Assembly: GCF_030144855.1 (NCBI RefSeq)
Contig: NW_026781846.1
Span: 620,001-684,000, forward strand
Direction: 5' to 3'
Source: Hypanus sabinus
Taxonomy: Eukaryota
DNA: 64,000 bases
A program made the position numbers and the translations under genes. How positions within the stretch are numbered: the stretch's first letter is position 1; the number at the start of each line of letters is the position of its first letter. The notes beneath the pieces were generated by a model. That model saw only the letters and a program-made list of their open reading frames with translations, was not told where the DNA came from and made no database searches. Below, piece after piece: positions 1 to 64,000 of this stretch.

Positions 1-599
1 ATTTGTTTATGATTGAGGTGAGTGCGACAGGACGCCCATGGTCCAGACATGGTACTTTGGTATTCGGATGTTTTGAAGATGGAGGGCCCTACACAGAGGG
101 AGAGGGAAAGAATAAAAATGTCCGTGAATATTTGAGTTCTCGCCCTGACTGCTGCACATTCATTCGATGACGAGATGCGTGGGATTCAGTGAGTGTCTGC
201 GAAGCGACGGCGTTCCACAACGCGGTTCGACAGTCTTCGTTGGGTCTCACAAGTGTGAAAGCGGCCGCTCCAGGAGAACCGGGTAGAAGCATCTGGCCTG
301 GAGGGACAGATTTTCGCGAATGGTTGTTGGTGACGGAAGATTTGCAGATACAGGTGGGGAATTTGCAACGCTTGCAGGAATCAGATCAGTAGGGAGTGAT
401 AGTGGCCAAGTCAGTGATGTGGAAGAGATAACTGCCGAAAGTGGATAAAGCGCGGGTGGCGTGCAAAGGCATGCACATCGTCGTAAGACACCGCTAAAGA
501 CGGAGAAGTTATGAAGAATTATATGCTCTTTTGATAGTAGGCAGCGACATAAAAGAACCCTTTTCCCCCTAGTTCTGAATTGTGTGGATGGTATGAGAG

Positions 600-970
600 C
601 AAAATTTCTAGAAAGGTGACATCCATATCAGCAAATTCTCAACCGTTCCTTGGTGATCATTTCGTTCAGTCAAGCCAAGGCCAGGAAAATTTTGCATTAA
701 AATCAAAACACAGGAGCCTGCAAAATTGTGGTGATTATTATGTGAAGTAAATGAAAATGCAGGAAACCGCGCCACGCTTCAAACGTGTGACGGAGGTTTG
801 TCAGGTCCTTCAATGGGAGATCTCCAAGGGATTCGGGATGGAAGGTATATTTAACTACCAGAAAATGTTGTTCCGGCAACTCCAAATACATTCAGTGGTG
901 TATCTGCGTCGAACACAATGCTGCCATTGTCTGTGCGAATGTGTTGATCTCGTTCTGAAATATTGTAAGC
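600..970. repeat. Non-coding block duplicated in inverted orientation at 5820-6200
   Basis: TCGTTCAGTCAA, GAAGTAA..GAAAATGCAGGAA and CAATGGGAG.ATCT anchors; yields the paralogous pseudo-ORFs MKMQETAPRFKRV / MEMQEAASNFKRV. Confidence 0.8.
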
Positions 971-1084
971 AATTATGCAAAATATCAGCAACTACAACCA
1001 GCATTACTTTGCTAATGGCTCAGGCAAACGTGGATCTCATAGCTCCAGGTCCTAATGAGCAGCTGCTAATGTAAAAACTTCTCT

Positions 1085-1575
1085 GCGGCAGCCCTGTTGG
1101 GTTATAACTAGAGGTAACGTGGCTCTGGAGTGCCGGGGCTTCCGATGAAAGACATGTTGTTCTTCCTTGTGAGCCTGGAAGAGCGACTTCCAGGCGCTTT
1201 CGTCGGAGAGCGATTGCGAGCGAGGACAGGATGGAGAGAGTCGGAAGACCACCTGATGGTGCAGACTGAGAAACGAGCGTCGAACGGTCGGCTACGTTTG
1301 GACGTCGACGGGACAATTGAATGAATAGTGAGTTCGAACGTTCGAACAATAGACTCATTCAGGAGAATGGGCACTTTTCTTTGTTTTGTTTCTTTACCAA
1401 CCTGATAGTAAAATTAAACATTATAAAGCTCAATAGCTTAATCACATATTATATACAGTTTGATATTCAACGGCGCTGGTTTTTAACATGGGCGATATAT
1501 GACGCAGCATCCACACTAACCTGATTTCACAGTTTGGCTGCCCAGAGGCCGTTTTCCCCTGGACGAACACGTGCC
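1085..1575 (+). mobile_element. Solo-LTR-like fragment (family A)
   Basis: 3' part (GCAGCATCCACAC...GATTTCACAGTTTGG...GACGAACACG) matches the reverse complement of 30139-30240, which ends in ...GGGTTACA. Confidence 0.55.
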
Positions 1576-2210
1576 TTCTTCCACCTGACAAGATTATCCA
1601 CTTCACTCGTCACGAATGTCACCGGGACAAATTTATCCCTAACATCCTGCAAGAGATCATTAAACATCGACGACATGTCCGTAGTACATTTCCCTGCAAA
1701 AAACATCATCCCAATGCACACCCGCAAGTTCTAGCCTGATAGCCTCATTATTTTCCCTTCCTGAATTAAATATTTTCCTGTCCTTTCTGATACTATCCTT
1801 TTCCATGATGATGCTAAAGGTCAGGGAGCGGTGATCACTGTCTCCCAAATGCTCACCCACTGACAGATCTGTGACCTGACCCGGTTCGTTAGCTAGTACT
1901 AGATCCAGTATGGCTTTCCCCCTAGTCGGCCAGTCAACATACTGTGACAGGAATCCATCCTGGCATTCCCCCTAGTCGGCCAGTCAACATACTGTGACAG
2001 GAATCCATCCTGGCATTCCCCCTAGTCGGCCAGTCAACATACTGTGACAGGAATCCATCCTGGCATTCCCCCTAGTCGGCCAGTCAACATACTGTGACAG
2101 GAATCCATCCTGGACACACCTAACAAACTCTGCCCCAACTAAACCTTTGGAACTAATCAAGTGCCAATCAATGTCGGGGAAGTTAAAGTCTCCCATGATA
2201 ACAACCCTGT
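1575..2210 (-). mobile_element. CR1 LINE fragment (APE endonuclease region)
   Basis: MGDFNFPDIDW, CVQDGFLSQYV and GEHLGDSDH motifs on the minus strand. Confidence 0.85.
1911..2113. repeat. 50-bp tandem repeat, four near-perfect copies, inside CR1
   Basis: CCTAGTCGGCCAGTCAACATACTGTGACAGGAATCCATCCTGGCATTCCC recurs at 1921, 1971, 2021 and 2071. Confidence 0.95.
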
Positions 2211-2530
2211 TTCTAATGTGACTGATGTAATAATCACTCTAACTGTCTCAGAGGAATTATTCTAAATTGCATATAACTCTGCAAAACTTGGCAGCAGTCC
2301 ATATTGCATATTTGGAAAGCTCCGTCAACTGAACGCTGCTGCTGACAGAATAGGAGATATCCAACGATATACTACATCGTGGGCCTTTTCTATCCTGCAG
2401 TTGTAGCGATTGGTTTCCGTGATAAGATAGTGCAACTGGTCACACTATGTGAGGCGCCATCGTCTTGCTTTTGTTCCGCTGCACATTTCGGACAGTTACC
2501 CAGCACAAAGTCTACCCTCGGCTGAAATGT
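2210..2530 (+). pseudogene. Orphan promoter plus dead exon 1 (2352-2421) of a GPR139-like gene
   Basis: Colinear with ~7840-8160. ATG is changed to AGG (2352), the body reads YPTIYYIVGLFYPAVVAIGF, and the donor GT is changed to AT (2422). No exon 2 seen downstream. Confidence 0.8.
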
Positions 2531-2889
2531 ATCCCAGAATGGAGGATTCAAGCATCTGATAGACCTCTAAGGATTGTCCAAATACATTTTAAATGATGTG
2601 AGAGTGAAAACCTAAAACACATCCTCGGGCAGCTATTTACATAAGCTTACCCACTTAATTGGTCAAAATCATCCCTCCACTTCCTATTATTTTTATTTTC
2701 TCTCTTCACTTTAAATCAATGTCCATTAGTAAGTGATTCTCTGCACTGTTTGTTACTGGTCAGTCGGCTGTGACACCAGTATTATTAGCCCGGTCAGTAA
2801 TGGGCCTGGATTACGAGTGTCGTCACCAACATGGTCAGCAATGATATTGCCAGTGTGTGCGCAGCAATTGTTCTGGGAAAGCAACAATT

Positions 2890-4900
2890 AAAATATTCTT
2901 CATGACTGGAAACCGCAATAAAGTTCGGTTGTATAATATCGAGCTCTACCTATCATTGCACTGTCAGTGAATAAATGACAACACTTCACGATTCCCAGAC
3001 CATTAGTTGTAGTCACTGAATACAAGTGGCAAATGTTTAAGCAATCCCCGATTCTGTTTCCTCGGATCCGCATACGAGTCCAGAAATGCAAGGAGCAGAA
3101 CAAGAAGGATATCTCTCCCACCTGTTTACATTCCTCACCATCTGGAGCTCGTGCAAATTCATCCGGTTCTATTTCAGGTCACTGTTCATACTGCAGAGAA
3201 CACTTTATTCTGTTCCTTGCAACATCTAGTTTCATTAGAGCAATATTTACCAATCATTTCTAAATCTTTTATAAAACTATCTCAAATTTATTGTACACAA
3301 ACGTATAACTGAGCGTATCTCGTAATTCTGCAAGTTTCGAACGACAGCGGGTTAACTACATCTCACGCAGACTGTAATTAATCTGACTACTGATGTACAA
3401 TAACTCTCTCTTGTTGTTCTACGCCATTTGCTTGAAACAGCAGAAAACTCACATATTTATTCGCAGCATGCAGCACATTTCTTTTCAAAGATGAAAAATA
3501 CCTAACGTATGTTTGCACGTATACGGGATATTTTAACAATTATATTCACTTTTGTATTGCTAGCGTGAAACATCCGAGGAGATCATGTCGGTTGTGTAAA
3601 TGCGATGAAAGTTCGGCATTCTTATGTTCACCGGTGGTTCCCATTATCTGAACACACTGAACGCAGCTGCATCTATTTCCGGCATTCCGGTACTTTATCC
3701 ACGAACCCACTACTTATAAGCCTGCAGCAGGAATTGCAAATAAACGACACTGAATTTCTTTTAGATATACGAAAATAAAAATGCGCGATTGCCCGAAAAT
3801 ATAAACACGTCCTAAAGTGATGATAGAAAATAATAGTGAATATTTATCCTTATCCGCTGGTCACACCTGATATGAGTACGAAAATAACAACAGAAGCCGA
3901 TGTTAAGTGTCTTTATGTCCAATGATGTCTCGGTCACTCGTTGGTACATTGACCGTACAACATGTAAGGTATTGAATCTGTTCACATCACGTAGCCATCC
4001 CATGCCATCCCGTGCAGGTACTATAAATGTGGTTAATGGTTATACATCACGGGGACATCTATCAACATTTTATTTGCCGCAACGGAGCGGTCATTGACAC
4101 ATAAACGTATAAACAATATATTCTGATGTGCAGCGACAGTGTGAATATTGATTGCAGGGCATCATCAATAACAGTGCCATTGTGCTGTAGAACTTTCTTT
4201 ATAAAGGGGTTTATTGATATGGTTTAATGGTCATACATATTGTTTTCGATATGTCCATCATGATGTTGGACAATCAATGATTTTACCTTTATACTTGAAG
4301 ATGGTTCTGAATAAGCAGTGACATTCTTTATGTGAGAGTTAGTGGGAACGAAAGAAATGTGATAATAACTTTGCAGAATTGCGGGATCTGGACAAGCAGC
4401 TACAATATCCATGTGGCCGGTGGCATGTCAGAGTAAGCACCGTTGACACCCAGATTCTCAGTGATGCGTCTGTAGATTTTTCACAGTCCTGTTCATTGCA
4501 GTATTGGATCCATTGGAAGAAGGGAAATAATCTCAGTTGCTCCTCACAGCCCAGAAAGTGAATCAAATTACCTGTGTCGTNNNNNNNNNNNNNNNNNNNN
4601 NNNNNNNNNNNNNNNNNNNNNNNNNNNNNNNNNNNNNNNNNNNNNNNNNNNNNNNNNNNNNNNNNNNNNNNNNNNNNNNNNNNNNNNNNNNNNNNNNNNN
4701 NNNNNNNNNNNNNNNNNNNNNNNNNNNNNNNNNNNNNNNNNNNNNNNNNNNNNNNNNNNNNNNNNNNNNNNNNNNNNNNNNNNNNNNNNNNNNNTTTATA
4801 TGCGTCTATTGCCGATAAACTTAACATCTCTGTCTTTGAAATAACCGTGGTGACGATTACTATGGAATATGCAGAATTATAACTAGAAAACAGATGTATA
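2890..4900. repeat. Non-coding segmental duplication, inverted relative to 55770-57810
   Basis: Multiple colinear anchors, e.g. revcomp 4380-4530 ~ 55975-56140, revcomp 3290-3540 ~ 57060-57300, revcomp 2900-3085 ~ 57620-57810. Confidence 0.85.
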
Positions 4901-5299
4901 CTTGACATGGTTCTGAAAATAATGAAAGCTAAAATCCGAGAAGAAATTCAATGTATTAGAACCTAGCTGATTTGGTTCGTTGATTTAATTTTAATTCTTT
5001 ATTTGATTAATTATTTTTATTGCATTTGAATTTCTGTTATTTCTGACGATGGAGCAACTTGTAAAGGAAGAGTATCCCCGTGCAAAAAACACTTTGCACT
5101 GGGGCAGTACCACTCTCTCGGCCTCAAGATTCTTGGTCCGATGGCAGGAAACAACGTCAAGATTGGAGACTTCCTCGGCAGATTTGGATACCAATGACGC
5201 ATTTTGTGCCTTGCTTTGACCTTCGCTCTCCACGAAGAGTTGCACCGTTTTATTTCGTGTTCGATCTCGTAGTTGATCACATTCGCCGAGTCCGGGTAC

Positions 5300-5590
5300 T
5301 GGCTTCACATGCTTGCGTAGGCAAATCCATAACTCACGGAGGTACAAATTTGCCGCCTACCCTTACCTCGTTTAGCCCGCCTGTCGAAGCGCCGTACCGG
5401 GGTATGCCACTGACGGATGCAAACAGTTACTGGGAGCCACTGGTAAGAGCTGGGTGTCAGGAGGGATTCAAAGAGGACGAGGTGCCTCTAGGTTAATTGC
5501 GACAAGCTCGCCACCGGAGCCGCAAGGAATACACTGTTTACAACAGTTTAAAATGAAGGTTCTTGGAGATTTTATTTTGTCACGGAATTG
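5300..5590 (+). repeat. Interspersed repeat shared with 55470-55750 (possibly an RTE-type LINE 5' region)
   Basis: GTTTAGCCCGCCTGTCGA and downstream sequence are present in both copies in direct orientation. Family assignment is tentative. Confidence 0.55.
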
Positions 5591-6229
5591 AGCTGCTAAT
5601 TTGAGAAAGATTACTTTCATACCATGTACAACGTGCACAATATAAGTATCCAATCCAATCCTTGGGAGAGCACAATGTCTTTCTGTTAACGACAGGGAGT
5701 ATTTTAAGCAGGCAAAAAGAAGTAAATGTATATGTGTTCCTGAAGTTGGAAGACCCGCGTTTTACTGATCCGTTAGTTATTAAATGCTGGTAGTAGTTGA
5801 TGATATTTAGCATAGCAAATTTTTACGATATTTATTTAAACAGTACAAAATCTACATTTTCTGGATGACATTGACAGAAATTGTATTCACCGGAGAGACA
5901 GCATTTAGGATTTTGTTGCCGAGTTGGCAGAACAACACTTTCGAGCACGTAAACATTACGTTGGTCTGTGTCCTTAGATACTCCCCATTGAATATCCAGA
6001 AAAAACATCCTGACACGCTTGAAATTTGATGCAGCTTCCTGCATTTCCATTACTTCAGACAGTAATCATCATTACTTTTCAGGTTTCATTGTCTGTTTTT
6101 GCACAATGTTTGTCTCACCTTCGGTTGACTGAACGACATTATCACCCTGAAACGGGTGAGCATTTCTCGACATCTATGCCTCACCTTCTGGAGAATTTAT
6201 CCTTAGCTTCTTCCAGCGTCATATTAAAA

Positions 6230-7085
6230 TAGAAATATAGAAAACCTACAGCAAAGTACAGGACGTTCGGTCCCCAAAACTGTGCCGAAAATGTCCCTAT
6301 CTGAGTAATTACCTAGGGCTACCCATACCCTTCTATTTTTGTAAGCTCCATGTACCTGTCCAGAATCTCTTAAAATACCTTATCGTAACAGCCTCCACCA
6401 CCGTCACCGGCAGCCCGTTCCATGCACTTTACACTCTGCATTAAAAAAAATATATAAGTACCCCTGATATCTCCTCTGAACCCACTTCCAAGCACACTAT
6501 ATCTGTGCCCACTCGTGACAGATTTTTCAGTCCAAGGAAAAAGCCTCTGACTATTCACCTCCATTCCAGGCAACACCCTTGTAAATCTCCAATGCACACA
6601 CTCTCTAGTATCCACTCACCCTCTCCATAGTGTCAATTGTATAGACCCTGGATTAGGAAAATCTGCATGCAGTCACCCTGTTCATAACCTAACTCTACCT
6701 TTCAGATTATCGCTGGACATTTCGAAGCTTAGTGATATTTCAAAAATGTAGGTGGCCAGAACAGCCCACGATCTTCTATCGACGGCCTCACCAACATGTT
6801 GTACAGCTTCAACATAACGTCCCAACTCGTGTACTCAGTAATGAGTTTGTGAAGGTCACTGTGATCAGAGCTCATTACGGGCCGAACTGCCTGTGACACC
6901 GATTTCCTGAAATTATCGATCTGTATCGCCAGGTCTCTTTTTACATACTGCACACATATTCAGTGTGTGCGTCGAGATCTGTTTTATCTTATCTCACAAC
7001 CCAGACCATCTCACACCTGTCTGTATTAAATGCCATCTGCCATTTTCCAGCCCATTTCCTAGCCGGGCAACATCTATTTACAAGT
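6230..7085 (-). mobile_element. CR1 LINE 3' fragments (two adjacent copies)
   Basis: CR1 tail at ~6230-6260; RFTRVLPG, SWDVMLKLYNMLVRP and KWQMAFNTDRC motifs. Confidence 0.8.
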
Positions 7086-7893
7086 CTGGATAGAGCTCCT
7101 GGCTGGAAAAGCGCCTCCAAATTAGGAGTCGGACGCAATTCCTCTGATTCAGTTTTCGACATCGGCATCTGAATCATTCACATGCATGATAAGAATAGGC
7201 CTAATTCCAATCCCTGCACTAAACTTGTCATAGTCAAAGAAGCAACCATCCACTCTCTGCGAATCGAGAAAAGAACTCTCATGAATCGGTCCACAAGCCG
7301 CACCTAAATCCGCATGGGCGCGTAAATTGTTATTTTCAAAGGTCTTTGGAATATTGTTCTCTATCTCCTTGATATGCTCAGAACATACATATGAAGTTTT
7401 ATATTTTGATTCATGTCCTAAACTGTTATTGTGATTTTCGTCATTCAAATGACTCGAAATTACTAAAATAAGCGACAGAAAAAAATGTCCTATTTTTCCC
7501 CTCAAAAGGATGTACCGCATTTCACCTGCCGAGCTGATGACTCGCCCTCAATGTCAGAAGCGAATGTGCTGTGCTGAATGTGACAAAATAAATCTGTTGG
7601 AAGTAGATTATCCCTGTTGATTGTTCAGGATGATTGTCTGTGTGAAAAACAATACTGATCATAAAATATCCCATTTTAGCAGCTGACGTCAGATGTCCTG
7701 GAAAGTGCAATAGCAACGAGCATATTATCGTTTGCTTAAAAATTAATATTCTGTAACATCCCTTCGGAATACGAAACCATGGCACGGTGACAGAGAGAGA
7801 AAATACATTAATGTAAGTGTTTGTGTAGCTGGTTGTCACTCGGGCGACAGATGTCATAACCACACTAATTGCCTCAGTGGAATTACTCTGAAT

Positions 7894-7902
7894 TGCATAT
7901 AA
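7894..7902 (+). promoter_or_regulatory. Putative TATA-like box of GPR139-like gene
   Basis: TGCATATAA ~80 bp upstream of the ATG; conserved at the same position in the paralogous block (~2268-2276). Confidence 0.45.
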
Positions 7903-7977
7903 CTCTGTAAAACCTGCCACCAGCCCATATGAGCAGTTGGAACGTTCCGTGCAACTGAACGCTACCTCTGACGGAAT

Positions 7978-9520
7978 ATGGCATATCCAGCGATTTACTA
8001 CATCGCCGGCGTTTTTTATTCTGCAATTGTTGCGATAGGTGTACCTGGTAAGGTACTGGAGCTGGTCACTGAATGTATGGTGCTACCGTCATCTTGCTTT
8101 CGATCGGTTGCACTTTTTGGACTTTTACTTAGCACAGAGGGTACCATCGTCTGAAATGTGATTCCAAATTGTTTCTACGTGATGATTTTCTATTTTCTTT
8201 GTCAGTTGTGTTAGTGCTGATATTTCCATTAATCCATAGTTTCATATTGCTCGGCTTTCTGGTCGCATTTGCAGACTAGAACCCTTTTCAACTGACCGGC
8301 CAGTCGAATATCGACACGCAGGTCTGTTCTTCCAGAAACGGTAAATTGTAACTTATACATTAAATCTCAGGATTTGAGTTGCAAATTGACCCTTCGGTTA
8401 TTTCACCTCAGATAATGGAAATGGTGTTGTATATCGAGCTATCAAACTTCAGCAGTTCGTGAGTCGTGGAAATCTGAAGCCCGGTTCTAATCTGTCGGAA
8501 AGTCGCCCACCCACTAATTCTGTCCATTATTCTCCAGCCGGACTGCACGTATCGATTCCGCACAAATTGAATTTCTTCTTTTCACTTTGTTTATTTTTTT
8601 CTCTCTCCAATATTTTTTGTAGTTAATTTAACGGCGATTGTCATCCTACCTCGTGGAAAATGCGGACTCTCCAAATGCATCACCTGTTACCTGGACGGAA
8701 TGGCAACAGCGGATATGATGGTGGTTATCGTTTTCGCTTTATTAGAAAACACCAACAACATCTACATTTTTTTCAAGATACCTGCTCATCACTCCTGTAT
8801 GCACAGTTACATTTATATTTTTTATTGTTTCGAGGGACTGTTCTGTTTGGTTTACAGTCAGTTTTACCGTCGATCGTTTCATCGCAATATGTTGTCGAAA
8901 GTTTGGGGAACGATACTGCACTGAGAGAACAGCAACGGTGGTTATGGTGACGGTGCTTATAGTGAGCTGCGGGAAAAATGCCCCTTTTTACTTTATAGTT
9001 GAACCCTACGTCATTATTGACAACTTGCCGTGGCGTTGCGCCCTCACATGAATACGCTACTTTACCAGTGTGGAAAGGAATGGAAATACTAGATGGCATT
9101 TTAACACCGATGCTACCGATCGGTTTAATTCTTGTCTTCAATGGGCTAACAGTGAGACATATAATTGCGGCAAATAGAGTCCGCAGAGGGCTTCGGAAGA
9201 GCAGCGATAAACAGAAATATACAGAGTTGGAAAACCGCAGAAAATCGATGATTTTATTATTTGCAATTTCAACTAATTTCATATTTTTCTGGGTGCCGTA
9301 TGCAGCTCATTCCCTGCGATGGCAAACGGTAAATTACCATTATCAGGACAGATATTTGAATTCCCCGGTATACATACTACAGCAGTCTGCGTACATGTTG
9401 CAAACTCTCAGTGTGTGCACCAATACTTGTATCTACACACTGACACAGAGGAAATTCAGACAAGAGCTGAAGGATGGAATGAAGTATGTGTTTACGTTAA
9501 ATGGCCATTTGTGTAGATAA
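7978..9520 (+). pseudogene. GPR139-like GPCR pseudogene (exon 1 7978-8047, exon 2 8623-9520; two frameshifts)
   Basis: Exon 1 MAYPAIYYIAGVFYSAIVAIGVP+G|GTAAG; acceptor TTTTTTGTAG|. Exon 2 reads NLTAIVILPRGKCGLSKC...DRFIAICC...NRRKSMILLF...CTNTCIYTLTQRKFRQEL. Frameshifts occur in a T-run at ~8767-8773 and at ~9045-9050, and they do not compensate. Confidence 0.88.
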
Positions 9521-9689
9521 CGCCCACTCCAATTCCAATTCAGCGGAGTTTTAGAATAAAACAGTTCAAAAAATCAGCATAATTGGCAAATATCTCATAA
9601 ATCTAAACAACCATGTGCCTGGTCATCGTGAAAAGAATAAATTCTGAACTATCGCAGAGATTTGACAATTATCCAGGAAATGTCACCAC

Positions 9690-9918
9690 AGCGTAAAAGC
9701 CAGGACTAATAGGCTTAAGGACAGCTTCATCCACCAGGCCACCAAACTGATTAACTCACGCTGATTTGAGTGTTTGTTTCTATGCTCCATTGACTGTTCT
9801 ATTTATTTTAAATTACTTTAAATTACTAGGATTTCACAATGGACATTTAGACAGAGACATAACCTAAAGATTTGTATTCCTCTTGTGTGTGAAGAATGTA
9901 AGAAATAGTCAATTCAAT
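9690..9918 (+). mobile_element. Rex1/Babar-like LINE 3' end
   Basis: RLKDSFIHQATKLIN-like ORF end, AT-rich UTR and CAATT-type tail. Confidence 0.6.
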
Positions 9919-10659
9919 CACAACGGGACGAATGAAGTCCGGACATCTCGGGGTTCAGATGTTTCAAAATGTTCATAGTCGGGTAAAACAGAGTAAAGGG
10001 AAAGCCTTTATCACAGGGAGTGTGTGGTAGTATCACAGCTCCGGAAAGGGAAGACATTGTGTTAGGATTGTGTGTTAATAGACTGTGAGTAGAACGCAGA
10101 ATTAGGAAGGGAGCTAACACCGGTTTGAAAGTATTAGTTCTCCGATACTCTCGAAAATGAGCTAGGATCTTCTCTGCTTCAGAGAAAGAGCGTCATCTCG
10201 CTTCCTGATCTCTAATGAAGATCCTTCGAAGCAAACGTATGTTCAATCACGTCTGCATTCACTCCACTCCGATCTCACCGTTAATATTTTTTCTCTCAGT
10301 TGAAACTGGCATAGACAGGAACACTCCTCTCTCAATTGCTTGGAAAGTTAGGCCTTTTCTAGTGGTGTTTGGTTTCATGGCTTTCTGGGGATACACGTAA
10401 ATATTGCCGTGTGACTACTTGTCCGTGCAGAGTAGTAACATTTATTTATGAGACAGGACCTATTGATTTACTCTCTAGGAAGAGCACACGGCATTCGTAG
10501 ACACTGCCTTGTTGAAAGCGAACAAGGCGGGTCAGTGTATCATCTTCCTGCATTATTTACGGATTCTGTAAAGAAAGACATGCGCGCACCGGGAATTTTT
10601 GTACGCAATGACTGTTGAATGTGGAAAAATTTTCAAGTTGAGAAATTTAAAAAAAGATT

Positions 10660-11290
10660 ATAACATTACAGCAAGGAAGCAAGCAATCCCGGTCCTTCTG
10701 GTCCATGTCAAACGCTTACTCTCACCTATTCCCACTGACCCGCACTCAGACCATAACCCTCCATTTCTTTCCTGTCTATATACCTATCCAATTTTAAATG
10801 ACAATACTGAACCTGCCTCTGCCACTTCTACTGGAAGCTCATTCCACACAGCTACCAGTCTCTCTGTAAAGAAATCCCCCCTCGTGTTACCCTTAAACTT
10901 CCGCCCCCTATCTCTCAACTCATGCCCTCTTGTTTGAATCTCCCCGACTCTTAATAGAAAATACCTATCCACGTCAACTCTATCTATCCCCCTCATAATT
11001 TTAAAAAACTCTATCAAGTCCCGCCTCAACTTTATTTTACACAAGGAACAGGCTTCATCCCAGATGCCTATATCTGGTACCTATCTCCCTATTTTTCCTG
11101 ACGATGTCCTCAATGAGCTCTTGCCTAAATTTGTCAGCACTGCCCTGTACTCTAATGTGAAAGTTATGCCACCGATATCTTCTTGATTACTTCACACTTG
11201 TCCGGTTTCTTCTTCTAATAGAATATTTGCGAAGTTTTACCTTATGCCACTTACGTGAGGGTTCTCAAAATTTAGGTCTTTAACTTGAAT
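10660..11290 (-). mobile_element. CR1 3' end (same subfamily as 12961-14790) plus older CR1 fragment
   Basis: LRRDLIEFFKIMRGIDRVD...LRVGEIQTRGH, nearly identical to the C-terminus of the 570-aa ORF. Confidence 0.85.
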
Positions 11291-12029
11291 GTCTGTTTTA
11301 CCCTTCCTGTTAACAGCCTGGAAACGAAGTCAGCACAAATGAGTTCCGCACTGACAAATGAGCTACTTGTACAGTCTCAAATATTCAGAAATCGCAGGCA
11401 ATATTCGGGCAGGGCAATTCACAAAGTGTTAGACTCTATTATTTTTCGTATACCACCTGTTACTTCACCCCATAATTTCACCTTTATTCCCTGCTGATGA
11501 TCGGGTGCCCTGTTTTGTTATTCCATCTTTATGATCCTATAGGTTGTTCCCAGAGGACGTCACTGGATATTCTGTCCTTTGTGATATAAGTACTTTTCAG
11601 CATGATTTCCTGCCCAATCAATAATGCAACTCCATACATTTCCTCATTAACAAGGCAATGACAACCCATAAAGCTTATTTGCTGGTCTTTCCATTGATCG
11701 ACCATTCTTGTCCAATCATGTTCGTATAATTTCTATAGTTTTGCACTCTCCTGCTCTGAGTTTCTATCCCATTCTTCCGTGGCTTCTTGTTTTAAAGTAA
11801 TTGCAGTCTGATACCTTGCACGGTACTGTTCTGCCGTGCCTCCCAGACGCTTTTCGCAATTCATAATCCTGACGTCTCTTCATTGATTATCACCGGGTAA
11901 AAATGCAAAATAAGGGGTCTGCTTGGTCTCAGAGACACCATGATGATGAAAAAAAATAAAAGGACGTAGTAGCTGAAAGTAATCTGCATAGAAGAGTCAA
12001 GTAAAATCGTATTTGGAAATATTGAGTGA

Positions 12030-12735
12030 AAAACAGCTCTTTGCCAGGTCATGCAGTTCACAAAAAAACAAGTGCTCGTTAGATAATCGAGGATTTCAAT
12101 GAAAGTGAAACGGCAATAATGTAAATGCTGTATTCATGTCAGAAGAAAACCTGAGAGCAGATATAGTGTTAACTTTCTACAGACACTGCGGTTGTGTGAT
12201 TACACGTGGTGGACTAAGAGAGAGCTGAATTTCCAGTTTTGTCGGAGGAGAACTCGTTAATGGTACTTCTCCACTACGGTCACGATGAACTCTGGTGTCA
12301 TTGTATTTAGAAACTTCTTGTTGTTATAATTTTCATTGCACCCCACACAGGTCTCGGCATTCCTCCATTCTTTCACTGTTTCCATGTACAGGAAATAAAA
12401 AAAGGACTTTTTAAAAACAGAATAATATGAATGCTATGCCCCTCATCAAATCAGCAATTTCAGGGTGGCAGCATTGTGTTTTAAATTTAATTGAGCAAAT
12501 TGCCACGAAGCGATCGAAAGTGAAACTGACAGAAAAATCACCCGCCACGTGACCCAGGACATAGTCGATATGCCCCGGATACTGTAAAGTCCGCATGCTT
12601 CACGCATATGGTATAACAGGACGACGATAATCACTACCATCATATTTTACACAGCCATCGCCACCAGGTAGTGCGTTACACATTTGGAGACACCGGAGTT
12701 TCCTTGGCACAGAATGATAATTACCAAAAGGTTAA
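12030..12735 (-). pseudogene. Degraded GPR139-like GPCR exon 2
   Basis: The minus strand has acceptor ...CACTAGAG|TTAAC, then NLLVIIILCQGNSGVSKCVTHYLVAMAV* (premature TAA) and ...FTFDRFVAICS.... Multiple indels and stops; 3' end approximate; exon 1 not identified. Confidence 0.8.
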
Positions 12736-12960
12736 CTCTAGTGAAAGAAACAAACAAACAAAAAAAAACAAATAGTTAAAAAAATTCAAATCGCGTTTAC
12801 TTAAAAAGTGTAATGCATATTCCGTCTGCTTGAAATAAATCCGTGGTTCATCAATAATGGACGTTATCACTGGGAGTAGGAATACTCCTGTGTTTCTGCG
12901 GTTCATCTGAAACGCCTGACCGCAGTGTAGAGCGTTTTACAGTCGCAATGATCACATTAT

Positions 12961-14790
12961 GAAAGGTTTTACAGTTATATTAAAAGCAAGAGGATAGTGA
13001 GGGATAAAATTGGCCCCTTAGAGAATCAGAGTGGTCAGCTATGTGTGGAACCGAAGGAGATGGGAGAGATTTTGAATGATTTCTTCTCTTCGGTATTCAC
13101 TAAGGAGAAGGATATTGAATTGTCTAAGGTGTGGGAAACAAGTAAGGAAGTTATGCAACCTATGACAATTAAAGAGGTGGAGGTACTGGCGCTTTTAAGA
13201 AATTTAAAAGTGGATAAATCTCCGGGTCCTGACAGGATATTCCCCAGGACCTTGAGGGAAGTTTGTGTAGAAATAGCAGGAGCTCTGACGGAGATCTTTA
13301 ATATGTCATTAGAAACGGGGATTGTGCCGGAGGATTGGCGTATTGCTCATGTGGTTCCATTGTTTAAAAAGGGTTCTAGAAGGAAGCCTAGCAATTATAG
13401 ACCTGTCAGTTTGACATCAGTGGTGGGTAAATTAATGGAAAGTATTCTTAGAGATAGTATTTATAATTATCTGGATAGACGGGATCTGATTAGAAGTAGC
13501 CAGCATGGATTTGTGCGTGGAAGGCCATGTTTGACAAACCTTATTGAATTTTTTGAAGAATTTACGAGGAATGTTGACGAGGGTAAGGCAGTGGATGTAA
13601 TCTATATGGACTTCAGCAAAGCCTTTGACAAAGTTCCACATGGAAGGTTAGTTAAGAAGGTTCAGTCGTTAGGTATTAATGCTGGAGTAATAAAATGGAT
13701 TCAACAGTGGCTAGATGGGAGATGCCAGAGAGTAGTGGTGGATAATTGTTTATTGGGATGGATGCCGGTGACTAGCGGGGTGCCTCAGGGATCTGTTTTG
13801 GGCCCAATGTTGTTTGTAATATACATAAATGATCTGGATGATGCGGTGGTAAATTGGATTAGTAAGTATGCCGATGATACTAAGGTAGGAGGTGTTGTGG
13901 ATAATGAGGTGGATTTTCAAAGCTTGCAGGGAGATTTATGCCGGTTAGAAGAATGGGCTGAACGTTGGCAGATGGAGTTTAATGCTGAGAAGTGTGAGGT
14001 TCTACATTTTGGCAGGAATAATCCAAATAGAATATACAGAGTAAATGGTAGGGCATTGAGGAATGCAGAGGAACAGAGAGATCTAGGAATAACTGTGCAT
14101 AGTTCCCTGAAAGTGGAGTCTCATGTAGATAGGGTGGTGAAGAAGGCTTTTGGAACGCTGGCCTTTATAAATCAAAGCATTGAGTACAGAAGCTGGGATG
14201 TAATGCTAAAGTTGTACAAGGCATTGGTAAGGCCAAATTTGGAATATTGTGTGCAGTTCTGGTCACCGAATTATAGGAAAGATATCAATAAATTAGAGCG
14301 AGTGCAGAGACGATTTACTAGGATGTTACCTGGTTTTCAGCAATTAAGTTACAGAGAAAGGTTGAACAAGTTAGGTCTCTATTCATTGGAGCGTAGAAGG
14401 TTGAGGGGGAATTTGATCGAGGTATTTAAAATTTTGAGAGGGATAGATAGAGTTGACGTGAACAGGCTGTTTCCATTGAGAGTAGGGGAGATTCAAACTA
14501 GAGGACATGATTTGAGAGTTAGGGGGCAGAAGTTTAAGGGAAACACGAGGGGGTATTTCTTTACTCAAAGAGTGATAGCTGTGTGGAATGAGCTTCCTGT
14601 AGAAGTAGTAGAGGCCAGTTCAGTTGTGTCATTTAAGGTAAAATTGGATAGGTATATGGACAGGAAAGGAGTGGAGGTTTATGGGCTGAGTGCGTGTAGG
14701 TGGGACTAGGTGAGATTAAGGGTTCGGCAAGGACTAGGAGGGCCAAAATGGCCTGTTTTCGTGCTGTGATTGTTAAATGGTTATATGGTT
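12961..14790 (+). mobile_element. Young 5'-truncated CR1 LINE with uninterrupted RT ORF (12997-14709, 570 aa)
   Basis: KSPGPD, YRPVSLTS, QHGF, YMDFSKAFDKVPH, GVPQGSVLGP, YADD and LEYCVQFWSP motifs; short 3'UTR ending in a (TATGGTTA)-like microsatellite tail. Confidence 0.95.
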
Positions 14791-14828
14791 ATTACCTGAC
14801 GTTCACGGAATGCAGCAGCAATGCAGAG

Positions 14829-15300
14829 TAGAGTTCAAGAATCATTGAGCACAGAAAAGAGTCTTTCGTCCCAGTATCTCTTTGCCGAACGACATGGCCA
14901 TCTGACCTAGTTCCGTTTGTCCGGGTAGATCCACATCTCACTAAACCATTCTGATTACTTAATCTGCCCAATTTTTCCTTCAGTATAGTTGATGACACTT
15001 CCTTTGTCAGGCTATTCAAGAAACAGTCCATACACTGTGTTATAAAATGTCCCTCAAATTCCAACTGCATCTCTGTCCTCTGAAATTACACCTACTCCCT
15101 TTACTTAACGATGTCACAACATTATGGAGAAAACAATAGTGTGCATATTGACTGTGTCTGAGCATAATCATGATTTCTATAAAGTCATACGCCACAGTTC
15201 TTTGTAAATGCTGTCTTCACTCCATTCTAACATTTCTATAAAAAAGGCGAATACAATTGTACACAGAACACCAAGAGAGGTATCTCTAAAGGGACTGGCA
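14829..15300 (-). mobile_element. Old CR1 3' fragment
   Basis: Degenerate CR1 tail and 'HFITQCMDCFLNSL' C-terminal remnant. Confidence 0.55.
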
Positions 15301-15949
15301 ACGTAATAAATGTCTTGGCGGAGAACTACGGAACAGTAGGCAAGAGCCCGAAAATCTTTGCAAGTATTGCCAGGATATCTTCTTCATCAATCTGGTATCC
15401 GGCCACTTGCGCTGTTCTCTGAAAGATTCTTTGCAAGACCATATTCTGTAACCAGAATCTTCCTGGACAGCAAGATTTCTTCTACTTCTAAATACAGATA
15501 AACGATACCTCAGAGCAAGATTTTTTTTTTTACAGGAACCGAAATCTAGGCGGCACTTTATTGTCTCCCAACCCCTGTAATATGCTCCTTAACCAGACAC
15601 AAACCACAACTGACAACACAATTAATCGATGTCAGGCAGTCGCAATAACTGGTAGCAATATGACAAAACTAAAATGTTCTGATTGGACGGTGTCTGTCGT
15701 TTATTAGCAAAGAATCGCCGACATCCAATAGTGTTTATTGCTTCAATTCTTAACGGTGTTGGAAATTCTGAAAAAGGTCTAAAATTTTTTAAAGATATGT
15801 GTGTGTGTTGGGGGGTCCACATATCGGCTGGCTGCTGTAAAACAAAGGACAACAGCGCCTCTTCCACGTTAGACGGCTGTAGCGGTTTCGCATGCGTCCC
15901 CAAATCCTCACGGCTTTCTGCAGGATCACCATCAACAACGCCCTTACTG

Positions 15950-18505
15950 GCTATGTGTACCACCCCACATTTGTCCGGGTTGAACTCCCTGGAATTTCTC
16001 AGCCCACTTCTGCATCCTATCAATGCCTCTGCAATCTTCGACAGTCCTCTACACTGTCCACAACAACACTAACCACTGTGTCGTCTGCAAATTTGTCAAC
16101 TCACCTTTCTACCCCCACATCTAGGTCATTAATGAAAATCACGAAAAATAGAGGTCCCAGAATCGATCGTTTTGAGACACCACTAGTCACAACCCTCTAA
16201 ACCGAAGGTATTCACTCCAACACGACCCTCTGCTTTCTGCAGGCAAGCCAATTTTGAATCCACCTGGCTAATGATCCTTGGATCCTATGCCGTCTCACTT
16301 TATGAATAAGCCTACTATGCGGAATCTTAACAAATGCCTCAGTAAAATCGAAGTAGATCACATCCACTGATCTACCATCAACTGCATGCCTAGTCCCCTC
16401 CTCAAAGAGCTCTAACCGGTTTGATAAATGCGATCTGCCCTTCGCAGAGCGATGCTGACTATTCCAGAGCAGACCATGAATCTCTAGAAGCCCATAGATC
16501 CTATCTCTAATAATCTTTTCCAACAGCTTTCTCACCACAGACGAAAGACTCACTGGTCTTTAATTGTTCGGGCTATTCCTACTAACTTTTGTGAACAAGT
16601 GGACAACATTCACCCCCCTCCAGTCCTCCAGTACCATTCCCATGGGCAACGAGAACAGAAGAATCCTAGCCAGATTCTCAGCAATCTCTTCCCTCGGCTC
16701 GTGGATTAGCCTGGGAAATTGTCCGTCATGCCTCGGGGACTGACCCGTCCTAATGTATTTTAACAATTCGAACACCTGCTCTCATTTAATATGAACCTGC
16801 TCCAGAACATCAAGTTCCCTCTCGTTGGTGAATACCGAAGTGAGTTGTTCATTGAGGACCTTGTTCAATTCCACAGCCTCCAGGCACATCTTTCCAACTT
16901 TATCTCTAATCGGTCCTATCTTCACCCCTGTCAACCTTTTGATCTTCACATAATTGTAGAATGGCATGAGGTTTTCCTTTACCCTACTCGCCAAGGCCTT
17001 CTCATGTCCCCTTCTTGCACTTCTCAGCTCCTTATAATGCTCCTTTCTTGCTGCCCTATATTCCTCAATATCCGTATCTGATCCTTCTTCCTAAGCCTCA
17101 TGTTTGCTGCCTTCTTCCAACGGACTAGATTCTGTACCTCACCTGTCACCCATGGTTCCTTCACCCTACCATTCTTTGTCTTCCACAGCAGGACAAATGT
17201 ATCCCTAAAATCCTGCCAGAGATCCCTGAACATCGACCACATGTTAATAGTACATTTCGCAGCAAAACAATCATCCCAAAACACACCAGCAAGTACGAGC
17301 CTTATTGCCTGATAATTTGCCCTTCCCCAATTAAAACAAATCCTATCCTTTCTGAATCTTTTCCTTGAGAATGTTAAAGGCCGGGGAGAGGTGGTCACCG
17401 TCCCCCAAATGCTCACACACAGAGAGATCTCTGACCTGACACGGTTCCTCACCTAATGCTAGATCTAATGAGGTGTATCCCCCAGTCGGCCTGTCAGCAG
17501 GCTGTGACAGGAATCCGTCCTGGACACACTTAACAAACACTGGCCCATCGAAACTGTTGGAACTAAGCAGGTGCCAATCAATATTAGGGAAGATAAATTC
17601 ACACATGGTAACAACTTTGTTTTTTTGCATCTTTCCAAAATCTGCGTCTCAATCTGCTCCTCGGTATCTCTTTTTATACCAGGGGGCATACAGATAGAGT
17701 AAATGCTCCCTTCCTGTTCCTGGCTTCCACCCATACTGACTCAAAAGCGAATCATGGTGCTATATCCACTCTTTCTGTAGCTGTAATAGTATTCCTGGCC
17801 AGTAATGCCACCCCTCCACTTCTTTCACCCCCTTTCTATCCCTTTTAAACATTGAAATCCAGGAATATTGAGCATGCATTCCCACCCTGGTGCCAACCAA
17901 CTCTCTGTAATGGACATTACATTATAATTCCATGTTTGTATCCAAGTTTTCAGTTCATCACCTTTATTTCTGAGCTTCTTGCATTGAAGTACACGCACTT
18001 TACCTCTTCTAATTTACAACCTTTGCACACTTTATTCGGCTTCCCTTTCCTCGACGCCTCTTTATATGTTAGATCTGCCCTTACTCCATGGACTATACTT
18101 ACTGTTCTCGCATGACCTTTATCCTCCTCCACGTCTCCATCTGCTCTGACACTCTGGCTCCTCTCCCCTTGCAAATCTACTTTTAACCCCCTTCCCCCCA
18201 GCGCAGCACTGGCAAATCTCTCCGCAAGGATATTACTCCCACTTCAGTGGGATATTACTCCCAGAGGTCCCAACTTCCCTGGATCGAGGCACAGTTGTCC
18301 AGAAACATGAAGCCCTCCCTCCTGCACCAACTCCTTAGCCATGTATGTAGCTGCATTATCTTCCTATATCTATCCTCACTAGCATGCGGCGCGGGTAACG
18401 CTCCTCAGATTGCAACTCTAGGTGCTGTCCTTCAAATTTTCACCTAACTCCTAAGCTTTCCTTGCAGGACGCCCTCCTTCTTACTATCCATGTCATTGGT
18501 CCCGA
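15950..18505 (-). mobile_element. Degraded CR1 LINE (ORF1 end, EN, RT)
   Basis: FNPDKC, DFTEAFVKIPH, FPNIDW, CVYFNARS and VGTNDM (ORF1) remnants with many stops and frameshifts. Confidence 0.85.
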
Positions 18506-18509
18506 CATT

Positions 18510-20805
18510 GGGTGGAGTTTACTAAGTGTGTTCAAAGGTTTTCCAGGCACCACGTGTAGAGAGGTCTACAAGAGGAGAGCGTGTAGTTTATCTGGTATTG
18601 GGAAGTGATCCCTGTTAAATTGTCAGGTCTCTCCGTGGGAGAACATTATGGAGATTGTGATAACAATTCCATCTCATTAACCATAGCATTGGAGAAGGAT
18701 AGGAACAGAAAAGTTAGGGGAACGCTTAGCTGGAGTAAGGGGAAATATGAGGCTATCAGGCAGGAACTTTAAAGCATTAACTGGAAACAGATGTTCTCCG
18801 GGAATCGTACGGAGGAACAGTGGGAAATGTGCGGGGGACATTTGTGTGGGGTTCTGCGTAGGTATTTTCTCATGAGACATGTAAAAGATGGTAGGGTACA
18901 GGCTGTTGTAACTCCAGTCAAGAAGAAAAGCAGTCAAGAACAAAAGATACAAAAAAAAACTAAATCATCATAGATTATAAGGTAGCAGGAAGGAGCTTAA
19001 GAATGAAATTTGGTAGGGGCCATGAAAATGCCTTGTTTGACAGGATTAAGTAAAACCTCAAGGAATTCTACAAGTATGTGAAGAGCAGGAGAAGAGGACT
19101 TAAGAGATTAGGACCAGTCAACAGTGACAGTGGGAAAGTGTGTATGGGACCGCAGGAGATAGCAGACAGACTGGATGAATACTTTGATTCAGTATTCACT
19201 ATGGAAAAGGACCTTGCCGATTTTAGGGATGACTTGCAGCGGACGGAAAAGATAAAGCGTGTAGATATTTAGATAAAGGATGTGCTGGAACTTTTGGAAA
19301 GCATCAAGTTAGATAAGTCACCAGAAGCGCACGGGATGTACCCCAGGCTACTGTGGAACGCGAGCGAGGAGATTGCTGACATTCTGTTGATATTCTTTGG
19401 ATCATAAATGAGGACGGGAGATGTTCCGGAGGATTGGAGGATTGTGGATGCTGCTCCGTTTTTCAAGAAAGGGACTGGGGATGGTCCAGAAAATTATAGA
19501 CCTGTGAGTCTTACTTCAGAGGTTAGTCAGTTGATGGAGAAGATCGTGAGAGGCAGGATTGATGAACATTCGGAGAGGCATAATCTGATTACGAATAATC
19601 AGCATGGCTTTTCCAAAGCCCATGCCTTACGACCCTGATTGATTTTTTTTTTGTGGATGTCGTTAAATGCATTGTTGAAGCTAAAGCTGTAGATCTAGTG
19701 TAGATGGATTTTAGTGAAGTAAGGAGGCATGGGACATTACCTTGTGGACTCAGAATTGGCTTGCACACAGAAAGCAAAGTGTGGTTCTAGACTGGTCATA
19801 TGCCGCATGGAGGCCGGTGAACAGTGGTGTGTCTCAGGGATCTGTTCTGGGCAGCCTACTCTTTACGATTTTTATAAATGACCTGATGAGGAAGTGGACG
19901 GACGTGTTAGTAAATTTGCTGATGACACAAAGGTTAGGGGTGTTGTGGATAGTTGGATAATTGTCACAGTTACAGCGGAACATTAACAGGATGCAAAACT
20001 GAGCTGAGAAGTGAAAGATGGAGGTCAAGCCTTATAAGTGTGTGGTGCTTCAATTTTGGTAGTGCAGACTATAGTATTAATGGTAAGACTGTGGGCAGTG
20101 TGCATGATCAGAGGCGTCCTGTGGTCCGGGTACGTAAGACAGTCAAAGCTGCTTCGCAGCTGGACTCTGTGGTTACGAAGGCATACAGGGCATTGGCCTT
20201 CCTCAATCGTGGGACTGAAATTCAGAGGCGGAAAGTATTGTTGCAGCTATAAAGAAGGTACTTGGAGTACTGTGCTCAATTCCAGTCGCCATACTATAGG
20301 AAGGACGTGGAAACCTTAGAAGGAGTGCAGTACAGATTTACAAGACTGTTGTTTGTATTGTGGAGCATGTCTTATGGGAATAGGTTGAGAGAAATTGGCC
20401 TTTTCTCATTGGAGCGACGTAGGATGAGAGGTGACCTGATAGAGGTGTACGGATAATGAGACGCACTGATCGTGTGGATAGTCCTAGTCTTTTTTTTACC
20501 CAGGGAAGAAATGGCTTGTAAGAAAGTGCATAGCCTTAAGGTGCCTGGAAGTAGATACAGAGGATATGTCAGGGGTAAGGTTTCTTTTTACACAGAGAGT
20601 AGTGAGTGCATGGATTGTGCTACCGGCGAGGGTGGTGGAGGCGGAAACGATACCGTCTTTTATGAGAATCCGGGAAAGGTGCATAGCGCTCAGAAAAATA
20701 GAGGGCTATGGGTAACTCAAGGTAATTTTAATGTAAGGACATGATCGGCACAAATCTGTGGGTCAAAGGACCTGTATAGTTCTCTAGGTGTTCTACGTTT
20801 CTATC
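18510..20805 (+). mobile_element. Degraded CR1 LINE (EN end to 3' tail)
   Basis: VPEDWR, NYRPVSLTS, GVSQGSVLG, FADDTK and EYCAQFQSPYYRKD motifs; TTCTA-type tail. Confidence 0.88.
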
Positions 20806-20941
20806 CTAAATCGCAGAGAGTGGTGTTGATAGCCCAGCGAATCTGAGATTGTGAAAATTCGTTTCTGAAGTATGCGTACATCAGTAGATGAGTGAAAAAG
20901 GCCTGGAAGATCAACAGGTAGTAAAGGCACGCCAACCATAA

Positions 20942-21684
20942 TGTGTTTCAGATACTTTCCTCTTGCAAGCGATACTACAGCTTGAAGACCTGGACCAACA
21001 GACACTTGGAAGACATTTTTCACCAGGCCAGCACTATTTTATCAGTATCTACGTAATATAGTAATATAAAACCAAATAAATCAAACAGATTAGCAGAGAT
21101 TGTCCATATATGTGTGGAAATATAAAACCCCAAACTTCATCAAGCTTAGGTGGTAAATGATACAGTCTTACGATGGTATATAAAAGAAGTCAGTTCAGTT
21201 CGTGATGCTGAGTGTAGAACTGTGGAGAGAGAGAGGGGTGAATTCTTATCGAAGCAAGCCGATGCTGTCGATCTTCCTGTTGTCCTCTGAAAATCTTTCC
21301 ACGTCACTGACTGTGACCACGATAAATGGTACCGTCTTCACTCGGTAAAGCTATAAACCCAGGCACGGGTTAAACACACTGATAACTTTTCACAGATCAC
21401 TCCTTCTCCACACTGAGAACAAAACGCTTCCTTTCGTGGGCCCTCAAAGCTCATCCAGTGTCTGTGCTCTCTGTCTGTGTTTCGTGTGTCTGCCAGAAAA
21501 CCAGCTGACCTTGTATATATATCCAAGTGCTGAACACCAGCTGTCCATTTTATATTTCGACCCTTCCATTACCATAGCGACTCACCAGCTGTTCTGTGCC
21601 TCTCTCTCTCTCTGAATCAGCGTCACATTCTCTCACTTTTTAAAGTCACAGTCCATAATGAATAAACCTTATGATCTTGTCACA
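20942..21684 (-). mobile_element. Solo-LTR-like element (family B)
   Basis: The minus strand begins TGTGACAAG at 21684, contains TATATA and an AATAAA-like region, and is non-coding. Left boundary uncertain. Confidence 0.45.
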
Positions 21685-21719
21685 ATACAATAAGTACAGA
21701 ATCTGTCTGTGCCTTACTC

Positions 21720-22844
21720 CGTCATGGTCCAGTCCGTGAAATCCGCATTCCGGTTCACGTTCCGGTCCATGGATCCTTGTTCTGGGTTTTCCTGTTTTCT
21801 CCCTGTTGGGTGCCGTCATTGAGGAACCTGATTCTCGTTGTGGGCTGGCACTGAAATACCTCTCAAACCAAGTCCGGCTGGACTGGTCCCTCCCCTTTTC
21901 CCTGAAACCTTCCCGTGAAACCTCGTCAAGTTCAAACTGAGACCGGAACCTTGCCATGCCAAGATAAGGAACTATCTGCCGTTGAGTCTGGAACTGTCTC
22001 TTTGTATTCCCGTGTTTAGTGTTTCTTTACGTCCCCGTGTTTAGTGTCCCTGTTCTATGTCCGTCCTGGTCCTACAACCTGTGCTTCCCAAGGAGGGGCG
22101 CTGACTCTGTGTTCCCTGTTCCTGTGCTCAAGACCCAGGCTCTGAGTTCCAATACCAAGTTCAGGCGCCGTGTCCCAGCCCAGGAGTACCTCGCCCAGGC
22201 CGGTGCTGGCGATTCCTCGTCCTGTGCTGGATCGTCCCCATCATAATCCTCGGCAGTTTACCTCGGCAATTCTTGCGTCCTACAAAGGGTCCCGGCACTG
22301 CGTCCGAGAACGCGTCCCATCCCTGCGTCCTAGGAAGGGTCCCGTTCCTGCGTCCCTGGAAGGGTGCCCGCTCTGCGTTCCAAGGAGGAGTCCAAGAGCT
22401 CAGCCAAATCTAGTTCATGGGCCACCTTCTGTGTTGGAGGTTCCTCGTCTTTGCTGGAGATTCCCCGTACAGACCAGGGGTACTTCGCCCAGCCCAGGAG
22501 TACCTCGCCCAGCCTGGTGCTGGAGTCCCCTCGTCCTGTCCAAGCCCAGTCCTAGAACCGTGTCTAGTCCAAGTCAAGGCTTCGTATTCCCACTACTATC
22601 TTGTGTCTAGTCTGTTCCTAGTCCCTAGTCCTCGCCTGTATCCGGGTTCTGAGCCCCAGTCAAGACCCATGTTCTGGCTCCCTGTCCAGTCTCAGACTCG
22701 GAGTCCTAGTGCAGGCTCCTGTGTCCATGCCCAGCGATGTTTTCTCCCGACTTCCCTTGCTTTCTGAATAATCTTGGTCCTGTTCCCTGTACTTCAGTGT
22801 CTGCGTCTTATATTTGGGTCCGCGACCAGCGCCCCATTATGACA
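21720..22844 (+). mobile_element. Solo-LTR-like element (family C) with internal short repeats
   Basis: Inverted termini (C)GTCATG...TATGACA; flanks TACTC / AACTC resemble a 5-bp TSD. Its 3' part is homologous to the copies at 48242 and 60414. Confidence 0.7.
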
Positions 22845-23039
22845 AACTCATCATTTTTTCACAGGGATAATCCTTCACACATATAAATTGGTGTCAACGC
22901 CGACAAAACACTGTGCACCGAATGGCTTTTCCAATGTTTTATATCATGTTCTTCGTTCGAGTGAGGAATCAGAACATCCTCAACTTTAAAAACACCGATT
23001 ACAAGCTAATATGCCACTGTGATAAAGTGACTACTGAAC

Positions 23040-25420
23040 GATTGTTGCCATGAGGGTTCTGGTGCATTTAAGTGTTTATAATGTGACAGGAAATGTATTC
23101 GTACGAATGCAGAACATCTTCCACTTAGCAACTCGGATTTTGGCATTTTGGTGTGTCGTGTTGGTTTCACTTTATGGCCCGCGACACCTGGAACTTCCAC
23201 CAAACTGCCAACGTCACGGTGAAAATTGGTGCAGAATACCTATGCAGTCCGTGTGCCATTTCATTATCCACTATGACTGCCTCAGGATCATCACTTTTCA
23301 GCGGTTCAGCACTCTCGTCTCTCTTTTACACTTTGTGCATCTGAAGAAACTTTTGGTAATATTTTAATTAATATTTTTGGCTAACAATATTATTAGCAAC
23401 ATTTTCTATTCCATTTCAAACTCCTTAGTGACTTTTATCGCTGCGTCTGTGGCCATTTAGAACCTTCCGAATCATTTAACTTCACACTACACCTTGCACT
23501 TTTGCATACATCACTTTGTTTATTATGTTGGCTTGCCTGCTCTTGATCACCACGGTTATATATTCTTTCCTTTAGAACACATCTCCGCTTTGGAATGTAT
23601 GTATACAGTGCCTTACAATTCCCTTCCAGAAATTACAACCATTGCTGCTCTGCTGTCACACCTGCCAGTGTTCTTTTCCGATTAATTCAAGCCATCCCAT
23701 CTCCCAAGACTGTGTAATTCCCTTTACGCCAACGTAAGTCTGATGTATCCAACATCAGATCGCTTTTTATCAGGGTTCAGGGTGAATTATATAATATTGT
23801 TATCATTTGCACAAAAGATTTCTTTTACCAAACTCTTGAATTAATCCCGGCTCATTTCACGGCACCCAATCCAGAATAGCTGATTCCATAGTGGTTAAAC
23901 CTCCAGCTGCTCTGAAAAAGCTATCCCGTACACAATCTAGAAATTCTGTGCCTTGAAATCCAGCACTGACATGATTTTCCAAGTCTTAAGAAACATACGA
24001 TAAATCCCTTAGGACGATGTTTATATTGGCCCTGTGGCATGCATTTTAGATTTCCCGCTGTAATTTGTAGACAAAATTCTGACTCATGGTTGGGTTCTGT
24101 ATATAAGTCACATCAATGTCGCGTCCCCAATCTCCTGACTTTCCATTCAACTAAAATTCCTTTTCCAGCTTCTGTTCCTTCCCTTCACTGCCCCTGTAGG
24201 TGTTTACAGTGAATTGGCGCCATTTGCGGTTTTCGCTCTTGTTTCTCCCTTACACTTTTTGCATATGAAGGAACATATGGTATATATTTTTTTAAATAGT
24301 ACTGGCTAGCATAATCTTGTATCCCTTCTTTATCTTCTGGATGACTTTCAATTGCCTTCTGTTGGCAGTTAACAACGTCCCAATCATCTACTTTTCCACT
24401 AATTTTTTCTCTATTGCAAGCCTTCTCTATGGCTATTATCTTGCCTTTGACTGTTCTTGTTCGGCACCTTTGTATCATCTTTCCTTTAGAAGACATCTCC
24501 TCATTGGGAAGTATATATCTCTCGTCCCTCTGTGATTCTCTTTAACGCACAGTAATCCTGATGCATCCCACTTTAAATCCCTTTTCAATCATATTCTTTA
24601 CATTTTCACCAAAGCGTTCTTTTACCAAGCTCTCTAATCAATTACGGCTCATTACACTGATCCGGCACTGTGCTCAACCACGGGCTGCTCTACACCCAAT
24701 CTAGGCATTCTGAAAATTTTCTCTGTTGGAATCCAGCACCAGCATGATTTTCCCAGTCTTGCTGTAAGTTTAAATCCGTCATGTCGATTGCCCTTTAAGC
24801 ATTCATTTTCAATCTTCCGTTGTAATTAATAATCCTTGTACTTACTGTTGGCGGTCGGTATATACCTCACATCATGGCCTTTTACCCTTACAGTTCGTTA
24901 GCTCCATCCACAATTATACAACGCCTCACGACCCTATATCACCTCTCTCTAATGATTTGATTTCACTTTAACCGATAGAGTAACCCTGCCCGTTCTACCT
25001 ACAACGCATTGCTACAATGCGTATTATTGATATTACAAATATTCTTACAACATCATATACACTTATGCCAATACTTAACAGTGCTAGAATTTCTTCTTCC
25101 GTATCCAGTATTCTACGCACATTTAAATATAACGCCTTCACTCTAGTATTCAGCCATTTCAATTTTCCCGCCTCTTACGTTGTAACTGCAAGTCTTGACT
25201 GCAATCTTGCCCTATCAGCCTTTCCTTGCTAGGAATCTCACTATACATTGCCTCTGTTTGTAAACCAACTATCGCATCTTCAGCACTATGACAACGGTTA
25301 CCTGACCACTGACAAATAAATTTAAAACCAACTGAAAAACTCTCGCCAACTTTCACGCAAGGACATTAGATCCGACGGGTTTTGGTGGAATCGATCCCTT
25401 TTGTACAGCTCGTACCCTCC
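23040..25420 (-). mobile_element. Highly degraded CR1 fragments (at least two EN-region copies)
   Basis: CR1 EN/ORF1-end remnants; ~23820-23990 resembles ~24620-24760. Confidence 0.6.
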
Positions 25421-27199
25421 CCAGAAAATCTCCTCCACAATATCATTCTAATCGTTATTGCCAATGAGCAAAACTGCAACAGAGCGTCCATGCATTAGAG
25501 GAACCCAGCGACAATCAGCGCTGTTCAGAAGCGGAGGAAAGAAGATTCTTACATCTCTTCTATTTGGTATACCTGCAGAATAATAATTCCGGACGTTGTT
25601 GAAAAATACGTGAATAAAGAATGTACAGTATGAAAGGAGGTACAGCTTGTACTCAATTGTGCGGATAATGGATCACCCCGGGGAACCTAAAAATATCGAG
25701 GCTACATAATTTTGTGCTGTATACAGATGCACTTATCTGATGTCAGATGCTGTCAATAATATTGTAAATAAAGGTGTTAACATACAGGGTATATTTGTAA
25801 ACACACGGCTCACATATTTAAAAACTCATAAATATTGTGAAGCATGCTGCAAATTAATGTTCAGTCTGTGTCAACAACAAAGAGAATTATTGCACGTCAC
25901 AAATCACATTAATCACAGTCAGAAATAGATGCAGTTAACCTGCTGTAGTCCAGCACATGTAGAAATAAGGATGTTAGTCTAAAATGAAAATAAAACATGT
26001 TACTGATAAAGATTTTGCAATGATTTCAGAGCCACTCTGAACCGCAGAAGAGCAGATACGAAGCAGACAAGTTCAGTGTCATGCAGGAACGTCAGGACGA
26101 TTGCGGGCTCCATCATTCAATAAGCCGAATAGTCTGCAGCTTCAAATCACGTCACTGATCACACTGATAGTGTCATTGCTTCTCTCCACCTCCGCTCACT
26201 CAGCTACGCTGGCCACGCTGCTGACGTCATCCAATATTCTATGCCCATCGTTGAGTACGATGATAACATGGTTGTCTTTGCAGCTTTAAGACCGTCCACA
26301 TTGATAAGGTCACAGCGTTTCCTGGTCATCAGCTGAAATGAATTCCAAAATGCATCTTTTAATTTCCCCCTCTTTGCATATAATTCGCTTGGAGATTTAT
26401 CCAACTCCTTATGTGATCACTGCAGTCATCTTATCTTCGATTATCTACATCAAAGGGAAAAGCTATGAACAAACCATCATTCTGCACATTACCGTTTTTG
26501 TTGTTATCTGCGTGGACCGCATTGGCACTTCTGCCACAAATAACAGCGTAATTAACAAACCAGGTGGACAATCATTGCAGGTACTACTGTCCTGCAGCTT
26601 GAACGTTAATATCAAATCCAGGACCACAGACTAACACATACATAGGCATTTACATTAAAGATGCAACTGCCGTTTCGGATTCCTAAATCCAGTAGATGAC
26701 AATTTATCAAAATGCATTTCTTCTGTTTTCTATATGGATTCGCCACTAGACACCAGATTGGAAATAATATCAAATGAAAACAAATAGATATATCTTGATT
26801 TTACAGATCGGTTGACGGAGCAAAGTGATTGAAAATCGCAGTAATGCAATTTGGTATCAGACTCTCTTCTCATATCAACTTTAGCTTGTGTGCAGACAAT
26901 GGTTCAAACTCCACGTTCTGCCATAAACATACACACTGAACACATCATAATCAGCATTTTTTTTATTATATCTGTCGGTGGAAATAATAAATTGCAGAAG
27001 GACCCATTTTGTGGAAATGAGAAAGGATATAACAAGAGTGGATTGGGTTAAGTCGATTTCTGGCTTGGATGTGTTCAGTAAGTCGAAGGCTTTCAAAGCC
27101 GAAATTTTGAGAGTGCAACATTTGCATGTTCCTGCCGGGATTAAAGAAAAAGTCAACAGACATAGGGATAATTAGTTATCAATGGATATTGGCGACCTG

Positions 27200-30050
27200 T
27201 TTTTTTAAAATTATTTTATTGAATTTTCAAATAGGTTACAGTATAGAAAGAAATAATATCAGCCATCCCCCCACTTCCCCTTAACCCCACCTCCCTCACA
27301 TGTGTATGAAAAAGNNNNNNNNNNNNNNNNNNNNNNNNNNNNNNNNNNNNNNNNNNNNNNNNNNNNNNNNNNNNNNNNNNNNNNNNNNNNNNNNNNNNNN
27401 NNNNNNNNNNNNNNNNNNNNNNNNNNNNNNNNNNNNNNNNNNNNNNNNNNNNNNNNNNNNNNNNNNNNNNNNNNNNNNNNNNNNNNNNNNNNNNNNNNNN
27501 NNNNNNNNNNNNNNNNNNNNNNNNNNNNNNNNNNNNNNNNNNNNNNNNNNNNNNNNNNNNNNNNNNNNNNNNNNNNNNNNNNNNNNNNNNNNNNNNNNNN
27601 NNNNNNNNNNNNNNNNNNNNNNNNNNNNNNNNNNNNNNNNNNNNNNNNNNNNNNNNNNNNNNNNNNNNNNNNNNNNNNNNNNNNNNNNNNNNNNNNNNNN
27701 NNNNNNNNNNNNNNNNNNNNNNNNNNNNNNNNNNNNNNNNNNNNNNNNNNNNNNAAGATCCCCACATAGTAGTTTAAAATGGTTTTAATATATATTTATT
27801 TATTTCCCCAGAAAAACAATAATTTTGTCTTCGGAGCACCTATATATTTAATCCTATCTTTTGGAAATAAAGGCGCCAAATTTTCAGAAATATATATTTA
27901 TTTCTTAAATTATAAGTCTTTTTTTTAAGTGGAATGCAGCTGAATATTGCATTCTTCCAACCATCTATACTTCAGTATGAATCCGATTTCCAAGTAACTG
28001 CAATAGCCTTTTTGGCTACTGCCAATGCAGTTTTTATGGATTCTTTCTGATATTTGTTCAATTTTGGTTTCGGTTTTATCACTTCAATATCATCTAATAA
28101 TAATAATTTTGGATGATGTAGAAGTTGTGTTCCAATAATTTGTTCCAGTAAAATTAGTAAAACTCTAAAATTTGTCAAACATAGTGGAATTTTAAAACAA
28201 GACCAAGTAGAATGTAAAAAAAAGTACCAATTTCTTGATTACATCGGAAACATTGATCAGAAAAATTTCGGTTTAATCTATTTGTTTTTTTCGTGGTGTA
28301 ATATACAATTGATGTATAAAGTTATATTGTACTAATCTTAGTCAGACATTTGTTCTATTTGTCATACTGTCAAGTTGGTCTTGACCAACTTGATTCATCA
28401 ATTTTAATATTCAACTCTGTTTCCCATTTTTGTCTTGACTTATGAATTCCTTGTTTAATTGCCTGTTTTTGAATCAAACTATACATACAGGAAATATTTC
28501 TTTAAACTTTCTACTTTTTGAATTAAAGTTTCTATTTCATTCTGTTATGGCAATAACATTGTTTGGCCTAATTTATCTCTTAAATAAGCCCTTAATTGGA
28601 AATACAAAAATGTTATTTGATATTTTGTATTTATTCTTTAATTGATCAAATGAAATTAATATACCTCCTTCAAAACAGTGTCCTATATATCTATTCCCTT
28701 TTTCAAACCAGTTATATAAAAGTTGGTTATCCATTGTAAAGGAATGTTTATTTTGAATTAAAGTTCTTTTGCTAATAACGATTTCTTTATCTTATCATCA
28801 GCATTTATCGTATTCCATAAATCAATCAAATGTTTTAATACAGGAGATTCTTTCTTTTCCCTTATCCATTTAGATTCCCGTTTATATATAAAATCTACTG
28901 GTATATTTTCTCCTATCTTATCTAACTCTATTCTAATCCATGCCGGTTTATCTACATCAAAAAAAAGATCCAATTAATCTGTTGATTTGCTTTGTAATAA
29001 TTCTTAAAATTTGGTAATTGTAACCCTCCTAGGTCAAATTTCCATGTCAATTTTTCCAACGATATTCTTGACATCATACCTTTCCAAAGGAACTTCCTCA
29101 CACATTTATTTAACTCTTGAAAAAAATTCTGCGGTAATTTTATTGGTAGTATTTGGAATAAATATTGTAATCGAGGGAATACATTCATTTTCACAGCATT
29201 GAATCTACCTACTAATGTTATTGGTAACATCATCCATTTATCAAGATCTTCTTGATTTTTTTTTCAATAATGGCAAATAATTTAATTTATATAAAATTTT
29301 TACATCATTATCAACTCTTATACCTAAATACTTTATACCATTTGTCGGCCATATAAATTGAGTTATTAATCGACATTGACTATAACCTACTTTAGTAAGC
29401 GGTAGAATTTCGCTTGTATCCCAATTTATTTTGTATCCTGATATTTTCTCATATTCTTCCAATCTACAAGATAATTTACGCAACGAGTACAACGGGTTTC
29501 ATTAGATAAAGCAGAACATCGTCAGCAAATAAGTTAATCTTATATTCCTCCTGATTAACTCTGAAACCCATAATATCTGAGTCAGTTCTAATTAATTTAG
29601 CTAATGGTTCTATCGCCTGCACAAATAAAGCAGGTGATAATGGACAACCTTGTCGAGTTGACCTTGTTAACTGAAATGATGTTGAAATTTGGCTATTTGT
29701 CACTACGTTAGCTTCGGGATGAGTATTTAAGTTTTTAATCCATTTTATAAAAGATACTCTTCATCTATATTTTTCCAATACCTTAAATAAAAAGTCGCAT
29801 TCCAATCTATGAAATGCTTTTTCCGCATCCAAAGCAACTGCCACGTTCATTTCCTCCCTCTTTTGTGCCAAATGAATTATATAAAAATTAACCGAGTTAT
29901 ATTATTTGACGATTGTCTATTTTTGATAAATCCTGTTTGATCCATATGTATTAATTTTGGTGAGTATTTAGATAATCTATTAGATAAAATCCTTGCTATC
30001 ATTCTATAGTCCGTGTTCAACAAAGAAATATGTCTATATGATTTTGGCTT
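27200..30050 (-). mobile_element. L1-clade LINE ORF2, 5'-truncated and degraded, with poly(A) end
   Basis: YRHISLLNTDYR, DQTGFI, LDAEKAF, RQGCPLSPALF, LFADD, IKYLGI and GGLQLPN motifs; AATAAA and an A-rich tail at ~27200-27220 (minus). Confidence 0.9.
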
Positions 30051-30138
30051 TAAACAGCAACATCCATACCAGCAGAGATTTGAACGGTGCAATCACACAG
30101 CATCCAAAGGAATCAATCCCGAACGTAGCCGTCACAAT

Positions 30139-30540
30139 TGTAACCCTCAGGCTCGTCCAGCTCGTGTTCGTCTAGTGGAATCAGCCTTTGACCCCGCCAA
30201 ACTGAGAAATCATTTGTGTGGATGCTGTGCAGTGTACCGCCCAGTTACAAACACACAACACAAAATACCAGACAGTGCACCATATGCCATTAAATAAGTA
30301 AACTTTATGAATCTTAATCTGAATACAGGGTTAGGGAGGAAAATAAAAAAAATAAGGCCCAATTCTGGGCAAAGTCAAAAGTGCATGCTGGAGCTCACTC
30401 AGTCGCCATTCTTCCACAATGTTCACCTCCGGGCGTTGTCGACCTTCCGACCCTCAGAGCCCAGTCCACTCCGTCCGGTAGTCTACCAGCTCTCTCCACA
30501 TGCGTCCTCCCTCTTCATCTCTCCTCAACAAAAGACAGCG
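30139..30540 (-). mobile_element. Solo-LTR-like fragment (family A)
   Basis: TGTAAC terminus at 30139; homologous to 1085-1575. Confidence 0.55.
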
Positions 30541-31041
30541 AAAAACATATTTACGGATTCACATGATAGAGTAGAGGGATAGGTAAATAGGGGTATAGAC
30601 TAAGAACAATGATTAGCTAGTCATCAATACTTTCACTGGGGCAAGTCAGAATGAAACCTTAACCAGCAACAGATGACGTACTAGCCATTGTTCTCTAAAG
30701 ATAGACAAAGCTTCATATCGGGAACTATCTGACCATGCAGAAGTATCTCGAGGCATAACTACATATGTGAAGAATAATGTAGGGGTTAGAATGTTCTGGA
30801 GAAAAGGGGAAAGTGTCCGCATAAAAGACTGATGGGCTATCATTGGATTAAGATAATTATAATTAACATCTACTTATATCTTAGCATGTGATTGAAATTA
30901 TTCTAATATTGTCTACACTTGTAATCGTGAGATTCCCTGCTACATGGTCAATGCAATAAATTGTGGAAATATTGTTTAATTCGGGAGCAATGTCTGGAGT
31001 GGCTCTTTGCGTGATCAATCAGTAACTTCCCCCATAGCAGG

Positions 31042-31044
<3 letters not shown>

Positions 31045-31071
<27 letters not shown>
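31045..31071. repeat. (TA)n microsatellite
   Basis: Direct observation. Confidence 0.95.
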
Positions 31072-31076
<5 letters not shown>

Positions 31077-31419
31077 CTGCCAACGTGCCATAAAGAGATA
31101 AAGCAATTCCTGAACTCAAAATCAGTCAAAAATCTGGTATCATCAAGGACATTAAAATAATTTCTGTATTCCCAATTGCAAAGCGGCTGAATCGATGTAG
31201 TGAATTCAAGAAATAAAATATTAATTCGGGAAGACTTTGGAGCCGGACGAAGTGTAGAATACGCTGGTGAATCTTCATCATGTCTAAAAATCTGTAAATA
31301 CCGCTGCTTAAGGACGCTCAGGTTTATCGTGCATCGCACTTTAATAAACCCCCTAAAAAAAAATGCAGATCCACTGAGAGAGCCATACGGCCTGCGGATA
31401 TATGTCCCACTGCAGACAT

Positions 31420-31421
<2 letters not shown>

Positions 31422-31484
<63 letters not shown>
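31422..31484. repeat. (CA)n microsatellite
   Basis: Direct observation. Confidence 0.95.
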
Positions 31485-31486
<2 letters not shown>

Positions 31487-31499
31487 AGATATATAGATA

Positions 31500-32115
31500 T
31501 ATAGCTAGAGATACACTAAGGTCAATGTAGTGCAAAAACAGAAGTAATAAAAGGGAGTTAATTTTAATTGGTTAAATGTCTATTGAAGAATCGGAATTCA
31601 GAGCGAATGTAACTGCACCTGGATCGCTGCATGTGTACGTTCAGGCTGCACTTCCCTCCTGACAGTAGCAATGAGAAGCGGGCATGTCCTGAGTGATGGA
31701 GTGATCGGGGAGGGGGGGGAGTCGGATGGTCCTCAGTTACAGTCTTCGCCTTTCTGAGGCATCCCTCCTTGAAGATATCTGGGACACCACGGAAGCCAAT
31801 AGGCAAGATGGAGCTGAAAAATGTTGCAATTTTTCTGTAGTTTCCTTTGATCCTGTACAATAGTGCCCCAGCCCCGTACCAGACAATGATGCAGCCTGTC
31901 AAGATGATAGCCATGGTACATCTGTAGAAGCTTTCGAGTGTTTTAGGTGACAAACCAAACACAGCCGATGTCTTGTTTTATTTAAACTGCATCTATATGA
32001 TGCAGTCAGGTCTACTGGGTGAGGATACTGGCTGCAGAGCAGTAGGCTAAGCACACATCCCTGACGTGCGCCAACGTTGATGGTCACCGTAGAGGAGACA
32101 TTATCAAGATTCCGC
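31500..32115 (-). mobile_element. Rex1/Babar-like LINE RT fragment
   Basis: GARQGCVLSLLL and FYRCT..ILTGCIIVWYG motifs. Confidence 0.75.
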
Positions 32116-32125
32116 ACAGAATATA

Positions 32126-33030
32126 CAAACCCCATTTCCAGAAAAGTTGGAATGTTTTCCAAAATGCAATAAAAACAAAAATCTGTGATATGTTAATTCA
32201 CGTGAACCTTTATTTAACTGACAAAAGTACAGAGAAAAGATTTTCAACAGTTTTACTGACCAACTTAATTGTATTTTGTAAATAGACAAAAAATTTAGAA
32301 TTTGATGGCTGCAACACACTCAACAAACGTTCGCAATTCGCAATTTGCAATTGAAATTTTGTCCATTCTTGCTTGATATATGACTTCAGCTGCTCAACAG
32401 TCCGTGGTCTCTGTTGTCTGATTCTCCTCTTCATGATGCACCATACATTTTCAATTGGAGATAGATGTGGACTGGCAGCAGGCCAGTCAAGCACACGCAC
32501 TCTTTGTCGACAAAGCTACGCTGTTGTACCCCGTCCAAAATATGGTCTGGCATTGTCCTGCTGAATAAGCATGTACGTCCTGGGAAGAGACGCCGCCTTG
32601 ATGGCAACATATGTCTCTCTAAAATCTATACGCCTCAGAGTCAATGGTACCTTCACAAGCATTCATCTCACCCATGCCATGGGCACTGATGCACCCCCAT
32701 ACCATCACAGATGCTGGCTTTTGCACCTTTCGCTGATAACAATCAGGATTGTCGTTTTCATCTTTGGCACGGAGAACTCGACGCCCATTTTTTTCCGAAA
32801 ACTAGCTGAAATGTGGACTCATCTGACCACAGCACATTGTTCTACAGTCTTTTCGTCCATCTGAGATGAGCTCGGGCCCAAAGAACTTGTCGGCGTTTCT
32901 GCATGGCTTCCTCCTTGCGTAATGCAGTTTCAAGTTGCATTTCTGGACGGACTGTGTTATGTGACAATGGTTTTCCGAAGTACTCCTGAGCCCAGGTGGC
33001 TATAATTGTCACAGCAGCATGACGGTTTCT
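32126..33030 (-). mobile_element. Tc1/mariner DNA transposon, 3' half with one TIR
   Basis: TA|CAAACCCCATTTCCAGAAAAGTTGG terminus; transposase remnants WPAASPHLSPIENVW...LKSYIKQEW and LWARAHLRWT. Confidence 0.88.
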
Positions 33031-34789
33031 CGTAGGCACACACTCATCCTCCGATGTTTAAATTAAGTTAGTGATAAAGCGGTGTTCTCATTCAGATTCG
33101 AAGATGAATCCCTGAATGCAGTCGAGTCCGCAGATTCAAACAGATCTTCTGAACTGCTTTCTTTGTACATATCTTCTTGGTTCCCACTGCTGTTGCAGCG
33201 GTCCTAAGTCTCTGACTACACTCAGGAAATAGAGGTTCTGTCGTGTGATCACACTTTCCAGCTCTCTTCATCTCAATGTAACTGCGGTTCAGTGTATTGT
33301 TCACACTGGTACTACACGTGATTGTTGATGACAACTTTTAGGTGAACTTTTCAAACTGGGCTGGTTACAATTCCCCAATAAGATGCCGATTCAAGTAATA
33401 TTGATGATTAGGCGAGTGAGAAGGGGGCTGTTGATTAGGAATGATGGACGGACCTACGACTAGATAGGTAGAAATTTCAAAGGCCTGAAGTAGATGTAAT
33501 CTGATTGGAGTACATGGTGCACCATGGATTGAAGGGAAAAAAAGTGGAGGGGGAACTGGTGCAACGAGTGCTTGGATGACGGCCGATACAAGAGTGTAGA
33601 TGGAAATTGACTATTTCATTTTTTATGGGGAGAACAGTGTCCATACTCGGACAAATTTGAGGAGCAGATGGGATTCTTGGGCAGCATCTAATAGCTGGGG
33701 TGATACACTATATAATCCTTCCGGGATTTATTTACGGATCAATATTCCTCGATTATGGAGCTGATCTTCAGTAGTTGAACAACCTCGGCAGTCGCTGTAA
33801 CAAATAATTTGTACAACGTGCCCCACTGCCAATTTGCGTTCACCACCCGTCATCCTGTCCTAGGGTTAATCCGTCGATCTCGCACCATTCTGATGGGAAA
33901 TGTATCAGCGATATAGATGAAGTAGGTTCTAGAATCAAGACATCGTCTCTTTATTCATTCCCATCGATGCTGACTGGCCTGCTGAGTTCCTACAGGGTTT
34001 TATGTGCGTTGCTTTGGATGAGTAAAGCACAGATTTCTCACAATATTGCTGTCAATGTGATGCAAATTTATCAAGTTCATGCATAGTGCACTGTCAATTC
34101 AAAATATCAGCATTATGATCTTTAAAATCGAATGGCATTCAGAAACGCAAATGGTGCATTTGCGGATTTCAGCTCATTATCCTGGACCTTGAAATCTAGC
34201 AGACAGATCCCGCACTGCAGTTTTCCCGTTATTCCAGACGTTCCGTTGTCGTGTCTGTCGTTGGGAGCTGCGTACCACCGAGATTGGAAAACGCTGCGGT
34301 CGCAGAGATCGCGAGGTGGAATACAATTTGGTGGTTATGTGAAACTGGCAAAAGTGGGGCAAGTGAGGGGTGAGGGTGGTCAGAAGCAGGAATAGTGGTG
34401 GAGAATTTTGACTGACAGTGTGTGGAGTGTTGTGCGACACCATCAGAAGTTAAACAGGTAAACAATTGAGTAAGCGGCGGATGGCCCGATGTAATATTAC
34501 TGCTTTTATTTCTGTATATACATATAAATGTGTGCGCTGGTGACCCTTTGTCGTTTCCCACTTTGTCGGTCATGCTGGCAGTTATTCAAGTATTTTATGT
34601 GTTTATATAAGTGCAAATCTGTATATAATTAAGGTGCAAATTTACCCAGAAGTGGCTCTGCGTGATTCTATATTTGCGCGGTCAGAGAGTGACAGTATTT
34701 AATGACTATGTAAACGTGAGAGATACGGAATGTGATTGAAGGTACGTGTGTCAGATAAGGTGCAATTGTGAGATGAGGAATATGGATTC

Positions 34790-35450
34790 TTCAAAGTTCA
34801 AATATTCACAGAAAAATCTTTAATTAGAGTACACACATGTCACCACATACAACCATGATATTATTATTTTTTCCTATGTGCACACTTGGCTGACCTATGG
34901 AACAGCAATAGTAAACAGGATCAATGGGCAACAAACATTTGTAAATGCAGATATAAATAAATCTCAATAAACCCTAAGCATGAAATAAAAAGGGTGTATT
35001 TAAATGAATGTCGTTATCCCATTTTGTTCAAGAACCTGATGGTTAACCGGTATCTGGTGCTCTTGAGCCTGGTGGCGCGAGTCCAGAAGCTCTTGTACCA
35101 TCTACCTGATGGCAACAGCGAGGAAAGAGAACGACCTGGGTGATGAGAATCACCAATGATAGACGCTGCTATCCTACGGCAACGTTTTATTGAGGTGTTA
35201 TCGAAGGTTGAGAGGTATACTCGACCGAATCATCCCCCCCACCCGCGTCGGATTTTCCTCTCAATGGCATTTCTGTACCCACACCAGACCGTAATGCAGT
35301 CAATCAAAACACTCCAGAGTCCTCTGTCGTTTGCCAATATTTTTGATTACATGACAAATCTCCGCAGACCTATGAGGAAGCAAAGGCGACGCCGCGCCTC
35401 TTTGCTACCATGCCTGTATGATAGGTCCCGGACAGGTCTTCTGGCAGGAT
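34790..35450 (-). mobile_element. Rex1/Babar-like LINE 3' end
   Basis: TTCAAAG-type tail; FSLLPSGR..R-like C-terminus on the minus strand. Confidence 0.6.
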
Positions 35451-37114
35451 TTTAAGGTTTATTTGCGAGTAAAGTAGAGGATTTGAGATTGGATATGTGA
35501 CAGGTTGCGTGTATGGAGGTAACACGGAGAAGGTATGCCTGCTTGGGTAATTGAGTGTTCATTAAACACAGATGAAGGTGCAGGAGAAATGGATTATGTG
35601 TGCATGAAAGCTGGAAAGGGGACTGCAAAGCGTGGTAAAATATTGTATCTGTTAATAGATGAAAAACTTATGAATTTACGCCCCGCTCCCTAATCAATAA
35701 ATTCAATACAACGAATTTTGCACTGGTGTGAGGAAAGAGTTATATTTGAATCCTCTTTGCCATATGCTAAGACATGTAACAAAAAACGTCGATCTTTGTT
35801 AGACTTTTTTCAGTCTATACAGTGGGAATGTTTTGCGAGAGTTCAGCAAAGACCATTGCACAGTGATGTTTTACAACTCAGCGTGAGTACTTTTATAGAC
35901 TGTAGATGTCCATAGACGCACTTACCCGATGCTAGTTACGGAAATCATGATTTATTCCATATGGACATTTTGTCCTGTTTCTAAGTCTTGTCTCAGGTAC
36001 AACGTTTCCAAGAGATAAGATGGCACAGACTCTGATGGGATAATAAATAACTCCCGGGAAACTAGTAAAACGAAGGCTCATGAAGTCGGAAACAGGAAAG
36101 AAACATGACNNNNNNNNNNNNNNNNNNNNNNNNNNNNNNNNNNNNNNNNNNNNNNNNNNNNNNNNNNNNNNNNNNNNNNNNNNNNNNNNNNNNNNNNNNN
36201 NNNNNNNNNNNNNNNNNNNNNNNNNNNNNNNNNNNNNNNNNNNNNNNNNNNNNNNNNNNNNNNNNNNNNNNNNNNNNNNNNNNNNNNNNNNNNNNNNNAT
36301 TCTAATGTAACTCCTTCTCTCCTGCGGTAATCACCCCTTTCGAACTTGTCCACCAGTTACATCGCAACTTATTCCACTCCTGTGGTTTTGCACTGTCCTT
36401 CCTGACCGTCTCATTAAACAATCCCTCTGCTTGCTTACCTACTGCCCAATCCTCCGACCGATCAGTCAATTACCCGTACCCCTCTGATATTCACCTGTAA
36501 TCCTGATACCTCGAAGCGAGCAGACTATCTCAGTGTCTCGAATGCAACCACAGAATCTCATGTCCACTTCTCTTACTAACTAATTCCCGATCGCAACTAC
36601 CGTCCCCTTCTCTCCTACCCCTTCCCCGTCCCATCTGAGCAATCGTGTCAGTTTCAGAGACATTGACCCGATCGCTGTGGCTACACTGCTAGCTCGTCCC
36701 TCCCCACAGTGCCCAAAGTGGTATACTGATTTCTGAGACTGATCCCGGTTGTAATCGGCACTGGCTGTTCATTTCTTACCAGCTCCTGACACTCACTGAG
36801 GTGTATGTCTCCTAAAACATTGTGGTGACCATCTCCTTGCAGCCCTTATCTTTCAACTCCTCAGTGTCCCTTATGACCCGACGATCATCGAGCTGCAATT
36901 CCAGTTTCTTAATGATTTCCATAAGGAAATGTCGCTCGGTACACCTGCTGAAGATGTCACTATCCGGGAGAAAATCACGGAATATCAATACCTCATAAAA
37001 AGAAAACACATCTGCACTGGGACCATCCGCACTATCAGAGGACGAATGAAGAATAAACTGATCAGATACTTGCTCGACAAAGCTTGTTCTCGGTGAAGCC
37101 GCTCCATTCTCGCT

Positions 37115-37830
37115 AGAAAATATCTGTAGATGCTGGAAATCCGAGCAACACACACACAAAATGCTGGAGAGGTCAGCAAATCAGGCAACATCTATACAAA
37201 ATAAAATTACTTGACGTTTCGGGCCAAAACCCTTCGGCAGGACTGCAGAAGAAAAGTTGAGGAGTAGATTTGATTGGTGCGGAGAAGGGAGAGAGAGACG
37301 CCAGGCGATAGGTGAAACTCGGATGAAGCAAAGAGCTGTGATTTGATTGGTGAAAGGGACAGAAGACCATGGAAAAAATAAAAGAAAAAGATGGGTGAAC
37401 GAGGAGCACGAGAGGGAGTGAATGGGCGGTCAAGGAGATAACATAAGTGAGGGGCAAGGGCATGGAAAATGGTGAAGTGGGAGTTTGAAAAATCGACACT
37501 CAGCTCGGAGGCTACAAACCCAGAATATAAGATGTTGTTCCTCCAGCCGAAGTGTGACGTAATCCCGGCAGTTGAGGAGACTATGGATCGACAGATCGGA
37601 CTAGGAATGAGAAGTAGAATTCATTTGGGTGATCCCGCTGGATCCGGCGGACAGATCATAGGTGCTCGGTGAACTGGTCTCGCCGTTTTACAGGAGGTCA
37701 CACCGGGAGCACCGTACAGAGTGTCGCCTGATCTGAAAGGACAGTTTGGGGCCCTAATTGGTAGGGCTAGCTGTAGCACTTGTTTTGCTTACAATGATAA
37801 GTGCCGGGAGGGAGATCAGTGCTGCAGAAA
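37115..37830 (-). mobile_element. Penelope-like element 3' fragment (GIY-YIG C-terminus and tail)
   Basis: RLEEQHLIFWVCSL-like remnant; tail GCAGATGCTGGAAATCC..AGCAACACAC shared with 42035, 49560 and 58800. Confidence 0.7.
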
Positions 37831-38319
37831 AACCCCACAAGAACGTGAGAGCAGCTTTAATCTTAATCACCCTCACGGTCCCGGGAGTATCCCCCTCTCT
37901 GAGTCCCAATTCAAATGTTCAGTTGAACAATAGCTGAAAGCTCTCGAAAGTTCCGTTCGTAAACGCACTCACAGGCCTCTGAATTGCCTCCTGTCTCGCT
38001 CCCGATTTGATTGGGCCATCGGAAAAGTAAACACGCATATATAACTCCATAGGAATCATGTCGGCCTCATGGAAACATCGTTGTGACAAAACCTCTGAGA
38101 TCAGAGCAGTTCATTTATTAAGGGTGGGAAATGGAACTGGAAAGAAATTTAGTGGCTGCAGCTGGAATTTAATTTCCTGTCCTCGCCATTTCTAAATCCT
38201 GGTACAGGAAGAGTATTTACGAAAAGGTAACAATGAAGAATCCCCGGCAATTTTTTTAATGCTCACCAGTACCCGTGAAGACTTTGGGGACGATACAAAT
38301 CTGACGGCGAGAGGCTGCG

Positions 38320-39070
38320 GGAGAGAGAGACGGGACAGAAAGTCGAGACGTGTAGGAGGGAGAGGCACTAGGGAAGCATGAAGCGAAGACGGTGAGAGAT
38401 CGAGTTGGAGAGAATAGAAGAAGAGTAGGACAATGGGCTGAGAGGGACGGGGAGAGAGAGATGCTGGAGACCGCGGCAGGGTCAATGAGAATGAGAGACG
38501 TGAGGAAGACGGGGAATGAAACTGGAAGAAAGAGACAGGGGAGAGAGAGACGGGTAGAGATATCGAGGAGAGTAGGAGGGAGAGAGACTAAGGGAGCATG
38601 AATGGCAGATTGAGAGATCGAAGGGGAGAGAATGGAATAGAGTGGGATAATGGGCTGAGAGGGACGGTGAGAGAGCGATGCTGTAGAGAGTGGTCGGGAG
38701 AATGAGGATCCAGGAGAGAGACGTGAGGAAGACGGGGAATGAAACTGGAAGAGAAGAGACACGGGAGAGAGAGACGGGGAGAGCGAGATTGTGGTGAGTG
38801 GAAATGGGGGAAGAGACTCTGAGCACAACGAGAGAGACGGGCGAGAGTGAGAGAGACTGGGGAGAGAGAGAGGGAAAGGGAGAGAGATTTTGAGCAGACA
38901 GGGAGACCAGGGGGAGAGATAATGGAGTAAAACTGAGAGAAAGAGAGAGTAGGAACGAAGAGAGTCTGTGTGGAGAGCGATCCAGAGGGGAGGGTGTAAG
39001 GGGCAGAGAACTTTGGGAGTGAGAGACCGTGGTTGGGGTCCCGGAAGATTGACTGTGGAAGAGAGGGAAA
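38320..39070. repeat. GA-rich low-complexity tract with a ~220-bp tandem duplication
   Basis: 38320-38540 resembles 38541-38764, sharing GAGAGACGTGAGGAAGACGGGGAATGAAACTGGAAG and AATGGGCTGAGAGGGACGG. Confidence 0.85.
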
Positions 39071-39883
39071 GGGAGATTGTTTTAGAGATTGGCGCTATCC
39101 TCCAGCTCACTGTGTGTGTGCTGACCATGATGACAAATTGTTACTGCATGTTTGCCTGAATGTGTGTCGGTCGCCTCATTGACTAAATCCCCGAAGGTTT
39201 TAACCGCCTTACTGCTCTTTGACCTAAAGTCTCCTCTTCCTTGTTATCCACGCGTATGAGAATATCGACATACCAACTTCCTAATATAATTCGTTCTGAC
39301 TGTTTCTCTCTTACTCTCACTCGGCTGCTGTCCCTCACTTCGTTTCTCTGTTGCGTTCCCTCCCGGCGATTCCATCACCGCTCAATTGCTGACAGCTTTC
39401 ATAAAGGTAAGTGCCTTTACAGAATCGTGCAAGATGTTGTGAAGCCGTTTATCATCCGCTCTGGCAGCGGCTGTAGCAGTATCTGTATTCTTACCGTTCG
39501 GTGTTTTGTGTTCTAAAGCTCAGTTAAAGTGCTCTAGCTGGAAGACAGTAGAAGGTGGCAGAGGGAATGAGAACTTATAGGTAGAAAAGGAGGAGAGAAA
39601 TAGTGTGTACATGAAGACGGGTTAGGATCGGGGCATGAGTGTATAACACAGACGAAGTTATACTCAGGGATGAGGCAGTGTTGTCAAAATCGAAAAGCAG
39701 GGGTAAAAGGCTCGCCTGAACTTTCATTTTAATAAGAGAGGGAGTATTTATGCAAATGAAATTTCTATGGATAAGAATAAACAACGGCCGACACTATTCA
39801 TTGGGATTCTGAGTTTGTATGTGGTGTTTTTGGTCTCCGAGGATCTAAGAGATTTTCTCATGTTTACTTTGTATTTCTGTTCA

Positions 39884-40797
39884 TCACATTGTTTGTTTTC
39901 TAAATCTCTTCATAAAAATCCGATTCAACGGGTATTTCACTGCATTCTTCAGTTCCTCTCTGAATTTGCTCTGAGTCAGTCCGCAAATACAAGTGTTGGT
40001 GCAGGAACGGAGAACCTGCAGCATCGCGGAAATCTCTTCTGCGATGTAACAGGGGTCCGGGACAGAATAAACATATCTCATTGAAATTAGTTGATAGACA
40101 TAAAATACCACTTGTGTTCCCCACAACAATATGAAACTACAGGATATGGTGAAGAGCAAAATGATGGATTTGCGTCGGTTCTCCATCTCCCAGTCCCTGT
40201 CAGTCTCTCCACTCTTTTGTGCCCGGAGCCCCTTACGGGCTCGAGTGACTGCTAGAATCCGCCTGACAGTTAGTATATTGAACAGCAAAATCAGAAATAA
40301 TGGGGCACAAGGGGTGAAAATGCGGTGAAAAAATTCAAATACGGCCCATGCCGGAGAGTTTCCGAAACTCGATGTAAGAGCACAATACCAGGGAACACTA
40401 TCGACTGGTACGACAGGCTCGTATATAAAGTACCAGGGGACACTCTCCAAGCAGGTCAGCACACTCACTGTCCCGATAACCACGGCCGCCGTTGTCTCGG
40501 TGCAATATTTTGTTTTCAGCTTCTCACAGCAAATAGCCACAAATCGATCGACGGTGAAAGCGACAGTCAGCCAGACGGAGGTCGTAGTGCTCGCAAATAC
40601 CAGCCATCCACCGAGACTACACACAGGAGTGATGAAAAGGAATGATCGGGGAAAATAAAACGATGCAGTCCACCCCAGCAGCGGATCCGAGATAACAACC
40701 AGGAGATCGGCCGTTGCCATTCCCATCATGTATCGAGTGACACATTTGGAGAGACCGCACTTTCCCCGGAGCAAGATCACAATCGCCACCAAGTTCG
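39884..40797 (-). CDS. GPR139/GPR142-like class A GPCR, exon 2 (spliced protein 327 aa, intact)
   Basis: Acceptor CTCTCTCATGCAG| then an open frame NLVAIVILLRGKCGLSKCVTRY...ATADLLV...TVDRFVAICC...ENRRKSIILLF...CTNTCICGLTQSKFREEL to TGA. These are GPR139-like family motifs. Confidence 0.9.
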
Positions 40798-41276
40798 CTG
40801 CATGAGAGAGAGGGAACAGCAAGTTGAGAAAAAAAGAACTCCTCGCATTTGCTAAATTCTTATTACCAAAAGATCATTTTATTGTTACAGCTAACTCGGA
40901 CATCCGTTCAAGTACAACTGCACACAATCAATTCGTTTAGCATTAGCGGGCTGTGAAAACCCAGTATTCCCAAATACAGGGCAGCTGCTGCAGACCAACG
41001 CACATAAACCGGAGCATCAAATTACTGAACACAAACTGCTGGAAGAACGCTGTCCAACTCGTTCAATTCCACAGACGTTGGCCGATTCGTTAAATTCCTG
41101 CAGCAGTTTGTTTTCGATCCGGATGCCAGAATACACATTCCCGGTATTTCCATTCCATTCCTGAAATGCAAAACACCGGGACTGGACAAGTGAGAGTGGA
41201 AACCAGCGACAGAAGCGATCACAATATTATAATAAAACTTCAATTCCCATCAACGGCAGGAGACACTGCGGCCTAC

Positions 41277-41346
41277 CGGGAATTCCAAAGGCTGAAATAA
41301 AAGGACTGTAGACTTTCACTATCTGCCAGATGAGAGAATAATCCAT
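41277..41346 (-). CDS. GPR139/GPR142-like class A GPCR, exon 1 (MDYSLIWQIVKVYSPFISAFGIP+G)
   Basis: ATG at 41346; 70-nt exon followed by donor G|GTAGG. Same length and phase as exon 1 at 7978-8047. Joins exon 2 in frame (G+CG=Ala). Confidence 0.85.
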
Positions 41347-41430
41347 TTCATAGAGAATGTATGCATTCTGTAACTCCCAAATCCACAGCTCGGGCAGATA
41401 TTTTGAGCTGATTTCGTCAAACCGGCGCTG

Positions 41431-41441
41431 GTTTATACAAA
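41431..41441 (-). promoter_or_regulatory. Putative TATA-like box of intact GPR139-like gene
   Basis: TTGTATAAAC on the minus strand ~90 bp upstream of ATG 41346, similar spacing to the paralogs. Confidence 0.4.
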
Positions 41442-42159
41442 GTATCGGTCTCCTGAGAATGGTTGCACCGCTGACTAACATTCTTAGTTACAGTTAACTG
41501 AACAAACAATTTAATTTAAAACCATCCTTTCTGATGTAAGAATTTGGCCAATAGAAGACAACTACATCAACAATTCTTGGGCGTTATCTAACCAGTGATT
41601 CATCTGGAGGAAATAATGCGGGAGCTCCAATGACAAAGACTGACCTCATTACCGTGCAGTCTCATTTATAGATTTAAGGGATTTGTTGACTAATTGCACA
41701 TCTGTAAGCGAAGTGCACCGACACCGCCTGACCGACACCCCTGCGGTTTCCCATTTTGAACTGCCTTCAGTGCTTCAACNNNNNNNNNNNNNNNNNNNNN
41801 NNNNNNNNNNNNNNNNNNNNNNNNNNNNNNNNNNNNNNNNNNNNNNNNNNNNNNNNNNNNNNNNNNNNNNNNNNNNNNNNNNNNNNNNNNNNNNNNNNNN
41901 NNNNNNNNNNNNNNNNNNNNNNNNNNNNNNNNNNNNNNNNNNNNNNNNNNNNNNNNNNNNNNNNNNNNNNNNAGATATAATAGACAGATCCACGTCGTGT
42001 TAGCACCGGACAAATGAACACGTTGCTGATGTAGAAAAACACGAAAACATCTGCAGTTGCTGGAAATCCAAAGCAACACATAGAATGTTCTGGCAAATCT
42101 CTGCTGAGTTCATTCAGCATTTTGTGATTTTGCTAATGTAAAATAATTGCATACACATC

Positions 42160-44990
42160 TCAGATCATTCAGAGTTCAAACGAGAATTGAGAAGAAATGT
42201 TTCAAGCTGCACATAAATGGGCATACCGGAAACTAATTCAAAATTAATCTCCCTCAGAATAAGAAACATCCTCTCCAAATCGTCTCTATTAAGGCTGTTC
42301 AATTTTTGATAGGTTTCAATGAGATTCCCATTCATTTTTCTAAACTCAAGTGAATACAGGCCAAGAGCCATCAAATTCTCCTCATTGAATTCCGCTGGAT
42401 CTCTATAGACCCTCTCCAATGCCAGCACATCTTTTCTTAGATAAGGGACCTAAATCTGCTCACAATGCTCCAAGTGTGGTCTGACCAATGGTTATAATGC
42501 CCTAGGATTACATCCTTGCTCTTATTTTCTAGTCCTCTTGAAATGAAAGCGATCACTGAATCCGCCCTCACGTCAACCATTAGGCAATCCTGAACAGGGA
42601 CTCCCAAGTTCCTTTGCACGTCTGACTGTTAAATATTCTGTACATTTAGAAAATAGTATATGCCTTTAATCCTTCTACCAAAGTGCATGACTTAGGTACA
42701 CTTCCCTGCACTACATTCCATCTGCCCATTCTCCCAGTTTGTCGAAACCTTCTGCAGATACCTTTTTTCCTGAACGCCACCTGCCCCTCCAAATCTCTTT
42801 GTGTAATACTGAAACTTGACATAAAGCCATCAATTCGGTCATCCATATCATTGACGAATAACGTGAAAAGAAACGGCTGCGACAAAGATCCCTGTGGAAC
42901 ACTACCAATTGACTGCAGCAAACCGGAAAATACCCCCTATTGTCACTCCTTCTCTTCTGCCAGTTAGCCAACCTTCTGTCTATGCTAGTATCTTAGTATG
43001 CCATGGGCTCTTAATTTGCTAAGCAGACTCGTGCGGCACCTTGTCAAAGCCCTTGTGAAAATGTAGGTAATCAACATCCACAGATTTTCTGTTGACTATC
43101 CTGCTTTTTCATTCCTCAAAAAATTCCAACAGATTTGTTAGGCATGACTTCTCCTGAAGGAAACCACTCTGACTTTGCCGGCTTTATCAGGTGCCTCCAA
43201 CTACACCAAAACCTCAGCCTTCATAATGACTCCAGCAGCGCCAACTACTGAAGTCAGGATGATTGGCTAATAATTATCTTTCCTTTGCCTCCCTCCCTTA
43301 AAGTGTAGAATGATATTTGCATTTTTCCAATATTCCAGAGCCATTCTGTAACCTAATGATTCGTGTAAGATCATGACTAATACCTCCACAACCTCCGCTG
43401 CTACCTCTTTCAGAACACGAAAGTGTAGTCCATCCGGTCCAGGTGACTTATCTAACATTCAACCTTTCAACCTTCAAAACACCTTCTCCTTAATAATAAC
43501 AACAAAACTCAATTCTGCCCCCTATAATTTTGGATTTTGGCATGTTCCTAGTGTCCTACACAGTGAAGAAAGACAGAAAGTACGTATTGAGTTTGTCTGC
43601 CATTTCTGTTCCCCCTTTACTATCACTCCAGCATCATTTTCCATTGGTCCGATATCCACTCTCGTCTCTCCTTCACTTTTTTATATTTCTGTAAAAATAG
43701 TTTTGGTATCATCATATTATTGGCTAACTAATGTTCATATTTCATCTTTCTCTCTTTATGACTTTTAGTTGCCGATTGTTAGTTTCTAAAAGCTTCCCAA
43801 TCCTCCAACTTCCCACAATTTTTGCTGTATTATCTGTTCTTTCTTTTCCCTCTATGCTGTATTTGACTTCCGTTGTTAACCACTGTTACCTTTAGAATAA
43901 TTCGGGATGTATCTATACTGCGCCTTCTGAATTGCTCTCAGATACACCAACCATTGCTGTTCTGCTGTAATCCCTGGTACCGTCCCCGTCCAATTAAATT
44001 TTGCCAGCTCCACTCTCATGCTTCTGTTACAGTATTATTTTTTTTCCACTGAAATACCAATATATATGATTTTATTTTCTCCAATCCCAAACTGCAGAGT
44101 GAATTTATCATATTATGATACCAGTCTCCTAAGGGTTCCTTTACCTTAAACTCCCTAATGCAATCTGGTCCATAACACATCACGCAATCCAAAATTGCCT
44201 TTCACCTGGTGGCCTCAACCACAAGCGGTTCTAGAAACCCACCTTGTAAACTTTCCACAAATTCCATCTCCTGGAGTTCGGCACCGACATGAATTTCTCA
44301 ATCTACCTACATATTGAAATACCCCATGACTACTGCAACATTACCATTTTTACATGCCTGTCTGTGCCTCACCTCTAGGCCACAGTTCGAAGGCCTGGAT
44401 ATAACTCACATCAGGGTCTTTTCTACCCTTGCAGTTTCTTAACTCTACTCCCAAGGATACTCCATCTTCCAGTCCAATGTTTCCTATTTCTAAGGATTTG
44501 ATTTATTTTTTTTTACTAAATAAGCCATTGCACCACCTCTACTTACCTGCCTGTACTTTCCGTACAATCTATCTTTTAACGTTAATCTCCCAACTATGAT
44601 TCTCTTTCAGCCACAATTCAGTAATGCCCACAATGTCATACCTGCAATCTCTAATCATTACCTTATTCCATAAACTGTACAGTGTGCTTCCAAATATGAC
44701 ACCTTCAGACATTTATTCCTTACGCTCTTCGATTTTGTCAGCACATTAGACTTTAACTCATCCCACTGACTACAACTTTGTCCCATCATCTGCCTGTCCT
44801 TCCTCACAGTCTCACTACACAATCCAACTACTTGCATACTAACTGCCCCGTCTTCAGACCTATCATTCCAGGTCACATCCTCCCTGCCTAATTAGTTTAA
44901 ATCATCCCCCACAACTCCATCAAACCTGCCCACAAGGATATTGGTGCCCCTTGGCTTCAGGTGTCAACTATCCTTTTTGTACATGTCATA
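42160..44990 (-). mobile_element. Degraded CR1 LINE (ORF1 end, EN, RT, near 3' end)
   Basis: DKSPGPDGLH, GSVPQGS, YSLEFRKMNGNLIETY and VMGYFN motifs. Confidence 0.88.
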
Positions 44991-45580
44991 TAAACTAATA
45001 GCTTGAAACAAAGCTATTAGTTTCAAGAAAATTAGACCATCATTGTTTAGTGTTCTCATGGGTTTCATAACTAGCGAAAATCATCAGTGTTAAACCACAT
45101 GGTCCCTTAGCATTCTGTTTTGAAACACATGAGGTTGAGCTGACGTAACTCAATCTTAGATTCTTCTCCTATTGCGGTACATTTCTTCATTTCTACTTCT
45201 GACTGCAAGTTTATTGGATTGGATGGTTGTTCCTCCTGCACAGATCCTGTGCATCTGTTTTTCTTGCGTAATTTCTGGGATTTCTCGTGTTCATATAAAT
45301 TTTGATTTTAAAACACGTGCACTAAAGCGAACCAAGGGTTCAGAGTTTCCCCATCATTTTAAGTGCATAAAGGTGGACCAATCTGATGAAAACTTGTTTG
45401 CAATGTCGGGCATCAACATCTTTACTCAGTAATAATCTTTAACTTTTTGTTTTACTACATATGGTCTTCTTGCTGCTGAGACTTCAATTAGAAAACCTTT
45501 ATTGCTTGTTTGCAAATATTTCTCATTATTCTCCTATTTTCTACGTTTAGACCACTTCAGTGCTAACTCAGAGGGAAAGG

Positions 45581-46993
45581 ATGGCAAATTCAACGCAGAC
45601 AAATTCACCTCTCAGCAACCTAACAGACATTGAAAGAGGGAGCGCTTACAAAACAGTTGAACTAATCTTCATTTTGATTGTAGCATTATCTTTGAGTCTG
45701 GTGACCATTATCGGAAACATTCTGGTTATGCTTTCTATTAAAGTAAACAGACAGTTACAAACAATTAACAACAATTTTATTTTCAGTTTAGCCTGTGCTG
45801 ATTTAATCATTGGTGTGTTCTCTATGAACCTTTACACCATGTACAGCATCATTGGCTACTGGCCCATGGGCCCATTGGTGTGTGATTTATGGCTGGCTCT
45901 AGATTACGTTGCTGGTTATGCATCTATCATGAACCTGCTTATCATCAGCTTTGACCGATATTTCTGTGTGACAAAGCCTCTCAGCTACCCTGTGAAGAGA
46001 ACCACCAAGATGGCACGGATGATGATTGCAGCTGCTTGGGTGCTGTCATTTATCCTCTGGGCTCCTACCATTCTCTTCTGGCAGTTCATTGTAGGTGGAC
46101 GGACAGTTAAAGTAGGTGAGTGTCATATACAGTTCTTCTCAAATCCAGTTGTCACTTTTGGCACTGGAATAGCAGCCTTCTATCTACCTGTTATTACCAT
46201 GACTATTCTGTATGTGCACATATCCCGTGCTAGCAAGAGTCGGATCAAGAAGGATAAGGAACAGGCAGAGTCAAACAAAGGCACCATCTCTCCCAGTCTA
46301 GAGCGAGGCAAAATAATGAAACCGAATAATAACAACATGTCAAGTGCACCTGATGTATTGCAGAATGTCGAAGTACAAAATGGCAAGGCAGCTGGTAAAG
46401 TAATTACGTATCACTGTGGCCAAGGAGAGGAAATGGGGGTTTGCAATCACACGACTTCCCTTAGTGTCGTCCCTTCCATCCAGAAGGAGGAAGGAACGAT
46501 TGATGAGAGCACAAAGGTCTCCAGTGCACAAAGACATTTTAGCAATCGCAACTCCAAGCTCTTCGGCATAAAAGATGTCACGAAAGTTAAAAAGAGTGAC
46601 TACAGTGCTACTACACTTGAAATGGTGTCAGACAACAGCACCAACAGTGGTAAAAACAGAGAGCTCGCCGCAGCCCACATGATCATTAAAATGACAAACA
46701 CCCCTGCTAAGAAAAAGAAGGGAGCTGTAACCCGGGAGAATAAGGTGACCAGGACAATCTTGGCTATTCTGCTGGCATGTATTATCACCTGGACGCCATA
46801 CAGTGTCATGGTACTCATTAACACTTTATGTTCAGTCTGCGTCCCTAACACAGTATGGAGTATTGGATACTGGCTCTGTTACATCAACAGTACTCTCAAC
46901 CCAGCCTGCTATGCACTATGCAATGCTACCTTCAAGAAAACCTTCAAGCATCTTCTCTTCTGCCAATATAAAAATATTGGAGCAGCAAGATAA
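45581..46993 (+). CDS. chrm2: Muscarinic acetylcholine receptor M2-like, divergent paralog; single coding exon, 470 aa
   Basis: ATG at 45581 (MANSTQTNS..., with N-glycosylation sequons). Seven TM segments with [52 protein letters not shown] and C-terminal KNIGAAR, colinear with vertebrate M2. Polypyrimidine tract and TTTAG acceptor at ~45520-45550 match the usual muscarinic gene layout. It may be a paralog rather than the true ortholog. Confidence 0.93.
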
Positions 46994-47244
46994 AATCAAC
47001 AACCAGCTCCTCTCCATGAACATTTTATACATGGTATAGATGACTTTCACAATGCTTATCATAAATGTATATAAGTAAAATGTTCAACACGCTAAGTTAT
47101 GGCTCAAAGCGACATTATCTGTAATATGGTGAAAGGACGCTTGAGTTCTGTCCAATGAATTTCGTATTTCTGTTTAAATGACGAGTGTACTGACTATTAT
47201 AATGTTTCTGTGTGAAATCATAAATTAATCTGCCTAGATTTCAA

Positions 47245-48075
47245 AGATGGTGCGTTCCAGTTAATTGGGGAACACGAAGAATTGTACATTTTGGCCTGAT
47301 TAAATGGTTGCCCCAGTGAGCCGGTTTCCTGGAAATCGTTAACAAAGTTTAAAAAAATACAAACTTACTTATAAATAAGTAACGAAGTACGTGTTTAAAG
47401 GAAATACAGAATACATTAGAACACAACCAAAATCACTGCAGTATATAAAACAGTCTCAGTTCCTAATTATTATGCTGTAATTCATTAAGTGTTCACTGAC
47501 ATGTTTTTTTGATTGATTGTAAATAAATAAAATTATCAGAGAAACCAAGTGCAGATAGTGGACAGCTTTCAAACAGTGCTATCGATGATTTGAACCTCCA
47601 AATCCCCATTTTAATTGTAATATTCAAGATGATTGCTGATACCTTTAAATTAATCATAGTACCTAACTAGATGAAGTATTGAAATTGTTTCATTTCACCT
47701 TAGACGTTTCTGGCATCCGCAAGCCTGAATGCTTGAAACCGCAGTGAGGAAAGCAGTTCCGAATTGTCTTACTGTTTATCATTTGCCTGATCAATGACAA
47801 AACTCACTCCTCTTTGAATACGAACACACTCGTGATGCTATTTAAAACGGTTGTTTTAAGTACAGCGTAGTGCATAATGGCCACATAACTTGCATGTGAC
47901 TGACGCTAGTTAGAACCTATTTGGCAGCAGATTCCTGCCCCAATTAAGTGGCATTGTTTTCCAAATAAACAAAGGAATCCAATGTTTTTGCAATTTATTT
48001 ATTTATAATTAAGTGTTGTCCTAAATAAGCGGTTTCCCCAATTAACCAGTGGCACAAATAATGCCATTTGACTTA
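47245..48075. mobile_element. Non-autonomous pogo/Tigger-like DNA transposon in or near the M2-like 3'UTR
   Basis: Imperfect inverted ends GTTAATTGGGGAA (~47260) / TTCCCCAATTAAC (~48035), with internal CCCAATTAA repeats. Confidence 0.55.
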
Positions 48076-48241
48076 ATTATAAAATTCAACATGGGCACAT
48101 TCAAGGGGCAATGTTCATTTTTTATATCACTCAGTATCAAAAATTGCATTCTGCCCTTTTAATAAACGTGTTTCTAATGGATACACAAATCATTACCTTT
48201 GAGTTATTAGTTCTAATTAGTTGTTTCGAAACTTAATCACT

Positions 48242-48690
48242 TGTCACAAGGGGGGGGGGGCGTTGGTGCGGACCCAAATGCAAGACACAGATACTAAGGG
48301 ACTAGGAACAGGACTAAGTTGGTCAAGAAAACAAGGGAAGACAGGAGTGAATTCCGCAGTACATTGACACAGGCCTTGGACGAGACTAGGATTCAGGGCC
48401 TGGGCTTGGACTTGGTCTAGTGACAAGGGACACGGACGTAAAACAAGGAACATGGAGCCTGGGCTAGGGCTCCGAGCCGGACGAGGACCCAAAACCTAAG
48501 TCTTGACTCGAGTACGGAACACGAATCTAGGCGAGGACAAAACGTGGCTACAGGTCGTGGCGTGGCTACAGGACTGCACGTGAGACTCATGGACAGGACG
48601 GGGGAACGCCAGCACCGGGCTGCGCGAGGTAGCCTTTGGCTGGGCGAGGTACAAGGACAGGACGAGGCACATGAACAGAACGAGAACATG
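48242..48690 (-). mobile_element. Solo-LTR-like element (family C), truncated
   Basis: TGTCAC...GCGGACCCAAATGCAAGACACAGA...ACTAGGAACAGG is the reverse complement of the 22770-22844 end. Confidence 0.7.
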
Positions 48691-49715
48691 AAGCGGCCGC
48701 ACCAGGAACACCGGACGCAGTATGTCACAGCAGTTGACTCACAGACTCACTTCCTCACCTGGAAGGACTCTCTGGAGCCATGAATGGTGGTGATGGAGGA
48801 AGTATAAAGGCAGGTGTAGCAATTGTTCCGCTTACAAGGACAAGCGCCGGGAGGGAGATCGGTGGGAAGCGATCGCGGGTATGAATGGACGAGGGAGTCG
48901 TGAAGGTAGGGAACTCCTCGCAAAGCAGAAATTGGGGGAGGGGCCGAAATATGTGCTTGGTGCTCCCAGTGCGGCATTCTAGATATTGGTGAGAACCGAC
49001 TCGGACTGGGAGACCATTTCACTGAACACCTATACTCTGTCTGCCAGAGGAAGCTGTATCTCCCAGTGGTCATGCATTTTAATTCCACGTCCCATTCCCA
49101 TTCTGATCTGTCTATCCAGAGCATCCTCTACTGTCAAGATCATGCCACATTCAGGTTGGAGGAACAACTCCTCATATTCCGTCAGCGTAGCCTCCAATCT
49201 GATGGCCTGAACATTGACTTCTCTAACTTTCGTTAATGCCCCTCCTCCTCCTCTTACCCCAACACTTATTCATTCATTAATTCATTCATTCATCTGCCTA
49301 TCTATTTATTTATTCATTTAATTGTTTGCTTATTCATTTATTTCTTTCCCCTTCCCACTTTTATTTCTTTCACTCTGTCTTTTCTCTCTCTGTCCCTTAA
49401 ACAATATTCCTTGCCTGCTCTCCGTCTTCCTCCGGGGCTCCAACCCCCTTTCTTTCTTCCCAGCCTCCCGTCGCGTGATCCTCCTCTTTCTACAGCCTGG
49501 TATCCCTTTTGCTAATTAGCTTTCCAGCTCTGAGCTTTATCCCCTCCCCCTCCTGTCTTCTTTATCAAATCTCCCAGTATCTGTTATTTCAGTTAGTCCT
49601 GATGAAAGATCTCGTCCCGACACATCGACTATGCTTCTTTCTACAGATGCTGCCTGGCCTGTATTTTGTGTGTCTTACTTGAATTCCCAGGATCTACAGA
49701 TTTCTACGTGTTTGC
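48690..49715. mobile_element. Penelope-like GIY-YIG element with internal inversion (minus 48690-48945, plus 48950-49715)
   Basis: Minus piece: DSLVHS..LPTDLPPG.CPCKRNNCYTC..FQVR..TYCVRCSWCG. Plus piece: CSQCGILDIGE..LGDHFTEH..RLEEQLLIF..DGLNIDFSNFR*, then a tail. Confidence 0.8.
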
Positions 49716-51133
49716 ATCACACATGCATTGTGCGCCACTGCCTCATTAACCATCATCCCATTGATCACCGTCTATCAACCAGGTTCATAACAAGCATTCA
49801 TACACTCAGTAGCACAGTTGCACATGTATTAAGTCTTGTATCTATTGTTCACAGATTGCACACAATTCAACAATCGCAGACACCGTATGCAAATAGTTTT
49901 GTAGAAAGCAGAATAATTCATTCCCTCTCATTCGATCCGGGATATTACACAGGGAGCAGTAGTTGAAATGGCTGAGACATTGCATCACATGTCCTCACAG
50001 AGTGGTGCTGCTTCATGTTCGTGGGACTAAACTATTGGGGCAATGGTTAATCCTCGGCTGATTGCCGAAACCTTCCCGAATTCTACTTCTCACTTAATCG
50101 AAAAAATCTCCTGTTTTACTGAATGTATAACTGTTTTATCAATTTTTTAACAGAGAAATACATCTTTTACATCCGCCCGTGTCCATCAAAACTTTGCTAC
50201 TCCTGTGGGGTCCATTTCAGCTGGCCAAGAATCACACTAGTAAAGTGGGGATGGAAAGTAATTTAACTGACGGCACCGATTCACTTAGTCGGTAATAAAA
50301 TCGAGTTCATTATTTAGAGATGAGCTCAGCGGTGTACCTTTGCATGTGGAGTGTCTCTGGGTATGCAGACTGTACCTTGGGCTGGGGATTTTGGAATAAT
50401 TCAGTAGATCACAGAACCTTTCGAGAAAAGAGGAGTTATGTAAGTACTTTCGCGTATAAGAAGGGTAAAAGAGTGAAATTCTTGATTCCAGAAAACATGT
50501 GAGCAAGGTCAAAGAGCATGGACCAATCCAAATTAACCTTGCAAAGAAATAGAGCCCATCCACCGCTTCACAGAAGTGCTGAGGAACCTCATTTTGGGTT
50601 GAAAACCCTGTGACTTGTAGCAGTTATCTCAAATCCTGATGCAGTAGGGGTAGATTCCAACCAAGTGTACGTGTGTTGATGTGAAAGCTCAGATTTTCAC
50701 TGTCTAAACTCAGGATTTGGCCAGCATGGTGGGAATAATAATGTTCAAAAGCAATGACAGGATGTTGTAACAATACAGCAATCTCATCTCGTTCACAGTG
50801 CTGGGGTAGCTGGACTGTCATGTGGAGGGAGCAGCACTGGCATTGTGTAGTAAAGACTGCATTTGTTATCCCACCATTGACATTCTGCCAGTTGTCTTGT
50901 CATATTGAAAAACGATACCAAGGCTCACAGGATAAGCAGAAGCCCTTCTCATCAGAAATGATGCCTATCTTGAAGGGAGAGTACAGCTCAGAGACAGCCT
51001 TATAGACCCACAATCGCACACTAAAGCTATTTGCAGTCTCCTTCACTGAAGTTCCTTACATTCAGCCCAGCCAGCCCTACCGTTGATTTTGCTCTGCATG
51101 AATCTCCACCCAACTTTCATCAATAATTACATC

Positions 51134-51485
51134 AAAGGTTCAAAGGTCTAATTTAATTTCAGAGAAATGTATACAACATACATCCTAAAATGCTTATGTT
51201 TGCAAAAATCCACCAAAACAAAGAAGTGCCCAAAAGAATGAAGGACAGTTACACGTGAGATCCCCAAAGTCCCCCTCCCGTGCATAAGCATTTGCAAGCA
51301 ATAATCCCCCCACTACCACCGACAGAAAAAGCAAACATCGGCACCTCAACCAAGCAGTCAAGTGTGAGCAAAGCGATAGCAAAGACACAGACTTGCAGTT
51401 ACCCCAAAGACTTAGAGTTTCACCCATTATTCGACACACCCCATGTTCTCTCTCTCCCTAAGGAGGGAGAGGGAGGTGTCTCCAT
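51134..51485 (-). mobile_element. Non-autonomous retroposon, 5'-truncated copy
   Basis: (AAAGGTTC)n tail and body colinear with 61802-62190. Confidence 0.65.
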
Positions 51486-52064
51486 CAGCAGACAAATGTA
51501 TTTTCTTCCTCACAAACTCTATTCTAAGTGCGTCTGTATTACTTACTGAAGACACCTCCTGTCATGACAATTTGGATTTCTATCATCTTTGCTAACTTTG
51601 GATAAGCAAGTTAGAATTTTATGGTGACTAACTTGTGTGGTTGGTCTCTGTCTGCTCCAGCTAACCCAAGGAGCTACTCTATCGCCATCCACTTAGGTAA
51701 AGACACTAAGAGTAAAAAGGTGCTCCTATTCCACTTGCCAAGATTGGATTGATAAAACCGGTTTGGAATATTTATTTTGTGTTGACTTGTATTTCATGTT
51801 ACAGCGACATACGTTTTTTGCAGAATAGTGAATGAGGATGTGTTTTACCGCTGCAGTTGGATGAATTGGTCCTGAAATGAATGAGTATTCAACCTGGCCA
51901 AGCATGCTACTTCTTCTTCTCTTTCTTCTTGTTCCCGTTCAGTTTCTGAACCCCTACCCTCCGCGGCACTTTTTTCTTAGTGTCTAGCTGCTTGATACGA
52001 AGCTGGTTAACAAAAGAAGAGCCACTAAAAAGGGAAGCCTGTGAGGCACACAGCAGAATTCGAG

Positions 52065-52310
52065 CCACAGAATCATCAAAAAGTATAGCACGGAAACAGA
52101 CCCTTCAGCCCATCTAGGGGGCTGAACAATTAAAACTGCCCACTCCCATCGACCTCCACCAGGACCATAGCCCTTCATACATCTACCATCTATGTATCCA
52201 TCCAAACTTCTCTTAAATATTTCATGTATCTCTCGTGCTGGCAGCTCTTTCCCCACTCACAGAACACTCTGAGTGAAAAAGTTTCCCTTCATGTTCCCCT
52301 TAAACTTTTC
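52065..52310 (-). mobile_element. CR1 3' end
   Basis: KFKGNMKGNFFTQ and FKRSLDGYID remnants plus tail. Confidence 0.8.
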
Positions 52311-55300
52311 CCCGTTTTCTTCTGCCGTGTATTGCAGAGCTCCTCCTGGTTTGTGTGCGCAGTAGAATTCTTGTTGCATCTGAACAATTGTTTGCTCTTT
52401 CACATTTTTGTCTGGTAGCCATGTTGCATTTGTGTGTGCAGGAATCCCTGTGTTGCAGACCATGTTGTAGTCATTAACCCTTGAACTCCCACAACTGGTT
52501 TTTGGTTAGTTGTGGTGGTTCAGCTGCAGACTGCAGCAGACCATTATAGAATACAGCCAACTCGACAGCTCCAGGCACCATCATTTATTTGTGTCAATTC
52601 ACTGATTGGTCGTGCACTGTCTGGTCACAGAGAGGGTGTTTATTCCTTTTGGTCAAGTTACAACAAGATCAGAGATTCCCATCCTTTCATATGCCATAGA
52701 CGGATCCCATTAAGCAAGTGGTTTGGTCATGCCTGGTTGGCATCTTGCGCTTTAATGTAGCATCTGCAGGGTTGTAGTCTGATTACTCTGCACAGTGAGG
52801 AAACTTGCACAAAGCTATGCACAGATTCCATTCTTGCTGCCCTGGCATTGGAGACTCTCATTTAGTAAGGTGACCTCCAGCGCATTGCCTCTTCAAGTTT
52901 GAGCTTCTAATTATGGCTGGAGAAGGTGACAGTTTTGAGTGAGAGCGTCTTTACTGAACCACCAATGACTGGAAGATTGTACTCTTTCTGAGATTCAGAG
53001 AATTGCTCCTGAATATTTTGTGTATGAGAGCCCTTCTTCTATGAGAATTGCCTCACTGTCTCCCGTAGCTTTCTCTCTCATCAAACAGGCTGTCCTCTGT
53101 ATGCTCTCAGCTCATTCTGCATACACAAAGAGTACCTGCTAATCCACGCCCGCCGCCCCCCTCCACCTCCATCTGGGAGAAACTGCTCTCTGCAGAAGCC
53201 TTGAAGTCAAGCCAAAAGCTTAGTGTTTTGGCACATCATTCCCTGTACATTGCCCAAGACTAAACATTAGAAACAACTAAACGTTTGTGGATATCCAGTT
53301 CACCAATCAGAAATAAATCAAATCTCTCAGAGTATTCTCAACTGAGCTGTTTTAAAAAAATGTATGTCTCTTTCAAGACAGCCTGCTGTGCTAGAAGGTG
53401 TAGTGTTATCAGTGCAAGTGTCTTGGGATAAATAGGAATGCATCACTGCACTGTATAGACACATCACAATGATGAAAGGATTGAACCCTTGTATCGGTAG
53501 AGCTGTCTAAAGGAAGGAAAAATTTTATTACTATTGCACATCAGGATATTCTGAAATAGCTGTCCAGTTTTGAAAAGGAAAGTCGGTCCTGAGGAGCTTC
53601 GAAGCATTTGATTGATTTTGGCTTGCGGTGTATAGGATATCTCAGGGGCTAGTTCACGGGGATTGGTGTGCCTGTGCTTTGTCTTTTATTTATGCAGAAG
53701 CCAGTTGATCCCAGATATGACGGGGATTTGGTGCCATTCTTCGTTTGTGATGAACAATGAGTTGAGGGTCTGGAGAAATAGGGCAAGCAACTCAAAGAGA
53801 GAGAGGAAGGAAAGAACACTACAGGGCTTGGATAACTGCAAGGAATATTCAGAAGCAATTCATCCACCTGAGCATCAATAGGAAATCAGGTATCTGTGTG
53901 TCAGGGAAGATTTTCTCTCTAAACCCTGCCACCTGTTCCAAACATAGATAAAATAGTTATTGTTTTCAGTTGGCAGAGAAGGGACTATACTTCTGTCATG
54001 CTGCGACTAATATGAAATTTTAATTCCCACATACATTTGAGCTCCATTTACCAAACCTCAGGAAGAGATGCCACATGCAACATAAAATAATACAGTTGTT
54101 ATTATTTTAAGAAATAATAAAATTCCAGAAAAATAACCTAAGTTACAGACTGCACACTGAATTTATCTTTTTCAATAAATATTAAGAGAGGAGAACTGTT
54201 TTGTTTCCAGTAACTTGACTGTATCCTTACTCGATATCCTGCGTTAAGATTTACAGCTCAGATTTATTGTCGAATAAGTAGAGAATACCACAGTAATTTG
54301 CTGATCATGTTTTGTTTTAAAATAACAAAATCAAAATTTCTTTTGAACTGTTACGCATTTTAGAAATACTCTAGCTTGATTACCTCTGATTTTGAACGCT
54401 GGAAGCTATGCTGAATTATAGGTTACGAATTTCTCAATACAAATGATCAGCACACTCTTAATATATGTAATTATTGGTTTCACTATGATTACTGACTTGC
54501 TCTTAGACAAGGTCATTTGCAGGCTGCTTATTTCAGTCAAATATATGTCAAAGTGGAAATGTCTTTCCTTCGGGTCAGTGCCAGTGAATCATTAACAATA
54601 TCATACAATTAAAAGTTCATGGGACATTAGGGTTAAAGTAAGGTGCCTGTGGTATCTTACATTCCACATCAATGCCTTGCTTTAGTTTCTCTTCATTGTG
54701 ATTGAATGAAATGAATGTAAAACTTACATGAATCATCCTCATCTTTCTGGTAAAACTATCATGCTCTCTGATGCCTCTCTGATTTCTACTAACGTCATTT
54801 GATATATGTGTTCGTTAATATCCTCAATATGCATGCAGGGAAAGTGTATTGAATTCTCGTTTCATTGAAGTACCATTGTTTGAAATGTCTGCCTTACATT
54901 CTGAATACGTGAATGAGGCAAAGTCTTCCGGATGGATTTTGGGCACTGTGGTATTAAAATGACACTATGTTCTGGTTAACACATGCAGATTCATTACAAC
55001 GATACAACACTCGACTATTGATCGTGTTTGGCTTAATGACAGATCTATCAGGCAAACCTGCTTTGTCAGCATGGTGACAAATAATTGAAACATAATTCAA
55101 TGAGGAGGAATGGATCTGATGGCAAACTGAAATGCTAACACCAATCCAGGAACTAGTAACCAACTCATGGAAATGGGTGAGTATTAATTCTACACTGATA
55201 AGTTGAGAAGGGTAGATTATACTGGATTCCCCATTGAAGATTTTTCAGTTGCATATTCTAATTAATTGTTAGCCACTTGGTCTTTTATTACTTTGCAAAA

Positions 55301-55769
55301 AAAAATCTTCTCCCCTTACAGTTTGAAAAGCGAAGTTAGGTAGTTAATAACATTGATTGATTGCGTTGAAGCTCAATTGTGCTTTTCAGTAAATTATCTC
55401 ATTAGATGCACAGAGAACATAATAATATTATCTTTCAGTTGATCTCATCCATTCACTCCGTGAACTGGTTTCGCATGCCGGGGTAGGCAACTCCCTATCT
55501 TACTGGGGTTGAAGTTTCCTGGCGACACTCAATTGGTTTAGCCCGCCTGTCGACGCCGTGTACCAGGCTGTTGCCACTTTCTCATGCAGGCTGTTACTTG
55601 GAGCAACAGGTGAGTTCTGGATGGCAGGAGGGGAAAAAAAGGTGTACGAGCTGCCACTGTGTGGAGCACGAAAAGCCTGTTGCCAGAAGTGACTAACAAA
55701 TTAATGTTTATAATATTTTAAATAAATGGTCCTGGAGTTTTTTGCACGATTTTCTTAACCATTGCTGGT

Positions 55770-57810
55770 ATCTGTTTCTGATGGTGATTCTATATATTCC
55801 ATAGAAATCGTCTCCATGCCTATTTTACAGAATGAGATTTTCAGTTTATCGCAATGTACGGAAATGAATCGATATTAGATGGATAATTAGATATTTAGAC
55901 AGATAGATTGTGAAGGATAACATTTAGGAGAAAGATAATTTGAATTCCTTCCCCAGTTGTAAGGAGACTAATGGGTGATTTCCCTGCTTCGAAGGGATCC
56001 ACTACTGCAGTGAACAGAACTGTCAGAGCTCTACAGGAACATCACTGACCAACCCGGTCACTGCTTATTCTGACATACCACCGGCCACATAGATAAAGTC
56101 ACTGCTGGTCCAGTACTCTCAATATTGCAATGTTATTATCACAGCTCATTCGGTCCGACAATCTCTCACAGAACATATCACTGCCTATTCAAAACCATCT
56201 GTGAGTATACTGGTAATTTCGTTCGCAGTCTCATGATGGACACAGCGAAAAGAAGATGTCTGTCCATGAGACCATAACATATAATAGCATCGTTCTTTCC
56301 AAAAGTACCCCTCCACACAATCACAAAGTTTATGTCGATGCACTTTCACTACTGTCCACACGGTCAGTGAGTATCAGAACATCCAGGTTATGTCTTTATT
56401 TGTCAGTGCCGTCTCACTTGCAACAAATAAAATGCTGACGACGCAGCAAATTGCAAACTGGTGAATCAAGACCTCAAACGTGCAATCAATAATGTTTATA
56501 GTACCCTGTACAGCAGGAAATACCTATGTAGTGCGGATAGAACTTCCATGCAACTTATCATTATGGACTTGTTTTGCCGGTTGTACAGTTCAGAGGAGAG
56601 GGATGATCTATCCATGTACCAACGAGTACCCGAGCATCAGTGGAATGTAAAGTCATTGAACCTCGAGTTTTGTTATTATTGTTGTACTGATATCAGGAGC
56701 GCCCCGGTTGTTAAGGAGAGATGTTCACTCTTTCTTAACTCTACCATCACGTTGGGCCTTGTTTATATATCGAGGCTGGGGCACATTTTTATTTACGTAA
56801 GTATAAATGAAATTAGTCGTTATTTATTTGCAAGTCTTGTACACTCTTTTACTTAGCCGGTCCGCATAGAAATAATCCGGATATTTTTCAGTGTGTTTGC
56901 GGATAAAGACCCTTATTGACGAAATCAGGTACAGCTTGTGTTCAGTCGGGTCAGATAATGGGAACCACCAAGAATGTATTGTCTTTATCACTAACACCTT
57001 TACACAACCAACATGTTTTTCACTGACGTCTCATGCCAAGTAAATACAATAGTAAATACAATTGTTAAAATACCCGCGATAGATGTAAATATACGGTAGG
57101 TTTTCTTAAACCTTGGAAAAATGTGCTGTATGCAGCGAATAAATATGGATTTTATTGTTGTTTCAAGCAGGAGGTGTAGAACAACAAGAGCAAATTATTG
57201 CACATCACTGGTCCGATTAATCACAGTCAAGATGAGATGAAGTTAACCCCTTGTAGTTTGCACTACGAAATACACTCAGCTAAATGTTTGTGTACATTCA
57301 CAAAGACAGCTTTTTCTAACACATTTTGTAATAATTTGTAAATATGGCTCGAATGAGAGAAAACTTTCTAAGGAAAATAATAGAGGCCAGGACTCCGCAG
57401 TTGAGCAGTAAAGAGAAACACAGCCACATGAATATGCACAATATGTAGAAGGTAACACGTGAAATCAGAAAGCGGAGGAAATACCCTTCTTGTCCAGCTA
57501 TCTGTCAATTCTCAACTTCCGGTCACAGATTGTCATCTATAAAACAAAACGAAATTCGGTATTTTTAAACTGAAGTCCGCTGATGTTATTTTCTATGACC
57601 TATCCATTCAAATTTAAATCTGGACGCTTGTGCGAATCAGTAGAAACAGAATCGGAGGTTCTTAAAGATGTGCCAGTTGTATTCATTGGCTGGAGTTGTG
57701 GTCCGATCGGGAAAGTATTGTTACTGAATCACTTACTGTGAAATGGTTTGCGCAGCTTTACGCTGTATACTGCACTTTTATGCGGTTTCGTGCCATGAGG
57801 AATATTTCAA
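55770..57810. repeat. Non-coding segmental duplication (partner of 2890-4900 and 25480-25960)
   Basis: Same anchors as above; 56925-57260 also matches 25635-25950 in direct orientation. Confidence 0.85.
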
Positions 57811-58522
57811 ATATATTTGAATGCATCCTGTGTCCTTCTAAACAGACATTTAACAGTTTGAAATACATTTTCTGAATATTTTGCAAGGAGTGTGTCTGTT
57901 TCGTTGTTCCTGCAGGTTTGTGTAGTGAAGCAAGAAAGGTTGATTGTGCATCACAGATGAGATTAACAATATTCGAGAAGACATTTAGTCAACGCGCTGC
58001 TGTTCGCCATTACAGGCTCACGTGGTATTTATTTTTGTAAAATGGAAAGAAGACCAAATTTTGAAGGATTTTGAAAACATATATAAATGAGACTATTGTT
58101 CCAATAATTGAGAAATAAAGAACTAGAGGGTTTTGCACTTTCAACATTTTTCGACCCAACCGCCGGACCCCATCTCTATCACTTCCTGGACAGCCACAGC
58201 TGGAAAAAGGAACCAAGCAGGCACGAAGCTCACAAACTGATTGCAGTACGATCACAGGCGGAGCTTCGTCGTTCAAATGGAGACTCAATTTGACACAGTT
58301 AATAGTTTGTTTTATTTTGTAATAACCTCAGCGACAGCACTGAGGAAATTGGAGGGACAAATTTTGACCAATGAAGTGGGTAGGCATATGGAAAGAGCTG
58401 ACCGTGGACATTTTCGAGTTATACACTTCCTCAACAGTCCATGAATTGGCTACAGTAATTGGGTAGTACATGAATAGAAATGATTTAACGGGATAAGGGT
58501 CACAGCGAGCTAATGAGTTCAG

Positions 58523-58524
<2 letters not shown>

Positions 58525-58564
<40 letters not shown>
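58525..58564. repeat. (CT)n microsatellite
   Basis: Direct observation. Confidence 0.95.
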
Positions 58565-58568
<4 letters not shown>

Positions 58569-58794
58569 TGTGGAAGGAGATTTACTCTGTCTGATCCCTG
58601 AGTGTGTGATGAGACGGCGTGAAGCGATCATCACTGTGCGGAGTGAGATGGGAGAATCTCTCTCTCCCTCTCTCCCATCCTTCCTCCCTGTCTCTCGTTC
58701 TGGTTCTCTCTTGCATGTGTCATGTCAGATGTCACTGCAAGATGTTGGTAAATCAGACAAATTGTACCTATAGTATCCAATGCCCTATTTGTTC

Positions 58795-58965
58795 GCAAAC
58801 ACGAGGATATCTGCAGATGCTGGAAATTAAAAGAACACACACAAAAAAACTGCTGTTGAACGCAGCGGGCCAGACAGCATCTATAGGAAGAGGTACAGTC
58901 AACGTTTCGGGCTGAGACCCTTCGTCAGGGCTAACTGAAAGAAGAGATAGTAACGATTTGAAAGG
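58795..58965 (-). mobile_element. Penelope-like terminal fragment
   Basis: CTGCAGATGCTGGAAAT...CAGCATCTAT...ACGTTTCGGGCTGAGACCCTTC, shared with 37125-37240. Confidence 0.7.
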
Positions 58966-60413
58966 TTGTGTTCCCTTGCTTTACCTCAATGAACTATGTA
59001 ATGATTTGAATATTGTGAGAAGTATGTTTGTAAAGGTGCTCACAGCATATCGGAACACAGTACATGTCAGAATACTAATTCCAATTCCACATAACGTCCT
59101 TACGGCATTTTTTCTTCAAAGAGATTCTGGGTAAATACATGAGGAAGACTAACAGGAGCATAGTGTTACAGGCTAAGTGCAATAGATCTGAATTGCCATA
59201 TCCCAAACACAGCCCGAATGTGCGAAATTCACTCTTCCAATGTAAACATTTCCAATTACTTAACTACAAATTACACTCCCATTGACCCGCCAGTAGACTC
59301 ATCACATTGCCAAATGCTATCTGTGCCTGTTGAATATTCACCTGGTGAATATTCTCCAAAGCCTATTCTGATAAAATCGCCAATAGGTAGATTCCACAGT
59401 TCGCCCTGACTCTCGCTGTTGTTGCGTTTGTGATGGGAAATTGAGATAATCAGGCCTCCATTAAAGCTGCAGCGACACTAAGAGTTGCTGAAATTTGTTC
59501 GTCTTGAGCGTCATCGTTAAGCCAGACTACAGTGAAATTGCAGAGACCAAAAGAGGCTACTCACTATCAAATTTCTTCCATCCCACAGAGACATGTTTTT
59601 AGTTCCAGCTGGACGCCTCTAACCTTCGGAATTCAAATCTCACATCAACTAAACGGCGTGTCTCCGTTTCAGACTCGTTTCATCTACCACACCGCTACAT
59701 TACACCAGAACGTAACACAATATGATCAGCATTAATCCCTATGGGGTCTCAAACCTCGGTCAATATTTCCAGCCTATCACCAGGCCGAATCAAACAGCTC
59801 GAATCAAACCGCATCACAACAGTTTCTCAGTACACACTGAACCAACGGATATACACTTATCAGTTATCAATGTATATTCCAGCCATATCCAGAAAACCGG
59901 TGATAGTATCTAAGTTAGTTATGTAAGTGTTTACACATATCAGGGTTAAATGAAAGAATCTCCGCCTCCAACCCTCTGTGACACGATGTATTTCATCAAG
60001 AGATTTCCAGGAGGTCATGGGTTGCGTAGTATTATGGACCTGGTGACGATCTTGAGTGCAGAATCTGGGGAGTGGTTGGTGGTGGAATTTTTTCGTGTCA
60101 AAACGTTTTTTTTTCCTTAGAAATGTCGAGATTTTTGAAGTAGTCCGTTCGCAGTGATTCATCCGGTGGTGTTGCTGCCTTTGGAGTGATTCCTGTTGCT
60201 GGAGAAGCCAAGGGGCGGAGTGAAACGGCTTAGGTGTTGAACGCACCAAGGCAGAAAAAGGAAATTGATTCAGGGAGTGAGTGAAGGAGGGAGACAAACG
60301 ACATGGTAGGGAGCCGCACGGTTGGATATACCTCTATAGTGTTTGGGCAGAGAGTACTTTGAACCCACGAAATCGAAGGGGAAGAAATGGTAGATCAAAA
60401 CTTAAGCCATGGT

Positions 60414-61795
60414 TGTCATATGGTGGAGTTGGGAGCGGACCCAAACGCAAGACCCAGACACTGACGTACTAGGAACAGGACAGGCCTCGTGATTAGATAT
60501 AGGAACGTGACTTGATGCAGTCTAGTTGCTGGGACAAGTACACAGACTTTGGCTAGGACATTGGCTAGGAAAGCGGGAGCAGGAGAAAGAGCTGAGAACA
60601 AGGAACCTGGGATTTGAATCCGAGCCAGAGACTGGACAAGGACCCAGAACTTGGGTCTTCACTTGGGCTCGGACCACGGAAATAGACGACGACATGACGT
60701 GTCTGCAGAAGTGGATATGGCTTGGGTACCTCATAGCTTGGGTACCTTATGGCTTGGGTAATTCATGGCTTGGGTTCATGGCTTGGGTACGTCATGGCTT
60801 GCGTACCTCACGGCTTGGGTACCTCATAGCTTGGGTACCTCATGGCTTTGGTACTTCATGGCTTGGGTACCTCATGGCTTGTGTACTTCATGGCTTGGGT
60901 ACTTCATGGTTTGGGTACTTCATGGCTTGGGTTCTTCATGGCTTGGGCACTTCATGGCTTGGGTTTTACATGGCTTGGGTACCTCATGGCTTGGGTTTTA
61001 CATGGCTTGGGTACCTCATGGCTTGGGTTTTGCATAGCCTGGGCTCTTCGAGGCGAGGACATGACGAGGCTTGGGTTCGGATCCGAACCAGGGACTGGAC
61101 AAGTACCCAGAACCTGGGACTTGACACGGGAACGGAGTCCGGTACTAGGCAAAGACATGACGTAGTCTTCTGAGAAAGGACTAGGCGAAGCGAATGTGAG
61201 ACTCCTGGGCAGGACGAGGGAACTCCAGCACAGGACGAAGCACATGGACCGGACGAGAGCACGGAGCCTTTGACTTGGAACTCAGGAAGAGACGAGCCTT
61301 GGACTTGAGACGACAAGAACCTCGGAACCTTGGTCTTTGGGAGGACAGAAACAAAGGGAAACTAGAGCCGGGACCCCTCCTTAGGAACAGGACTTATAGC
61401 CGGGACTCCTACACGGGACACAGAGCCATGACCGCTCCTTGGGAACAGGACATGGGGCCGGCGCGCTGCACAAAATGACGATTACGACGAGACGGTTCTT
61501 CAACACCAGGTAGCGGCAAACGGCCGGACAGACCTAGCGCAGGCGTAGATACAGACAGTTCCAAGTCAACGATAGAAACAGTTCCTTATCATGAGACAGC
61601 AAGAATCCGTTCTCGCTCCGATTGTAGAACTTCAGAAGGTTGCAGGCAGGGATCCAGACACAGGTTGCAGCAAGGCTTCAGAAGGAATGGCAAGGTAGTT
61701 GAACATCCCAGCCTCAGGGTAACGGCAGAGACTGACTGGCTTACCCAACGGAGGCAAGGACAGGATTGGACAGGTCCAAACCTCAGGGTAACGGT
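60414..61795 (-). mobile_element. Solo-LTR-like element (family C) carrying a 16-bp minisatellite
   Basis: TGTCAT...GCGGACCCAAACGCAAGACCCAGAC...ACTAGGAACAGG, shared with the 48242 and 22844 copies. Confidence 0.7.
60716..61040. repeat. 16-bp minisatellite (CATGGCTTGGGTACCT), about 20 units
   Basis: Directly visible tandem array; it produces the spurious repetitive ORFs at 60526-61173. Confidence 0.95.
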
Positions 61796-61801
61796 AAATA
61801 G

Positions 61802-62645
61802 GTTCAAAGGTCCAAAGGTTCAAAGGTTCAAAGGTCCAAAGGTTCAATGGTTCAAATATAAGACGAATGTATATAATATGCATCAAGAAATGCTTTTGCT
61901 TTTTCTCTGCAAACATCCACGAAAATAAAGTGCCACTAAGAATGTACGGCAGTTAAACGTAGGGTCCCAAAGATCACTCCCCAGCTGCCATTACCCTTGT
62001 GCGAAAGCGTCAGCAAACAAGGATTCCCCTCCTGCTCCCACCACCAAACTAGCATCAGCACCCACCACCGAGCACTCAAGCGGGAGCAATACAGTAGCAA
62101 AGACACAGACTTGTATTTACCCCGAAAACCTGGCGTGTCACCTGGAATTCGACGCAACGCAGGTACTCTGTCTCCCTTATAAGGGACAAGAATATGGCTC
62201 TGTTATTTTACCCAGCAAGCGGGAGACATGACAAGCAAATCGTTGGTTCACGATGTCAAAATTCCGTCACGTCGCTTTTGCCGAGATTTGTTCCCAAAGT
62301 TCTCAAAACCCCGGATCTTTCGACGCACAACAGCAGACTTTCAGGCACCAGCGACAAGACACTGTACTCCTGTCGAGACACCGATCCTCGGTCCGCCCGT
62401 TTCCAGAGCACCGAGATCTTAGACTTCCAAATCAGAGTAGGATTCTCGGGCCGAACCCTCAGCATTCCGAACTACAGCCAGTCCCAGAATCCCGAAAACG
62501 GGGCCCCTTCCCGCAAAGAACCGAAGTCAACGTCTAACTACTGATCAGGGTCTTCAAAAGAAAGGGAGAACTAAAGATATTAAAGATGAAAATAGAGCTG
62601 TTTTAGAAGATGCAAGCAAAGGTGTCGCCGCTTACCGCCATCTTG
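61802..62645 (-). mobile_element. Non-autonomous retroposon, ~840 bp, with 5' CAAGATGGCG and (GAACCTTT)n tail
   Basis: The minus strand starts CAAGATGGCGG (62645) and ends in an 8-bp tandem tail at 61802-61856; second copy at 51134. Confidence 0.65.
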
Positions 62646-62649
62646 AATT

Positions 62650-62790
62650 CTCACAGCCTCCCATGGAGCTTAGAAAAATACAGGGCTCTGGGTCACCCAG
62701 GTAACTTCGAAAGAAAGTTTCATGTCGGCACAGCATTGTGAGGTGAAGGGCTTGTATTGTGGCAGGTTGTCTATGTTTCTATGGTTCTAA
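62650..62790 (+). mobile_element. Short CR1 3' end
   Basis: Colinear with 20680-20805; CTATGTTT-type tail. Confidence 0.7.
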
Positions 62791-64000
62791 ATTCCTCGGG
62801 ATATTGGCACTGAGTGCATCTTATTTCGTGTGAGGCGAGATGTCACCATCTCCTGCAACTATTCCCAACTCTTTGTGTCGTGACGTAACGAAACATATGT
62901 ATGCAGAAGCTCAGCATGCGCAGCCTGCAGCACAGTTTCGAATGGCAACTGTTTCAGGTATTTTCTGGGCGATGTTCACAGCGAATACTCAGCTGGCGTT
63001 TGTTATCTGAAACCGACAGGCACGTTCTCACATTGAATTGTACTGCTTCAATTCTACTCTGAAATTAAGAAATTTACATGTGCAGCAACTTTCCATTGTG
63101 AAGCAGCACAATGTGCCGAGATCCCGTGGCGACAAGAGATTTAGTGCTGCCTACAGATTAGCTAAGTTACGGATACTGAGTAGAATTACTTATCCCAATT
63201 CTGGCCATTTTCAAATACGTCATTCCATGGTTTGCTCTCTATTCGGCTCTAAAACACCAAATAAGAATCAGACGAAAGTAATCACAAGCAAGTGATTTGT
63301 CTCCAAATGCCAATTCCCACAGACAAACAATCTACCTGAGCCACAGTAGGAGAATAATACATTTACAAAATTTCCTAAATCAACTGGCCGGTTGCTGTTC
63401 AATGGAACATGATTTTCCACCAGTCAGCTACTCCTTGTTCAAAATATGAAAAACAAAAACATCTCCTGACGTATTTTGATCTCGCCCTCTAGTACAATTT
63501 GGCATATTTTCGGAATGCTTTCCTGAAGTATGCCTGTCATTCCCTTATTCCCCTATTGTCATCAAAATACCTAGCAGGCGCTAGGTGTTCTTTTCGTTGT
63601 CTAATTCGCAATATCCAAAAACATTTTCCTGATTTCACGTTGCACCCTGACTGGTGTTTGTAGGCTGTACTTTTCAGAGTACAAATCTTCCTCGGTAGCT
63701 CTTACTTCTCTGCTGAAGTTTTGCCAGCAGTCACCTCATCTTAGTCTGCTTCCAGTAAGACCCATCATCGCCTAAAGCAGGTAATGGAGGTCAGCTGGCC
63801 GATGACAGTTTGAAACAAGTTGACAGGTTCGGCCGGAACATTGCTTCGTGTTCTAAGACACGTGATACTCAGCTCGTTAGTATTGCCTAAGTAGTGTCTA
63901 GGCCCCTATACTAGATAATTGAAGATACTAGAAGAGATCCCGTATTTCAACAGCAATCGAGAATTGAATGAAATGCGAAAACAACAACTCATACAGACAG

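What the first reader, a model, noticed from the sequence alone, without database searches (positions are those of the whole stretch)
45581..46993. Intact M2-like muscarinic receptor with a remodelled orthosteric pocket (candidate neofunctionalised receptor)
Seen in sequence: the 470-aa ORF is M2-like throughout and keeps D3.32 (D108), Y3.33, W6.48, Y6.51, Y7.39, C7.42, Y7.43, DRY, NPxxY and the Gi/o-specifying VTxxIL. However, TM3 reads DYVAGYASI instead of the M2 DYVVSNASV (S3.36G at 45914, N3.37Y at 45917). TM5 reads FGTGI instead of FGTAI (A5.46G, 46166), and TM6 reads [10 protein letters not shown] instead of AFIITWAPYN (F6.44C 46778, N6.52S 46802). Established: these positions are essentially invariant across M1-M5 and line the ACh/antagonist pocket. 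Inference: substitutions concentrated in the pocket of an otherwise well-preserved, uninterrupted ORF look more like ligand retuning than random decay. This could be a duplicate ACh receptor repurposed for another cationic amine (chemosensory, immune or metabolite sensing), conceptually like cephalopod chemotactile receptors derived from nicotinic receptors.
Basis: partly seen in the sequence, partly recalled or inferred. Interest (0 to 1): 0.88.

Follow-up and report, generated by a model that had tools for sequence, protein, structure and literature searches.

The report
Stingray extra M2-like receptor, altered pocket
This intact gene is not the stingray's normal heart-and-brain M2 acetylcholine receptor but one of about twenty extra, fast-evolving copies whose ligand pocket has been partly rebuilt, and I found no description of this receptor family in the paper library.

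Summary
Window 45581-46993(+) is an uninterrupted 470-aa M2-type receptor with S3.36G, N3.37Y, V3.40I, F6.44C and N6.52S. One label is wrong: FGTAI>FGTGI is A5.43G, not the DREADD position A5.46G.

It is not the CHRM2 ortholog. Hypanus sabinus and Hemitrygon akajei each have a canonical "M2a" with an untouched pocket on a large chromosome. The window gene is one of at least 23 annotated H. sabinus M2-like loci, all on unplaced scaffolds. Hemitrygon has at least 14 and Mobula birostris 7. All of them form one clade beside the myliobatiform M2a. Sharks carry an independent, older M2-like cluster.

The pocket changes are identical in four H. sabinus copies and in most Hemitrygon copies of the same subfamily, so they are not read errors. 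These paralogs change 4-7 times faster than M2a. Even so, their 7TM core changes 4-6 times more slowly than ICL3 (p~1e-5), so the core is still constrained.

Concentration of changes in the pocket is only weakly significant (p 0.02-0.08). I found no real evidence of expression. Paralog DNA was unobtainable, so no proper dN/dS was possible.

Best reading: a selectively maintained, Gi-type duplicate that still binds a cationic amine but has lost the acetyl-sensing half of the M2 pocket. The ligand is unknown.

The scan had already noted this gene on this same window, not on other DNA. I found no paper describing the family.

The parts
45520..45550 (+). Candidate 3' splice site: a polypyrimidine tract ending in AG at 45549-45550, 30 nt upstream of the ATG
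   Evidence: Read directly. It implies an upstream non-coding exon, as in CHRM2 genes. It argues for a DNA-level duplication rather than a processed retrocopy (inference).
45581..46993 (+). Single-exon CDS of a 470-aa CHRM2-derived receptor (dasyatid M2-like subfamily 'A'). The ATG sits in a strong Kozak context (A at -3, G at +4).
   Evidence: PDB best hit is human M2, E 1e-202. Pfam 7tm_1, E 1e-60. 91% identical to the Hemitrygon akajei M2-like protein P0002.
45773..45775 (+). Codon 65: Y2.41N
   Evidence: Tyr in all canonical M2 and in all other paralog subfamilies.
45911..45928 (+). TM3 codons 111-116: V3.35A, S3.36G, N3.37Y and V3.40I (D3.32 and Y3.33 just upstream are kept)
   Evidence: Fixed in 8 of 8 subfamily-A proteins of two species. 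The canonical residues are invariant in 17 M2 orthologs.
46166..46168 (+).
   Evidence: P5.50 is residue 203. Gly is shared by all dasyatid subfamilies A-D. Ala is kept in Mobula copies and in canonical M2a.
46778..46780 (+). Codon 400: F6.44C (PIF/connector position)
   Evidence: Cys in subfamilies A, B and D. Phe in subfamily C, Mobula E and canonical M2a.
46802..46804 (+). Codon 408: N6.52S
   Evidence: Asn404(6.52) of human M2 is needed for full activation by ACh (PMC11987023).
46739..46759 (+). Codons 387-393 at the N-terminal end of TM6: K6.31N followed by the retained Gi-type V-T-x-x-I-L motif

Best explanation
The window gene is an extra copy of the M2 muscarinic receptor gene that is kept by selection. 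It belongs to a multi-copy family specific to whiptail stingrays (called subfamily A here).

The family began with a DNA-level duplication of CHRM2 in the myliobatiform ancestor. It was then amplified as blocks on DNA that is still unplaced in the assemblies.

The protein keeps everything needed to be a working Gi/o-coupled class-A receptor that holds a cationic head group:
- D3.32, the tyrosine lid, W6.48, W4.57, T5.39 and T5.42;
- both disulfides;
- DRY, NPxxY and Y5.58;
- the VTxxIL motif.

It has replaced the residues that read the acetyl/ester end of acetylcholine and pass that signal to the activation switch: S3.36G, N3.37Y, V3.40I, A5.43G, N6.52S and F6.44C.

I infer that it still binds a positively charged amine. 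I expect it to respond weakly or abnormally to acetylcholine and to have lost high-affinity binding of atropine-type antagonists. Its natural ligand and tissue are unknown.

Shown here: its identity as a duplicate, the family expansion, the fixation of the changes, and continuing constraint on the core. Inferred: Gi coupling, the altered pharmacology and any new ligand.
For: - The canonical M2a is a separate gene in the same species. P0123 lies on a 174.5-Mb chromosome, and the Hemitrygon counterpart P0121 on a 178-Mb chromosome. Both have an untouched pocket.
- At least 23 H. sabinus, at least 14 Hemitrygon and 7 Mobula birostris M2-like loci are annotated with intact ORFs.
- All of them form one clade beside the myliobatiform M2a (SH-aLRT 88). 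The dasyatid part has support of 99.
- Between the two stingray species, M2a differs at 7 of 470 residues. The paralog pairs differ at 40 (A), 49 (B) and 29 (C). Their 7TM core nevertheless changes 4-6 times less than ICL3: 3.9% against 15.8% for A (p=2e-5), with similar figures for B and C.
- Sixteen window changes hit positions invariant in 17 canonical M2 orthologs from coelacanth to mammals. Most are fixed in all 8 subfamily-A proteins.
- Fourteen of those 16 positions are also changed in the independent shark paralogs (p=0.0025).
- If the divergence were neutral at the ICL3-calibrated level, substitutions alone would leave the ORF open in only about 3% of trials.
- A splice acceptor and a strong Kozak context precede the ATG.
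- A rough count from related DNA contigs gives 10 synonymous and 21 non-synonymous differences, pN/pS about 0.6. This is about 0.3 in a TM2 contig and about 1 in an ICL3 contig.
- N404(6.52) is required for full ACh efficacy in human M2 (PMC11987023). N108(3.37) braces TM4 Ser151/Trp155 (PMC3717152).
Against: - No convincing transcript was found. Three RNA runs gave nothing. Runs carrying the species label gave one 186-nt contig at depth 2.5, from a paralog, which could be DNA carry-over. The tissues are unknown.
- No codon-level dN/dS was possible, because paralog DNA could not be fetched.
- Pocket enrichment is weak (p 0.02-0.08).
- Copies within a species are nearly identical (0-4 residues apart) and sit on unplaced scaffolds. 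Part of the copy count may therefore be assembly redundancy.
- The pattern resembles amplification of a block rather than diversification of a ligand repertoire.
- Some family members look damaged: W6.48C in two subfamily-C copies and one 'LOW QUALITY PROTEIN'.
- The window around the gene is full of retroelement and broken GPR139-like GPCR sequence.
Confidence: 0.55

Rival explanations
1. It is still a genuine acetylcholine receptor. On this view it is a dosage-amplified or tissue-specialised M2 duplicate whose pocket changes only shift potency, efficacy or antagonist sensitivity, with no new ligand.
For: The whole cation-binding cage and both TM5 threonines are retained in every copy (D3.32, Y3.33, Y6.51, Y7.39, Y7.43, W6.48, T5.39, T5.42). 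Mobula copies of the same clade keep a fully canonical pocket apart from V3.35A, so the family began as ACh-type receptors. From my own knowledge, older M3 mutagenesis found that replacing N6.52 hurt atropine-class antagonists far more than ACh binding. I did not verify this in the library. N404Q in M2 still binds ACh.
Against: Five or six positions that never vary in canonical M2 over more than 400 million years were replaced and then fixed. Even the mild N404Q change lowers ACh efficacy. F6.44C and V3.40I alter the activation connector.
Confidence: 0.25
2. It is a passenger. The gene copies are carried along in a recently amplified, repeat-rich block. They are under relaxed constraint and heading towards pseudogenes, with ORFs intact mainly because the copies are young.
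For: No expression was detected. Protein evolution is 4-9 times faster than in M2a. Crude pN/pS is about 0.6. All copies sit on unplaced scaffolds among retroelements and broken GPR139-like genes. Some copies have W6.48C or a low-quality flag.
Against: Orthologous subfamilies A, B and C have persisted with intact ORFs in two genera. All three pairs show a strong deficit of core changes relative to ICL3 (p 2e-5 to 5e-6), comparable to canonical M2a. Neutral simulation keeps the ORF open in only about 1.5-4.5% of trials per pair. The derived residues are fixed rather than scattered.
Confidence: 0.17
3. The unusual residues are sequencing or assembly errors in the true CHRM2.
For: None found.
Against: The same residues occur in three other distinct H. 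sabinus proteins and four Hemitrygon proteins. Related contigs from an independent run show the family. The true CHRM2 is a separate gene.
Confidence: 0.01

Closest known systems
Vertebrate M2 muscarinic acetylcholine receptor (CHRM2; human structures 3UON, 4MQS, 6OIK, 7T8X)
   Same: About 68% identity over the full length, and much higher in the helices. Phylogenetically it sits inside the batoid CHRM2 clade. It shares the same cation cage, disulfides, DRY, NPxxY, VTxxIL, a long ICL3 with Ser/Thr clusters, and a single coding exon preceded by an intron.
   Different: It is not the ortholog, because the canonical M2a lies elsewhere. It has S3.36G, N3.37Y, V3.40I, A5.43G, N6.52S, F6.44C, Y2.41N, K6.31N and other changes at positions that are otherwise invariant. 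It is multi-copy and evolves 4-9 times faster.
Shark 'M2-like' tandem clusters (Scyliorhinus, Mustelus, Cetorhinus, Carcharodon, Rhincodon; predicted proteins only)
   Same: These are also extra CHRM2-derived genes alongside a canonical M2a on a different chromosome. Changes hit the same positions: 3.36, 3.37, 3.40, 5.43, 6.44 and 6.52.
   Different: Their origin is independent and older. The paralogs are much more divergent from each other. The typical replacements differ: N6.52F and V3.40S/G/A.
Trace amine-associated receptors (TAARs)
   Same: A conceptual parallel. An aminergic neurotransmitter-receptor lineage gave rise to a lineage-specifically expanded family with altered pockets while keeping D3.32 (PMC8890504, listed).
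   Different: There is no homology beyond class A aminergic receptors. No olfactory expression has been shown here. Copies within a species are nearly identical rather than diversified.
DREADD engineered muscarinic receptors (Y3.33C + A5.46G)
   Same: Both are muscarinic scaffolds with pocket substitutions that weaken ACh recognition.
   Different: Neither DREADD position is changed here. Y3.33 and A5.46 are both intact, and the TM5 glycine is at 5.43.

Membership tests
Muscarinic acetylcholine receptor family, M2/M4 (Gi) branch | Sequence homology and phylogenetic placement inside the CHRM2 clade | tested here: met
   Human M2 is the best PDB hit, E 1e-202. The gene nests within batoid CHRM2 beside the myliobatiform M2a.
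Muscarinic acetylcholine receptor family, M2/M4 (Gi) branch | Cation-binding core: D3.32, tyrosine lid Y3.33/Y6.51/Y7.39, Y7.43, W6.48, W4.57 | tested here: met
   All are present.
Muscarinic acetylcholine receptor family, M2/M4 (Gi) branch | Invariant N6.52, which senses the ester end of ACh and binds antagonists | tested here: not met
   Ser408. The role of N404 is described in PMC11987023.
Muscarinic acetylcholine receptor family, M2/M4 (Gi) branch | The rest of the orthosteric shell identical to M1-M5 (S3.36, N3.37, V3.40, A5.43, A5.46, T5.39, T5.42, C7.42) | tested here: not met
   3.36 is G, 3.37 is Y, 3.40 is I and 5.43 is G. The others are kept. Invariance across M1-M5 is established knowledge. 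Invariance across 17 M2 orthologs was tested.
Muscarinic acetylcholine receptor family, M2/M4 (Gi) branch | Gi/o-coupling determinants (VTxxIL at the start of TM6) and general activation motifs (DRY, NPxxY, Y5.58) | tested here: met
   All are present in the translation. K6.31N and F6.44C are nearby changes. Actual coupling was not tested.
Muscarinic acetylcholine receptor family, M2/M4 (Gi) branch | Activated by acetylcholine and blocked by atropine, NMS or QNB | not testable with these tools
   This needs heterologous expression and pharmacology.
One-to-one CHRM2 ortholog | The single gene of the species at the CHRM2 locus | tested here: not met
   A separate M2a (P0123) lies on a 174.5-Mb chromosome. 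The window gene is on a 1.196-Mb unplaced scaffold, and there are at least 22 further loci.
Birth-and-death chemosensory GPCR repertoire (TAAR/OR-like) | Lineage-specific multi-copy expansion | tested here: met
Birth-and-death chemosensory GPCR repertoire (TAAR/OR-like) | Pocket diversification among the copies of one genome | tested here: inconclusive
   Subfamilies A-D differ at 3.35, 3.36, 3.37, 3.40, 5.46, 6.44 and 6.52. Copies within a subfamily are nearly identical, differing at 0-4 residues with none in the pocket.
Birth-and-death chemosensory GPCR repertoire (TAAR/OR-like) | Expression in sensory epithelium | tested here: inconclusive
   No transcripts were seen in the RNA runs that could be laid. 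Their tissues are unknown.
Processed retrocopy | Lacks the parental intron boundary; has a poly(A) tail and target-site duplications | tested here: not met
   A polypyrimidine tract plus AG acceptor lies 30 nt upstream of the ATG. No A-tail is seen within 700 nt after the stop.

The most novel reading that the evidence does not exclude
Elasmobranchs have at least twice turned the M2 muscarinic receptor gene into a lineage-specific multigene family: once in whiptail stingrays and mantas, and independently in sharks. In both, the acetyl-sensing half of the pocket is rebuilt at the same positions. On this reading the families are receptors for cationic amines other than acetylcholine, either chemosensory or internal metabolite sensors. 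That would be a new aminergic-derived receptor class, comparable to the origin of TAARs.
Probability: 0.3. Interest if true: 0.85.

Novelty: new variant of a known kind. Interest (0 to 1): 0.68.

Why it matters
Muscarinic receptors are among the most conserved GPCRs. Vertebrates are described as having five subtypes plus whole-genome-duplication copies, and the orthosteric site is identical in M1-M5. That identity is why subtype-selective orthosteric drugs are so hard to make.

A natural family of about 20 or more CHRM2-derived genes changes exactly those invariant residues while keeping the cation cage and the coupling motifs. It offers three things:
- a ready-made natural mutagenesis series for how N6.52, S3.36, N3.37, V3.40 and F6.44 control ligand reading and activation;
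- a set of candidate orphan receptors for methylamine-rich elasmobranch physiology or chemosensation;
- a second example, after the TAARs, of a transmitter receptor being recruited into an expanding family.

All of this can be tested directly by expression and Gi assays.

Tried and rejected
- **Paralog and parental DNA for dN/dS and synteny.** The look-up of encoding contigs returned no DNA for P0123, P0125 or P0002 because the sample file is too large. I therefore used protein partition tests and a crude synonymous/non-synonymous count from laid contigs.
- **Expression.** Three candidate RNA runs gave nothing. Runs with the species label gave a single 186-nt low-depth paralog contig. This is no basis for claiming either expression or silence.
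- **'Half-DREADD' idea (A5.46G).** Rejected. The glycine is at 5.43 and A5.46 is intact.
- **Processed retrocopy.** Rejected because a splice acceptor is retained upstream of the ATG.
- **Second M2-like copy in the window.** None found (tblastn).
- **Strong pocket-specific enrichment.** Only marginal.
- **Literature.** I searched for muscarinic expansions in cartilaginous fish, stingrays, sharks and catsharks, and for the annotation phrase 'M2-like'. Nothing was found. The main mAChR evolution paper (PMC6298421) does not cover elasmobranch expansions.
- **Structure prediction.** Not run. It would only re-confirm the M2 fold, and the tool does not expose coordinates for pocket geometry.

Full report
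**1. The observation**

Window 45581-46993(+) is an uninterrupted ORF of 470 codons. Pfam finds a single 7tm_1 domain (E 1e-60). The best solved structure is human M2 (E 1e-202); M4 comes next and M1, M3 and M5 are far behind.

The residue-level alignment to human M2 and codon arithmetic confirm these changes:
- V3.35A, S3.36G and N3.37Y (codon 111 starts at 45911);
- V3.40I;
- F6.44C (46778);
- N6.52S (46802).

D3.32, Y3.33, W6.48, Y6.51, Y7.39, C7.42, Y7.43, DRY, NPxxY and VTxxIL are all retained.

One label is wrong. The TM5 change at 46166 is residue 196. Pro5.50 is residue 203, so the change is A5.43G. Residue 199 (5.46) is still Ala. Thr at 6.49 is the normal non-mammalian state.

**2. 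It is not CHRM2 but a member of an expanded family**

The closest database protein is a Hemitrygon akajei 'M2-like' protein. It is 91% identical and has exactly the same pocket residues.

Cluster look-ups show the following:
- The window protein shares a 90% cluster only with Hypanus sabinus proteins, so the genome is the Atlantic stingray. Earlier scan notes say the same.
- H. sabinus and Hemitrygon each have a canonical 'M2a' (P0123, P0121) on chromosomes of 174-178 Mb. These are at least 90% identical to manta M2a and have a completely canonical pocket.
- H. sabinus has at least 23 annotated M2-like loci. I call the subfamilies A (5 loci including the window), B (8) and C (10). All lie on unplaced scaffolds of 81 kb to 1.8 Mb.
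- Hemitrygon has at least 14 loci (A, B, C, D) on scaffolds of 1.3-5.4 Mb. Some have consecutive accession numbers on one scaffold, which suggests tandem blocks that mix subfamilies (inference).
- Mobula birostris has 7 loci on one 112-Mb chromosome, which is not the chromosome that carries its M2a.

In the trees all these extra copies form one clade (SH-aLRT 88) beside the myliobatiform M2a. They sit inside the batoid CHRM2 clade, after sawfish, numbfish and skates branch off. The dasyatid copies form a clade with support of 99.

Copies within a species are nearly identical: the window differs from its three H. sabinus sisters at 0-4 residues. Part of the copy count could therefore be assembly redundancy. 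Even so, the number of distinct proteins (4 A, 8 B, 7 C) requires at least about ten true loci.

**3. Sharks did it too, independently**

Every shark examined has a canonical M2a (P0012 cluster) on one chromosome. Each also has several divergent 'M2-like' genes on another chromosome. Cetorhinus has 5, Mustelus has 6 with near-consecutive accessions, and Scyliorhinus has at least 3. They form their own well-supported clade.

**4. Is it constrained?**

Paralog DNA could not be fetched, so I used protein partitions.

Between H. sabinus and Hemitrygon:

| Gene pair | Differences (of 470) |
|---|---|
| M2a | 7 |
| A | 40 |
| B | 49 |
| C | 29 |

The paralogs are thus 4-7 times faster than M2a. In every paralog pair, however, the 281-residue 7TM core changes far less than the 165-residue ICL3. 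For A the figures are 3.9% against 15.8% (p=2e-5). For B they are 4.7% against 18.8%, and for C 2.1% against 13.6%. These ratios (0.16-0.25) match those of canonical M2a comparisons (0.14-0.39). Uniform neutral decay is therefore excluded.

Further points:
- On the path from M2a to the window gene the ratio rises to 0.46. This means a burst of core change after duplication.
- A neutral simulation calibrated on ICL3 divergence leaves the ORF open, by substitutions alone, in about 3% of trials for the A pair.
- Differences in related DNA contigs (run X4) split 10 synonymous to 21 non-synonymous, pN/pS about 0.6. This is about 0.3 in a TM2 contig and about 1 in an ICL3 contig. These numbers are small, and the contigs come from unidentified paralogs or relatives.

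**5. What changed**

Against the H. sabinus M2a there are 28 core differences. Sixteen fall on positions invariant in 17 canonical M2 orthologs from coelacanth, lungfish, tetrapods, ray-finned fishes, sharks and rays. Most are fixed in all eight subfamily-A proteins of both species.
- Shared by all dasyatid subfamilies: G1.40L, G4.43R, A5.43G, K6.31N, F6.60L/I, I7.48L and L460F.
- Shared by most subfamilies: N3.37Y/S, F6.44C and N6.52S.
- Specific to A: V1.36L, I2.63M, S3.36G, V3.40I, T7.36S and Y2.41N. V3.35A also belongs to A but recurs in the Mobula copies.
- Subfamily B adds A5.46S.
- Mobula copies keep the canonical pocket apart from V3.35A. Remodelling therefore followed the duplication, in the dasyatid lineage.

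Pocket enrichment is modest. Four of 17 contact residues changed against 24 of 264 other core positions (p=0.076), or 5 of 18 if 3.37 is counted (p=0.023). The contact-residue list comes from my knowledge of the M2/M3 structures.

More telling is the overlap with sharks. Fourteen of the 16 changed invariant positions are also changed in the independent shark paralogs (p=0.0025). Among them, 3.40 is changed in 16 of 17 shark paralogs and 6.52 in 8 of 17, mostly N to F. This fits either convergent retuning or a shared order in which constraint is released.

**6. Gene structure and surroundings**

A polypyrimidine tract ending in AG lies 30 nt upstream of an ATG in a strong Kozak context. No A-tail follows the stop. 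Both points fit a DNA-level duplicate with an upstream non-coding exon, not a processed retrocopy.

The window holds no second M2-like copy. It does hold:
- a reverse-transcriptase ORF;
- a GPR139-like 7TM ORF with no start codon and a truncated TM1;
- a frameshifted GPR139-like copy;
- a GPR139-like fragment.

**7. Expression**

This could not be established. Three RNA runs that shared some words laid nothing. Runs carrying the species label gave one 186-nt contig at depth 2.5, 96% alike, so from a paralog. The tissues are coded. This is not evidence of silence.

**8. Mechanism**

Retained features predict a folded receptor that reaches the membrane, couples to Gi/o and holds a cationic head group. 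These are the N-terminal glycosylation sequons, both disulfide pairs, D2.50, DRY, Y5.58, NPxxY, VTxxIL, the Ser/Thr clusters in ICL3 and the full cation cage.

The replaced residues are those that read the other end of acetylcholine and couple binding to activation:
- **N6.52.** Asn404 of human M2 senses ACh through bridging waters and triggers TM6 movement. Even N404Q makes ACh a partial agonist (PMC11987023).
- **N3.37.** N108 braces TM4 Ser151/Trp155 (PMC3717152).
- **3.40 and 6.44.** These belong to the connector beneath the pocket (established class-A knowledge).
- **Side-chain size.** Three changes shrink side chains (S>G, A>G, N>S) and one adds bulk (N>Y).

I infer altered or weakened ACh efficacy and loss of atropine-class antagonist affinity. 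A different cationic ligand is possible. All of this is inference.

**9. Verdict**

The reading as a 'neofunctionalised duplicate' is partly supported. Duplicate status, the reality of the changes and continuing constraint are shown. A new ligand or a sensory role is not.

The gene family is annotated only as predicted 'M2-like' proteins. Seven literature searches and the main mAChR evolution paper (PMC6298421) gave no description of it.

Noticed in passing
window 39887-40822 (-): A 312-aa rhodopsin-type 7TM ORF (Pfam 7tm_1, E 2e-19). Its weak best PDB match is GPR139 (E 3e-9). It has no ATG and TM1 is truncated at its N-terminal end, so it is either a pseudogene or a gene with an upstream exon.
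   Followed up: partly
window 8601-9487 (+) and 12393-12733 (-): Two further copies of the same GPR139-like gene, 47-60% identical to it. The first is split over three reading frames (frameshifted). The second is a fragment. This looks like birth-and-death debris next to the M2-like gene. Earlier scan notes report GPR139-like arrays on many other pieces of this genome.
   Followed up: partly
window 12997-14709 (+): A 570-aa ORF with a reverse-transcriptase domain (RVT_1, E 4e-32), so a retroelement.
   Followed up: no
window 26000-30000: A low-GC stretch (0.29 against about 0.42 elsewhere) that contains an N run at 27315-27754. Three more N runs lie at 4581-4794, 36110-36298 and 41780-41972.
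   Followed up: no
proteins P0141 and P0142 (H. sabinus subfamily C): Two copies carry W6.48C, which removes the toggle-switch tryptophan. One Hemitrygon copy (P0147) is flagged LOW QUALITY PROTEIN. Some family members may be decaying.
   Followed up: no
shark proteins P0069, P0092, P0096, P0102, P0104, P0105, P0116, P0120: The independent shark M2-like paralogs carry N6.52F, the residue typical of monoamine receptors, and V3.40S/G/A. Stingray subfamily B carries A5.46S, a catecholamine-receptor-like serine.
   Followed up: partly
Hemitrygon isoform X2 proteins (P0128, P0130, P0133): The 421-aa 'isoform X2' models are the same proteins started at Met50. They lack most of TM1 and are probably an annotation by-product of alternative 5' exons.
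   Followed up: yes
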